A DNA stretch of 64,000 nucleotides from Macrostomum hystrix (taxonomy: Eukaryota > Animalia > Platyhelminthes). The translations under genes and the position numbers were made by a program. Position 1 is the first letter of the stretch. Every line of letters begins with the position of its first letter. The stretch spans positions 6,386,001 through 6,450,000 of the forward strand of contig CATNEN010000025.1 of assembly GCA_950097015.1 (NCBI GenBank), read 5' to 3'. This document shows positions 1 to 64,000 of the stretch, in pieces. The notes beneath the pieces are model-generated. The model made no database searches, was not told the DNA's origin, and worked only from the letters and a program-made list of their open reading frames with translations.

Positions 1-2068
1 AGCTGAAACGCTAAAAGCACTTTTAAACAAAAAAACTGCTACACTTTTTTGGATAGATCAGAGAAGTGTATGGTTTACTCAGCGGCTTTCATTTTCGCTC
101 CGATCAATCCAACTCTTATGTTTCGGAAGCCGCAAATTCGCAAATGAATATACCTCGCATATAACGCGCCGTAAATAAAGTTCTTTTTTTAATCAGAGTT
201 ACAACATTTTAACAGCTATGTGATTAAGTCAGTCTTACTCAGCTTTTATTTTTACGATCTGTCAGCTTTTTACTCAAAAGGCGATCCATTTACATCGATA
301 TGTGACTGAAATTACCAACTGCAGCTACATGTTGCTAGGAGCTCTTCTCTCCCCTTTGATCGATTCTTCAGTTTGAGCTGTGAGCACATGTCGCCAATCG
401 ACTGCTCATTTATTATCCACCAATACAAGCTTTACATTGGTAATATTCGTATTATGGCTTGCTAGTGGCCGGAGCCGCCGTATTGCATTATTCGCCTGGT
501 CGCTTCCCCTCAAAGACCAAGAAGAAGAAAGTGTAAGGTTGCAGGCGTATAGGACACTATAGAGCTAGCCAATAGGTTTTCGATGGCCAGTTGCTCACAC
601 TTGGGCCGGATAATTAATGCATGAGAGGCGAGAAAGAGAGGCCTTGTGCGGCTGCTTCGTTCTCATTTTTTCTTAAACCATCTGGCTTTTTGGTCCAGCT
701 TCTTTTAAAAAAATGCAAGAAATTTTCTTCTGCATTTATCTTTAATTTCTAGGAAATTTGTTGCTAGGCAAGATGGATTGTACTTGATCAGGCTTTTGAA
801 AAAATACCGCACGCATACTAAATAGCGAATTTTAAATCCCTTTAAGCTAAGCAGTTGACGACGTGTAGCGCGGCGGTTGTCATAAAATTTCAATTTTATG
901 AAAATAGAAATTTCGCCGCATTAACAGGGCGGCCCCTTATAGTTGAAGATGATGAAGTAGCCGTCCCAGCTCTGACTAGGACGAATTGCTAACAAACCGA
1001 ACCGAAAGCAACCCTCGCAAACGAGTTCCGCTCATGGCCGGATTTGCTCGCAAGCCCAAGGAGAGGTCGGAGTTTCAAGCGGACCAAAATCTATTCTAAT
1101 CCCCTACTATTTTCCTCCCCTCCTCTCGTCTTAACTCTCTCCCCTGTCTCTTGCAGAAGTGCGGATTGCCTGAGAGAGCGAGTAACAGGGCAGAGGGAGC
1201 GAGAGGAACGTCAGGAGAAAGCACAGCTGCAGAAGTGGAATGGGGTTGGATATCGACCCGGCCATGGGGATGGTTTGAGCAGCTAGTGCTCAGCTGCAGA
1301 TGAACTCGCTCCCGCTCCTCTACTCACAATCCCCCCGCGCCTTCCTTCTTTCTTCTCACACTCTGCAGTCGCTCCGGCGATGGGGGAGAAGTGCAGAACA
1401 GCAAGAGTTGGGGAGACGTGTCTCCCTTGGATCCCAAGTACGCCCTGCTCACCTGCCTCCCAATGGCCTCTCGCCTCTCTCCATGGTCAGAGCAGCCAGC
1501 CCCTCTCTCTCCCTCTCTTCTCTCTTCTCCCCAGCCTCCTATCGCGGCCCTAACACAGTGAGGAACTTTTCCTATTCGCGTCGGAACAGCGGGACCTTCT
1601 CACTTTACCGCAGCTCCGAGTTCAAGGAAGCATTACCTTCTCTAGACTTTCAGGGAACTTTTGTTAGAGAAAATTTAAGATTTTTTTTAATCGTCTAACT
1701 TGAGAAGCTTCGTCAAATCCAGTGGTGAGAAACTGCTTTTTTAGTACTTGTTTGGATTGTACCGTTAACTGACTTATTAAACGCTTTGCTATACAATATG
1801 TAATTCTTAGTTGTATTTTATAGCTTATAGCTTTTAACTTTTATAGCTACGGTTTATAAATTCAACCGTAGCATCGTCCCATTGCTTTTCTACATTTGCA
1901 ATCGCCATCCAACACAATCGCCATCTCATCACTGATTTCTGAATCCCTTTCCGTTTTCCCTTTCCTAAATCTCGCTTCCTGAACCCCGTCCTAAAGATCC
2001 CATCCTCATCCCTATACTCCATTCCCGGAATCTCATTACCTAAACACCATTCGGTAAATCCCATCTAC

Positions 2069-2992
2069 TGAATCCCATTTCATGATCCCTTCCCTGAATC
2101 CAATCCTTGAATCTCATTCCCTGAATCTCGTTTCCTGAACCCCATTCCTGAATCCCATTTCCTGAATCTCATTACCTGAATCTCATTCCCTGAATTCAAT
2201 CCTTGAATCTTATTCCCTGAATCTCATTCCCTGAATCCAATCCTTGAATCTCATTCCCTGAATCTCATTCCCTGAATCCAATCCTTGAATCTCATTCCCT
2301 GAATCTCGTTTCCTGAATCTCATTCCCCGAATCCCATTCCTGAATCCCATTTCCTGAATCTCCTTTCCTGAATCTCATTCCCTGAATCCCATTCCCTGAA
2401 TCTCATTCCCTGAATCTCATTCCCTGAATCCAATCCTTGAATCTCATTCCCTGAATCTCGTTTCCTGAATCTCATTACCTGAACCCCATTCCTGAATCCC
2501 ATTTCCTGAATCTCGTTTCCTGAACCCCATTCCTGAATCTCATTTCCTGAATCTCATTCCCTGAATCTCATTCCCTGAATCCCATTCTTGAATCTCATTC
2601 CCTGAATCCCATTCCCTGAATCTCATTCCCTGAATCTCATTCCCTGAATCTCATTCCCTGAATCCCATTCTTGAATCTCATTCCCTGAATCTCATCCCCT
2701 GAATCTCATCCCCTGAATCTCATTCCCTGAATCCCATTCTTGAATCTCATTCCCTGAATCTCATTCCCTGAATCTCATTCCCTGAATCCCATTCCTGAAT
2801 CTCATCCCCTGAATCTCATTCCCTGAATCCCATTCCCTGAATCTCATTCCCTGAATCTCGTTCCTGAATCTCATTCCCTCAATTTCATTCCCTGAATCTA
2901 ATTCCCTGAATCTCATTCCCTGAATCTCGTTTCCTGAACCCCATTCCTGAACCCCATTCCTGAACCCCATTCCTGAATCCCATTCCTGAATC
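2069..2992. repeat. Minisatellite, 13-14-nt unit TGAATCTCATTCCC
   Basis: Directly visible tandem copies with variants. Confidence 0.95.
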
Positions 2993-3189
2993 CCTAGGAT
3001 CCCTGAATCCCTGAACTTCTAGAAATCCATTTCGTGAACTAAATTGTCATAATCTCATCCTAAAAAATCCAATCGCGAATCCCAAATTAAATAAGAAAAT
3101 CCTGAGTCACAAGCTTCTTAATAATGGGCTTTTTAAATCTGAATTCAGAGTCAAGTGAATTTTCGTGTCAAATCGGTCACCCGCAGGCA

Positions 3190-6056
3190 ATGAATTTCGG
3201 TAGCCTGTTCGGCGGTGGCAGCAAAACTCAGTCTGGCGGAAGCGGCGGCGGGGGCGGGGGCGGCGGCGGAGGCTTTTTCGGTGAAGCAAGCAAGTTTCTT
3301 GGCTCCGTGGCTGACCAGGTCACCGCTACTGTCACTGGCGAGACGCTGGTTCAGCAGCAGCAGCAGCAAACTCCGCAGGCTAAGCAGCAGGCTGCGGCGG
3401 CTGCAGCGGCAGCCGCAGGCCGTGGAAGAGGTCGCGGCGGAGTTCAACAGTCCGCTGTGCCTTCAGCTCCGGGCATGCAGGCCCAGGGTTCCATGCTGGC
3501 TGGCCAGGCAAGGCCTGGATTCCAGCAGCAGCAGCAGCAACAGCAGCCACAGTCACCAGCCAATAGAATTGGGCAACAAGGAGGGCAGCAGCAAATAGGC
3601 CAAGTAGGTCAGCAAAGCCAGATGGGTCAAGTAGGCCGGATAGGTCAGCCAGGCCAGATGGGTCAGTTAGGTCAGATGGGTCAGCAAGGTCAGCAAGGTC
3701 AGCAAGGTCAGCAAGGTCAGTTGGGTCAGCAAGGTCAGTTGGGTCAGCAAGGTCAGTTGGGTCAGCACGGTCAGCGGGGTCAGCAAGGTCAGCTGGGTCA
3801 GCAAGGTCAGCTGGGTCAGCAAGGCCAGTTGGGTCAGCGCGGTCAGCTGGGTCAGCAAGGTCAGTTGGGTCAGCCAAGCCAGCTGGGTCAGCAAGGTCAG
3901 TTGGGTCAGCAAGGCCAGCTGGGTCAGCAAGGACAGTTGGGTCAGCAAGGCCAGCTGGGTCAGCAAGGTCAGCTGGGTCAGCCAAGCCAGCTGGGTCAGC
4001 ACGGTCAGCTGGGTCAGGAAGGACAGTTGGGTCAGCAAGGTCAGCTGGGTCAGCCAAGCCAGCTGGGTCAGCACGGTCAGCTTGGTCAACACGGTCAGCT
4101 GGGTCAGCAAAGCCAGCTGGGTCAGCAAGGTCAGTTGGGTCAGCAAGGTCAGCTGGGTCAGCAAGGACAGTTAGGTCAGCAAGGTCAGCTGGGTCAGCAA
4201 GGTCAGCTGGGTCAGCCAAGCCAGCTGGGTCAGCACGGTCAGCTTGGTCAACACGGTCAGCTGGGTCAGCAAAGCCAGCTGGGTCAGCAAGGTCAGTTGG
4301 GTCAGCCGGGTCAGCTGGGTCAGCAAGGACAGTTGGGTCAGCAAGGTCAGCTGGGTCAGCAAGGTCAGCTGGGTCAGCAAGGTCAGTTGGGTCAGCCATG
4401 CCAGCTGGGTCAGCAAGGTCAGCTGGGTCAGCAAAGTCAGCTGGGTCAGCAAGGTCAGCTGGCTCAGCAAGGTCAGTTGGGTCAGCAAGGTCAGTTGGGT
4501 CAGCAAGGTCATTTGGGTCAGCCAAGCCAGCTGGGTCAGCAAGGCCAGCTGGGTCAGCAAGGTCAGCTGGGTCAGCAAAGTCAGCTGGGTCAGCAAGGTC
4601 AGCTGGGTCAGCAAGGTCAGCTGGCTCAGCAAGGTCAGTTGGGTCAGCAAGGTCAGTTGGGTCAGCAAGGTCATTTGGGTCAGCCAAGCCAGCTGGGTCA
4701 GCAAGGCCAGCTGGGTCAGCAAGGTCAGCTGGGTCAGCAAGGCCAGCTGGGTCAGCATAATAAGTTGGGTCAGCAAAGTCAGCTGGGTCAGCAAGGTCAG
4801 CTGGGTCAGCAAGGTCAGCTGGGTCAGCCAAGCCAGCTGGGTCAGCAAGGTCAGCTGGGTCAGCAAGGTCAGCTGGGTCAGCAAGGCCAGCTGGGTCAGC
4901 ATAATAAGTTGGGTCAGCAATGTCAGCTGGGTCAGCAAGGTCAGCTGGGTCAGCAAGGTCAGTTGGGTCAGCAAGGCCAGCTGGGTCAGCAAGGCCAGCT
5001 GGGTCAGCCAAGCCAGCTGGGTCAGCCAAGCCAGCTGGGTCAGCAAGGCCAGCTGGGTCAGCCAAGCCAGCTGGGTCAGCAAGGTCAGATAGATCCACAA
5101 GCCCAAAGTGAGACCAATTACGCCTATGGTCAGTATGGGGAGGACCAGCTGCACTCTGGAGGCGGTGGTTACTATGACAACCAATACAACCAATACGAGT
5201 CTGGTCAGTATGGCGGCTACAACCAGCAGCAGCAACAGCAGTACGATCAGTACGGGCAGCCAATAGACAGCTATGGCCTATACGATCAGCAGTACGATCA
5301 GTACGGGCATCGTCAGTACGACTATGACTCTCAGTACGATGGGTCATACGGCTACGGATTCGGTCGCTACTATGACCAGTCCTATGACCATCAGCAGCAG
5401 CAGCAGCAGCAGCAGGCTACACCTGGTTACACTGGCAATTGGAGTCGCTACAACGAGAGTCGCCCTGAAGAGAATGTTGGTCGGCGACGTCTTTCATCGG
5501 GTCACGACCAGCAGCACCAGGACTATTATCAAAATCATCCTCATCAGCAGCAGCAGCAGCAGCCCTTGTTGCAGGGTCAATACCCGACTGGTCAGCAGGC
5601 TGAATTCTCTCAGAGTCCCGGAGGCGGATACGGTAGCGGCTATCAGCAGCAGCAGCAGCAGCAGCATCCACAGCAGGACAGCATGAATATGTCAAGCCTG
5701 ACTAGAGAAATTGTGGCAGCCTACAGCCAAGACACGGCATTTGACAGCGGCTATGAGGGCGGGTTCGGCAGCCGGGTAGATCAGTTCTCCGGATACGCCT
5801 CAGACGGCAGCTACCAGACTGGCAGTCAGCAGCAGCAGCAGCAGCATCAGCCGGTGGATCCGTATTACACCAATGCGTCCTCGACCACAATGGCCTGGGA
5901 CGGTCAGGAGGTAAATCAAGCCTATGGCGGCACTAACGAGCAAAAACAGCAGCAGCAGCTGGTTGAGCTGCAGAAGGCAGAGGATCTCGCAGATGCCAAT
6001 GTGCTGATGTGTCGCGACTTCATGACTCGCTACGTTGACCTGCTGTTTAACAATAG
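3190..6056 (+). CDS. KIAA0513: KIAA0513-like gene exon 1: Gly/Gln-rich N-terminus, about 80 GQLGQQ-type hexapeptide repeats, Tyr/Gln-rich region, start of the conserved domain. Full model join(3190..6056,7382..7430,7625..7811,8066..8222,10705..10799,11155..11240), 1146 aa
   Basis: Open frame 3124-6060; ATG 3190 follows a CCGCAG acceptor (ATG 3124 is an alternative). The exon ends FMTRYVDLLFNN with donor AG|GTGAGA at 6057. All six exons join in phase with GT-AG introns; the family was recognised from remembered sequence similarity. Confidence 0.85.
3655..5090 (+). repeat. Coding tandem repeat, 18-nt unit GGTCAGCTGGGTCAGCAA (9-nt sub-period)
   Basis: Directly visible; stays in frame throughout. 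Confidence 0.95.
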
Positions 6057-6239
6057 GTGAGAAAATCTTATCTGACTCACAATGATCAGAATGTGGCTCA
6101 GAGTTATAGCATTAATCTCAACATGTCTATCCAATCTATTTCGTCTTGTCTATGTTATCTATCTCGATGTCTACGTCACTCGCTATGTCTGTCTCACCAT
6201 GTCTCACCCTGTCTCAACCTCTCACCTTGTCAATGACAT

Positions 6240-6420
6240 CTATCTCACCCAGTCTAAACCATCTATCTCACCCAGTGTATGACATCTATCTCACCCAGTC
6301 TATGACATCTATCTCACCCAGTGTATGACAACTATCTCACCCAGTCTATGACATCTATCTCACCCAGTCTATGACAACTATCTCACCCAGTCTATGACAT
6401 CTATCTCACCCAGTCTATAC
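6240..6420. repeat. Intronic minisatellite, 23-nt unit TCTATCTCACCCAGTCTATGACA
   Basis: About 8 copies visible. Confidence 0.9.
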
Positions 6421-6566
6421 CATCTATCCCAACCCCGTCGATGAAATTCGATTCGAGATATCTCAACCGATCTATTTAGAAATATCCCAGCTTTTCTAAG
6501 TTATAATCCCTTGAACCCATAGGGATAATAAATCCGAGATAATGAATTATCAGGGAAAATGAAGGG

Positions 6567-7341
6567 TCAGGGATAATGAAGAATCAGGGATAATGAAGAA
6601 TCAGGGATAATGAAGGATCAGGGATAATGAAGGGTCAGGGATAATTAAGGATCAGGGATAATCTAGGATCAGGGATAATGAAGGATCAGGGATAATGAAG
6701 GGTCAGGGATAATGAAGGATCAGGGATAATGAAGAATCAGGGATAATGAAGGATCAGAGATAATGAAGGATCAGGGATAATGAAGAATCAGGGATAATTA
6801 AGGATCAGGGATAATCTAGGATCAGGGATAATGAAGGATCAGGGATAATGAAGGGTCAGGGATAATGAAGGATCAGGGATAATGAAGAATCAGGGATAAT
6901 GAAGGATCAGAGATAATGAAGGATCAGGGATAATGAAGAATCAGGGATAATTAAGGATCAGGGATAATCTAGGATCAGGGATAATGAAGGATCAGGGATA
7001 ATGAAGAATCAGGGATAATGAAGGATCAGGGATAATGAAGGATCAGGGATAATGAAGAATCAGTGATAATGAAGGGTCAGGGATAATGAAGGGTCAGGAA
7101 TAATAAAGGATCAGGGATAATGAAGGGTCAGGAATAATAAAGGATCAGGGATAATGAAGAATCAGGGATAATGAAGAATCAGTGATGATGAAGAATCAGG
7201 GATAATGAAGGATCAGGGATAATGAAGAATCAGGGATAATGAAGGGTCAGGGATAATGAAGAATCAGGGATAATGAAGAATCAGGGATAATGAAGAATCA
7301 GTGATAATGAAGGGTCAGGGATAATTAAGGATCAGGGATAA
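6567..7341. repeat. Intronic minisatellite, 17-nt unit TCAGGGATAATGAAGGA
   Basis: About 45 copies visible. Confidence 0.95.
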
Positions 7342-7381
7342 TCCATTAACCGATTCGGAATTCCACACATCATACCTGCAG

Positions 7382-7430
7382 TCACGTGATCGCTCAGCAG
7401 GAGAAGGCCAACTTTGGTCAGATGTGCCAG
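7382..7430 (+). CDS. KIAA0513: KIAA0513-like exon 2 (SHVIAQQEKANFGQMCQ)
   Basis: CTGCAG acceptor and CAG|GTGAGT donor; phase 2 in, phase 0 out; resembles the QEEKAKFGEYC motif of KIAA0513. Confidence 0.85.
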
Positions 7431-7624
7431 GTGAGTATTTTTTCGTTGACATAATTATGGTGTCATGTTGGCAAATTTATCTAATCTACCTTTGATACAA
7501 AACTTCTCCCTACTGACTACTTACGGACAGTAGAGTGATTTGCAAAGGAAAACATTTTCTTGTCACAAAAAATAATAATAATTCAACTCGCGACCTCCGA
7601 CGCGAAAAAATTTCCCAACCACAG

Positions 7625-7811
7625 AGCCTGACGGGTCGGCACTGGTTCGCTAAGAGTCTGGACTCAATTCGAGGTCGCCAGGCGAATCTAGAGGAGACTT
7701 CATTCTTTGCCATTGTGCAGAGCCTCACTCTAGCATTGTTCGAGTGCAACGAGGCTGAGGACTGGCGAACAGCCGGCCGACTTATGGAGGCCGCCTTTAT
7801 CTATTATACAC
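7625..7811 (+). CDS. KIAA0513: KIAA0513-like exon 3 (SLTGRHWFAKSLDSIR...FFAIVQSLTLALFECNEAEDWRTAGRLMEAAFIYYT)
   Basis: ACAG acceptor and C|GTGAG donor; resembles the GRxWFAR..FYRLVQSFAVVLFEC..DDF..AKNLM..CFTYY core of KIAA0513. Confidence 0.9.
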
Positions 7812-7823
7812 GTGAGAACGCAT

Positions 7824-8031
7824 GGGGGACTGTCGGCTTAGCGATTAGGGCGTCGGACTAACGAGTTGAGGGTCGGGGGTTCGATTCCCGCGACTTCATA
7901 GGAACAATTTGTGTCCTTTGGCAAGACAGTTAATTCTGCATTGCTTCAGTTCATACAGCTGTTAAATGGGTAACCGTCATTACTTGGGGTAATTGAGGGT
8001 GGGTGTGGCGTCCCTCCAGTCCATGGACTGA
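7824..8031 (+). mobile_element. tRNA-derived SINE family 1, copy 1 (CORE-like central domain), in KIAA0513-like intron 3
   Basis: tRNA-like head with B box GGTTCGATTCC (7878-7888); TGTGTCCTTTGGCAAGACAGTTAA...CAGCTGTTAAATGGG resembles CORE; shares GAGGGTGGGTGTGGCGTCCC..CAGTCCATGGACTGA with the other two copies. Confidence 0.75.
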
Positions 8032-8065
8032 CAATCAAGTTACTAAGAAATGTGCTCAAATTCAG

Positions 8066-8222
8066 TGCCTCAGTCTCAGCAGCAATTTGGTGGCGGAGCC
8101 GGCAGCCGGAGCTACCTGTACAGCTTCCTGAAGGACCAGGTGGTCTGGCAGTCGCTGCAGTTCTGGGGCTATGTGTACAACGATGCAGCCGCCACGGCGC
8201 AGGATCCGGTGGCTCTGTTGAA
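8066..8222 (+). CDS. KIAA0513: KIAA0513-like exon 4 (...SRSYLYSFLKDQVVWQSLQFWGYVYNDAA...)
   Basis: TTCAG acceptor and AA|GTGAGT donor; phase 1 in, phase 2 out; resembles [23 protein letters not shown]. Confidence 0.85.
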
Positions 8223-8276
8223 GTGAGTGTTTCCAGTTTGTGAAGTTTTTTTCTCCTTGTGTGGACAATCTTCTTG

Positions 8277-8352
8277 GAGGTGAGTGGCCGAGTGGTCCAA
8301 CGCGTTTGCCTCTCGCACTAAGATCCCTGAGCTCGATTTCGAGGCGAGGCCG
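8277..8352 (+). mobile_element. tRNA-derived SINE family 2, head-only copy in KIAA0513-like intron 4
   Basis: A box TGGCCGAGTGG; GTTTGCCTCTCGCAC..AG.TCCCTGAGCTCGATT.CG.GGCGAGGCC is nearly identical to the reverse complement of 48940-48990. Confidence 0.6.
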
Positions 8353-8434
8353 TAAAAATTTTATCGTGCTTGTCGCGCAATTTACACACCTGTGTGCCTG
8401 CGTAGAGTATCTGTGTGCGTGTGTGTTCATGAGA

Positions 8435-9459
8435 CCAAATCACCAATCACTGTCACCAAATCACCAATCACTGTCACCAAATCGTAAACTAGTGTCTTCA
8501 AATCGTCAATCACTGTCACCAAGTCGTCAATCACTGTGACCAAATCGTCAATCACTGTCACCAAATCGTCAATCACTGTCACCAAATCGTCAATCACTGT
8601 CACCAAATCGTAAACTAGTGTCTTCAAATCGTAAACTAGTGTCTTCAAATCGTCAATCACTGTCACCAAATCGTCAATCGCTGTCACCAAATCGTAAACT
8701 AGTGTCTTCAAATCGTAAACTAGTGTCTTCAAATCGTAAACTAGTGTCTTCAAATCGTCAATCACTGTCACCAAATCGTCAATCACTGTCACCAAGTCGT
8801 CAATCACTGTCACCAAATCGTCAATCACTGTCACCAAGTCGTCAATCACTGTCACCAAATCGTCAATCACTGTCACCAAATCGTAAACTAGTGTCTTCAA
8901 ATCGTAAACTAGTGTCTTCAAATCGTCAATCACTGTCACCAAATCGTCAATCGCTGTCACCAAATCGTAAACTAGTGTCTTCAAATCGTAAACTAGTGTC
9001 TTCAAATCGTCAATCACTGTCACCAAATCGTCAATCACTGTCACCAAGTCGTCAATCACTGTCACCAAATCGTCAATCACTGTCACCAAATCGTCAATCA
9101 CTGTCACCAAATCGTCAATCACTGTCACCAAATCGTCAATCACTGTCACCAAATCGTAAACTAGTTTCTTCAAATCGTCAATCACTGTCACCAAATCGTA
9201 AACTAGTGTCTTCAAATCGTCAATCACTGTCACCAAATCGTCAATCGCTGTCACCAAATCGTAAACTAGTGTCTTCAAATCGTAAACTAGTGTCTTCAAA
9301 TCGTCAATCACTGTCACCAAATCGTCAATCACTGTCACCAAATCACTAACTACTGTCACCAATCACTGTCACCAAATCACTAACTACTGTCACCGAATCA
9401 CCAGTCACTGTCACCAAATCACCAGTCACTGTCACCAAATCACTAACTACTGTCACCAA
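8435..9459. repeat. Intronic minisatellite, two interspersed 21-nt units (AAATCGTCAATCACTGTCACC / AAATCGTAAACTAGTGTCTTC)
   Basis: Directly visible. Confidence 0.95.
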
Positions 9460-10704
9460 ATGAAGTGCCCGTGCTACACTGATGCTGATGCTCACTACTA
9501 TCAAGGTAGAAGCAATCAAAGAGATTGAAATTATAATTTCTACCATCAAAAGAAGTTGGAGCCGATAATTTATTTCAGTCAACCTTTGAAGCTTCGTGGT
9601 GACTTTGAGAACATTTTTAACTAGGCTCTGCAAGTGACCCACATTTTTAAAAAATACAGAAAGGACAGCCAATTGTTCTTCGACGAAACCTCAGATTTAG
9701 TTTTTTGTCACAACACAAATTTTTTTTCAAACTTTTTTCTCTTCCAAAGAAAAAGACGCAGTTTTTTGGGGTGATAAGTTTCCTCTCTCTCAACCCTCTC
9801 AGGTGTAAGAGCCGGATGCACCTTGAGACTCGTGAAACAATGGCTCGACCATATTCTCCCGTGACACCGGATCTTGTCCTCTTGTCCCGCGGAGAGCTGG
9901 ATGTGGTGGCGTCTGTTGATTTTGCTGTTGAGTAGCCAACCGGCCTAAAGCTTTGGTCCCGCAGTGGATGCAAGGCTCGAGTGTTACTGTGTAACCAGCT
10001 GGACTAGACACAAAAGCCAGCTAGTGCAATTGTATCCGTTGACCAAATAAGCTGAAATAGATCCCCGCGTCTATTTCAGCTTAGTCTTGTGAAATTTCTT
10101 AGACAGAAATGTTTTTTTTTCTTCTTCTGGTAGACAATTAACGTGAAAGTTGGGCATTGGAAAATGGGGGATAAAATTGAAGCGAAGTGGGAGCGGAGAC
10201 TTAAGCAGCTCTTAATAGGGGCGTCAAACAGTCTGGCGGCTCTAATATTCTCCTTAAAAAATTCTTTTAACTCTTCCTGCTCCTCGCCATCAAGCCCGTT
10301 CTCACTCTGAGGATCTGGGCTGGGGGTTGGTGAATCTCATTGTTGCCTGGTCAGGATGCCTCTGACTGCAGCGGCGGCGCCACCTACCCGGCGGGGCGCC
10401 CGGAAGAAAGTTTTCCCAGAAATTCTCTCCTAGAAGCAGGACCAAGTTTTCTAGGCGCGGCCGGAGAATGAGTAGAATGAAAAATAAAGCAGCCAAGAAG
10501 ACAGATTCGTCGGAACACAGAACAAACTCGCCGACGCTGTCATAAAAGACAGTCGGTGAAAAAATTATCTCATTGAATTGAAACCCAGCCTAATGGCATG
10601 ATTTTCGTTTCCTCTATACCCTCCGATGAGCAATAAAAATAATATTTTTTGACGGAGCATTTCGCGTTGCCTTTTGTTAAAAATTCCGTTCCACCTTCTC
10701 ACAG

Positions 10705-10799
10705 GGCTTACCTGGGCAAGATGCGCGCCTTTGAGCTGAGGCGCGACCTGCTGGCTGAGTTCGCTCGGAAACAGGGCGACCTGCTCGGCCTACCTCCGG
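10705..10799 (+). CDS. KIAA0513: KIAA0513-like exon 5 (AYLGKMRAFELRRDLLAEFARKQGDLLGLPP)
   Basis: TTCTCACAG acceptor and G|GTGAGT donor; phase matches exon 4; resembles NMLAFGL..LC.DFLKKQA.IG.L. Confidence 0.8.
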
Positions 10800-11154
10800 G
10801 TGAGTCGCTTTTTTCTGCTGCCTCTCGGCCGTTGCAGCTCGGTGCGGGAGCCTCAAAAGCCACGCTTGCAGAGACTGTGGCCGGGGAGGGAAGGCCTTGA
10901 AGCCATTCTATTCGGAGTCCGTTCCGGTTCCCGTATCCGTTACGCTTTGCCGGTGTCGCGACAAAGAGAGAGAGAGAGGCACTTCATCCAGAACTGCCTA
11001 ATGCCCGACTCCAGCAAAGGCTTGCCATTGTTGAATTGTAGCCGAGCGCTGCAATTTCTCAACAGTTTTTTGCATCTCTTCACTCCCCCCCAACCTTACT
11101 CAAAACGATTTCCCGACTCACCACCGACTGATGCCTTGTTGCTTCTTGTTGCAG

Positions 11155-11196
11155 ACCAACAAGAAGCTCTGCTACAGGCGGCTGATCGCGAATATT

Positions 11197-11232
<36 letters not shown>

Positions 11233-11240
11233 GAATGTGA
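11155..11240 (+). CDS. KIAA0513: KIAA0513-like exon 6, terminal (DQQEALLQAADREYLEQ...RM*)
   Basis: TTGTTGCAG acceptor, phase 1, stop TGA at 11238-11240. Confidence 0.8.
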
Positions 11241-11671
11241 CCAACTGCTTAAGCTCATAAACAGTTACACTGAAAAAACTGATTTAATTTTTATAGGAAT
11301 GAAAGAAAAAACTAGAGAAAAAATTGTACTATCATTTTCCTTCTCATGTGAAGCTGCTCTACATTCAGGTACTTTAGCTGCGATTAAATTTTCAAGTTAG
11401 TTTGGTTAACAATCATGCTAAAAAAGTAGCGGGTCAGTCAGTGAAAACGTTAATTTTAAGATTAATTCAAACACAAAGTTCAGGATTTTTAATTAGACGC
11501 TTTTGACTCTCAAAAAACGTTAAGTACTTTTTGTGAAAAATGACTTTAATAACAGACATTGTTAATCCACTTTCTCCTCATATCCTGCAAACACAATTTT
11601 TTGTTCACTAGTAGAGTTTAAATTTCATCTTCACCATTCGATTTGTGTCACTCGTTATTACAAACTTTTGA

Positions 11672-12482
11672 TGGCAGAGCTCGTGTCAGAAGCTTCAAAA
11701 TCTGACAGCAGAGCTCATGTCAGTAGCTTTAATAACTGACAGCAGAGCTCGTGTCAGTAGCTACAACTTCTGACAGCAGAGCTCGTGTCAGTAGCTACAA
11801 CTTCTGACAGCAGAGCTCGTGTCAGTAGCTTTAATAACTGACAGCAGAGCTCGTGTCAGTAGCTACAACTTCTGACAGCAGAGCTCGTGTCAGTAGCTAC
11901 AACTTCTGACGGCAGAGCTCGTGTCAGTAGCTACAATGTCTGACAGCAGAGCTCATGTCAGTAGCTACAACTTCTGACAGCAGAGCTCGTGTCAGAAGCT
12001 TCAATATCTGACAGCAGAGCTCGTGTCAGTAGCTACAATGTCTGACAGCAGAGCTCGTGTCAGTAGCTACAATGTCTGACAGCAGAGCTCGTGTCAGTAG
12101 CTTGAATAACTGACAGCAGAGCTCGTGTCAGAAGCTAAAATGTCTGACAGCAGAGCTCGTGTCAGTAGCTACAACTTCTGACAGAGGAGCTCGTGTCAGT
12201 AGCTTTAATAACTGACAGCAGAGCTCGTGTCAGAAGCTTTAATAACTGACAGCAGAGCTCGTGTCAGTAGCTACAACTTCTGACAGCGGAGCTCGTGTCA
12301 GAAGCTAAAATGTCTGGCAGCAGAGCTCGTGTCAGTAGCTACAACTTCTGACAGCGGAGCTCGTGTCAGTAGCTTTAATAACTGACAGCAGAGCTCGTGT
12401 CAGTAGCTTTAATAACTGACAGCAGAGCTCGTGTCAGTAGCTACAACTTCTGAAAGCGGAGCTCGTGTCAGAAGCTACAACA
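11672..12482. repeat. Minisatellite, 34-nt hairpin unit CTGACA-GCAGAGCTCG-TGTCAG-TAGCT plus a variable 7-mer
   Basis: About 24 copies visible. Confidence 0.95.
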
Positions 12483-13200
12483 TTTGACTGCAGTTGTACT
12501 AAATCTAAGTTTGTATTCCGAATTATTTTATTTTTATTTTATATCATCCAATGAAATCTTATGCATAATATGCGGGTTCTTGACTGACCTGTTTGTTCCA
12601 TTTTCTGCTTGCATGGATAGCATATGTTAAATAATATTAATCATATTTATAATAGCTTACTAATTAATCATTTTAAATGAATTGGGGTTGTGTTAAAAGT
12701 TAGTCCTGTTACCATAGAAACGCACATAAACGACGCAAAAGTTACTCTGTTTGTAGTCACTATACTAAACGCGACATTAGAGTTACAATAATATTTCCTT
12801 TTTTAATTTTATTTACTTAGTTAAGAGTTTTATAAACATATTATTTTATCTTTTCATTTTTATATTAAGTTTCCCTTTCTCAAATTCTGTGTTGTCTTTT
12901 TGCACCTAAATTTTGAATAGTGTTAACTGCCCAGTTTAATATCAAAGTTTTTATCATTATTTATCGACTAGTAGACACAATGTCCAATGCCGCTCATGCT
13001 AAATTATCCTTATATTTATTTTTCAATGCTAAATATACAAAAAATCATCATAGACAAGCTATTCAACATTAATTAGTCACTATGCATGGCATATCAATTC
13101 ACAATAGCTTTAACGCTCGCATTGTAGGCCTATTTATATTTATTGGAAGTCACTTTAACAGGAAACTTGTTGATTGACACATCAATTACCGTTGATTCCG

Positions 13201-15640
13201 CTCCTTCAGTGGGATTATCCTCTTTCTTTCTGTGGGATTACCCTCTTTTCTTTCTGTGGGATTACCCTCCTTTCCTTCTGTGGGATTATCCTCTTTCTTT
13301 CTGTGGGATTTCCCTCCTTTCCTTCTGTGGGATTACCCTCTGCTCCTTCTGTGGGATTACCCTCCTTTCTTTCTGTGGGATTGCCCTATTTTCTTTCCGT
13401 GGGATTACCCTCTTTTCTTTCTGTGGGATTACCCTCCGCTCCTTCAGTGGGATTACCCTCCTTTCCTTCTGTGGGATTACCCTCCTTTCTTTCTGTGGGA
13501 TTGCCCTATTTTCTTTCCGTGGATTACCCTTTTTTCTTTCTGTGGGATTACCCTCCGCTCCTTCTGTGGGATTACCCTCCTTTCCTTCAGTGGGATTTCC
13601 CTCCTTTCCTTCTGTGGGATTACCCTCCGCTCCTTCTGTGGGATTACCCTCCTTTCCTTCTGTGGGATTATCCTCTTTCTTTCTGTGGGATTTCCCTCCT
13701 TTCCTTCTGTGGGATTACCCTCTGCTCCTTCTGTGGGATTACCCTCCTTTCTTTCTGTGGGATTGCCCTATTTTCTTTCCGTGGGATTACCCTTTTTTCT
13801 TTCTGTGGGATTACCCTCCGCTCCTTCAGTGGGATTACCCTCCTTTCCTTCTGTGGGATTACCCTCCTTTCTTTCTGTGGGATTGCCCTATTTTCTTTCT
13901 GTGGGATTACCCTTTTTTCTTTCTGTGGGATTACCCTCCGCTCCTTCTGTGGGATTACCCTCCTTTCCTTCAGTGGGATTACCCTCCTTTCCTTCTGTGG
14001 GATTTCCCTCCTTTCCTTCTGTGGGATTACCCTCTTTTCTTTCTGTGGGATTACCCTCCTTTCCTTCAGTGGGATTACCCTCCTTTCCTTCAGTGGGATT
14101 ACCCTCCTGTCCTTCTGTGGAATTACCTTCTTTTCTTTCTGTGGGATTACCCTTTTTTCTTTCTGTGGGATTACCCTCCGCTCCTTCTGTGGGATTACCC
14201 TCCTTTCCTTCTGTGGGATTACCCTCCTTTCCTTCAGTGGGATTACCCTCCTGTCCTTCTGTGGGATTACCCTCTTTTCTTTCTGTGGAATTACCCTCCG
14301 CTCCTTCTGTGGGATTACCCTCCTTTCCTTCTGTGGGATTACCCTCCTTTCTTTCTGTGGGATTGCCCTATTTTCTTTCCGTGGGATTACCCTTTTTTCT
14401 TTCTGTGGGATTACCCTCCGCTCCTTCTGTGGGATTACCCTCTTTTCTTTCTGTGGGATTACCCTCCTTTCCTTCAGTGGGATTACCCTCCTTTCCTTCT
14501 GTGGGATTACCCTCTTTTCTTTCTGTGGGATTACCCTCCTTTCCTTCAGTGGGATTACCCTCCTTTCCTTCAGTGGGATTACCCTCCTGTCCTTCTGTGG
14601 AATTACCTTCTTTTCTTTCTGTGGGATTACCCTTTTTTCTTTCTGTGGGATTACCCTCCGCTCCTTCTGTGGGATTACCCTCCTTTCCTTCTGTGGGATT
14701 ACCCTCCTTTCCTTCTGTGGGATTGCCCTATTTTCTTTCCGTGGGATTACCCTTTTTTCTTTCTGTGGGATTACCCTCCGCTCCTTCTGTGGGATTACCC
14801 TCTTTTCTTTCTGTGGGATTACCCTCCTTTCCTTCAGTGGGATTACCCTCCTTTCCTTCAGTGGGATTACCCTCCTTTCCTTCAGTGGGATTACCCTCCT
14901 GTCCTTCTGTGGAATTACCTTCTTTTCTTTCTGTGGGATTACCCTCCGCTCCTTCTGTGGGATTACCCTCCTTTCCTTCAGTGGGATTACCCTCCTTTCC
15001 TTCTGTGGGATTTCCCTCCTTTCCTTCTGTGGGATTACCCTCTTTTCTTTCTGTGGGATTACCCTCCTTTCCTTCAGTGGGATTACCCTCCTTTCCTTCA
15101 GTGGGATTACCCTCCGGTCCTTCTGTGGAATTACCTTCTTTTCTTTCTGTGGGATTACCCTTTTTTCTTTCAGTGGGATTACCCTCCTTTCCTTCTGTGG
15201 GATTACCCTCCTTTCCTTCAGTGGGATTACCCTCCTGTCCTTCTGTGGAATTACTTTCTTTTCTTTCTGTGGGATTACCCTCTTTTCTTTCTGTGGGATT
15301 ACCCTCCGCTCCTTCTGTGGGATTACCCTCCTTTCCTTCTGTGGGATTACCCTCCTTTCCTTCAGTGGGATTACCCTCCTGTCCTTCTGTGGGATTACCC
15401 TCTTTTCTTTCTGTGGGATTACCCTCCTTTCCTTCAGTGGGATTACCCTCCTGTCCTTCTGTGGGATTACCCTCTTTTCTTTCTGTGGGATTACCCTCCG
15501 CTCCTTCTGTGGGATTACCCTCCTTTCCTTCTGTGGGATTACCCTCCTTTCCTTCAGTGGGATTTACCTCCTGTCCTTCTGTGGGATTACCCTCCGCTCC
15601 TTCTGAGGGATTAACCTCCTTACCTTCGGTGGGATATTTT
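13201..15640. repeat. Minisatellite, 24-nt unit CTGTGGGATTACCCTCCTTTCCTT
   Basis: About 100 copies; a unit length divisible by 3 explains the three 800-aa ORFs. Confidence 0.95.
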
Positions 15641-16199
15641 CGCTCTTTTTTCTGATTACCCTTAGCTCGTTTAATTGGGTTAATTCCAGTATTTTAAATT
15701 GCGATTAACTTCTCAATAAAATTACTAATAGAACACGAATGTATTTGTTCTACAATTCAAGCACTAATAGTGTCCAGATATGCAAAAAAACACAACATAA
15801 TGACAGAATAACAAAATGTGCGCCAATTTAGGATCAGGTTTTGAGCGCAGAGGAAGCCGCAAAGCTGCAAAGTTTCTGCGACACGTTGGCGCCACTAAAA
15901 ATTGATCCGCACCTGGTCTGGCTTGTCCGGCAAGTCGCGGCTGCTGCTAAAGACACTCCTGCCTCAATTCCTGAGACGCCCCTGTTTCATTTCCTCAAAG
16001 CGGATAGAAACGCGTCAGTCGCTCCTCACTGATACTGCCCCCCCGGGCCCCGGCGCCAGGCCCCGGCGCTGCATAATACTCGTAAGAGGCCAAAGTGAAG
16101 GATTGAAGCTTAGGAACAAGAATTGGAGGGTAGAGGAGCTTTCCTTTTGTTTTCAACAAATTCTTCTCGCTACTATCTGCGCCCCTCTGCCTCTCCATC

Positions 16200-16400
16200 T
16201 CTGTCTATCCTTGGCCTGCCCCCGACCCTGAATATTCAGCGTCTTCAAGACTCATCGGCTCAGAGGTCGGCGCGTATGATTTTGGAGCAGCCAGCCCGAG
16301 TTGAGTGACTGATGGCGAGGAAATAATGGTGACAGGGTTAAGCTGGCCTGGCTTGAGTTTCCGGGCGATCCACAACGAGGTGGACATAGACAGGCAGGTC
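16200..16400 (+). pseudogene. Possible decayed CR1/L2-type LINE ORF2 3' fragment
   Basis: Frameshifted peptides NIQRLQ..AQRSARMIL and VTGLSWPGLSFRAIHNEVDID resemble the post-RT LE.VQRRAAR..L.W..L..RR...IHN..V.I region; weak. Confidence 0.3.
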
Positions 16401-17039
16401 TTAGCCTTCATCCTGTTCCTCTGTGCCTCCTCCGTCTGTCTCTCTCTCACCGGGACGACAACACAATAGGATGAATCTCTAGCCCACCGCCACATTGTGA
16501 CCTGTCTGCAGAAATCAATGTGACGTTAAAATTTGAAGTCTTTAAGCTCTTCTTCATCTCTACTTCTACTTTTTCTGCTTCTTCCATACCTCAAGCGGGA
16601 CCCGCTCCGCATCAGACAGTAAGACAGTCAGGTAATTCAACGCATGCGAAACGGCGGATGCGATGCTGAAGGATGTCGCGTTAAGTGACTGAGAGATTCG
16701 CAACCCACCTTGGCAGACACTTGAGCCACACAACCTATAGCCACCCCAAACTCTTCAGCTCTGAGATCCATCCACTTTCCGTGCTAGGAGGCCTTCCTAT
16801 AGTTCCTGCGCCTTGTTTCTCACCCTCTCGATCCTGCCCGCCACTCACCATAGCTGAAGTGTCTGCAGGCTACCCTTTCTACTCACCGTTTGTTGCACTC
16901 CGCAATGCGTCTATCGCGACAGAAAATTTCCTACTTCAGCCATAGACTAATTAGGCAGATTCAACGGCTGTTGCTGTCGCTGTCAAAAGTTTGGGCTCAT
17001 GAGATCGCTTGTAAAAGAGCCTACCTCGAAAAAATCAAA

Positions 17040-18156
17040 CCGGTACAAGATCTCACTGGTACAACAACAAAATATCACTGGTACAAGATCTCACTGGTAC
17101 AACAACAACATCTCACTGGTACAACAACAAAATATCACTGGTACAAGATCTCACTGGTACAACAACAACATCTCACTGGTACAACAACAAAATATCACTG
17201 GTACAAGATCTCACTGGTACAAGATCTCACTGGTACAACAACAACATCTCACTGGTACAAGATCTTACCAGAATAAGATCTCACCGGTACAAGATCTCAC
17301 CGGTACAAGATCTCACCGGTACAAGATCTCACCGGTACAAGATCTCACCGGTACAAGATCTCACTGGTACAAGATCTTACCAGAATAAGATCTCACCGGT
17401 ACAAGATCTCACTGGTACAAGATCTCACTGGTACAAGATCTCACTGGTACAAGATCTCACTGGTACAAGATCTCACTGGTACAAGATCTCACTGGTACAA
17501 GATCTCACTGGTACAAGATCTCACTGGTACAAGATCTCACTGGTACAAGATCTCACTGGTACAAGATCTCACTGGTACAAGATCTCACTGGTACAAGATC
17601 TCACTGGTACAAGATCTCACTGGTACAAGATCTCACTGGTACAAGATCTCACTGGTACAAGATCTCACTGGTACAAGATCTTACCAGAATAAGATCTCAC
17701 TGGTACAAGATCTTACCAGAATAAGATCTCACTGGTACAAGATCTTACCAGAATAAGATCTTACCAGAATAAAATCTCACTGGTACAAGATCTCACTGGT
17801 ACAAGATCTCACTGGTACAAGATCTCACTGGTACAAGATCTTACCAGAATAAGATCTCACTGGTACAAGATCTTACCAGAATAAGATCTTACCAGAATAA
17901 GATCTCACTGGTACAAGATCTTACCAGAATAAGATCTCACTGGTACAAGATCTTACCAGAATAAGATCTTACCAGAATAAGATCTCACTGGTACAAGATC
18001 TTACCAGAATAAGATCTCACTGGTACAAGATCTTACCAGAATAATATCTCACTGGTACAAGATCTTACCAGAATAAGATCTCACTGGTACAAGATCTTAC
18101 CAGAATAAGATCTTACCAGAATAAAATCTCACTGGTACAAGATCTCACTGGTACAA
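17040..18156. repeat. Minisatellite, 16-nt units ACAAGATCTCACTGGT / AAGATCTTACCAGAAT
   Basis: Directly visible. Confidence 0.95.
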
Positions 18157-19059
18157 TAACTAAGCCGTATTGAGTCCTAACTAAAACCGTTCGATTCGCA
18201 TTCTCTCGTTGAAGAACTCTTCTATCCATATGTATTATTTACTATGATCGTATTAAATCTACATTCGTAAGCTATAGCTCAGCAGAATCTGGGATTTAAC
18301 CCTCCCCATTCAGGCATGCATCCAACGCAAAGAGGATATCAGGAGAGGTCCCGATCGAGTGTTCCGTTGGCTTAATTTAACACCCTAATGGAAATAGCGC
18401 AGCGCGCTGGCTAAACAATAAGCCGTTGCTTCGCTAACCAGGAGGAACCATCTCTTATTCGCTATATATATCTCCTACCTATGTAGCTGGAAACGTTTTG
18501 CTAAGGATTTTATTTTACTTCTACGCCTACACACTATATATATATCTCCTGCTCACCTCTGTTATGCCAGCCGGTATGACTGACTGAATTTACAATTAAT
18601 GAGCATGCCAGGTCTATCTGTCCTACCTTCTCTAACCAACCCCCCTGTGTCACCTGCCCTACACAACACGCTTCAAGAACCAGACAAGGAACCAGTCGCT
18701 TTTGCCCATAGTAATGCATCCGATTCTTTCACACGCCACTGTCAAGCATCTCGCGAGTCAGTCAAATCGGGCTGTAGAGACTGTTAAATTTCAGCTTTTT
18801 TAAACTTACTCAAGCCTTAAGTTATAGGAGATAGATGAATGATTTCTACTGTGGAACTGAAGTGGTTTAATTTTTACATTTGATGTTTTACAAGCCTGTC
18901 TGGTGTACGGACTTATAGAATGAAGAGCTGAAGCGCGAGTGGTTTTCAATGTCTTGGCACCCATTTTGACCTCGTTCAATTCCATTGGCTGTTGAATGCC
19001 ATAGACAGTTTTCCATGTTCATTGCTATTTGATGTACATTTATAAAATCTGACTGAGGA

Positions 19060-19318
19060 AAGTCCTGAATTCATGACTTGAAGGTCGGGGGTTTGAGTCT
19101 CGACGCCACTGGAACAATTTGCGTCCTTTAGCAGGACACTTAACTCTGCATTGCTTCAGTTCAACCAGCTGTTAACTTGGTAGCAGCATTAGCTGGGATA
19201 ATCGAAGGTGGGTGTGGCACCCACCCAGTCCATGGACTGAACAGCCGTAAGCAGCCTTCAGCTGCGCCGCGCAATAGATGCGGCTGTGCTGTCGGCTGCA
19301 CATCTGGCCCAATTGGGC
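19060..19318 (+). mobile_element. SINE family 1, copy 2 (decayed head, CORE-like domain and tail present)
   Basis: Aligns by eye with 7860-8031 and with the 39650-39773 tail (CAGTCCATGGACTGAACAGCCGTA.GCAGCCTTCAG.TGCGCCGCGCAATAG). Confidence 0.75.
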
Positions 19319-19379
19319 AAAATTAATTTCTATGGCAAAAAGCACTCGTCTTGCCAATGACACACTCGTTTGTGCTCCA

Positions 19380-19441
19380 CATGGACTTCTATCGCTAGCA
19401 TAGAAGCTATAAGCTATAGATGCTATGTATAGAAGTCCATG
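19380..19441. mobile_element. 62-bp foldback mini-element, 13-bp terminal inverted repeats CATGGACTTCTAT
   Basis: Perfect 13-bp arms plus an inner TAGCAT/ATGCTA pair; flanks GTGCTCCA and GTGTTCAG match at 5 of 8 positions. Confidence 0.45.
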
Positions 19442-19861
19442 GTGTTCAGAATCATTCCATTTCTGAATGTTTCGGATTTTTTGCTGAAATCAGGCCTCAG
19501 AAAACAGATGGCATTGGGAGGAGAAGAGATGTGGACAAAAATGAATTTCAATTAAATGCAGTCTTAAGTGGCCCCTAGGGCTGGCCAACTGGCCTTTGTT
19601 AGAGTTATCTGGCGATTTTTTTATCCTTGATGATGACAAAGCGCACGAGATGGCGCTTTAAAAAAATCTGGCAAATGAAGCTGGGATGAAGAAGCGAAAT
19701 CTGTTTGGCAGAGAAATCATTTTTTTATTTTTAGTCTCATTTTTTTCGAAAGATGATGGCAAAGAATTGGCAAAGAATTCTAAGACAAAGACTAACTGCC
19801 TCCAGGCTAGGCCCGCGCATCAATTGAAGTATTTTATATAATAGACTGAATTCGTGACTGT

Positions 19862-19896
<35 letters not shown>
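19862..19896. repeat. (AGC)11 microsatellite
   Basis: Directly visible. Confidence 0.95.
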
Positions 19897-19897
<1 letters not shown>

Positions 19898-20104
19898 GGT
19901 TGTGGTCACCTAACAGTAGATTTCAGCATGCTAGATAAGGGCTCTCTATTGAATTACCCTCATTCCAAAGCAGCAACAAGAAAGGGGTGGTAAAGACTGC
20001 TGCGGGGCTGAGAATGAAATAAAACTAATAAAGGTGAAGCGAGAAGGCAAAGGAGCAAGGTGGGGGAAGAAAAAAAGAAAGGCTATTAATGAGGCGGAAG
20101 AAAT

Positions 20105-20291
20105 GAGAGTAGAAAGAAGAAGAGAGGGGCAGAGGAAAGGAGGAAGAGAGGAGAGAGAGAGGGGCAGTGGGAGAGAGGAAAAGAGGGAGAGAGGAAGAGA
20201 GGGGGAGAGAGAGGGGCAGAGGGAGAGAGGAATAGGGGGAGAGAGGAAGAGAGAGGGAGAGAGGGAGAGAGAGAGGGAGAGAGAGGAGAGA
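20105..20291. repeat. GA-rich polypurine tract left of the ribozyme island
   Basis: GAGAGAGG-type units. Confidence 0.9.
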
Positions 20292-20349
20292 GGACACTGC
20301 CCATTGAATTTCAAAATTCTAATGTTGGAATCAATTCCGATATGTATCG

Positions 20350-20459
20350 AAAAAATTGACATCAGGATTCGAACCAAGGCAACTCCAGACGCGTTTCGCT
20401 CTTATTGGAGCTCATCAGTAGAGTCTAGCCTAGCGCTCTAGCCATTAGGCTATAGGCGC
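20350..20459 (-). mobile_element. tRNA-like Pol III unit (SINE-like) carrying the hammerhead between its A and B boxes
   Basis: tRNA-like 5' end GCGCCTA TA GCCT AATGGCTA GAGC G; A box TAGCCTAATGG (20452-20442); B box GGTTCGAATCC (20375-20365); TTTTTT terminator (20355-20350). Confidence 0.75.
20381..20425 (-). ncRNA. Minimal type I hammerhead ribozyme; predicted cleavage after GUC, between 20388 and 20387
   Basis: Minus strand GACTCTA-CTGATGA-GCTC(CAATAA)GAGC-GAAA-CGCG-TC-TGGAGTT. It has the full core (CUGAUGA, G10.1:C11.1, GAAA, UH), stem I of 6-7 bp with wobbles, a 4-bp stem II, and stem III reduced to one A-U pair with a palindromic CGCG loop. Confidence 0.88.
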
Positions 20460-20581
20460 TTGTTCAAATCCAGCTTTCAATCTCAACATATCGTAATCAA
20501 TTCGACAGCGCCCCGCAACTCAATCCATACTCACTCAACTCCGTGGCACTGACTCGGTCGTACGAGACGCCGGTGCTGGCC

Positions 20582-21677
20582 TGAGAGAGAGGGAGAGAGG
20601 GAGAGAGAGAGGGAGAGAGGAAGAGAGGGGCAGAGGGAGAGAGGAATAGGGGGAGAGAGGAAGAGAGGGAGAGAGGGAGAGAGGTGGAGAGGGAGAGAGG
20701 GAGAGAGGGAGAGAGGGAGAGAGGAAGGGAGGAAGAGAGGAAGAGAGGAAGAGATGGAGAGAGGAATAGGGGGGGAGAGGTAGAGAGGGAGAGAGGGAGA
20801 GAGGGAGAGAGGAAGGGAGGAAGAGAGGAAGAGAGGAAGAGATGGAGAGAGGAATAGGGGGGGAGAGGTAGAGAGGGAGAGAGGGAGAGAGGTAGAGAGG
20901 AGCAGAGGGAGAGAGGGAGAGAGGGAGAGAGGAAGAGAGGTAGAGAGGAGCAGAGGGAGAGAGGGAGAGAGGGAGAGAGGGAGAGAGGTAGAGAGGAGCA
21001 GAGGGAGAGAGGGAGAGAGGGAGAGAGGAAGGGAGGAAGAGAGGAAGAGAGGAAGAGATGGAGAGAGGAATAGGGGGGGAGAGGTAGAGAGGGAGAGAGG
21101 GAGAGAGGTAGAGAGGAGCAGAGGGAGAGAGGGAGAGAGGGAGAGAGGAAGAGAGGGAGACAGGAAGTGAGGGAGAGAGGGAGAGAGGGAGAGAGGGAGA
21201 CAGGAAGTGAGGGAGAGAGGGAGAGAGGGAGAGAGGTAGAGAGGAGCAGAGGGAGAGAGGGAGAGAGGGAGAGAGGAAGAGAGGGAGACAGGAAGTGAGG
21301 GAGAGAGGGAGAGAGGGAGAGAGGTAGAGAGGAGCAGAGGGAGAGAGGGAGAGAGGGAGAGAGGAAGAGAGGGAGACAGGAAGTGAGGGAGAGAGGGAGA
21401 GAGGGAGAGAGGTAGAGAGGTAGAGAGGGAGAGAGGAAGAGAGAGGGAGAGAGGGAGAGAGGAAGAGAGGGAGACAGGAAGTGAGGGAGAGAGGGAGAGA
21501 GGAAGAGAGAGGAAGAGAGAGGGAGAGAGGGAGAGAGGGAGAGAGGGAGAGAGGTAGAGAGGTAGAGAGGGAGAGAGGAAGAGAGAGGGAGAGAGGGAGA
21601 GAGGAAGAGAGGGAGACAGGAAGTGAGGGAGAGAGGGAGAGAGGAAGAGAGAGGAAGAGAGAGGGAGAGAGGGAGAG
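20582..21677. repeat. 1.1-kb GA-rich polypurine tract right of the ribozyme island
   Basis: GAGAGAGG-type units; almost no pyrimidines on the + strand. Confidence 0.95.
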
Positions 21678-22723
21678 CTCCTCAATCCCAGGAACAGAAG
21701 CGGTACTGAAGCGCAGACGTGTAATTAAAGTTTGCAGAAATACTTTGAAATAATATTTAAAATACTAGAAAATTGGCAAGCAGAGAAAGCCGTGCTTGTT
21801 TGTCAGATTTCAAAATTCAAACGACCACAACGCGTAACAAATTTGTAGTCCATAACAAACTTATATGTAATAGTATATTTATATAGATATTTGTATGCAT
21901 ACGAGCTAGTTGTGATATCGTGCGGGACACAGAGTCTGGAGTTCAGCGTGCAGAGCAACATTTTACAAACACAGAAAGCAGTCAAAAGCTGCTCATTTTG
22001 GAGTTGGGGATGGGGTCATTTGCTCAAAGACATTCTCACATGAGTGTCCCTATATTTTGTGCGACAGTATGATAAAATTGAACGTCTGAGACTGAATGAC
22101 TAGACAGGCAAACATTTTTTAGCAATTTCTTTCTTAGAAACTTAAGCCTGGTAAATGAATTCTGATTCAATTTCCCTTAAATCTGATTTCAATGAAACAC
22201 CGACTGATTTCACACTTACTGAACGAACGAAACTATAAGCAGGCATAGCGTGTTCGGCTTGTTATACAAACTGAGTTTAGTTAGACAAATTCTGTACAAA
22301 AAATGAGGCCGATATAAAAAAGAACATGACAAAACGCATCACTACAAGTACTTCATATTCAAAATGTGGCGCATGCACAGATAAGTGTAAATTGGGGCAA
22401 ACACGCCGCTTAATATCCTAGTAACCAGATTGGAGCACAGACAAAACACAGACGAGTGACACAAAAAATAATAGGAGTACAGGGAAACAGTTCGGGAAAA
22501 TCTGTTTCAAAGCGATTAGAGAAAGTCTTAATCTGCCGAGAAAAAGTTAAAGCATGTGATTAAGTTGAAGAAAGCTTTGTTGTTGATGGGAAGATGTAGG
22601 GGGGCGGACACAAGTACGGATACTAGTACATGGTGATTTGCTCTGCAGATTATAGAAAACATCTCTCTATATGCATGTGTGTGGGTGTGTGTCGTGAGTT
22701 TATCAAGTGAGTTCAACAAATTC

Positions 22724-23701
22724 TTACATGCTGCCAATGGCAGTCACATTGTCCGGGCTAGACTGTCCATTGTGCATATAATGCGACATGCACATCATGT
22801 GCTGCACCTGCTGCTGTAGGTCCGTCAGGCCGCCACCGCTGGCCGCAGCTATGGACGGCGAGTGAGCGCCGCCGCCTCCGATCGGGCTGTCCGGATCCTG
22901 CTTGAGCATATAGCTAGCTGCGGCTGAGTGCATGTAGCCCTGACTCGAAGGCGAGCCGTAGGCTGCGGCTGCGGCTGCGGCTGCTGAAGGCAGGTGGGAA
23001 ATATAGGCTCCGTAGTGCTGCATGCCCATCATACTGGCAGCCGCCTGCTGCTGCTGCTGCTGATGATGCTGCTGCTGCTGATGATGATGCTGCAGATGTT
23101 GCGGCTGGTGATAAGAAGCGGCAGCTGCGGCCGCCGCCGCCGCCGAGGAAGGATCCATGCCAAGGTGATGATGATGGTGGTACTGATGCTGCTGCTGTTG
23201 TTGATGCTGCTGCTGGCTCTGATGTTCCGGCTGGAGTTGCGGCTGATGCTGCGGATGCTGTGTCATGTACGGCTGGGCACTGTACAGATCTCGGGGCAGC
23301 TGCGGTCCTCCAGTAGGCAAGCCGGCTGGGCCGGCTGAGTAGCGATCCTGCCGCTTCAGCAGGGTCTTGGTCTTGCGCCTGGGCCGGTACTTGTAGTCCG
23401 GATGGTCCTTCATGTGGATGGCCCTCAGCCGCTTGGCCTCGTCTATGAACGGCCGCTTCTCGGTCTCGCTGAGACTCTTCCACTCGGCGCCCAGCCGCTT
23501 GCTGATCTCGGAGTTGTGCATCTTCGGGTTCTCCTGGGCCATCTTGCGGCGCTGGCCCCGGCTCCACACCATGAAGGCGTTCATCGGCCGCTTCACCCGG
23601 TCGTCCTTTCGGCCGCCGCTAAGCGCCACATCAACGCCGGAGCTCTTTGCTGATGACGTCATCGGAGGCGAGATGATGCCCAGGTGTCCAAGCGGTGTGC
23701 A
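22724..23701 (-). CDS. SoxB1: SoxB1 (Sox1/2/3/SoxNeuro-like) HMG-box transcription factor, exon 2
   Basis: HMG box [42 protein letters not shown]...[17 protein letters not shown] includes the group-B motif. A TTTCAG acceptor at 23702-23707 adds 13 in-frame codons before Met 23662. Confidence 0.95.
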
Positions 23702-24885
23702 CTGAAATGGCGACAGTTGTTAGGGAGGGTGCAGGTGGAGATAAGTAAGAAGTAAATTATTGCAAGACATTCTCACAGATCTGCTCACAGGCGTTGCGCC
23801 TTTGCTGTAATTGGCGCTATACTGTTTCATTTAACCAGCTTTTAGATTGCTGAATTCACAGAGATGTACTATTGTCCTTTATGCATGGCTTTGTCCCAGC
23901 AAATGACGCACAAGCGGTTGTGGTACACACGGTGCCAAGCCAGGTACCAGATCCTACTAGAAGCCCAATGCCAATTTATATTGACTAGCAACAATAAGAA
24001 ACCAAGCTATACATCCCTTTGAGGTGCATTATCTTATATGCATGTTGGGCTTCTATAATCTAGCTGGGGAAATTTGCCTCAATTATAAGCAATCTCATCC
24101 TAGTAAAAATGCGATTTTTGCAATTAAAAATAGTTTTTTTTTCCATCTTCGTTCAGTCAAGCACTGGTTTGACGTTTGATTTTAGCGAACAGGTAAAGCA
24201 GGCGAGCAATGGGCATGGATGAACACAAGTGCACTCGGGTTAGTCACTGCAGCCTCAACTAGATGATAATGACCGGGTTCGGTTTGAGACAAGAAGAAGA
24301 AGACTGCTGAGCTGAGCGAGACGCAGGTGCCGCTTGTACTCGAGACATTTCATTCTCCACTCGCCAACAACTCCCCTACCCACACTCGGTGCCATAATTT
24401 CCTGTACGAGCTATAGGTACAGGCATTTAGTTGCCAGGGCCCATCAAGCTGCACCTTTCTCATTGCGGCGCGCCTTACAATATTGAGGAGTTTGAAACTT
24501 TTTTCTATTTCTTCTTCAAAACGCCGCGCCCCATCTCCAACCCGGTGCTCCGCAGCGGCTGTGGCGCTGGGAATATTGTTGGGAAGATCCCCCTATGCTC
24601 AATATCGTCTGAGGCCATGTTGCGAGTGTGGTAACGATGGCGTGCATCGAGGCACACCAACCAGCGGGAGCGGCTGGGTCCGAATTTAATAACGATGATG
24701 ATTGCGATGAAGGATGTCGCAAGCACTCCGGGGAGTCGCCTATACTCAGACTATGGCCCTTTGCTAAGCTTTTTATAGCCCATATTGTCATGCTATGGGG
24801 TAGAATTTTGCAACTAGGGGAGTCGTATGCGCTCACACATACACCTGTCACCTGTCTGTGCAAGAAGAAATTAATTGTCACTTAC

Positions 24886-25204
24886 CGAGGCCGAGTTGTT
24901 GGAAGCCATGGGAGTGGAGGCTGGCGACACGTCGCCCATTTCGTCGTTTCCGCCGTTGCAGGAGTCGCCGCTCAGGCTACTGTCGCCGCCGCCGCCAAGT
25001 GCGGGCCCGTGATGCTGCCGGAGCTCCTCCATGTGCTGCTGCTGCTGCTGCTGCAGGTGCTGGTGGTGCTGCAGATGGTACGGCTGATGCGGATGCTGTT
25101 GCTGCAGCTGATGATAGTTGAAGTTGGCATCAGCATACATATCGTAGCGCAGATAAGGCGCTGGCTGGCTGGAGTACATGGACTGGACATCGCGAGCTAG
25201 CTGA

Positions 25205-25236
<32 letters not shown>

Positions 25237-25257
25237 AGTGTGCAGCTCTGCCGCCAT
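24886..25257 (-). CDS. SoxB1: SoxB1 probable exon 1 (Gln/His-rich 124-aa N-terminus); joined protein 449 aa
   Basis: ORF MAAELHTQQQ...SNNSAS ends exactly at a phase-0 GTAAGT donor (24885-24880) that matches the phase-0 acceptor of exon 2. Composition resembles the Q/H-rich C-terminal part. Confidence 0.75.
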
Positions 25258-25827
25258 TTTATAGATTATTTATCTTCCTTTCTTTTCCTAGGCTAGGGCG
25301 ATGACTGTCTGTCTGTATTGTTGGGAGCACAAGAGCTTTGGGAAGAGGGACGTCCGTGAAAGTCCGCTGGTGAACACTGAATAGAAGCTTGAATGGGACT
25401 AAACAATAACTCAATGTAACACTGCGATGGGAAAGGTAGAAATATAATAAGCCTTTGTGAATTGAGTGCCGAGAATTATTGTCCTCTGCTGCCTTTTGAA
25501 TGCAAGCCGGTTGACAGAAAGCCGTTAGCAACTCTGAAGGGGTGAGTAAGGCTTTTGTATCCTTTGCCCCCTAGCTTTTTTGCTGGCCTGGTGCAAAAGG
25601 GCAGCCAGAAGGGGGACCAATAGGATTGCAAGGTGGCGCAGGAGTCTGCGTCTATTGTAGTCAGGAGATTGTCTATTGGCTTCGCGCAATAATAGCTGGC
25701 TTCGGGTTGTTCCGAGAGCGGCTTGTGAGAACTAAAGCGAGATAGAGAGAGAAGGCTAGCCGACTTAACTTTGGCCACTCCATTCATTATTATATTGCGG
25801 CCTCTCTTATTCACTAACTGACTGCCT

Positions 25828-25845
25828 GGGGAGGGTGGGGCGGGG
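25828..25845. promoter_or_regulatory. GC box / G-quadruplex motif upstream of SoxB1
   Basis: GGGGAGGGTGGGGCGGGG: four G runs with 1-nt loops; contains GGGGCGGGG. Confidence 0.35.
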
Positions 25846-28119
25846 CCCGGTTCTGGCGGCCCGAGCCTCCCACCCCACCTCCGGCAGCCCCCACCCCCTT
25901 CGCGCCCCTCCCCCCAATGGCTGTCTCGGTTGGGTGCGGATGAGTGGCGGAGGGGCGGTTGCGCATTCATCGGTTGAGAATTTTTTTCTCAACATTTTGG
26001 ACTCTCCTTTAGCCCAGGCCCAAGGACCCGTTGGCGCGCCGCGCTTTGGTTCTCTTATTTCTTGGCCAACGATTTCAAGCTCTCGCTGCATACAATGCGC
26101 CAGTACCAACCAACAACGGCTTGAAAAATTCTTCCCAAACTCAGGATGAGAAGAGGAGGCACCTCATATTCAGTCTTCATCCAAAAAATGACTGACTGAC
26201 TGAGGCGGCAGAGGAGGGAGAGGGCGGAGACGCTGCAGTGTCTGGAAGAAGTGGACCACGGAGACGGAGGCGGGGAAAGGCAATGGCACCTCGCTGGCCC
26301 TACTGCAGCCCTGGCTGGGCGATGAGCGGGACTTAATAATTTTTTTGTTTAGCTGCTTCTGGCGACCGTCCAACGGGAGAAGCCGATTTCTCTCACCTGT
26401 TGTTACGTCTGCACCTTCTGCCCTAATCCTATGTAGCAGCTAGACTATAGTGGAGGTGGGAATTCAGTGCAGTTCAAATAATACTGGCTGACTGACAAAG
26501 TCAAGTCAAACAACAATAGCGCCTTGTGCAGGTTAGGGCAGGCGGGCAGGAGGGCAAAGTTATCCTTTGCACTAAGTTTTTTGTTCTCAAACCAGCCAGC
26601 AATGCCCCAAACATAGACCAGGCAGCCATTTTTTAATCCCTCAGTGCAGGTGATGCTCGGGCTTTAATGGAAGAAAAAATCCCCTATGTATTCTACGGCA
26701 CAGCTTTCCATCCATTTTTTCTCCCATTTTCAGCCTTTTAGTTTTTAAAATCTGTGAAGTTTTCACTGCAAAGAGTCACTCTAACCGCATGCGGATGCTG
26801 GCTTAAGCAGTAGCTGGGCAAGTTTGCACTAATCCTATATAATGCAACGATTGCAATTATGCAGAAAGCTGCGAACAATGGGAAATGCGAGCCAAGTAAG
26901 GCAAAAATTGGCAACGAGCAAGCAGCCAGTGAAGACAGAAGAGGCGGGCAGTACTAATGAGTACCATTTTGTCGGCACTATACTGGCAGCAGTGCATTTT
27001 TCCTATTACTTTTATTCCAGTCAGTCAGTGTGGAATTGAGAATTGTAAAGAAAATGGCACACCAGTTATTAGCCTGTTTTTGCATCACGTCCTACTCTAG
27101 TCAATCAATCTTATAGTCCGCTGTGTTTTGTGTGAATGGTCAAATGAGTTGGGTCACATTTTTGTGTGTTTGAAATACCTGTCTCAGCAGGTTCGCATGT
27201 TGCAACCTGTCCCTGTAAATCGTATTCTTAACTGCCACCCCACCAGCTGTTCTGACTCATTCATTCGCGCTACATCAAAACTTGAGCCCAATTCTATAGA
27301 GAACATCACGAGAAGGGAGGGCATGGGGTCTCAAGGGTCTCAAGCATTTTATTGGATTTGCATGCGCCCTGGTATAGAGGCTCGAACAGAAAAGAAGACA
27401 AACTCGAGTCAAGAGAGTCCGGCATTGTTGCCTGAATTGTGTCAGCTACCTGAGTTTTTTGTCATTACCAACCAACTGGCCAGTGCTCTATAGAGCTAAA
27501 TCCGCCATGATTCAAATGGTGATTCCTTCATATAAGGTCTAATCATTGACATCCCATCGCTTAGTCCGACCGCCTCCATCATGGTGATAATCCTATAGTC
27601 ATCATCAATTCCAAATTACACACACGAGTACAAGGACCATAAGGCTCCATCTACACCTTCTCTCCCACATTATGGGGCTGGTCGGTTTAACATGCGGGTA
27701 GCTTTAAAAGCTCTCGGCTTCCGACCCAAGCCACACAGCCAGCATATACGGGCTCGGGTTCGTGCGAGCGATGCCATGTCTGGTTGGGGGAAGATGTCGG
27801 AAGGGGAAACCGATTCAGGTGGTGGGCGCTCTATATGGGAATATGGGAGACTGCGCGGAAGGCCCTACCCCCGGGGGGGCTCTTGTAGGTGAAGCAATGG
27901 GGAGGTGAAATTGGGGTTGGTTAGTTTTGAACCTAAGCTCGAATTTCTACATCATGAGTTGTGTAAGGGGTGTGGTAACGCGCGAGCGATTTTATGTGGA
28001 ATAAAACTGTCTGTGACAAATGAGTCTTGCAGACTCGAGTCGTGCACTGCTCTGTGAATGGACATTGGGAATTATTTGTCTGCTTTCAGTTTAGAGGAAA
28101 AATAAGAGAGCATTTTCTA

Positions 28120-28718
28120 AGAGAGCAGTTTCTGGGAGAGCAGAGTCTGGGAGAGCTGAGTCTGGGAGAGCAGAGTCTGGGAGAGCAGAGTCTGGGAGAG
28201 CAGAGTCTAAGAGAGCAGAGTCTGGGAGAGCAGAGTCTAAGAGAGCAGAGTCTGAGAGAGCAGAGTCTGAGAGAGCAGAGTCTAGGAAAGCAGAGTCTGG
28301 GAAAGCAGAGTCTGGGAGAGCAGAGTCTGGGAGAGCAGAGTCTAAGAGAGCAGAGTCTAAGAGAGCAGAGTCTGGGAAAGCAGAGTCTGGGAGAGCAGAG
28401 TCTAAGAGAGCAGAGTCTGGGAGAGCAGAGTCTAAGAGAGCAGAGTCTAAGAGAGCAGAGTCTGGGAGAGCAGAGTCTGGGAGAGCAGAGTCTAAGAGAG
28501 CAGAGTCTGGGAGAGCAGAGTCTGGGAAAGCAGAGTCTGGGAGAGCAGAGTCTGGGAGAGCAGAGTCTGGGAGAGCAGAGTCTGGGAGAGCAGAGTCTGG
28601 GAGAGCAGAGTCTGGGAGAGCAGAGTCTGGGAGAGCAGAGTCTGGGAGAGCAGAGTCTGGGAGAGCAGAGTCTGGGAGAGCAGAGTCTGGGAGAGCAGAG
28701 TCTGGGAGAGCAGAGTCT
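28120..28718. repeat. Minisatellite, 15-nt unit GAGAGCAGAGTCTGG
   Basis: About 40 copies. Confidence 0.95.
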
Positions 28719-31700
28719 CTGGGGCCAGAATCCGATCGGTTAAAAGCAAGTAAAAAACTGAGGATTTGGATGCAAGTCGCTAGGGGTTTAGCGGAAGAGA
28801 GATGGTCCGATACAAGCCATTCCAAGTGCTTCCTGTGACAAGCGCGCCCGTGAGTGTCCCCCCCGGAGACCGCCTCGCAACCTTTCCTTCTCAGATCCCA
28901 ATCTATCAATCAAGACTGCCTTTTTCTAACTGGAGATCTCGACACAGTCACTGGGCCTCCGCCTCTGCATCTCTCCCAACCGACCAGTGTTTTCCTCAAT
29001 ATGGCATCCGGAATGCGCGGCTGCCGGTGGCAGCAGCAGCAGCAGCAAGTCCAGAAAGCGGAAGCTGGCCTCTCCCGGCTCCTTCTTGCGGCCTGTTTCC
29101 TTGAAACATAGTTTTTTTCTGATTCCCGACTGCTACCGCACCGCACCGGGATATTCAGAGAATTTTTTCTTAATAAAAAATATTCTGGCACGTTGGGATG
29201 CACAATTGCCGCTTCACCTTCATAGCTTATTAGCAGCCTACCTGACTTTAGCAGAAAATATTACTCTATGCTCCTATAGTACTAACACAGCCTTTGCACC
29301 TTTGCCACAGTGCCTCAATAAGGTTCCCGATTGCTAAGCCGCGCAGTTTTTCAGAGCGGTGGACCAATTAGCACCTTCAGTTTATAGACGTAGGTGCGAA
29401 ATTCTTGTTGCAAGCCAAAAATTGCTGCTGGCAGGTGCAGCTAGCTAATGCGATAATTTTCCATAATTTACTTCTGAGGTTCCGGGATCAAAGCGATAAT
29501 TAGACGTGATAATACCACGTAAAATGCACGTTGATTTCCAACCTCGATTGCGCGGTGAAATCGGTTTAATTTTGATTGCGTCATATCTTTGGCTCGCCAC
29601 CCTCACCTTGCAAACAAACCCATGGATAGTGATTTATTGGCTGCGTGGTAGAATTTTTTTTCTGACAGATTTACAACCTGAGATAGGGACAGAATGGAGC
29701 CTTTGTTAGTTAAAGCACTTGTTGCTTGCCATTCATTTGACACTCGAGACATAGAGGCTAATTCAATAGGCTGCTCTTCAGTGTCTGCATTGCTCAATTC
29801 ATTGAGCTATCAATACTTCTCTCGATCGTCAAACCGATCATAGTTTAGTTTTTCTTGAAGCCTGTCCTAAGTAAACAGCGCGAAGCCATCCATTTAGTCG
29901 CTGTGGACCAATACAACTTGTAGATCAGACTCGGTTCAGTGTGTCCGGGGTGCAAAAATACAACCATTATCTCTCATTATTTCCCGATGAGATTGAAGAC
30001 ACGATTGCGATGAGGATTTCGCTTGATTCTCTCAAACATCCCGACTACTAGCTCACGTTCACTATAGGAACCTGACTCTCCTCACCCCACCCGTGCTGCC
30101 GTCGCAAGGCGTGCCTTCCTTATGATAATAAGGCGATGTGTTTTTTTAATTAAATCCCGGATATTAAGCCTATGCGATGGCCCAGCGACAGTGCAGACTC
30201 CAATAAACTTATTGGACTCCGCCTGGCGCTGACTGAACCATTGGCCGAAGCTTCATCTGCGCGAGTTTCATCATTAAGCCTGCATGGCCGCGAGTAGCTT
30301 CTGCCTGTTGTATATTCTTCTTTCCGCATATGGAGGGGGTCAATAAGCTGACGATATCTCATTTGGTGGCAAGCCCGGCCCCTGCTGCCCCAGTCATTAT
30401 AAACTGTGATTGAATTTGCATATCAAGGGGCTTTGAGAGGCCGTGGAGTCCTGCTGCCGGCTGCAGGACAGATGGAGGAAACGACGGTTTGGAATAAGCG
30501 AGCACAGTACACAGTCGCATTGTGAGGACTGCTTGCATGTTTAGTATGACGTCAGCTACTGTCTCTAATTTGTACAAAATATAAATAATAATAAGGATAA
30601 TAATCTTCGCAAAAATCATATCCGTGAAAATCGAACCCCCGACCTCTCGTTCAGATGTCTGAAGCTGCGACAAAAGAGATTCAAATTACTTAGGTATTAA
30701 CTGAACAAGAATAAAATTTTAAACAAATATTGAAGTGCACCTTGTTTTTCTTGTGGCATTCAATACGGTTTGGTAGTTTGTTTCAGAGAATCCACAGTTG
30801 ACCCACAGAAATTTCATATTTAATTACATTTATTAAGCTAGTCCCCACTTCTTACTACAATCTTTCTGTTGCAAGAATCGTTTTCTGGTTCACCGCTTGA
30901 GATTTGTATCTCGTGGAGTCCTGCGACCCATTGTGCCACAAAAGCGGTCCTTTTTGACTTCACTCTGTGCTTTACGTGGCGCCTGGCCCAGCCTTAGTCC
31001 AAGCGCACGCCCATCGTCTAAGAGTATTTCAGAATAGAATTTGCCCGCGGCATTTTCTGTCAAAAGGCCAGCAGAAAATTTATGACAGTTTAGGAGTTGA
31101 GACAGTTTGGAGTCCAGGTGGAGTGCGGCTTCTCTGTGCGTCTGTCTCGCAGCATCTCAACTATTCGCAGACTCCGTTTTAGCCTCATCTCTGCCGCTCA
31201 ACTCTGCTACTCTGTAGTAGGGGCTGAGTCCGAAACAACAGGTGTTCAGCTGGCTTGGGGTGAGGTGGCTTGGTCGGCAAGCCCCTTCAGCATCAAGAGC
31301 AGCGGCATAGGAGGAGGACAGCTTGCTATCGGCAGCAATTGCCCCCAACCCTGCCACTCCAACCAACGCAGTTAAAGACGAAAAAAGTGAAACAGCGAGG
31401 ATAAGAGCAAAAAAAATAGTTGCACGGGGGCAGGTAGAGAAAAAGAAAAAATGTCCAAACAGTCAAGTCTATCCATTGGCAGCCAGAAGTTTCAGAGCCC
31501 TACTAACCCCCCCCAGAACCTCGGCTGCAGTTTCCGCATGGTTGCGCCTCCGCCTAACCCCCGAAGCCAGCCACCCCCTAGTCCGTTCCGCTCACCTTGT
31601 CAGGCACAAAAGACTTAAGCTGCAGGGAGAGATGGATGGGGTGGGGAGCAGTCGACTCTGCTACCAGCCACCAGCAGCTACCCTCTGCTCATCTGCTCAA

Positions 31701-34700
31701 CTGTGTGTGTGCTCTCCTGCAGTCCTAGCAATGCCCGGGTTTCATCCGATCACGACCGAGACCTGAGAATCCTACCGTGCACAACTAATAGTTGGCTCAC
31801 AATCGTTAAATAAGCAAGCACCTGTCATTAATAGAATTTCGGGATACTCCTAGGACTTACTTTAACTTCTTACATTTCTAGTCCTCGAAGTCTATACGAG
31901 CGTACCAAAATCTGTCTATGAAAACACATTTTAAAGCGCATTTTTATGCTTTTATGCTAATTTACTGTCAATAATATATATTGAACACTGCCTATTTGCT
32001 CTAAAAGTTGGTCCCAACTACACAATCCTTTGCTAGCAATAACCCATGCATCAACTGACCCGGTTTTTCGGCACTTTCAGCGACTATAGCAACTAAAAAG
32101 CCTGCCCCAGCTCGTCCCACACTGATATAAGGCTTCTTGTAGGCGCAGACACTCTCTGTGATTTGTTGATACTCGATTCGGGTTTAATTCTGCCGGGTCG
32201 GTTTCATTTCATTGTCATCCGTGTTAAATGAGCTCATAGCTTCTAATACTTTCCTTCAAGCAATGTGACTCAGTAACACTTATGCCGCTCTAATTATAAA
32301 TGATTAGAAGTGATCCTGGAGCCCTTATAAAGACTCGTTTTAGGAGTTTAAGAGGCTGCATGGCGGAAGAGGTAAGCCTCAGGGGGGATAGAACAGGGCG
32401 GAAGTGCGGCGCCCCGCACGTCGGCCAGCCCTATAAGGTATGAGCAGTGCCGCTCACGACAGCCATCATTCTCCACCTTGTGGTCGAGTAGAGCAGTGCA
32501 GGGGCAGGGGGTCGCGGGGCTCCACGCAGACCGGAAGCTCAACTCCTGCAGACTCAACTCTCGGCCCAACCAACTTCTGCTTCAACAAAAAATTCTTCTG
32601 CTTCTGCGGCATTAACTGCCGCACAAGTTGGATGAGGAATGAATGATGAAGAGTCGGGAGTGCGCGGGAAGGAAGCGTTCCGCTACTCTCCACCCGCCAA
32701 AACTTGGCGAATTAAGGCGCTTCCCATTTTTTTACCTTTTCTTTATTAAAGCTACCTGATTCTCCCCTCCCAGAGAACCCTGGAGGGCACGCCCTCGGCA
32801 GGGGAAGTTGTTGGAAACGCTGCTGGCCAGGGGATTTTAAATCCTATACAAATCCCAATTCAGAGAAGGGATACTCCCTGTATTTACGAAAACATTTTCT
32901 TAGCCACTGACAGATACGGTCTATGAAATTGAAAAGAAAATCTCATGCGATCGGGGTACTAAAATTGGCAGTCACATTTTTAGCGGCGACACTCTGCAAA
33001 TAAAAATTCAAAATTGCAACCGAGGAACGAGTTCAACTGAATGGGAAACGATTATGAAGGTGCCCAATTTCTGACGGGATAAAACTGTGATGACTCAGCG
33101 AATGATAGCGAATGAAGTGCTTCGAGCGAATGGCAACCCAGCAGTGCTTAAATACCCGAGTGATTCTCAATGCAAAAAAATGGAATCATTTTTCAAGGCC
33201 TGGTTTGAACCCGCATGCAGAAGCTGAGCAGATTGATGGAGCCTTTAAAAGCGGCTGCTGCTGCTTCATTTTACTAAAAAATATTTAGAAATACGGCGCT
33301 AAAAGTGGATTCCAAGATGAGCAGACTCAACTCTGATACTAAATCAAGGGCCACCTTTTCTAAACCCCAATTTTCCGTCCCTCAGCGAGACTCAGCATTC
33401 AAGCTGATTAAATCTGCGGGACATTGCTGCTCAAGGGGGTCAGGCAATGCAAAATGATGCAATACACAATGTCTGTCTACTGTGCTACTAAGCTGCAGCT
33501 ATCTGTTCTGAAATTCTACGGGAATAATTTCCTGTCCAAGCACCTGATCAGCGGTTGCTTCAAATGGTTGATTGATACAGACGGAATAAATAAAAAGCGT
33601 GTAGAACAAAAACTTGTCGCAAAAGTGCAACCCTGCAGCCCGGCTCATCCTTGTGATTAGGATGATGACAGGACGGGGGCTTTGGCGGCTGAGGGAGAGG
33701 ACAGACTGACAGGCCGACTGTTCCATAATCAGTTGTCTAGATTAACGACTGAAGTCTGGAGTGCCGTCTGCTTATTAATTAGCGGCCGATCTCACCTGGT
33801 TTTCTGTTCAATCGCTCATGCTCCCGCTCTTCTGCATCCCAGCTTTCTCACCCTCTCCATTGTTTCCAAGAAATGTTTGATTGTTTCTGGTTTGAACTCA
33901 CTACTTCCTGTGTAAATTAACGTTCCTAATTAAATTACATTTTTCGATACATATAGGCCAATGTCTACCTAGTCCCAATATAGGTAGATCCATCTGGACC
34001 TAATATAATATCATACCTAAATTTGAAAGATTTCCATACATGTCGGCTAACGATGGCTCCAAGAATAAGTAACCTAATCGTACTTATTTCTATGGTTAAT
34101 GCTTGACCTGGTAAGACGTAAAGAGGCTAAAAATCTGCGATACATATCGGCTAACGTGGATCCAATAAAAAAAAAATTCACATATTTCGACACATATCTG
34201 TTGGATTCTTTAACACATTAATAAGATTTTTAAACAACGCATTCGCCAGCTAGTTTAATTAATTAATTTTTAATTATGAAACAATAGCTTTTAAATCAAT
34301 ACAATTTATTTTATTAACTGTATGGAATTGCCAACTTTCGATTCCTGTCCAGCTTTTCCGCTCAGACACAAATACTCAACAAGAAAATTAGTCCTTTTTC
34401 CTAGAAATTAAACGCTGACTGCTGAGCCGAATCCGCAAAGCATCCGCGAATCACTTAGCAATTAGCTGCGGGATCTTTTGTGCTCACTCCCACCTCCCAC
34501 CCGCCGTGAAGTCTTGACCCTGCACCACAATGGCAGACTCCGCCACCCCTACCAGCATTATGGAATTCCCAAATCAGTAAATCTATCAATCAGCATGCGG
34601 GATGGCTGTCTCCCCAATAAGGTACCTGCAGCGCATCGAATGAAAGAGAATTTTCAGCTTCTAAGCCTTTTTCTTCCCTAACAGGAGCTTCTTTTACTCT

Positions 34701-34989
34701 TTTGGCTTGCAAATCCGCTGAAATGCCAGACTGCAGTCTCTCAGGAACCATCCGATTCCATCTAACCCTGAGTGAGCTGCTAGCGCTACTCAACTTGCCT
34801 GCCTCCCTTGCTGCTTTTTTATCCGCTATAAATCGCTGCACCCCCATTCACTCTCCCCTCTCTCTGTCCTCTATCTTTCATCTCATCCATTCCACTCCGA
34901 TCTACTTCTATTCTCTCACATCAGGTAATCCGGTGTTTTGATTTTTTTCTGGGTCCATCCAGCAGTGACTAGATCTTGAGGGATCAAGA

Positions 34990-35418
34990 GAGAAACAGGG
35001 AGGGAGAGAGGGAGGTAGAGAGGGAGGCAGAGAGGGAGACTGAGAGACAGAGAGGGAGAGTGAGAGACAGACAGGGAGACAGACAGGGAGACAGAGAGGG
35101 ATACAAACAGGGAGACAGAGAGGGAGACAGAGAGGGAGACAGAGAGGGAGACAGAGAGGGAGACAGAGAGGGAGACAGAGAGGGAGACAGAGAGGGAGAC
35201 AGAGAGGGAGACAGAGAGGGAGACAGAGAGGGAGACAGAGAGGGAGACAGAGAGGGAGACAGAGAGGGAGACAGAGAGGGAGACAGAGAGGGAGACAGAG
35301 AGGGAGACAGAGAGGGAGACAGAGAGGGAGACAGAGAGGGAGACAGAGAGGGAGACAGAGAGGGAGACAGAGAGGGAGACAGAGAGGGAGACAGAGAGGG
35401 AGACAGAGAGGGAGACAG
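34990..35418. repeat. Minisatellite, 12-nt unit GGGAGACAGAGA
   Basis: Directly visible. Confidence 0.95.
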
Positions 35419-35967
35419 ATGGGTACAAGGATAAACAGAGATAAATAGCGAACCATACCGTTAACAAACCAATCCATTTCCAGCGCTGGCGTGAGGGCGT
35501 ATTGCTAAATTGACCCTCTGGTCGGCGAAAAAATTGCTTGTGGAGTTTTTTCTGTGGTGCCGAATACTGAAGTAGCCTTTAAGTTATCGACAATGAAACT
35601 GACATAATAGCTAACTAGCCATATGATAGCAGTCATGGGCATAGTCAGCTTATCATTTTCCGATTTATCCCTAAACATCAAGGATGAATGAAGAGCCAAC
35701 GAGTGCGTTAAATTTTACACGCTAGTGAATAAGCTGCAGCCTAATATTATAGGTATCTCATTTCCATCACAGCGCGGAATTGATTGGCAAAATAACTACG
35801 CCAACTGCCAGATTATCTCCATTGCGCGGATCAAGAGCAAACCAGCTGTTTATTTTTGTTTCAATATGTTTTCTTTGCCTTAAATTAACAATGAGCATCA
35901 CACACTCAGGTAAGGCTTTGTATCCTAAGGTATTTTCCTCTAGATTGCACGACTATATAATATCTGG

Positions 35968-37680
35968 CCCTATCCTATAATATCCTATCCTATTCTATCC
36001 TGTCATATTCTATCCTATCCTATAATATCCTATCCAATTCTATCCTATCCTATAATATCCTATCCTATTCTCTCCTATCCTATAATATCCTATCCTATTC
36101 TATCCTGTCATATTCTCTCCTATCCTATAATATCCTATCCAATTCTATCCTATCATATTCTATCCTATCCTATTCTCTCCTATCCTATAATATCCTATCC
36201 AATTCTATCCTATCCTATAATATCCTATCCAATTCTATCCTATCATATTCTATCCTATCCTATTCTCTCCTATCCTATAATATCCTATCCAATTCTATCC
36301 TATCCTATTCTATCCCATCCTATTCTATCCTATCCAATTCTATCCTATCCTATTCTATCCTTTCCTATAATATCCTATCCTATTCTATCCTATCCTATTC
36401 TATCCCATCCTATTCTATCCTATCCAATTCTATCCTATCCTATTCTATCCTATCCTATTCTATCCTATCCTATCCTATCCTATAATATCCTATCCTATCC
36501 TATCCTATCCAATTCAATCCTATCCTATTCTATCCTATCCTATAATATCCTATCCTATCCTATTCTATCCTATTCTATCCTATCCTATCCTATCCTATCC
36601 AATTCAATCCTATCCTATTCTATCCTATCCTATTCTATCCTTTCCTATAATATCCTATCCTATTCTATCCTATCCTATTCTATCCTATCCAATTCTATCC
36701 TATCCTATTCTATCCTATCCAATTCTATCCTATCCTATTCTATCCTTTCCTATAATATCCTATCCTATTCTATCCTATCCTATTCTATCCCATCCTATTC
36801 TATCCTATCCAATTCTATCCTATGCTATTCTATCCTATCCTATTCTATCCTATCCTATCCTATCCTATAATATCCTATCCTATCCTATCCTATCCAATTC
36901 AATCCTATCCTATTCTATCCTATCCTATAATATCCTATCCTATCCTATTCTATCCTATAATATCCTATCCTATCCTATCCTATCCTATAATATCCTATCC
37001 TATCCTATCCTATCCAATTCAATCCTATCCTATTCTATCCTATCCTATAATATCCTATCCTATCCTATTCTATCCTATAATATCCTATCCTATCCTATCC
37101 TATCCAATTCAATCCTATCCTATTCTATCCTATCCTATAATATCCTATCCTATCCTATTCTATCCTATAATATCCTATCCTATCCTATCCTATCCAATTC
37201 AATCCTATCCTATTCTATCCTATCCTATAATATCCTATCCTATCCTATCCTATAATATCCTATCCTATTCTATCCTATCCTATAATATCCTATCCCATTC
37301 TATCCTATCCTATAATATCCTATCCTATTCTATCCTATCCTATAATATCCTATCCTATTCTATCCTATCCTATAATATCCTATCCTATTCTATCCTATCC
37401 TATTCTCTCCTTTCCTATAATATCCTATCCTATTCTATCCTATCCTATTCTATCCCATCCTATTCTATCCTATCCAATTCTATCCTATCCTATTCTATCC
37501 TATCCAATTCTATCCTATCCTATCCTATCCTATCCTATAATATCCTATCCTATTCTATCCTATCCTATAATATCCTATTCTATCCTATCCTATAATATCA
37601 TATCCTATTCTATCCTATCCAATTCTATCCTATCCTATTCTATCCTATCCTATTCTATCCTATCCAATTCTATCCTATCC
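35968..37680. repeat. (TATCC)n-based satellite with TATTC/TATAA/CAATTC variants
   Basis: Directly visible. Confidence 0.95.
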
Positions 37681-38679
37681 TCTTTTTTTCGTATAAAATT
37701 CTTGATACTAAACAATAAAGTCCAATCCGCCCAGACTTTTACAATACTAAAGTTAAATAATCATATCATATTCTGCTTTTATTTTCCTATGATGCCTCAC
37801 TATATTCCCTATAAAAATAATATTAAAAAACAGAATTTTTTGAACTTCGAAATATGAACATGCAAGACTGAACTGATCATATTAAGTCCCATTCGATATG
37901 TCAGTTTGACGCGTCAAAGGGGCCAAAAATAATCGGCACATTGGGTTGCTATGGGCAGGTCTTCGACTCGCTTGAGCAGCCTCACCTGCAATATATCTGT
38001 CATATAGATTTGGGTGTCGAATTACATCGCTAAGCGGTCTCAAGTCCCAATGTCCGCCCCCTGTCTACTCAGGTATGACGGAATAGGGCACTGCAGAACA
38101 GTATAAAGCCCCTAATTATTTTAAAACTTTGTTTAATTAACGGATTAATCACAACTAACTTGCCGATAAAGTGGAAACGAGTTTTTTTTTAAGTTTTTTT
38201 GTAACATTATATAAGTGGTTTATTAATGGCTTACAGTCACTGAGATGTATTCCGAAATTTGTGATTCATAGTGTCAATAAAAATAGTTTTTTTGCCATTC
38301 TCAAAAAAACTATGACAGGATATTTCTACTTGCAGTAGCAGGATCGCGTTCAGAAACGATTTATTTTTTTTTACTGAAAAAAACACAGGATTTTATGCTA
38401 AAATTTGCGAGCGGGCATGCAATACAGTGCAGTGTCGGCCATCAAAGAATATTAAATAATATTGAATGATCCTAACAATATGGGAATTTTGTGAATTGAA
38501 TTTCAGAAAGTAAGGCAGTGCAGCAGCTGGATTCAAACATATTGAAATTTGAGATCTCTTAAAGTGCAAGTATTATGTAGATGTAGCGCGTGCGTCATGA
38601 ATTCATGCGAAGGTGAAAAACACGCGCTTCCTGTCTAACCGCTGTTATAACCCGTAGCACAGCAATTTCAAACGGTAAC

Positions 38680-39560
38680 ACCTCTGTTCTAACAGTTAAC
38701 ACTGCTGTTCTAACAGTTACCACTGCTGTTCTAACAGTTACCACTGCTGTTCTAACAGTTACCACTGCTGTTCTAACAGTTAACACTGCTGTTCTAACAG
38801 TTACCACTGCTGTTCTAACAGTTAACACTGCTGTTCTAACAGTTACCACTGCTGTTCTAACAGTTACCACTGCTGTTCTAACAGTTAACACTGCTGTTCT
38901 AACAGTTAACACTGCTGTTCTAACAGTTAACACTGCTGTTCTAACAGTTAACACTGCTGTTCTAACAGTTAACACTGCTGTTCTAACAGTTAACACTGCT
39001 GTTTTAACAGCTATAACTGCTGTTTTAACAGCTATAACTGCTGTTCTAACAGTTAACACTGCTGTTCTAACAGTTAACACTGCTGTTCTAACAGTTAACA
39101 CTGCTGATCTAACAGTTAACACTGCTGTTCTAACAGTTAACACTGCTGTTCTAACAGTTAACACTGCTGTTCTAACAGTTAACACTGCTGTTTTAACAGT
39201 TAACACTGCTGTTCTAACAGTTAACACTGCTGTTCTAACAGTTAACACTGCTGTTCTAACAGTTAACACTGCTGTTCTAACAGTTAACACTGCTGTTCTA
39301 ACAGTTAACACTGCTGTTCTAACAGTTAACACTGCTGTTCTAACAGTTAACACTGCTGTTCTAACAGTTAACACTGCTGTTCTAACAGTTAACACTGCTG
39401 TTTTAACAGCTATAACTGCTGTTTTAACAGCTATAACTGCTGTTCTAACAGTTAACACTGCTGTTCTAACAGTTAACACTGCTGTTCTAACAGTTAACAC
39501 TGCTGTTCTAACAGTTAACACTGCTGTTCTAACAGTTAACACTGCTGTTCTAACAGTTAA
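38680..39560. repeat. Minisatellite, 21-nt palindromic unit CTGTTCTAACAGTTAACACTG
   Basis: About 42 copies. Confidence 0.95.
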
Positions 39561-39773
39561 GCCTAGTGGTTAGAGCGTCGGTCTCACGACTTGGAAGATC
39601 AAGGGTTCGATTCCCGGCTCCACTGGAGCAATAAGTGTCCGCATCAGTTGGGGTAATTGAGGGTGGGTGTGGCGTCCCCCCAGTCCATGGACTGAACAGC
39701 CGTACGCAGCCTTCAGATGCGCCGCGCAATAGCCGCGGCTGTGCTGTCGGCTGCACATCGGACCCAATTGGGG
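39561..39773 (+). mobile_element. SINE family 1, copy 3 (internal deletion of most of the CORE-like part)
   Basis: A box remnant GCCTAGTGGTTAGAGCG; B box GGTTCGATTCC; tail shared with copy 2. Confidence 0.75.
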
Positions 39774-40374
39774 CAGGTGTAATCAATTTTAAAATGTAGA
39801 AAAATATTTTTTTGGCTTCAGAAATGTGTCGAGCATTTCTTACTAATTTCTTATTGTTACTTTTATAGTTTACAGGGAGAGGACATATTTCGGACAGACA
39901 GGAATTAATTGTAAGAAATTACCGGGCATTGGAGCACTGCAATCAGCGAATTGCATTATTAAGCTTAATCAAACTCGGTGCTGTCTCTCGCATTTATTTC
40001 TAACAAGAGATGAGCTAGACACGCAAATCCCATTCCATAATTAAGAATTCATTCCATATTGGCCAGGGTACAATCGTCACTAAGGATTTCATTCTGTCAT
40101 TTCATTACAGAAGTAATTAGTGCAAATCTTGAGTAGGGTGCTCACAGATAAACAGGCTATGATATTCTTTGTGTCGACAAGTTACTGAGCTACCGCTCCA
40201 GATATTGAGTTCGATGTCTCAATATGGATGGATATTATCAGTTCTCTAAGTACTCTGTAAATTTTTTTCATTTAATCGTGCCCTTTGTTTACTGCAGAAT
40301 TAGATTTACGCATTTCTTCCTTAGAAGTCTATTTTTGTATTTGCTTATACATTTCTTACTTTGATTCCAGTAGT

Positions 40375-40675
40375 CCACATCTTTCTTGCTTCGATTCCAG
40401 AAGTTAATACATACCCTACTTCGATTCCAAAAGTTCACAACTTACTTTGTTCGATTCCCTAAGTCCACACCTTTCTTACTTCGATTCCAAAAGTCCACAC
40501 CTTTCTTGCTTCGATTCCAAAAGTCCACACCTTTCTTACTTCGATTCCAAATGTCCACACCTTTCTTGCTTCGATTCCAAAAGTCCACACCTTTCTTACT
40601 TCGATTCCAAATGTCCACACCTTTCTTGCTTCGATTCCAAAAGTCCACACCTTTCTTGCTTCGATTACAGAAGTT
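40375..40675. repeat. Minisatellite, 30-nt unit CTTTCTTRCTTCGATTCCAAAAGTCCACAC
   Basis: About 10 copies. Confidence 0.9.
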
Positions 40676-41149
40676 GATACATATTTTGTATCTAGGTGTC
40701 TGTTGCAATTCGTATCTAGATGTCCATAGACATTGCTTGTTCTGTTCGTAAGTCCATTAAAAAATGCCTTGCCTAGACAATTTGAGCAGTCTTCTGTCGT
40801 CTAGAGTCAATTACAGGGTCTGCGCACGTGATATTTCGGACAATGGGATGCGGAAATTTCCTTTTTATTTCTCCAAATGACAAATTTGAAAATGGAGTTC
40901 ATCCTGACTTAGGAAACGACAAGTTTCACTGTTCCTTACACCTCAAAATTTATTATTTAAACGGAAATTATATCTTTTTCACTGAGAATCTGTCCCTAGC
41001 AGGCCAAGGTTTTAGTTATCGTTGTCTTTGACGCAAGCAGAAGTGTCACATGCAGATAACTGTGCCCAATTAGGAAATAATAAGACTCACTTCCAGGTCA
41101 TGGCTGCATTGGGTATTTACAAGATGGCACAGTAGCAAGGCTAAAAAGT

Positions 41150-42617
41150 CTACCACACTGACTGCCAGTCTACCCCACTGACTGCCAGTCTACCCCACTG
41201 ACTGCCAGTCTACCCCACTGACTGCCAGTCTACCCAACTGACTGCCAGTCTACCCCACTGACTGCCAGTCTACCCCCATGACTGCCAGTCTACCCCACTG
41301 ACTGCCAGTCTACCCCCATGACTGCCAGTCTACCCCACTGACTGCCAGTCTACCCCACTGACTGCCAGTCTACCCCACTGACTGCAAGTCTACCCCACTG
41401 ACTGCCAGTCTACCCCCATGACTGCCAGTCTACCCCACTGACTGCCAGTCTACCCCCATGACTGCCAGTCTACCCAACTGACTGCCAGTCTACCCCACTG
41501 ACTGCCAGTCTACCCCCATGACTGCCAGTCTACCCCACTGACTGCCAGTCTACCCCCATGACTGCCAGTCTACCCCACTGACTGCCAGTCTACCCTCATG
41601 ACTGCCAGTCTACCCTCATGACTGCCAGTCCACTCCATGACTGCCAGTCTACCCCACTGACTGCCAGTCTACCCTCATGACTGCCAGTCTACCCTCATAA
41701 TTGTCAGTCCACTCCATGACTGCCAGTCTACCCCACAGACTGCCAGTCTACCCCCATGACTGCCAGACACCCCCATGACTGCCAGTCTACCCCCATGACT
41801 GCCAGTCTACCCCACTGACTGCCAGTCTACCCCCATGACTGCCAGTCTACCCCACTGACTGCCAGTCTACCCCACTGACTGCCAGTCTACCCCACTGACT
41901 GCAAGTCTACCCCACTGACTGCCAGTCTACCCCACTGACTGCAAGTCTACCCCCATGACTGCCAGTCTACCCCCATGACTGCCAGTCTACCCAACTGACT
42001 GCCAGTCTACCCCCATGACTGCCAGTCTACCCCACTGACTGCCAGTCTACCCCACTGACTGCCAGTCTACCCCACTGACTGCCAGTCTACCCCACTGACT
42101 GCCAGTCTACCCCCATGACTGCCAGTCTACCCCACTGACTGCCAGTCTACCCAACTGACTGCCAGTCTACCCCACTGACTGCCAGTCTACCCCCATGACT
42201 GCCAGTCTACCCCACTGACTGCCAGTCTACCCCCATGACTGCCAGTCTACCCCACTGACTGCCAGTCTACCCTCATGACTGCCAGTCTACCCTCATGACT
42301 GCCAGTCCACTCCATGACTGCCAGTCTACCCCACTGACTGCCAGTCTACCCTCATGACTGCCAGTCTACCCTCATAATTGTCAGTCCACTCCATGACTGC
42401 CAGTCTACCCCACAGACTGCCAGTCTACCCCCATGACTGCCAGACACCCCCATGACTGCCAGTCTACCCCCATGACTGCCAGACACCCCCATGACTGCCA
42501 GTCCACTCCATGACTGCCAGTCTACCCCACTGACTGCCAGTCTACCCTCATGACTGCCAGTCCACTCCATGACTGCCAGTCTACCCCATGACTGCTAGTC
42601 TACCCCCACTAACTGCC
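41150..42617. repeat. Minisatellite, 20-nt unit ACTGCCAGTCTACCCCACTG
   Basis: About 73 copies, with an internal block duplication. Confidence 0.95.
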
Positions 42618-43002
42618 AGAAGCAGACTTTGACATTATACCGGAGTGTTTGCAGACCACACGGCAACGCCATCTGATGCAGGCCGGGCCATATGAACGAC
42701 AAACTTCTTATCTTTTAACAGTGAGCCCGGGGCGATGACAGGCCTAGATTCGGTGTCAGCGTATATGAAAAATTTCATATTCTACTTACAAGATGCAACG
42801 ACTGTAGAATACCCACCTACTGTTATGAATAAGCAAAACATATGATAATTTATTGACTACAGTATAGATTTCTTGCCGAAATTTGAAGGAACGATGAAAA
42901 TTGCATGGAGATTAAACAGAACACAATGTCAAGCACTTGCAAAATTAATATTCCTTAACAATTTTTTTCGGTGTGCAAAACAGAGTGATAAGGGCAGAGT
43001 GC

Positions 43003-44497
43003 AACAGCCAAAGCACTGACAGAAAGGCAGCGTGCAGTAGCCAAAGCACTGACAGAAAGGCAGCGTGCAGTAGCCAAAGCACTGACAGAAAGGCAGCGTG
43101 CAATAGCCAGAACACTGAAAAGGGCAGCGTGCAATAGCCAAAGCACTGACAGAAAGGCAGCGTGCAATAGCCAAAGCACTGACAGAAAGGCAGCGTGCAA
43201 TAGCCAAAGCACTGAAAAGGGCAGCGTGCAATAGCCAAAGGCAGCGTGCAATAGCCAAAGCACTGACAGAAAGGCAGCGTGCAATAGCCAAAGCACTGAC
43301 AGAAAGGCAGCGTGCAGTAGCCAAAGCACTGACAGAAAGGCAGCGTGCAATAGCCAAAGCACTGACAGAAAGGCAGCGTGCAATAGCCAAAGCACTGACA
43401 GAAAGGCAGCGTGCAATAGCCAAAGCACTGACAGAAAGGCAGCGTGCAACAGCCAAAGCACTGACAGAAAGGCAGCGTGCAATAGCCAAAGCACTGACAG
43501 AAAGGCAGCGTGCAATAGCCAGAACACTGAAAAGGGCAGCGTGCAATAGCCAAAGCACTGACAGAAAGGCAGCGTGCAATAGCCAAAGCACTGACAGAAA
43601 GGCAGCGTGCAATAGCCAAAGCACTGACAGAAAGGCAGCGTGCAATAGCCAAAGCACTGACAGAAAGGCAGCGTGCAGTAGCCAAAGCACTGACAGAAAG
43701 GCAGCGTGCAATAGCCAAAGCACTGAAAAGGGCAGCGTGCAATAGCCAGAACACTGAAAAGGGCAGCGTGCAATAGCCAAAGCACTGACAGAAAGGCAGC
43801 GTGCAATAGCCAAAGCACTGACAGAAAGGCAGCGTGCAATAGCCAAAGCACTGAAAAGGGCAGCGTGCAATAGCCAAAGGCAGCGTGCAATAGCCAAAGC
43901 ACTGACAGAAAGGCAGCGTGCAACAGCCAAAGCACTGACAGAAAGGCAGCGTGCAACAGCCAAAGCACTGACAGAAAGGCAGCGTGCAGTAGCCAAAGCA
44001 CTGACAGAAAGGCAGCGTGCAATAGCCAGAACACTGAAAAGGGCAGCGTGCAATAGCCAAAGCACTGACAGAAAGGCAGCGTGCAATAGCCAAAGGCAGC
44101 GTGCAATAGCCAAAGCACTGACAGAAAGGCAGCGTGCAATAGCCAAAGCACTGACAGAAAGGCAGCGTGCAATAGCCAAAGCACTGACAGAAAGGCAGCG
44201 TGCAATAGCCAAAGCACTGACAGAAAGGCAGCGTGCAATAGCCAAAGCACTGACAGAAAGGCAGCGTGCAATAGCCAAAGCACTGACAGAAAGGCAGCGT
44301 GCAATAGCCAAAGCACTGACAGAAAGGCAGCGTGCAATAGCCAAAGCACTGACAGAAAGGCAGCGTGCAATAGCCAAAGCACTGACAGAAAGGCAGCGTG
44401 CAATAGCCAAAGCACTGAAAAGGGCAGCGTGCAATAGCCAAAGCACTGACAGAAAGGCAGCGTGCAATAGCCAAAAGCACTGAAAAGGGCAGCGTGC
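43003..44497. repeat. Minisatellite, 33-nt unit AAAGCACTGACAGAAAGGCAGCGTGCAATAGCC
   Basis: About 45 copies. Confidence 0.95.
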
Positions 44498-45672
44498 AAA
44501 AGAAATGACAAGGGCATTTAAGCAAGGATTTCAGATGAAAATACTTGTTTTGTGTATTTTCCAGTTGAAAAAAAGTATTTTTAATAATCACATTTAGTTC
44601 CTTACACCATCTCTATTTACGAGCCTGTCAGTCAGTGTTGGACTTGTAAAAATGGAACACGCAATGTTTTCGAGCTGATATATTGCTCGTGTTGTGTGTT
44701 TTTTCATCAAAGCTTTACCCAGCATGAAGTCAGGTTTATTGAGTGAGTATTAAAACTTGTCAAGCAGCAAATAAAGTACTCAACTGTGACTGCTCAATCT
44801 GGACTGAGTTCAACTCAGTCAAAGCAGCAGTTTAATGAAGTCCGCGACTCAAACTCAGGATTATAAGGCGGGTCTCTACTGAGGGTAAGTCTGGCACAGG
44901 CAGCGTAATAATCCCAGATTAATCCCTGGTTCAAAGGCCCCGGATTTGTATAATACCCCGGCTAGATAATTTCCAGTTTTTCAGCATCAACAACTTTCTC
45001 GGCTTGCCTCACTTCCGACTCCAAAAATGTACTTTAAGGACTTTGGTCCAGTCTGTCGCAGACCTAATTATTGTATAATTGTTGCTCTTCGCCATTGGTA
45101 ACTGGTATTAAGCTTACCTTGAACTCACAAATAAGGTCTAAATGTTAGTGCCATGAGAATGATAAGTGCACACTTTATACCTGTAGCTTGCATTGATTTT
45201 GGCGATAAATAATATTATAAAATATGGCTGAGTTTCTGGAATCGGATCACGGCGCCACACCAATTTCTACACCAGGTGATGCTGGTTCTATTTTTTACAA
45301 CCGGATGAAACAGAAGCGATAGGAAATTAGTAAGCCAATTAGTTAGCGTTTTATTTTATTATGCAGTGAACCAGTTCATATTTTTATATGGATTTTTTGT
45401 ACTGTAAATAAAATACAAAAACTGTATTAAAAATGAGAAAATCTAATTCTGGTTGAAGTCTAGTTTCTTTCTTCTGCATCTCCCGAAATATTCAACCAAT
45501 AGCCATAAAAAACCTGAGCTCAAGCTAAAATATTCCGCTCTATCCGATGAAACAACTTTCAGAATCACAAAACATCGGCATCGTCGAGGTATTCAACGAT
45601 TCTCGTCGAGGTGTCTGGTGCCAAAAACTATCAGTTTCATGGTTAAAAAATTTAATTATGTAACCATGTGGG

Positions 45673-46120
45673 TGTCCACAGACAGGGACTGCCTGTCCCT
45701 GGTGTCCACAGACAGGGACTGCCTGTCCCTGGTGTCCACAGACAGGGACTGCCTGTCCCTGGTGTCCACAGACAGGGACTGCCTGTCCCTGGTGTCCACA
45801 GACAGGGACTGCCTGTCCCTGGTGTCCACAGACAGGGACTGCCTGTCCCTGGTGTCCACAGACAGGGACTGCCTTCCCCTGGTATGTCCACAGACACGGA
45901 CTGCCAATCCCTGGTGTGTCCACAGACAAGGACTGCCTTTCCCTGGTGTCCACAGACAGGAACTGCCTGTCTCTGGTGTCCACAGACAGAAACTGCCTAT
46001 CCCTGGTGTCCACAGACAGGGGCTGCCTGTCCCTGGAGTCCACAGACAGGGACTGCCTATCCCTGGTGTCCACAGACAGGGGCTGCCTGTCCCTGGTGTC
46101 CACACTCAGACAGGGACTCT
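45673..46120. repeat. Minisatellite, 30-nt unit CCCTGGTGTCCACAGACAGGGACTGCCTGT
   Basis: About 14 copies; adjacent units form a CAGGGAC/GTCCCTG stem. Confidence 0.9.
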
Positions 46121-46782
46121 AGTCTTTGAATGAATGTAATAACGGATTAAATGACCGCTAGTTTTAGCCCGCAAAATGAAGTGTGTTAAGCAGAAAAAGA
46201 GATTTGAGCATTAAATTAGGGCTTTGTAAATAAAGAGATAAAGAAATAGAAAACATGTATTAAGTGTGTTTAATTAATGTTTCGATAAAAAACTTGTTTG
46301 CAAAACATTTACTACCGATTTATTATTCTAAGAAAATGTAAATAAATATTTTGTTTGAATACTGTTATTATACAGAGAATAATTCACTAATCAGCTGTCG
46401 AAAAACACTTCCTGAGGCTGGGGCGCTGGTCGGTTCCGTCTCGTTTGTTTTTATTGCCCTAATTTAGCTTTCTCGCACGCGCAAAACTTTGTAACTGCAG
46501 TGTGCGTGTGTATGGACTGTACCGTCTTTATTTAACTATTTCATTATCAGCGACTTCCAGCACGTCAAAGAAGCTGGGGGGACACTCTCTGGAAGGGCAG
46601 CTGATCCGCACAGGGCGCTCAACTTGTCGTTTTTTTGTTTAAATGAAATACAACTCACGCGATTGTGTTGACGGAACAACGATGGGTGGGCAGTATTAGA
46701 CAAAAATATCACGAAAAAAACTGATACTCGACCTTTGGATATCGGATATCTGTCGCATAGACCTGTGAAACATGCGAGAATT

Positions 46783-48145
46783 TAGGGACTGGGTGATTTA
46801 GAGACTAGGTGATTTAGGGACTAGGTGATTTAGGGACTAGGTGATTTAGGGACTAGGTGATTTAGGGACTAGGTGATTTAGAGACTAGGTGATTTAGGGA
46901 CTAGGTGATTTAAAGACTGGGTGATTTAGGGACTAGGTGATTTAAAGACTGGGTGATTTAGGGACTAGGTGATTTAGAGACTGGGTGATTTAGGGACTAG
47001 GTGATTTAGGGACCAAGTGATTTAGGGACTAGGTGATTTAGGGACTAGGTGATTTAGGGACTAGGTGATTTAGGGACTAGGTGATTTAGAGACTAGGTGA
47101 TTTAGGGACCAAGTGATTTAGGGACTAGGTGATTTAGAGACTAGGTGATTTAGGGACCAAGTGATTTAGGGACTAGGTGATTTAGGGACTAGGTGATTTA
47201 GGGACTGGGTGATTTAGAGACTAGGTGATTTAGAGACTAGGTGATTTAGGGACTGGGTGATTTAGGGACTGGGTGATTTAGAGACTAGGTGATTTAGAGA
47301 CTAGGTGATTTAGGGACTAGGTGATTTAGGGACTAGGTGATTTAGGGACTAGGTGATTTAGGGACTAGGTGATTTAGAGACTAGGTGATTTAGGGACCAA
47401 GTGATTTAGGGACTAGGTGATTTAGGGACTAGGTGATTTAGAGACTAGGTGATTTAGGGACCAAGTGATTTAGGGACTAGGTGATTTAGGGACTAGGTGA
47501 TTTAGAGACTAGGTGATTTAGGGACTAGGTGATTTAGGGACTAGGTGATTTAGGGACCAAGTGATTTAGGGACTAGGTGATTTAGGGACTAGGTGATTTA
47601 GAGACTAGGTGATTTAGGGACTAGGTGATTTAGGGACTAGGTGATTTAGGGACTAGGTGATTTAGGGACTAGGTGATTTAGGGACTAGGTGATTTAGGGA
47701 CTAGGTGATTTAGGGACTAGGTGATTTAGAGACTAGGTGATTTAGGGACCAAGTGATTTAGGGACTAGGTGATTTAGGGACTAGGTGATTTAGGGACTAG
47801 GTGATTTAGAGACTAGGTGATTTAGGGACCAAGTGATTTAGGGACTAGGTGATTTAGGGACTAGGTGATTTAGGGACTGGGTGATTTAGAGACTAGGTGA
47901 TTTAGAGACTAGGTGATTTAGGGACTGGGTGATTTAGGGACTGGGTGATTTAGAGACTGGGTGATTTAGAGACTGGGTGATTTAGAGACTGGGTGATTTA
48001 GAGACTGGGTGATTTAGGGACTAGGTGATTTAGAGACTAGGTGATTTAGAGACTAGGTGATTTAGGGACTAGGTGATTTAGGGACTAGGTGATATAGGGA
48101 CTAGGTGATATAGGGACTAGGGGATTTAGGGACTAGGGGACTAGG
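46783..48145. repeat. Minisatellite, 16-nt unit GGGACTAGGTGATTTA
   Basis: About 85 copies. Confidence 0.95.
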
Positions 48146-48149
48146 AAAA

Positions 48150-48814
48150 TGTGACTCAGGATTGGGACAGGGACTAGGTTACTCAGGGACTAGGTCACTC
48201 AGGATTGTGATAGGGACTAGGTGACTCAGGATTGAGGCAGGGACTAGGTGACTCAGAATTGAGACAGGGACTAGGTGACTCAGGATTGAGGCAGGGACTA
48301 GGTGACTCAGGATTGAGGCAGGGACTAGGTGACTCAGGATTGGGACAGGGACTAGGTGACTCAGGATTGGGACTGGGACTAGGTGACTCAGGATTGAGAC
48401 AGGGACTAGGTGACTCAGGATTGAGGCAGGGACTAGGTGACTCAGGATTGAGGCAGGGACTAGGTGACTCAGGATTGGGACAGGGACTAGGTGACTCAGG
48501 ATTGGGACTGGGACTAGGTGACTCAGGATTGAGACAGGGACTAGGTGACTCAGGATTGAGGCAGGGACTAGGTGACTCAGGATTGAGGCAGGGATTAGGT
48601 GACTCATGATTGAGACAGGGATTAGGTGACTCAGGATTGGGACAGGGACTAGGTGACTCAGGATTGAGGCAGGGACTAGGTGACTCAGGATTGAGACAGG
48701 GACTAGGTGACTCAGAATTGAGACAGGGACTAGGTGACTCAGGATTGTGATAGGGACTAGGTGACTCAGAATTGAGACAGGGACTAGGTGATTCAGGGAC
48801 TAGGTGACTCAGCA
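48150..48814. repeat. Minisatellite, 27-nt unit GGGACTAGGTGACTCAGGATTGAGGCA
   Basis: About 24 copies; shares a 12-nt core with the adjacent 16-mer. Confidence 0.95.
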
Positions 48815-48854
48815 TCTGCCCTGACTTTCTCATCGTCAGCAGCGTGCACTCTTA

Positions 48855-49005
48855 TGGTGCCTTGGAGGTTGGCCCTCAAGGGCGTAAATTGCAGGACAAG
48901 CCCTTAGACCATCTCTCCGCAGCTGCACCCCAAATAAATGTGGCCTCGCCACGGAATCGAGCTCAGGGACCTCGGTGCGAGAGGCAAACCGCACTGACAC
49001 TTAAC
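48855..49005 (-). mobile_element. SINE family 2 copy
   Basis: Shares the head with 8277-8352, and CAG.TGCGGAGAGA and GGCCAACC.CCAAGGCAC with 55436-55570. Confidence 0.6.
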
Positions 49006-50167
49006 CCGTTACAGTAATAAGTCACTCTTACTTTTCATCGAAACACCCTGAGAGAGGAAGAGAGACAAGAATTCTCCAAACTCGATCTTTCTTTTGTGTC
49101 TTCTTTGAGTCCGACATTTTCGTTTTTTTTGAGTTGCTACACCCGCTGAGCCGAAATCGGACCCTACCTGAACTGAACGGCTACAGTTTGGACTTGTTCA
49201 AATTAGTTTTATCTGTATCTAGAAGCTTTCAAATTTGCCTTTAATACAGCATTGTAAACAAGGCCAAAATTGTGTACCATTATTTACTCTTAATTAAGGA
49301 AAAGGCTATCCGTGATTTGTGATTGGCTGTCGAGCAAGGCCGTCTGCTTGCAGCCCGTCACGTGCTATTTTATTCCGTGCTATAATTCCGTCGAATTCCG
49401 GTTAGAACTGGTTTTCAGAAAATCAATTATTGCAAGGGCTTTGGTGACACGCACACTAGCTCGCATTCGCGGACGAATCAGACGACGAGGCCAATTCTGA
49501 TTGGCTAGCGACAAAGCTACCGGGATTAGTATTTGTATGGAGGCCTCGACTCGAGTATAGATCTGATTCGGCAGCGCTCAGTTGAGATCAGAGAAAGAAG
49601 AGAAAGCAAAAAAGTACGAGCGCTTTGAGCGCTGACCAAGGCAGCTTTGAGTCTTCTTTGCAGCAACGCGAGTTCTCTTCCCCTTGTCTGAAGGCCCTTT
49701 TGTTTCTGCAAGGTAATAAATAGTTCTTCTGCCTTAGAACCAACGAGAGTGAAATTTTCTGTACCTTGATTTCTGTAGCCAGTGCAGCTTTGCCTCAGTG
49801 GCCTTCATGTAGTGCACATCCCCACTTGAATCCTGCAGTTGGCCACGTCAAGGTTGATTAATTGGAGTGAAATATTCAGAACGGGACGCCTCGAGTCAGA
49901 TTCGAGTTTGGATCGATTGGTGAAAAAAGTCAAAGAAAGCCAAGCCAAAAGCTTCTTTAAAGAAGCGGGAAGTTTGATTAATTTGAGGGCTAACTGGAAA
50001 TCATGTTTTCGAGTTTAATTATGTTTGATGTCATTTCTTTGCACTTTAACTTATGTACTTTTGATAAGATTATTTCTCTTCTTTCTTTTGATTTACCAGA
50101 GTACCACTATTAATTTTACTAACGATTGTAAATTTGGTAAGCAATTCTAATCAACAAGTGGCCCGGC

Positions 50168-52084
50168 ATGTCCAACTGGACTCTGGTGCACCCGGACCTG
50201 TACCGGCGTGTCCTGGTGGATTTGATGGAGCGCCGCCGGCTCGAGCATCGGATGCCAGCTCAGCTGCTGATCGTCATCACGCTCTGCCTGGGCTTCATCT
50301 CCCTACTCGGCATCATTGGCAACAGCCTGGTGATTGTGTTCTTCCATCGCAGCCTTCGCGACCTGCCGCAGAATGTCTACGTCATAGCGCTGGCTGTGCT
50401 GGACCTCCTAGTGTGCGCCGTGGTCATCCCGTCGACGCTTTATCAGGACGTCTGGCGGGAGCCCAGCACGGAATTCGACTGCAAGCTGTTCCACATTCTG
50501 CGTTACTCCCTGGTGCCATCCTCGGCCTTTCTCCTGTGCCTGATCGCCGTTGACCGCTTCATCATCATCTGCTTCGTGCCCGGAGTTCAGACTAGCCGAA
50601 GAAGCTCGCTCACTTTCGTGGCTCTGGCCATCGGTCTGGGATGCGCAGTCGGCATTCCGGGCGGCCTGACGACTGGAACTCGAATGCACATCGAACTTGC
50701 TGAGGGTGTCGTTGAGCTGCCTGTGTCGTACTGTACCACTGACAACCAGCTGGTGAGCACACCTGTGATGCAGGTATACAAGATCAGCCTCACCGTGCTG
50801 TTCGCCTGCGCTCTGATATTGCTGCTCTTCTTCTACGCAAACATTTTTGCGTTCGTCCGCCGCCGGCAGCACCGCTGGGCCAGGTCGCGCTCCTGGGTGG
50901 CGCAGGCGGGCCGCAATCGCAGTAAAAGCAAGGGAAAGTCTCGACGTTTTGGTGGAAAGGGCGGCGGAGGTGACGGCATCAGCGGTCACGATGGTTGCGC
51001 CACTCAGGACGCCAGCGGGGTCAAGACTGGCGGCTGCTCTGTTGACGGTAGCTGCGGAGGCCACTGCGGCAGTAGCAGCGGCGGTGGTCGCATAGGAATG
51101 CCCACCTGCGCTGGCTCCCTGACGAGGAAGAAGAAAAAGCGACGAGGCTTCGGCGCAGTCGGCGGTCGACGGTTTTCGTCGCGTGCCGAGGAGACCGAAG
51201 TCACCACCTGCGCCGGTGTGGAGCTGCTCAGCCATCACGGAGGCGCCGCAGGAGCTGCAATAGTCACCCTAGATAGTGTCGATGTAGCTGCTGTCGCTGC
51301 AGCAGCCGCGGCGGCTGTAGCAGCAGCGACCAGCTGCCTGGAGACAAACATTGACGAAGTCTTAATGAACGGCGCCCAGTCCGAGGACGCAGCCACGGGG
51401 CAGCCTGGGGAAGAAGATGAAGGTGTGGAAGAGGCGGAAGCGGAGGCCAATGCTGACGAATTGGCGGATGTGGACAATGGCCCAACGGACAGAATTCTCG
51501 AAGAGGAGGATGTCGTTGTCGGACCTGAGGCAGCTCTTGACATCGACCCGGTCAATTCCAATGAAGAAATTCGACGACACAGTCAGCTGCAGCAGCAGTC
51601 GAGACTAGGACGGACCTCCGTGCGCGACAACTCCGTCGGCTCGGTGCAACTGGCGCAGGCCCGACGAGACCTTGCGGAACGGGCTCGCAAGCGGCCACAC
51701 ATCAAGACAGCCAAGGTGTTGAGCATCATCACCTTCTTCTACGTGCTGTCCTACCTGCCGTTTCTGTTAGTCTACAACGCCCAGTGGGGCCCTAGCTGGG
51801 ACGCTTGGCCGAGAGTCTTCGTGGAAGGTCCTTCATCGCTGGGAAACGTCAGCGTTCCGTTTATGGAGTTTCCTGGAAGCAATTTCAGCGGCGGCAGTCT
51901 GGACGTTCTCAACTTAACCGGCTGGAGCCTCGGCTTCAGGGAGATGGCCGTGAAGGTGATGTTCTACTGCTACTTTATAAACCACGGCGTCAATCCGATT
52001 GTCTATGGCTGCATGAACACATACTTCAAGCAGCAGGTATACAGCCTCTGTAACTCTTTGGGTGGCCGTTGCCAGCGCCCGTAG
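50168..52084 (+). CDS. Single-exon rhodopsin-like (class A) GPCR, probably an orphan or peptide receptor, 638 aa, very long ICL3
   Basis: Seven hydrophobic segments; TM1 GN (GIIGNSLV), TM2 LAxxD (LAVLDLL), TM3 Cys and DRF, ECL2 Cys (SYCTT), TM6 KTAKVL..SYLP, TM7 NPIVY. Confidence 0.92.
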   Translation: MSNWTLVHPDLYRRVLVDLMERRRLEHRMPAQLLIVITLCLGFISLLGIIGNSLVIVFFHRSLRDLPQNVYVIALAVLDLLVCAVVIPSTLYQDVWREPSTEFDCKLFHILRYSLVPSSAFLLCLIAVDRFIIICFVPGVQTSRRSSLTFVALAIGLGCAVGIPGGLTTGTRMHIELAEGVVELPVSYCTTDNQLVSTPVMQVYKISLTVLFACALILLLFFYANIFAFVRRRQHRWARSRSWVAQAGRNRSKSKGKSRRFGGKGGGGDGISGHDGCATQDASGVKTGGCSVDGSCGGHCGSSSGGGRIGMPTCAGSLTRKKKKRRGFGAVGGRRFSSRAEETEVTTCAGVELLSHHGGAAGAAIVTLDSVDVAAVAAAAAAAVAAATSCLETNIDEVLMNGAQSEDAATGQPGEEDEGVEEAEAEANADELADVDNGPTDRILEEEDVVVGPEAALDIDPVNSNEEIRRHSQLQQQSRLGRTSVRDNSVGSVQLAQARRDLAERARKRPHIKTAKVLSIITFFYVLSYLPFLLVYNAQWGPSWDAWPRVFVEGPSSLGNVSVPFMEFPGSNFSGGSLDVLNLTGWSLGFREMAVKVMFYCYFINHGVNPIVYGCMNTYFKQQVYSLCNSLGGRCQRP

Positions 52085-53164
52085 CTAATAAATTATCTTC
52101 GCTTATGAACATGTTCAAGGCTTGAAATTAACAATTTTCGTCAGCTCTAGCTCAGCTCTCTCAGTTACTGACTGATTGTGATCATTTAAACCATGCGGAA
52201 CATTCACCTTTGAGGTATGCGATATTTACGTCCACGAGGGCCAACCCCCAAGGAACAGAACAGTGAGTGTACATGTACATTGCATGCCTGACGATGGAAT
52301 GATGTACAAAACCTGTACGAGGATGTGATTGGACAAATCTGTACTGGGGCTATTAACCCTCCTGTGTTTCTTAAAATGGAAAGATTCTCCTGTCCAGTCA
52401 ATCTGTTTCACCTCATTCGGTAATTAAAAACACTGTTTCTGTTTTGTTTCGATAATTCTTTTTAATAATTTAATTCTTCGAGACGTACGTTTTGTAACTG
52501 CGTTGCATGTTTAGCAAAGACCCAGACAAGGATTACAAGACGAAGTTTTCCTAGAGTTTCTTGGACCCAGCTTTTCTTTGGTAAAGCAAACACAAAGTTA
52601 AAGCAACTAGACTATATTATCTTCGTACTATCGCACGAGTACAGTGACGTTGCTCTGATATTGCTTGTACTATTAGCTATATGTGATCAGTATATCGCCT
52701 GTTCCTTAGCTTTTTTGGTCGTGTAAGCGCTTAGAAATGTGACTCTGCAGCAGAGATTTATGTGTTCTCAGCGTTTGACCTTATAGATTATTTTGCTAAG
52801 CGGTTGCGAAATTTTATATCTTTTGATTGAAACCACATGAGTGGTGAAACTAAAATATAATTAGTTAAGCATTAATTTGATGGATTTTCTTAAAGCCACG
52901 TTTTTGAGCTATTAGCAACCTCAAAAGTTTGGATTAACTTGTAATTTTCCGGCTCAGTGATCAATAATTAATACTCAAGTATGCATATATGGTTAACAAG
53001 TAAGTAAGTGCTTCTTAAAATAGGAACTTGTTTAAGTTATACATTATCAAGTCCTGTAACATAATGAGGTTATAAGAACGATCGCACAATGGACTACTAA
53101 ATTACGTATATATAGCAACTTTATTAGTCCTTGCATCAAACAGCCTTACCATAGCCTTGAAACT

Positions 53165-53410
53165 GTACTCTGATTGATTGAACAAATTATATGACTCATT
53201 ACGCATCCTTGCCCTAGCCACAACTCTGATTGGATGAGCCAGTTATATGACTCAGCACACATCCTTGCCCTAGCGTCAACTCTGATTGGATGAGCCAGTT
53301 ATATGACTCAGCACACATCCTTGCCCTAGCGTCAACTCTGATTGGATGAGCCAGTTATATGACTCATTACGCATCCTTGCCCTAGCCACAACTCTGATTG
53401 GATGAGCCAG
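53165..53410. repeat. 56-nt unit tandem repeat, about 4.5 copies
   Basis: CAACTCTGATTGG recurs at 53221, 53277 and further copies. Confidence 0.9.
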
Positions 53411-53836
53411 TCACATGAATCATTTACACACCCAAAATTCTGATTGGCCTAAATAATCGTAGCTTTTAGCCTCATATGAATAATTACATTATATAATGTT
53501 AATTTTGGAGACAAATTAACAAAGCTGGCAAGTGCCCCATTCATCAAGTCGAATGTACTCTGCTAGAAGCAGACAGCTCGAATTCAATTTTCAAATAATT
53601 TGACTTTGGTTTCAGAAGCCGCGTCACCGTCTTGGTAGTATTTTTTTCTGAAATTGCGTTAGTTTCAGGTGGAATGGTTCCACTTAAATGAACTTTGTCA
53701 AGCGTTGCAAGCAGACCGCAATCGCGACGGAGCATAATGGTTTTAAAAACACAAAATAAGCAAATTAATAAACTGTCCCCGCACCAGTTTGCGGTGTGAA
53801 GAAGATTGTCTTAAAGCGTTAGAATCGGGGTGACCT

Positions 53837-55084
53837 TCAGATGAACTTGTTGACGCTGTTTGACTTCTTTCTCGATCCGAATGGCATAAAGAATGTTCGA
53901 TGGTTGGAGGTGGCTGAAATCAGGCCGCTGTTGGTGGGCACCGCAACATCGGTGGCGGAGGCTGCCGCAGCCAGAGGACCAGCGTAGGGCTGTGCCACTC
54001 CATCTTTGTTAGCTCGCCGATAAATACCAATAGAGAAGTCGTCGGACCACAGGGGGCAGATGCGCAAGTTTGATGGCCGACGCAGGCGGTCTTTGTCTCC
54101 ATTTGGCAGCATCTCTTCGGCCCAGACGTCCCACTGGACGATTGACTGCTTTGGTGGCACCAGCAGCTCCTGGCGCTCGCCTGGCACACGTGGATACCAG
54201 ATTAACGACTGTGCAGCGTTGCAATGCGGGGGATGCATCGCCGACAGTGGCACAGCTTTGTCCGTGTCACAGATGATGGGCTGCTCCGGTTGTTGGTCTA
54301 TGACGGCTTTTAGTCGTTGCCCGATTCGCTGGTTGGGATCGAATTGCAGGTGCAGTGAGTAGCGCCATCGCATGGTCTTTAGGACAAATAGCTCATCGCG
54401 GCCCAGGCTAAATAGCTCATTGTTTGAGCGTTGCCTACGAAGGGCAACTAGCCACACCCAGAAGTCCTGCTTGCGGATGACATCGGTGAGCTGGACGCCG
54501 CCGCCGAATGGCAGCTGCCAGGCGACGGTCGGGTAGAAATGATCGCTGTAGTGCAGCCGCACCTCAGACTGTGTCACCATGCCACGCGGTATTTCGCACT
54601 TACTTGTGGTCAGACTATAGAACGGATATTGGCGCCCGTCGCTGTCATTAACCATCTTGTGCCGGCGGGCGGACATCGGGTGGAACTCCCAGTGCGAGCT
54701 GCCGAATCTGCCGTATCTGTTCTCCAAGTACATGCCGTCGCAGGCCTGCACAAGACCCACAGTCCAGTGACTGTTGGCTGTGGACTCTTCTAACTCTAGT
54801 GTAGTCTTGCACCGAAAGTGCTGGCTCTCGTACTGCACGAGGAAGGGCTTCTCAGTTACCTTGGTCTGCGTGGCATTGTCATAGTAGACCTTCAGACTCT
54901 TTATGTGGATCTTGTCGGTGTCAAACTTTGGCATGTTGACCACTGCGTCTGGCTGCCTCGGCAAATTCTGGCTGCTGCTTTTTAAAGTCCAACTTCTGCT
55001 AAGCCTGTGCAACCGCTTGGCGCTGAAATGTTCCAGCCTCAAACCCACCCTCCCATCTGTATGGTCGGAGATACTTTTGGCCAT
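53837..55084 (-). CDS. FAM78: FAM78-family protein (415 aa from Met 55084; the supplied ORF extends to 55285)
   Basis: Motifs WTVGLVQAC..M.LENRYG..G.S.WE, V.DSDGRQYPFY, DHFYPTVAWQLP, QDFWVWLVA, LKTMRWR..L and P.CNAAQ.LIW resemble FAM78A/B. A TTGCAG acceptor lies about 14 nt upstream of ATG 55084. Confidence 0.88.
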   Translation of the reverse strand: MAKSISDHTDGRVGLRLEHFSAKRLHRLSRSWTLKSSSQNLPRQPDAVVNMPKFDTDKIHIKSLKVYYDNATQTKVTEKPFLVQYESQHFRCKTTLELEESTANSHWTVGLVQACDGMYLENRYGRFGSSHWEFHPMSARRHKMVNDSDGRQYPFYSLTTSKCEIPRGMVTQSEVRLHYSDHFYPTVAWQLPFGGGVQLTDVIRKQDFWVWLVALRRQRSNNELFSLGRDELFVLKTMRWRYSLHLQFDPNQRIGQRLKAVIDQQPEQPIICDTDKAVPLSAMHPPHCNAAQSLIWYPRVPGERQELLVPPKQSIVQWDVWAEEMLPNGDKDRLRRPSNLRICPLWSDDFSIGIYRRANKDGVAQPYAGPLAAAASATDVAVPTNSGLISATSNHRTFFMPFGSRKKSNSVNKFI

Positions 55085-55435
55085 AGACAAATGCCTGGCT
55101 GCAAGCCGAACGAGAAACACTACATATATGCCTGGCAAAGATTTGTCTATGCTCGTGAAAGCATTCAGTGTAGCTATTAATCGCAAGAGAGGACTTGAAA
55201 TAGTGCAAATCAGCTTTGAGCCATATGAGCTGTTGAAATTTAATTTGACAGCCGCTCGATAGCAGCCAGAAACTTTGCGTGACAAACAAACGAGACTGGC
55301 ACTATGCCATCATCTCATTCAATTGACTTCTGACTACAGAATTTTCTTATTTTATCGTATTTCTTTTGAATGTAATATGCAAACAGTCTACTTGTTGAGT
55401 AGCTATCAAAGGAAAAATTGTGAATATAATACTCC

Positions 55436-55570
55436 GGGCGGGCTGAGTGGCAGAGCGGCTAACGTGTTTGTCTCCCGCACCGAGGTCCCTTAGCTCGAAT
55501 AAAGACAGTAAAGCAAGATTGACTTTCACACAGTTGCGGAGAGAAGGCTTGGGCCAACCCCCAAGGCACA
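55436..55570 (+). mobile_element. SINE family 2 copy upstream of FAM78
   Basis: A box TGGCAGAGCGG; CGCACCGAGGTCCCT.AGCTCGA; tail motifs shared with the 48855-49005 copy. Confidence 0.6.
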
Positions 55571-56404
55571 TAGAATATGTACGCTGCCAAATCAGGGCAG
55601 ATGTACACCTGTATCAGTGTGTTCATGCGTACGGTATCTGTGTGCTTATATGCTCAGGAGTCTGCTTAAAGGGCAGAATTGCCTCTTCGCTGGCTGTGGA
55701 TCTACTGTCACCTCACGAAATGGTGTGTCAGAGTAAGCACATATGAAGCTAGTAAATAAAAAATCCGTTTTACAGCTATAAAAGCTGTATCTGTGACTGT
55801 CAAACATGGGTGAATATTTGTATATTTGGTACCCGTATACATGTACCAACCAATATTAACCAAGTTATTATTTTAAATTTAACAGCAAGCATGTTTTAAT
55901 TCTTATGTTTGTATCGAGATCAAGGAAATCAGCAAGCGAAAGGTATGGTAGTATTCTTTAGCTACTAAGAGAAATACAAGCGGGCGTTCCAGATACATTT
56001 TCTAACTCAGAGCTGTGACATAATTTCTGGAGAAATAAATGCTTTGCGGCACAAACCAGGCCAAGTAGAGCAACAAAAAAGTCAATTAAATAAAGAAAAT
56101 ATGCACTAAGCAGTAGCGGCTGGAACAATTTCTGTGCTTTGCTGATGACAAAATGAAAATTTTTTATAGAAAAATTTTATAAGCTGTCAAAAGTAACGTT
56201 TGGAAAGTTGCTATGATCAAAATATACAACATTTACATTGTCAAAGAGGGAGTTTAGAAAGGTTCTTCTTGCCAACTTGTGACCTCGTAAAAGTTCTGTT
56301 TTCAACTAGTGACATTGAGAAGTTATTTTGTCTATATCGTGGCCTTTAGGAAAGGTCTGTTGACAACAAGTGACGTTAGGTAAAATTCTGTTTTCGACAG
56401 TGAC

Positions 56405-56710
56405 CGCGTTAAAGTTCAGCTATCAACAAGCGACCTTGGGAAAGTTCAGCTATCAACAAGCGACCTTGGGAAAGTTCAGCTATCAACAAGCGACCTTGGG
56501 AAAGTTCAGCTATCAACAAGCGACATTGGAGAAAGTTCAGCTATCAACAAGCGACCTTGGGAAAGTTCAGCTATCGACAAGCGACCTTGGGAAAGTTCAG
56601 CTATCAACAAGCGACCTTGGGAAAGTTCAGCTATCGACAAGCGACCTTGGGAAAGTTCAGCTATCAACAAGCGACCTTGGGAAAGTTCAGCTATCGACAA
56701 GCGACCATGG
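56405..56710. repeat. Minisatellite, 30-nt unit AAAGTTCAGCTATCAACAAGCGACCTTGGG
   Basis: About 10 copies. Confidence 0.9.
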
Positions 56711-56871
56711 GAAAAGTTCTGGTACCAACAAGGGACCTTGGGAGACTTATTCTGTTCTGTCAACAAATGACCTTGGAAACACCTAGGGAAAGTCTGAGAT
56801 CTCAGAAACCTTGTCTGCTTCCAAACCTAACGCGCTGCGCCGGCACAGCAACAAAAAATGAACACACCCAG

Positions 56872-57289
56872 CTAACCCTGATTGTTTCCCACCGGCAGTT
56901 CCGGCTGAAGCCGATTCTGTTGCACTAGCGACCTCAGCCGTTGAGCAGAGGACGGCCGCTTTAAAAAGTGATCGCTTGGCTGTCTAGCAATGGCTTGATT
57001 GGCTGGCCTATTGGCTCCACTGTTGGCTGTGAGAATTTCAGCAGGAGGACGCTGCTGACTTTGATGCTGCAGCTGATGATGAGGCGCAACCGGGCGATCT
57101 GTTGGCGCAGCGGTGGCTGCGGACAGCAGGGCCTGCTCGAGTTTGTGCCGCTCGGTTCTGAGCTCAGCCAGGGTTGGCTCGCGATAGCTGGCACGACCAG
57201 TCGCTACTGAAGCCGAGCCGCAGGCGACCGCCTCTTGTAGATTGGCCAGATCCTCCTTCAGCGCTTCTATTTCATCTAGCAGGTATTGT
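56872..57289 (-). CDS. CCDC24: CCDC24-like exon 3, terminal (RQYLLDEIEALKEDLANLQE...EPTLAELRTERHKLEQ...PSSAQRLRSLV...*)
   Basis: TTTGCAG acceptor; in-phase open frame to TAG at 56874-56872; coiled-coil and EPTLAELR motif. Not in the supplied ORF track; translated by hand. Confidence 0.8.
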
Positions 57290-58158
57290 CTGCAAAGTAC
57301 AATCCGAGGAGGTTAAAGGTAAAAGGTAATGGTAAAAACGGTAAAAACGGGTAAAGGCTGTGCAGGTAACAATGAAGCCCCATTAAGCATCTTACTCTCA
57401 ATCTGTCTATCAAGCCAACGATCGTCTTTAAAATTCTCTAAGACGCCTGGTTAAAGACCACGAGGTTGCCAGCAAAATCAGCCCAGATTGTTGTGATGAG
57501 AGGTGCAGGCCAGTGTTTGGCGAGGGGTTGAGGTTTCGTGCGTGGTTTTTTTAAATTTGTTGTAAGAGTTTTCTGTGTGCGCGTATGAGTTTTTGTGAGT
57601 TTTTTTGGTTTGAGTACTTTTCATTTGTCCGGCTCGCTCAGCTGAGAAAAATATATTGTGGCCCAGACGGAAGCCAGAGATTAAGAAAGAGAGATCAAAG
57701 ACCTTTTTAAAACTCTTATGTCTTTCTCGCTGAAGAGAACACAGATAGCAGTATCTGCATGGGCGTCCTTCAACTTCAGAAGTTGCTAGAAGTGAGCTGC
57801 AGTGTCAGCAACAAGACAGATCATAATAATATTGGCAGGAGCCTGTTGGCACTGGCACAACCGCATTTGGTTACAGAATAGACTCGCCGCCAGCAAAAGT
57901 TGATTCTGCACATTCCACATTAGGGCCCTCCTCATGGGGTAATATTGCACGACAAACCACTCCGCGGCAGCACACCAAATGAATACTGGAATTGAGCTGA
58001 GGTACCCTTGTATTAAAAAGCTCTCAAACTAAGCTCCCGACATTCGATAGATAGGCTGCATCTCTAGGCCTTGATAACGTGGCTTGTATTACGAAACTAT
58101 ATAGGACTCTGACCTAGAAGCAGAGTTTCCTGAAAACCACACGCGAGTTTCAACTCAC

Positions 58159-58345
58159 CTGAGTCGCTTTCTGACCTCGTCGCAGCGCATGTAGGTGAGC
58201 TGTTCGCGCATTTGGGCCACATCCTCTTCGGCTACGGCTGCGGCAGAGGAGGTGGCGCTTCTAGCGGTCCTGGAGCCGGCCCGGCTGGAGCTGGGGGTGA
58301 CGCGGACTTCTCCAAGCGAAAGCCGAGACATGCCGCTTGAGGGGC
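58159..58345 (-). CDS. CCDC24: CCDC24-like exon 2 (...VAQMREQLTYMRCDEVRKRL)
   Basis: ACTAG acceptor after a 69-nt intron; phase 1 in, phase 2 out; AG|GTGAGT donor; resembles IKDQLNVSNIDQVARHLR. Confidence 0.8.
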
Positions 58346-58414
58346 CTAGTAAACAGATCACGTTTGGCCAATATATTATCGACTTCTACTGGTACAATGG
58401 CAAAATTCACTCAC

Positions 58415-58799
58415 GACTGCTGCTGCTCTCATAGGCGTAGTCAACAACTTCTTGGCTGATGGCTAGCCGTTTCAAATCAACAGCTGCATCTGAACCGCCG
58501 GCGACGCCGCCCGCTCGCCTGGCGCGCTCCCGGATGCTCTCCAGGAAGAAGACAATCTCCTGTGTGAGCCGCTCCCGCATCTGTGGCGGCTCAGGAAGTC
58601 GGGCAGCCGGAGCTGGATAATCAGCGGCGTCAGCTGCCAGCTCTCGGAGCAGTTCCAGCTCTCGGCGAAGTTCCAGTGTCTGGTCGATGAGATCAGAGCC
58701 AATTAACTGGCGCAGCTCGTGGTGCTCAGAGGTCGCCGCGTACTGGCACACAATGTCCCAGGCACTGATTGGCGGCCCGTAGCCTTCTGGACTCAGCAT
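58415..58799 (-). CDS. CCDC24: CCDC24-like exon 1. Model complement(join(56872..57289,58159..58345,58415..58799)), 329 aa
   Basis: SAWDIVCQY...ELRQLIGSDLIDQTLELRRELELL...LPEPPQMRERLTQEIVFFLESIRERA resembles the CCDC24 N-terminus; CTGCAG|GCATG start; C|GTGAGT donor. Confidence 0.8.
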
Positions 58800-60458
58800 G
58801 CCTGCAGGCTAGCATGAGATCAACGCTTTCAATATTACACTGGACTTTCACTTTTCCTCTGGTATGAAAAAAGTTAATTAGATCTGGAAAATAAAGACAA
58901 CAGGCACATAAAACTATATTCATAATATTATTTCACCAATTTGAGAGCGTTAAAGAGACAAAAAACTAGATGCAAATTAGCTAGTCAATGCAAGTAGTGA
59001 AGTTGTATTTCATTATTTATTATTATTTTATTGTATTTGAAAAATGTTTTTAAACATCTTTAGACGTCTAGAAACAAACCCACGTCAAGGACTACTAAAC
59101 AACAAGTGTTTTTTAGTAGTCCTTGATACACGTACAATGGTACGAACAAATGGCAAAAATGGACAAAACAAGCGTTTAGTTGAGTAGATACAATGAATTT
59201 CACATTTATACTATATTCCTAAGATATACAAATCTCTGTTGTACCATGCAGCAAAAGTTCAATAATTTCGAGATAAATAAACCTGATTGAATTCGCATGG
59301 AAACAAAAGCCCAAAGCACATATATTCTCAAACCATTTCTTGTGATTAAAAACCTCTCATTAAAAGAAACATCTCTCCCTATGGAATTCTTAATGTGCAC
59401 GAGAACATGAGAATACATACAAATATGTACTGAGACAGCATATAGCTGTTAGAAAATGTGATTGGAAAATTACGGAAACAGAACTATATTTTTGTGTCTA
59501 TTATACGAGCTCGTATAGCGTTGTTTTTAGCTACAGCCTACAGGCATAATTAAGTTCCTTAAAAAAGCACGGAAAATCAAGAACTGCAGGTAAAAATGAA
59601 CAAAAACCCGAATGAATAAAGTAATTTACGACCATAAAAGAGCATTTTGTGTTCAGGAGGGTTGGAGTAGGCACTAGTTTAACATAATTGCATATAAAAT
59701 ATAATAAATATTTCTGTAATTTGACATTCAGGACTTCAAATCAGAATAAAATTGTCTATTTGAAATTTAGTTTACAATAGTTTCAAAGCAGTTAAACAAA
59801 AACATATTTTAATAAAGCAAACTAAACAACTCGGTCCTTTTTAAGTTTTTTGAGGAATATAAATCATTCAAGCACTAAAATAGTGTATTTTTATATAACC
59901 AAAGTTTAAAACGTTTTTGTACTTTGAAGAACGTGTGTTGATTAAAATATGTTATGAAGCATGAAGCATGAGTGAGCCCATGGTTGGTTCAGTCTGTCAA
60001 ATAATGGATTTGTCGCATATTACCTTGTGTTCCAATACTAAGTGAAATACAAAAAAGATTTTGTTTTATGTTTTTATCTACCTGCTTGCATATTAATACG
60101 TTTTTATAAAAACTTGCAGTGAAGCACGTAACTCATTATCAATTTGATAGCATCATGCCTGACGCTCGTAGCTAGGCTGTGTCTAGAAAATCAAAGCTTT
60201 TTGTATTTAAATTTTTTTGTGCACTAGCTATATATGTTTTAGGTGCCACAAATATCTAAAAATCTTACTTGTTTTTTATGTATTGTTATTGTAGAAGAAA
60301 TAATCAACAAATCATAACTCTAGTAGATATTTAGCTTAATGTGTTTGGTGAACTCCTTAGAAGTAAAAAAGAAAATTATTTTTATAACATATTCTCTACT
60401 CTTATACAAAATATTACTTAAGTAGGCCTGCCTTAAAATATAAATATGAATATAAATT

Positions 60459-60502
60459 CAAGGACCACTGTAGTATAAGTAGTTATACTACAGTGGTCCT
60501 TG
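60459..60502. mobile_element. 44-bp foldback mini-element: perfect 20-bp inverted repeats with an 8-bp target site duplication (P/hAT-like)
   Basis: CAAGGACCACTGTAGTATAA-GTAG-TTATACTACAGTGGTCCTTG, flanked by TATAAATT at 60451-60458 and 60503-60510. Confidence 0.7.
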
Positions 60503-61800
60503 TATAAATTATGCAGTTGGCTCACTACACTTAACTAAATTGGCTAGATAGGCCTAACTGCCAATGGCAATGACAATGCCAATAGAATGGTAGTTTGGTC
60601 TAGCTTAGCTATTATTGTGTTGTGTGGCATTTCTAGTGGTTATACAACTTAACAGCTATGCTACCTATATTTGTTTAGTCTTTAGTTTAGTTGGGTAATG
60701 TATCATCAACCAAACAAGAATATGGATTTTTTAACTTCGAACCTAAGCTACAGATTTTCTATTTAAGATATGATTCTAAATCAAAAGCCAAGTTATTGAA
60801 AACATTTATAACTTTCTAAAAAGTATATGCTTTTGCTATTTTGTCAAATAGGAAAAAAGTTTTTCATGTTTTCATCTAAAACCAAACAATGATTTTCATA
60901 TATCTTCAAACTGAATGGAGAATTTGATGTTCAGTTTTACAATTTGAGTGAGTGGTTTAATCTTATTTTAAGGAGTGAACTATCATGAATTATGTCATTT
61001 GAAAAAATTTTTGATGTGCACCGCTGTGCAGAAATTTTTTTCTGCCTCTTGGCTGCACGCCATGCACTCGGCGCATCACTGCCCAAGACCCCTGTTGCAG
61101 GCGAGAATTTTCCACAAAAAACTGCATCTTTGGGAGTATGGGTTAGTCAGAATTAAGTCAAAGAAATAATAGTATATTGGAACCTTTTCTATTAATCCTT
61201 TGCTTGGAGATTTTTGTCTGATAGGAAACAATGTCTGATAGGAAACAATGTCTATTAGCTACAATATAAAAAAAATGACTTCTAGTTATAAAGAAACCTT
61301 ACAAATTTAGCAGTCTCACTTGTAGCTTTTGTAGGACCATTACTAGCCATCAATTGAGTTAGCATGTTGTAGGTCTCATGACTTGTAGGTCTCATGATGC
61401 TACATATGGCTTTGCCATAATTAGGCAGCTAAGTAGCAAGTCCATGATGGTTCAAGTCACACAAGACAATTATAGTCACAAAGACAGGTTGTCTAGCCAT
61501 GTTGACAAGGGCTGATAAATAAAAAACTTTGATGAAAAACATTTGAAGAAACCGAAGAATTGCTATAAATCTATATTTTTTGTATTCTCTTTTGTATTTT
61601 GATTGTTATAAATAACATTTAGTTTAGAGAAAATTTTATAGGTAGTAGAAAAATAATTCAAATTTCTATGACTCTTTAAGTTGTTTCTGATATATACATA
61701 GTTTGGCTGTAATTTTAGTATAGTCGATGGCTTGAAACATATTGTATCTTGGAGAGGCTAAAATTGAAACTCCCCATTGTCTTGCAGCACTTGCATTCAC

Positions 61801-63480
61801 ATGGTGCATACAAGGCGCTCAGATGCTTACGACGCTGCTGATGGCCGCAATGTCAATGGCAGCAATGCCAGTTGCTCGCCAGTGTTTAATCATCGAAAAT
61901 CTACAGCCAGCCTTTCACCGCCGCGTCAGCTGCAGCCTCTGCAGCATCATCACCAGCATCAGAATCAACATCAGCACCATCGCCCGCAGCAGCAGGTTCA
62001 AGACTTCGAGGCTCGGTTAGATGGCAGGCCTCGACGTATGGCCTCTTGTGAGAACGGCGTCGGCGTCAGCATTGGCGCCGGCAGTCATCCGGCAGACGGT
62101 CGAAAGCGTCGCCTTCGCTATGCCATCAGCACCGAGGATGAGGACGACGAAGATGCCGCCGCGCAAGTGACGGTAAATGGAAACCAGGTACATAGCGAAG
62201 ATGATGAAGAGGAGGCCGCTTCATCGGCGCTTGACAGTGGCAGGCGGAGGCACCGGCGCGCCGAGCGCTTGTCGATGCGTCGCCGGCAAAAGCGACCTCG
62301 GCGTCATTTGAGACAAAGCGAGTCAGATGCGGATGAGGCGGCCGAGCAGCGGCAAGAAGAAAATCAACAGGCCGAGACTTCGGCAACAGCAGCCGACGGT
62401 GTCTCCGAACCCAAGGACGAGCCGCAGTTCTCCGACATGTACACCCGGGTGAAACGGCCGCGCAAGAAGTTCATCCGGGACATGTACGGCCAGCTAGTTG
62501 CCGTTGATGATCAAGGCGGCGCCAAGGACGACGATGACGACGACGACGAGGAAGACGAAGACGAGGGCGCGACGGGGGAAGACGGGCAGCAGCGCCGGAC
62601 GTATCAGTTGCGGCAGCACAGACGGCGCACCGACATCTATCAGACCTCTGCGTACGAGGCCGTGCCACGGCGCAGGCGCGGTCGCGGCATCAGCGGCGGC
62701 GGCATCGGCGTTGGCGGCGGCAGTCACGAGGCGTTGTTTCGTCGCCAGCGATCGCCCAGCCGGGTCAGGCGGCGTCATCGACGCTCGCTGCAGCGCAATC
62801 GGCACGGTTCTTCAAGCACAGAGTCGTCGTCTTCGTCTGGTGACGGCGCTTCCTCCGACGATGACAACGCTGACGAGCGTCGTTTTCTTCGTCGCAAGAA
62901 TCGCAGCATGGCCAAGGCTCGCCTCCGCTGCCTGCCCATGAATCTGGCCATGGAGGATGCCGAGCGCGGCATTCGGCGCGATCGATCAAAGATTGGCGCC
63001 AGCCTGGCTGATGTAGATCCGATGTCCATCGATACTGGCATCACATTTGAATCCATTGGCGGCTTGGGCGAACATCTGCGCTCACTAAAAGAGATGCTGG
63101 TGTTTCCTATGCTCTATCCGGAGGTGTTCTCACACCTGCGGGTCGATCCGCCTAGAGGCGTCCTGTTCTATGGTCCGCCCGGCTGCGGCAAGACCCTTGT
63201 TGCCAGGGCTCTGGCTAACGAGTGCGGCCGAGGCAAAGCTAGGCGCAAAGTGGCTTTCTTTATGCGCAAAGGCGCCGACTGTCTCAGCAAGTGGGTTGGA
63301 GAGAGCGAGCGTCAGCTCCGTCTGCTGTTCGATCAGGCCTATCAGATGCGGCCTAGCATCATCTTTTTTGACGAGATTGACGGCTTGGCGCCGGTTCGGT
63401 CAACTCGACAGGATCAAATTCACAGCTCCATCGTTAGCACCCTGCTGGCTCTGATGGACGGCTTGGACGCGCGCGGAGAG
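61801..63480 (+). CDS. ATAD2: ATAD2/ATAD2B (Yta7/LEX-1-type AAA+ bromodomain ATPase), first coding exon: acidic N-terminus and first AAA domain
   Basis: GASLADVDPM..D..ITFESIGGL..HLRSLKEMLVFPMLYPEVF, Walker A GPPGCGKT, FFMRKGADCLSKWVGESERQLRLLFDQA, Walker B IIFFDE, QDQIHSSIVSTLLALMDGLDARGE; TTGCAG acceptor at 61787; ATG 61801. Confidence 0.93.
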
Positions 63481-63944
63481 GTTGGTGCATGTTTTGATCC
63501 ATTTTTCTGCCATTACGATGAATTAACTTTCGAAGCTGTCGGCATCGGTCGTCGAGATTTTCAGCTATTGTTTTCAAAGACCCTAGTGACAAGAAAAACT
63601 AACAGTACCTCTATGGCTAATCAATATTCGTTCAATAATCCGAGTGTGTCAGTCTCAGGGACCTTTGTTCTCAGCATCCCAGGCACTAGGGTCCCCTTCA
63701 TCGACGTCTGGAGCATCGGTGGCGACAGTCGGGACCTGCAAAAAGCACCCGATGAGAACAAATGTCCCTGGGACAGATTGACATTGTTTGTGGAGCCTAC
63801 TGTTTTTCGTAGGACGTACTTTCTACGTCCTTACCAAAAATTGGTTGATAAGGACGCTTTTTATGAAATTAACACATGGTTGCTATGGAGGCTAGTGCAT
63901 AACTCACGTATTACCATTGCCCCTGTTTCCCATCCATCCCCCAG

Positions 63945-64000
63945 GTGATCGTGATTGGCGCCACGAATCGCTTAGACAGCATCGATCCAGCGCTGCGTCG
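63945..64000 (+). CDS. ATAD2: ATAD2 next exon, truncated by the window end (VIVIGATNRLDSIDPALRR)
   Basis: CCCCAG acceptor, phase 0; continues the AAA domain with sensor I ATNR and the SRH. Confidence 0.92.
   Translation, partial: MIVIGATNRLDSIDPALR

Follow-up and report, generated by a model that had tools for sequence, protein, structure and literature searches.

A Hammerhead Ribozyme Nested between tRNA-Type A and B Boxes in a Young 336-nt Repeat Family of Macrostomum hystrix

Architecture of the Motif

The window, by which we mean the whole 64-kb stretch of DNA analyzed here, carries on its minus strand, from position 20459 to position 20350 and in this order, a tRNA-like head with an A box, a complete type I hammerhead ribozyme, a perfect B box and a run of six thymines (T6), all of which can be read directly from the letters. 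The order of parts given for this strand by a first-pass annotation of the same DNA agrees exactly with the letters of 20459-20350. The features are as follows, where u denotes positions in the 336-nt repeat unit described below:

20426-20459, minus strand: tRNA-like head GCGCCTATAGCCTAATGGCTAGAGCGCTAGGCTA (u124-157), by direct reading
20442-20452, minus strand: A box TAGCCTAATGG (u131-141), within the tRNA-like head, by consensus match
20375-20433, minus strand: type I hammerhead (u150-208), from Rfam HH9, fold and cofold
Between 20388 and 20387, minus strand: predicted self-cleavage site GUC↓U (u195/u196), from the hammerhead alignment
20365-20375, minus strand: B box GGTTCGAATCC (u208-218), by consensus match
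20350-20355, minus strand: T6 run resembling a Pol III terminator (u228-233), lying within the retrotransposed unit and present in nearly all copies

The head can be spelled as GCGCCTA TA GCCT AATGGCTA GAGC G and is followed by CTAGGC and then by a UA bulge; the GCCTTG found after the hammerhead overlaps the B box. The proposal that CTAGGC and GCCTTG pair with one mismatch stands as a description of the letters, but only its GGC/GCC part is robust, and a T>A variant at unit position 206 is accompanied by no compensating change on the partner strand. The B box consensus is rare in the 64-kb window (3 matches vs 0.30 expected), whereas the A box consensus alone is not (9 matches vs 8.1 expected). 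The two boxes lie 66 nt apart, with T6 beginning 10 nt past the B box, and the occurrence of an A box and a B box in the right order and spacing on one strand is, by sequence expectation, far beyond chance.

The motif thus resembles tRNA genes and the heads of tRNA-derived SINEs in having an A box, a B box and a T-run at tRNA-gene spacing, but differs from tRNA genes in lacking an acceptor stem, an anticodon arm and a variable arm, and in carrying 55 nt of ribozyme in the anticodon region. ARAGORN predicted no tRNA gene (cloverleaf) anywhere in the window and, with introns allowed and thresholds relaxed, returned only spurious folds that ignored the proposed tRNA-like head, while the Rfam tRNA model had no match on the strand of the element. 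This agrees with the earlier judgment that the 3′ half is degenerate. On the antisense strand, we note a T-arm-like stretch, GTTCAAATCC, at 20460-20476 (the plus-strand reading of u107-123) with a weak Rfam tRNA match of 15 bits, which arises because the leader of the unit pairs with the near-palindromic B box in the rod-like fold discussed below.

The surroundings of the motif contain several further features:

7820-7900, plus strand: tRNA-derived SINE-like head with A and B boxes, B box GGTTCGATTCC
39555-39625, plus strand: second tRNA-derived SINE-like head with A and B boxes, B box GGTTCGATTCC, abutting a 21-nt minisatellite at 38676-39560
22724-23662, minus strand: intronless ORF of 312 amino acids with one HMG box (Pfam E 7e-28), on the same strand as the element

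The element lies about 2.1 kb downstream of the HMG-box ORF. The two SINE-like heads are about 75% alike, and neither is called a tRNA by ARAGORN. Both were considered as the source of the tRNA-like head and rejected, as the likeness extends only to a generic D-arm (score z ~2.8). More generally, unrelated minisatellites are densely packed in the window, which has over 20 arrays with units of 8-34 nt; one of these, at 13202-15635 (a 24-mer repeated 101 times), yields false ORFs of about 800 amino acids.

The 336-nt Repeat Unit

Alignment of 28 loci gave a consensus unit of 336 nt, composed of a 291-nt core and a constant CT-rich tail of about 45 nt (TCTCTCCTCTCTCCCGCTCTCTCTCTCCCTCTCTCCCTCTCTCTC). 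In order, the unit comprises a 123-nt leader, a cassette, a 58-nt trailer and the 45-nt CT-rich tail, where the cassette consists of a dimer-type type I hammerhead that has a tRNA-derived A box/D-arm on its 5′ side and, on its 3′ side, a B box/T-loop with T6 after it. The 110-nt stretch that had been annotated as an element of its own corresponds to u124-u233 and is instead the center, the middle third, of this larger unit. The parts of the copy in the window are as follows:

20248-20628, minus strand: whole insertion, 383 nt, made up of the 291-nt core with some 47 nt of terminal redundancy ahead of it and the CT tail behind it
20583-20628, minus strand: 5′ terminal redundancy, equal to the CT-rich tail of a preceding unit, GCTCTCTCTCTCCCTCTCTCCCTCTCTCTC
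20292-20582, minus strand: unit core u1-u291, AGGCCAGCACC ... GGGCAGTGTCC, from the 28-locus consensus
20487-20505, minus strand: 5′ arm (about 18 nt) of an inverted repeat (u78-96), pairing with u239-256 in the rod-like fold
20327-20344, minus strand: 3′ arm of the inverted repeat (u239-256)
20248-20291, minus strand: CT-rich 3′ tail (u292-335), where copies end
20585-21677, no strand assigned: host (GAGAGAGG)n array of 1.1 kb (TRF), a CT-rich target on the strand of the element
20140-20283, no strand assigned: shorter GA-rich array (TRF) on the other side of the copy

The core of the window copy is 98% identical to the consensus, without indels, and carries one ribozyme. When aligned to a trimer of the consensus unit, the insertion starts at u290 of a preceding unit and ends at u335, with 97% identity. 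The last ~30 nt of the tail also stand before the core in full-length copies, and GCTCTCTCTCTCCCTCTCTCCCTCTCTCTC precedes u1 in most of them, whatever the flanking satellite. The unit is a short non-coding hammerhead repeat within the 170-400 nt range, found as head-to-tail copies and without LTR, PBS or PPT, as is characteristic of metazoan non-LTR retrozymes.

A Hammerhead of the Dimer Type

The hammerhead is built from a stem I of 7 bp (GACUCUA/UGGAGUU) that continues through the UA bulge into GGC/GCC, the core CUGAUGA, a 4-bp stem II (GCUC/GAGC) with the loop CAAUAA, and then GAAAC-GC-GUC. All core nucleotides are intact, and the arrangement is that of a type I hammerhead (CUGANGA ... GAAA ... 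UH↓, three helices, helix I open). The Rfam HH9 model matches 20365-20436 on the minus strand from end to end with 38.7 bits (E 1.4e-8 in a 311-nt search); together with the full core, this upholds the first-pass reading of a complete hammerhead. The same score explains why a scan of the window at Rfam gathering thresholds gave no matches, since the curated gathering score of HH9 is 52 bits.

Helix III consists of only 2 bp, A-U and C-G, around a 2-nt loop, and does not close within one molecule. It is part of the palindrome ACGCGU, and in cofolding a dimer joined through ACGCGU was better than two monomers. Because helix III is a palindrome with a 2-nt loop, a second ribozyme is required in these predictions, and cleavage by this hammerhead is predicted to need two ribozymes. 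Dimer-type hammerheads of this kind have been described in newt, in axolotl and in Penelope-like elements (PMC7229834). The suggestion that a lone 110-nt RNA simply cuts itself into pieces of 72 and 38 nt is not supported, as helix III is unable to close on itself.

We note in addition that the 26-nt ribozyme core CTGATGAGCTCCAATAAGAGCGAAAC occurs letter for letter in unrelated repeats of other organisms, in five metagenome hammerheads (L147, L123, L164, L154 and L110) whose helix III is also palindromic, for example ACAACGUUGU.

Folded as a circle, the monomer from cleavage site to cleavage site forms a long rod of -122 kcal/mol (z -5.5 vs mononucleotide shuffles), and is thus highly self-paired in its predicted fold, a property by which retrozymes are recognized. 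In this rod, the side with the B box and T6 is paired with the leader, and the ~18-nt inverted repeat u78-96/u239-256 brackets the cassette. The copies show no compensatory pairs in the stems, which is uninformative because sequences that are 92-100% identical (about 2% divergence) are too alike for a covariation test to be possible.

Copy Number and Integration Footprint

A search of the 220-Mb assembly with 131 nt around the motif gave at least 40 scored copies at 98-100% identity. We also performed exhaustive pattern searches of the genome with up to 2 mismatches, for which all reversed-pattern controls gave 0 matches, and obtained the following whole-genome counts:

u271-291: 126 copies
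u196-218: 121 copies
u186-207: 104 copies
u165-190: 91 copies
u124-147: 62 copies
u1-23: 45 copies

The element is therefore multicopy, as had been anticipated, with at least 40 scored copies and up to 126 by pattern count, and the order of A box, hammerhead and B box is kept in all intact copies. The family is young, with about 2% divergence, and its substitutions are near-uniform, such that the decay looks neutral.

The drop in counts from 126 at the 3′ end to 45 at the 5′ end means that 3′ ends are fixed and 5′ ends are truncated by degrees. This is also what is found when individual insertions are read: among 79 loci, nearly all end in the CT tail, with scattered 5′ ends, and the 5′ junctions show CT microhomology. 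The flanks are CT-rich micro- or minisatellites whose repeat variant changes from one locus to another while being shared by the two flanks of any one copy. About a dozen insertions are 1.1-1.6 units long (539 nt at most), in which a full copy has a truncated one directly upstream, and even "full-length" copies begin inside the preceding unit, either in its tail or somewhere in its final 10-60 nt. No long arrays of many tandem units turned up, and most copies are solitary or span at most 1.6 units. The earlier proposal of a non-autonomous retroelement carrying a hammerhead is supported.

We considered whether these copies could instead have spread purely at the DNA level, by satellite-type or segmental duplication without passing through RNA. 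Minisatellites are very abundant in the genome, and there is one locus, L049 at C38:21523778-21528457, where five identical 5′-truncated copies (u112-336) are spaced at 1589/690/1589/680 bp. This cluster, at 21.52 Mb of C38, is best read as a 2.27-kb higher-order tandem duplication that carries the element along at the DNA level. However, copies of the family occur on more than 25 contigs, with a flanking repeat that differs from copy to copy, and share one-sided (5′) truncation and a constant 3′ end, which makes a DNA-level origin of the family as a whole extremely improbable.

Truncation and a fixed 3′ tail are classic marks of target-primed reverse transcription of LINEs and SINEs, and ordinary tRNA-derived SINE heads are present in this genome. 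A further possibility is thus that the element is an ordinary tRNA-derived SINE, a linear RNA copied by a LINE with a CT-type tail, with the hammerhead carried along as a passenger and circular RNA playing no part. Consistent with this, an A box followed by a B box at workable spacing is found. However, the element does not begin at a Pol III start free of an internal terminator, as 123 nt lie upstream of the head and T6 lies inside, and an RNA made from a Pol III start at about u115 could not yield copies that include u1-114. Moreover, in about 45% of full-length copies u1 is preceded by at least the tail of a further unit, which together with the dozen insertions longer than one unit calls for multimeric or circular templates. 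Taking these observations together, we regard an ordinary linear SINE as rather improbable.

The polarity of truncation identifies the hammerhead-sense strand as the RNA template, and since the copied RNA spans T6 and more than one unit, it was multimeric or circular. The genomic footprint as a whole is accordingly read here, at the level of sequence, as that left when a hammerhead-sense RNA, multimeric or circular, undergoes target-primed reverse transcription. As the copies carry sequence on both sides of T6 and all end in the CT tail, a 110-nt transcript terminated at T6 cannot be the mobile form: the RNA that was retro-copied ran through T6.

The pattern counts also show where 5′ ends concentrate. 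In the 10 nt before the predicted cleavage site, 17 copies are lost (121 to 104), compared to 5 over the next 75 nt 3′ of the site and 13 over the preceding 21 nt, and one partial copy (L008) begins exactly at u196, with a flank that is not CT-rich. This excess of 5′ ends at u187-196, along with L008, may be a footprint of cleavage in vivo, that is, of template 5′ ends made by the ribozyme. The hot spots of 5′ ends at u160-168 and u187-196 have another possible explanation, however, in CT microhomology to the target (CTCT, TCT), which is found at u160-164 and u194-196. Loci that match u196-218 without matching u186-207 are C1:17016881, C1:17017139, C1:21164041, C2:7353328, C7:893383, C8:1594082, C11:5799291, C11:5595758, C25:6463240, C28:342986, C29:3945356, C38:10834619 and C38:26708019.

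Six copies (L035, L061, L067, L038, L069 and L051) show either an internal deletion or a short duplication at the 5′ junction; for instance, u277 is joined to u130 in one case, and u108 to u154 in another, whereby the tRNA-like head is removed. These altered junctions look like template switches during reverse transcription.

Origin and Possible Use of the Pol III Boxes

The A and B boxes probably derive from a tRNA gene or from the head of a tRNA-derived SINE, and they may provide copies with an internal Pol III promoter. A family-agnostic genome pattern that asks for a B box after a hammerhead core matched 76 sites, of which 74 are the 336-nt family and 2 are due to chance. In metagenome contigs, 126 hammerheads share this stem II, and not one of them has A or B boxes nearby or is homologous outside the core, which indicates that having the ribozyme does not of itself entail the boxes. 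Among the copies, substitutions amount to 1.1% in the B box and 2.2% in the A box, and to 1.0% in the hammerhead core (a figure biased by copy sampling), compared to about 2% overall.

These data bear on the possibility that the 110 nt form a functioning Pol III gene, which starts about 10 nt before the A box and ends at T6, and whose main product or function would be the self-cut RNAs of 72 and 38 nt. The perfect B box, the good A box and the placement of T6 at tRNA-gene spacing are what such a gene would have; the boxes are no by-product of the hammerhead, and the slightly lower substitution in the B box and, subject to the sampling bias just mentioned, in the hammerhead core point in the same direction. 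Set against this, the retro-copied RNA spans T6 and both of its flanks, helix III cannot form within one molecule, and the architecture is confined to one young family with no sign of selection. On balance, we consider a working Pol III gene unlikely. With the architecture present only in one young family and substitutions near-uniform, evolution lends no support for use of the boxes or of T6.

Seven public sequencing runs contain the sequence in their Logan contigs; none of these is recorded as RNA, and they provide a few short contigs, without joints or ends. The break of the X1 contig at T6 is uninformative because the length of the T-run there varies among copies. One X4 contig carries the flank junction of one of our loci (L058), and so the X4 run is probably from the same species.

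A more far-reaching reading is that the tRNA-like frame is not a relic but a functional mimicry. The hammerhead would cut at the position of a tRNA intron, so that the cleaved RNA would pass for an intermediate of tRNA splicing and attract the tRNA ligase RtcB, which would circularize it, while the boxes would serve every new copy as an entry site for Pol III/TFIIIC. If true, the cut would separate a 5′ half resembling a D-arm from a 3′ half resembling a T-arm, and would leave the same 2′,3′-cyclic phosphate and 5′-OH ends as the removal of a tRNA intron. We hold this mimicry to be very doubtful.

Comparison with Known Hammerhead Elements

Metazoan non-LTR retrozymes (Cervera & de la Peña 2020, PMC7229834; Li, Clavereau & Pollet 2026 preprint, 10.64898/2026.07.22.740005) have been reported in platyhelminths, and a link to Penelope-like elements has been proposed for them. 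The 336-nt element is like them in its unit size in the 170-400 nt range, its type I hammerhead, a GC content below 50%, head-to-tail partial repeats and a rod-like predicted fold, and shares a dimer-type helix III with the amphibian retrozymes in particular. Unlike metazoan retrozymes, it has a constant CT-rich tail, is inserted in CT-rich micro- and minisatellites, and carries its hammerhead within a tRNA-type pair of A and B boxes, with T6 after them; a Pol III or tRNA-like promoter is not mentioned in either of these two retrozyme texts. [quoted passage not shown]

A likeness in overall composition that had been pointed out, to schistosome Sm-alpha/Sj-alpha elements (Ferbeyre et al. 1998; Laha et al. 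2000; as summarized in PMC2770079 and PMC8490949), is sustained when published descriptions are compared: both combine a unit of similar size (~335 nt in the schistosome elements) with tRNA-related Pol III features and a type I hammerhead whose helix III is very short, and both occur as dispersed and tandem copies. According to these summaries, the Sm-alpha/Sj-alpha hammerhead is active. Copies of Sm-alpha are called as tRNA-Gln-TTG genes or pseudogenes by tRNAscan-SE (PMC2770079), in contrast to the 336-nt element, where no tRNA is detectable. We found no earlier description of a hammerhead nested between A and B boxes, with Sm-alpha and Sj-alpha known by summary description only.

Penelope-like elements show 5′ truncation, partial tandems, hammerheads and a microsatellite bias that hides target-site duplications (PMC8557442). 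The 336-nt element shares with them a high degree of 5′ truncation, the placement of a truncated copy upstream of a full one, the microsatellite bias and a minimal dimer-type hammerhead, but differs in having no ORF, and no inverted 5′ copies were seen.

No autonomous partner, a Penelope-like reverse transcriptase/endonuclease included, was identified in the genome, where a GIY-YIG Pfam search, with a profile that is not specific to Penelope, gave only 4 weak matches. No longer element sharing the 3′ end was found among the genome pattern matches, where the readable matches to the hammerhead core and to the 3′ end are all the short element. ORFs beside the metagenome hammerheads were considered as a Penelope-like partner and rejected, as they encode Helitron, Gypsy-type or ankyrin proteins instead. 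Among these, the metagenome contigs WLWD01... (L122, L187, L210, L222 and L180), from another eukaryote, have a hammerhead with the same stem II near Helitron_like_N, PIF1 helicase and OTU ORFs, and this hammerhead may belong to a ribozyme-bearing repeat associated with Helitrons.

Proposed Mechanism and Implications

Taking all of this into account, the copy in the window is likely to be a solitary and almost complete member of a young family of non-autonomous retroelements of the animal non-LTR retrozyme or Sm-alpha-like kind, in which the ribozyme is nested in a tRNA-derived Pol III promoter module. Under such a scheme, a hammerhead-sense RNA longer than one unit would first be made, for which the polarity of truncation provides indirect evidence. 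Two hammerheads would then pair via ACGCGU and cut at GUC↓U, and the resulting monomers, with 5′-OH and 2′,3′-cyclic phosphate ends, would be closed into rod-like circles by the tRNA ligase RtcB, by analogy to published retrozymes. Finally, a putative reverse transcriptase acting in trans would copy the multimeric or circular RNA, as the genomic footprint suggests, starting where the CT tail anneals to a nicked CT/GA-rich micro- or minisatellite, and often stopping early or running past one unit.

The architecture of A box, hammerhead and B box is limited to this single young family of about 130 copies (~126 by pattern count). Within it, the copies, with their fixed CT tail, 5′ truncation, inserts of more than one unit and microsatellite targets, constitute a clean footprint of how such elements integrate. 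For animal retrozymes, a ribozyme nested in a tRNA-type promoter module is a concrete, testable candidate both for the source of their transcription and for the hand-over of their RNA to tRNA ligase.

Follow-up and report, generated by a model that had tools for sequence, protein, structure and literature searches.

A 45-nt stretch on the minus strand of the 64-kb window (the whole stretch of DNA analysed here) raised the question whether it is a genuine hammerhead ribozyme and, if so, to which class it belongs, what kind of element carries it and whether its RNA would cut alone or only together with a second copy. The motif occupied positions 20425-20381 and, by direct reading, displayed every conserved position of the type I hammerhead core. 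Following the ribozyme from 5' to 3', an extra G (20425) preceded the helix I 5' strand ACUCUA (20424-20419), the core stretch C3-U4-G5-A6-U7-G8-A9 (CUGAUGA, 20418-20412), the helix II 5' strand GCUC (20411-20408), a six-nt loop II CAAUAA (20407-20402) and the helix II 3' strand GAGC (20401-20398). Helix II and its loop spanned 20398-20411 on the minus strand, with G10.1-C11.1 as closing pair. They were followed by G12, A13 and A14 (GAA, 20397-20395), A15.1 (20394), loop III CGCG (20393-20390), U16.1 (20389), C17 (20388), the helix I 3' strand UGGAGU (20387-20382) and an extra U (20381) pairing with G20425 as a G.U. The GAA stretch and the following palindrome ACGCGU, which constitutes helix III according to direct reading and to folding energies, together covered 20389-20397.

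Helix I contained six Watson-Crick pairs and was open-ended; the G.U at its base formed a seventh pair, whose inclusion accounts for the motif span of 45 nt. Helix II comprised four bp (GCUC/GAGC), and helix III a single A-U pair closing CGCG. In the computed folds helix I continued beyond its six pairs: the G.U was followed by a UA bulge (20427-20426) and then by GGC/GCC, so that the extension included GGC (20430-20428) and the bulge on the 5' side (20426-20430, minus strand) and GCC on the 3' side (20378-20380, minus strand).

A first-pass annotation of this DNA had claimed an intact type I hammerhead with a full core (C3UGAUGA9, G12AAA15.1 and U16.1 C17), stem I ACUCUA/UGGAGU, stem II GCUC/GAGC with its G10.1-C11.1 pair, and a helix III made of A-U closing CGCG within the palindrome ACGCGU. 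All of these were recovered on the minus strand at 20425-20381. The cut position given there, 20388/20387, was correct as a motif position: the predicted scissile bond lies after C17 (20388) and before U1.1 (20387). The motif is a genuine type I hammerhead, intact in sequence and predicted to cleave.

In favour of a fortuitous match to the consensus, the conserved core is short, its bare pattern being expected 0.27 times per window when helices are not required. A type I descriptor combining the core with a helix I of at least five bp and a helix II of at least three bp was applied to both strands of the 64-kb window and retrieved a single site, the motif at 20425-20381. Once helices were required, only one of 600 shuffled windows matched (0/300 in a first-order Markov set and 1/300 in a further set under a stricter setting). 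The motif was also without variation at the 10 % level among contigs of a high-copy family, and it was found again with different flanks in another organism (both described below). A chance origin is effectively refuted and retains next to no probability.

Searching the whole window against Rfam at gathering thresholds returned no match. In E-value mode, with 351 nt searched, positions 20365-20436 (minus strand) aligned end to end to Hammerhead_HH9 (RF02275), the best Rfam match. The score of 38.7 bits (E 1.6e-8 for 351 nt searched) lay below the gathering value of 52, which is a curated cut-off and not a property of the ribozyme class. The shortfall was located in helix III and outer helix I; from CUGAUGA through helix II to GAAAC, a single mismatch to the HH9 consensus was encountered, at a loop position. 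A helix I of six bp, an internal loop and an outer stem are common to both layouts, the UA bulge and GGC/GCC of the motif corresponding to the last two in the HH9 model. Unlike the motif with its one bp and CGCG, HH9 displays a helix III of three bp with a loop of four to five nt and an internal loop larger than the UA bulge, which is present on one strand. It is known as an intronic element of amniotes and not as a mobile repeat.

Canonical metazoan type I hammerheads possess a helix I of six bp and a helix II of four bp with interacting loops on both, and a helix III of one to two bp under a palindromic loop of two to four nt (PMC4209133). This is the layout found here, bulged helix I extension included. 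In the minimal hammerheads (min-HHR) of Penelope-like elements, helix II comprises 7-8 bp and helix I 4-5 bp, an extra unpaired nucleotide precedes position 10.1 and loop 3 is usually absent (PMC4209133); the motif displayed none of these features. The two share a type I topology, a dimer proposed to form through a palindromic junction and an association with retroelements (PMC4209133). The first-pass annotation had described a minimal hammerhead of Penelope type, an assignment that the mismatching helix sizes contradict (PMC4209133). Judged by sequence, the motif belongs with the canonical type I hammerheads of animals (Sm-alpha, newt satellite 2, HH9-like) and has a helix III that is 'amphibian-style', one pair with a palindromic tetraloop as in axolotl HHR_Amex1 (PMC7229834).

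The hammerhead was located in a non-coding insert of 286 nt (20297-20582, minus strand), which boundaries, fold and contig depth identified as a copy of a high-copy hammerhead-bearing repeat. The insert is a unique sequence interrupting a GA-rich minisatellite, recognised by TRF and by sequence on both sides, at 20115-20294 on the left and at 20585-21677 on the right (period 8, ~136 copies). Since both flanks consist of the same periodic GA-rich satellite, any repeat at the borders is uninformative and a target site duplication could not be read. The insert is too short for a protein, and its size falls within the 170-400 nt range of retrozymes. Those of the 18 longest ORFs of the window that could be recognised belonged to ordinary animal genes, with Pfam matches for collagen, an HMG box and a rhodopsin-type receptor next to an AAA ATPase.

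Folded in the sense of the ribozyme (minus), the insert RNA reached -106.2 kcal/mol (z -5.7), and none of 200 shuffles folded as well. The plus-sense RNA reached -75.7 kcal/mol (z -2.95), and the stronger fold in the minus sense indicates that G.U pairs on the strand of the ribozyme underlie the structure. The minus-sense MFE fold was dominated by a long stem closing a three-way junction, of which the other two branches were a short hairpin and the hammerhead. The 5' arm of this stem (20462-20503, minus strand) encloses a hairpin with box A and the hammerhead; its 3' arm (20327-20376, minus strand) contains the B box and a T6 run, discussed below.

Eight public runs from one organism each carried half or more of the insert words sampled, and parts were present in two other organisms. 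None of the listed runs is recorded as RNA, and two are guessed to be. One DNA run (X5) displayed 59 contigs on the insert with summed depths of ~2,800-44,600, a quantity that is not a copy number and indicates a high-copy repeat only. Inside the hammerhead, no variant reached 10 % among the contigs of this run. Compared with the letters common to other runs, the copy in the window had four listed differences (20333, 20360, 20499 and 20505), a number small enough to mark it as young. A contig of 332 nt from another run covered the whole unit, with the family letters and GA-rich ends. Some contigs departed from the repeat within the hammerhead, their loose ends lying at 20391-20402, and two of these continued into GA-rich DNA, which suggests that the family includes 5'-truncated copies and prefers GA/CT microsatellites. 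The 64-kb window contained neither a second copy of the motif nor a tandem partner. The locus is a lone, young member of a high-copy repeat family.

In a third organism, a contig matched only 20383-20423, i.e. the hammerhead minus two end bases. Its flanks were unlike those in the window and complementary to each other (-27.6 kcal/mol versus -6.7 +/- 2.3 for shuffles), so that a long stem tipped by a hammerhead recurs there with different sequence. A metagenome scan for the core together with ACGCGU yielded 120 loci (L001-L120) with 131 instances, 81 of which displayed proper helices I and II. Several environmental motifs (L105, L106 and L045 among them) resembled the present one in having a helix I of six bp and a helix II of four bp, and five environmental contigs carried ACGCGU hammerheads as tandem arrays of 172-173 nt. 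None of the 120 loci was related to the insert outside the ribozyme and none had a downstream B box; they are therefore comparators rather than members of its family.

Animal non-LTR retrozymes are non-coding units of ~170-400 nt with a type I hammerhead, present in multiple copies, usually in tandem, and expressed as linear and circular RNA (PMC7229834). The 286-nt insert is such a non-coding unit with a type I hammerhead, and its family is abundant among DNA contigs, yet the copy in the window is a solitary monomer. Animal retrozymes have been proposed to be non-autonomous derivatives of Penelope-like elements, monomers being common (bioRxiv 10.64898/2026.07.22.740005), and Penelope-like elements display an insertion bias toward microsatellites (PMC8557442). 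The apparent GA/CT preference of the repeat family matches this bias (PMC8557442) and would fit a non-autonomous Penelope-like origin of retrozymes (bioRxiv 10.64898/2026.07.22.740005). Taken together, the motif is probably the catalytic module of a non-coding retroelement copy of ~286 nt, solitary and young, of the animal non-LTR retrozyme/Sm-alpha-like class, inserted into a GA/CT minisatellite and following a putative cycle of dimer cleavage.

The same relatedness leaves a small probability for the insert being a fragment of a Penelope-like terminal repeat (pLTR), since such repeats bear type I hammerheads and favour microsatellites (PMC4209133, PMC8557442) and retrozymes are related to them (bioRxiv 10.64898/2026.07.22.740005). 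This is unlikely in view of the satellite bounding the insert on both sides, of the canonical architecture, which is not the min-HHR of metazoan Penelope elements (PMC4209133), and of the coding content of the window. No RT or GIY-YIG domain was found in its 18 longest ORFs (at least 180 aa). Among these ORFs, the Penelope element implied by the first-pass annotation was likewise not encountered in full length.

For the retrozyme-like unit, cutting as a monomer and as a dimer was compared through folding energies. In the monomer, closing the single pair of helix III costs +5.7 kcal/mol (the active fold rising from -14.4 to -8.7). The MFE, at -17.0 kcal/mol, belongs to a competing fold that joins the GAUG stretch in the core to the CGUC at the cut site and exceeds the active secondary structure in stability by 2.6 kcal/mol. 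The isolated self-duplex of ACGCGU, with six bp, was computed at -7.5 kcal/mol. When helix III forms between two RNAs, each C17 comes to lie in the core of its partner, which requires the helix I strands to be swapped as well. A dimer retaining helix I in cis with the palindromes paired in trans was also considered and rejected: it is non-nested, and strand connectivity demands the swapped helix I. The swapped double hammerhead reached -36.9 kcal/mol, compared with -34.0 for two free monomers (2 x -17.0) and -28.8 for two monomeric active folds.

Known hammerheads offer precedents for both modes. HHR_Amex1 of axolotl, with one bp and a palindromic tetraloop, is weak as a monomer and efficient in dimeric constructs, and its RNA is circularised by RtcB (PMC7229834). 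Newt and viroid hammerheads with a weak helix III are described as cutting as double hammerheads, and newt hammerheads as cutting as monomers when given an internally looped helix I extension and specific helix II loops (PMC6155905). Dimeric cleavage of the architecture with a single-pair helix III and a palindromic tetraloop has been demonstrated in newt and axolotl (PMC7229834, PMC4209133, PMC6155905). Most invertebrate retrozyme hammerheads cleave efficiently as monomers (PMC7229834).

These precedents make it possible, if rather unlikely, that the hammerhead cuts efficiently alone, the bulged extension of helix I docking on the six-nt loop II and offsetting the one-bp helix III. Helix I does continue past the UA bulge into GGC/GCC and the long stem, this arrangement can be aligned with the internal loop and the outer stem of HH9, and helix II with its loop is close to the HH9 consensus. 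Efficient monomers among invertebrate retrozymes (PMC7229834) and newt motifs with an internally looped helix I extension (PMC6155905) point in the same direction. However, the efficient invertebrate motifs possess longer helix III stems, and the nearest match for helix III, HHR_Amex1, is the one that is weak as a monomer (PMC7229834). The UA bulge, confined to one strand, does not reach the size of the HH9 internal loop, and both the +5.7 kcal/mol for a one-bp helix III and the GAUG/CGUC competitor, 2.6 kcal/mol more stable, argue against an efficient monomer.

By analogy and according to these energies, dimer dependence of the predicted cleavage is likely but not certain. The dimer cleavage announced in the first-pass annotation thus agrees with the newt and axolotl architecture and with the values of -36.9 versus -34.0 kcal/mol, but the swapping of the helix I strands had been overlooked. 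Its further claim, that a lone copy would need a partner in trans, takes no account of the high-copy family to which this copy belongs. Newt motifs can cleave as monomers through an extended helix I (PMC6155905). In the modelled full unit, the long cis stem should hinder swapping of helix I strands between two finished transcripts.

Signals of Pol III type were found on both sides of the ribozyme. An A-box-like motif, TAGCCTAATGG (20442-20452, minus strand), agreed with eight of the nine specified positions of the A-box consensus TRGCNNAGTGG. An 18-nt stretch of this region was 89 % like a tRNA-SINE head at 39560-39577, a likeness that is not significant alone. A pattern search identified a B box, GGTTCGAATCC (20365-20375, minus strand), as a perfect match to GGTTCGANTCC; this pattern had three matches in the window, versus 0.12 expected, the other two being located in tRNA-SINE heads. 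Nine nt past the B box, direct reading revealed a T6 run (20350-20355, minus strand) resembling a Pol III terminator, a putative function. In the orientation of the ribozyme, the order was A-box-like motif, hammerhead, B box and T6 run. No tRNA cloverleaf or fold was detected in the insert: ARAGORN found none, the E-value mode of Rfam gave no minus-strand tRNA match, and Rfam listed a single tRNA match, weak and located on the other strand (15 bits, E 2.4).

The T6 run lay 53 nt short of the 3' end of the insert and was followed by a T4 run, both inside the unit, so that Pol III starting from these boxes would yield only ~110-120 nt and not the whole element. Of what characterises tRNA-derived SINEs and Sm-alpha-like elements, the insert displayed internal A and B boxes; the tRNA-like head fold was missing, and internal Pol III terminators were present (T6 at 20355-20350, then T4). 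The internal T6 and T4 fit badly with Pol III making the full-length template, which sets the promoter reading against the retroelement reading. The boxes may be ancestral; alternatively, the template may come from a different polymerase, or the short Pol III transcript may itself serve some function.

One reading of such a product would be a stand-alone Pol III small-RNA gene of ~110 nt serving the host, i.e. a tRNA-like unit with a hammerhead replacing the anticodon loop. The A-box-like motif, the perfect B box and the T6 run do surround the hammerhead in the order and orientation that such a gene would have. However, these boxes lie within a 286-nt high-copy repeat lodged in satellite DNA, whose contigs already indicate other copies that share sequence beyond 20350-20459, the B box is paired inside the long stem of the fold, and the tRNA cloverleaf is wanting (none by ARAGORN, with the sole Rfam tRNA match weak and on the opposite strand), so that a gene of this kind is very improbable.

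It is doubtful, if somewhat less so, that the placement of the ribozyme is functional in the mobile repeat itself, each dispersed copy being its own Pol III unit that feeds RNA to the tRNA-splicing ligase or yields small RNAs resembling tRNA halves. If so, the hammerhead would occupy the place of the tRNA anticodon arm and intron, between the A box and the B box/T6 run. Its cut would leave 2',3'-cyclic phosphate and 5'-OH termini identical to those arising when a tRNA intron is removed, and the ligase step would join or circularise the element RNA. The palindromic helix III would then make processing of the Pol III unit dependent on the concentration of its own RNA. A literature search of limited reach retrieved no account of a hammerhead placed between A and B boxes, which is weak evidence of novelty.

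For the preferred retrozyme/Sm-alpha-like element, the following cycle is proposed. In transcripts with two units, whether read from tandem copies or made by rolling circle, the ACGCGU palindromes would pair into a helix III of six bp, the helix I strands would be swapped between the units and each core would cut the other unit after C17. The unit-length RNA set free by cleavage would carry 5'-OH and 2',3'-cyclic phosphate ends and may be circularised by tRNA ligase; ligation by this enzyme has been shown for axolotl and mussel units (PMC7229834). A Penelope-type reverse transcriptase would then copy the RNA into microsatellite DNA. If the solitary locus of the window were transcribed, from the A and B boxes to T6 (~110-120 nt) or by read-through, its RNA would form the cis rod with GAUG/CGUC paired, and monomer cleavage would be slow, becoming faster only where a second RNA copy is available. 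According to this model, the hammerhead at the solitary locus is most likely a passenger that would cut slowly if the locus is transcribed.

In many animals, small circular RNAs stem mainly from repeats that carry ribozymes, and the on/off control of the hammerheads in such repeats is debated. The insert adds an invertebrate example of the 'amphibian-style' palindromic helix III of one pair. With this helix III placed in a cis rod of high stability and flanked by Pol III boxes, it also constitutes a convenient natural test of cutting restricted to two units.

The hammerhead of amphibian satellite-2 and the axolotl retrozyme (HHR_Amex1) shares with that of the insert a type I topology with a one-bp helix III and a palindromic tetraloop, as well as loop elements on helices I and II (PMC7229834, PMC6155905). 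According to the same sources, its units are non-coding, ~330 nt long, and cleave weakly as monomers and efficiently as dimers. In contrast to the insert, solitary in a GA minisatellite, the amphibian units mostly occur in long tandem arrays. Their unit sequence is unrelated, and boxes of Pol III type flank the predicted ribozyme of the insert.

Sm-alpha and Sj-alpha of Schistosoma are likewise high-copy invertebrate repeats, of ~330 bp, with a canonical type I hammerhead, and display a promoter sequence of Pol III type derived from a tRNA and a similar style of helix II and loop (PMC2770079, PMC8490949, PMC6155905). Sm-alpha copies were called as derived from tRNA-Gln-TTG by tRNAscan-SE (PMC2770079), whereas the insert has no detectable tRNA fold. 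In the insert, the hammerhead is located between the A and B boxes. The ribozyme, its weak palindromic helix III, the dimer logic, the unit size and the lifestyle as a repeat are all known in animals (PMC4209133, PMC7229834, PMC6155905), and in the blood flukes, which are flatworms, a tRNA-derived Pol III head is known as well (PMC2770079). Neither a novel type of ribozyme nor a gene of the host, the motif is what would be expected in a mobile element of this known class.

The hammerhead element, a 286-nt non-coding repeat copy from a high-copy family (20297-20582, minus strand), interrupted a GA-rich minisatellite of ~1.3 kb with a period of 8 (20115-20294 and 20585-21677), the left part of which (20115-20294) displayed a 52-nt higher-order unit. 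Contigs of this repeat family from other sequencing runs likewise terminated in GA-rich DNA, which suggests a target preference for microsatellites. At 20333 and 20499, two of the four positions at which the window copy differed from the letters common to those runs, CpG had become CpA, the change that post-insertion decay of methyl-cytosine is expected to produce.

Within the element, summed contig depth displayed a three- to four-fold peak at 20367-20399, where the B box and the hammerhead's 3' half lie. At 20391-20402 several contigs departed from the window sequence, one of them continuing into another tRNA-like sequence. Together, peak and divergence hint at subfamilies or chimeras having the module of B box and hammerhead 3' half in common.

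A tRNA-derived SINE was present in three copies (7830-7960, 19060-19260 and 39560-39700), two of which displayed B boxes (7878 and 39604). A core starting GGAACAATTTG...GTCCTTT...GCA.GACA was common to two of the three, and the D-arm-like part of this SINE resembled the hammerhead element around its A box. Directly upstream of one SINE head lay a hairpin-forming tandem repeat (39466-39560) with a unit of ~24 nt starting CTGCTGTTCTAACAGTTAACA; its sole family match was a weak one to a miRNA family, well below threshold.

An intron-less HMG-box ORF (22724-23662, minus strand) shared the strand of the hammerhead element and was located ~2.1 kb upstream of it; read-through transcripts could therefore include a sense copy of the ribozyme. 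On the plus strand, all three frames of a strongly AT-skewed repeat (13143-15655) were open for ~810 codons, one of them with a Cornifin-like low-complexity match; possible explanations are a gene for a repetitive structural protein and a satellite that lacks stop codons.

The same hammerhead was encountered in a contig of public run X10, from another organism, which matched window positions 20383-20423 with five differences in 41 nt. Its flanks were unrelated to those in the window and mutually paired over ~18 bp; the architecture of the hammerhead element recurs with different sequence in this other organism. Environmental contigs L066 (1661-2213), L093, L006, L047 and L107 contained tandem arrays with units of 172-173 nt, each unit displaying a type I hammerhead with the ACGCGU helix III found in the window. 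These look like typical small retrozyme arrays from eukaryotic sources.
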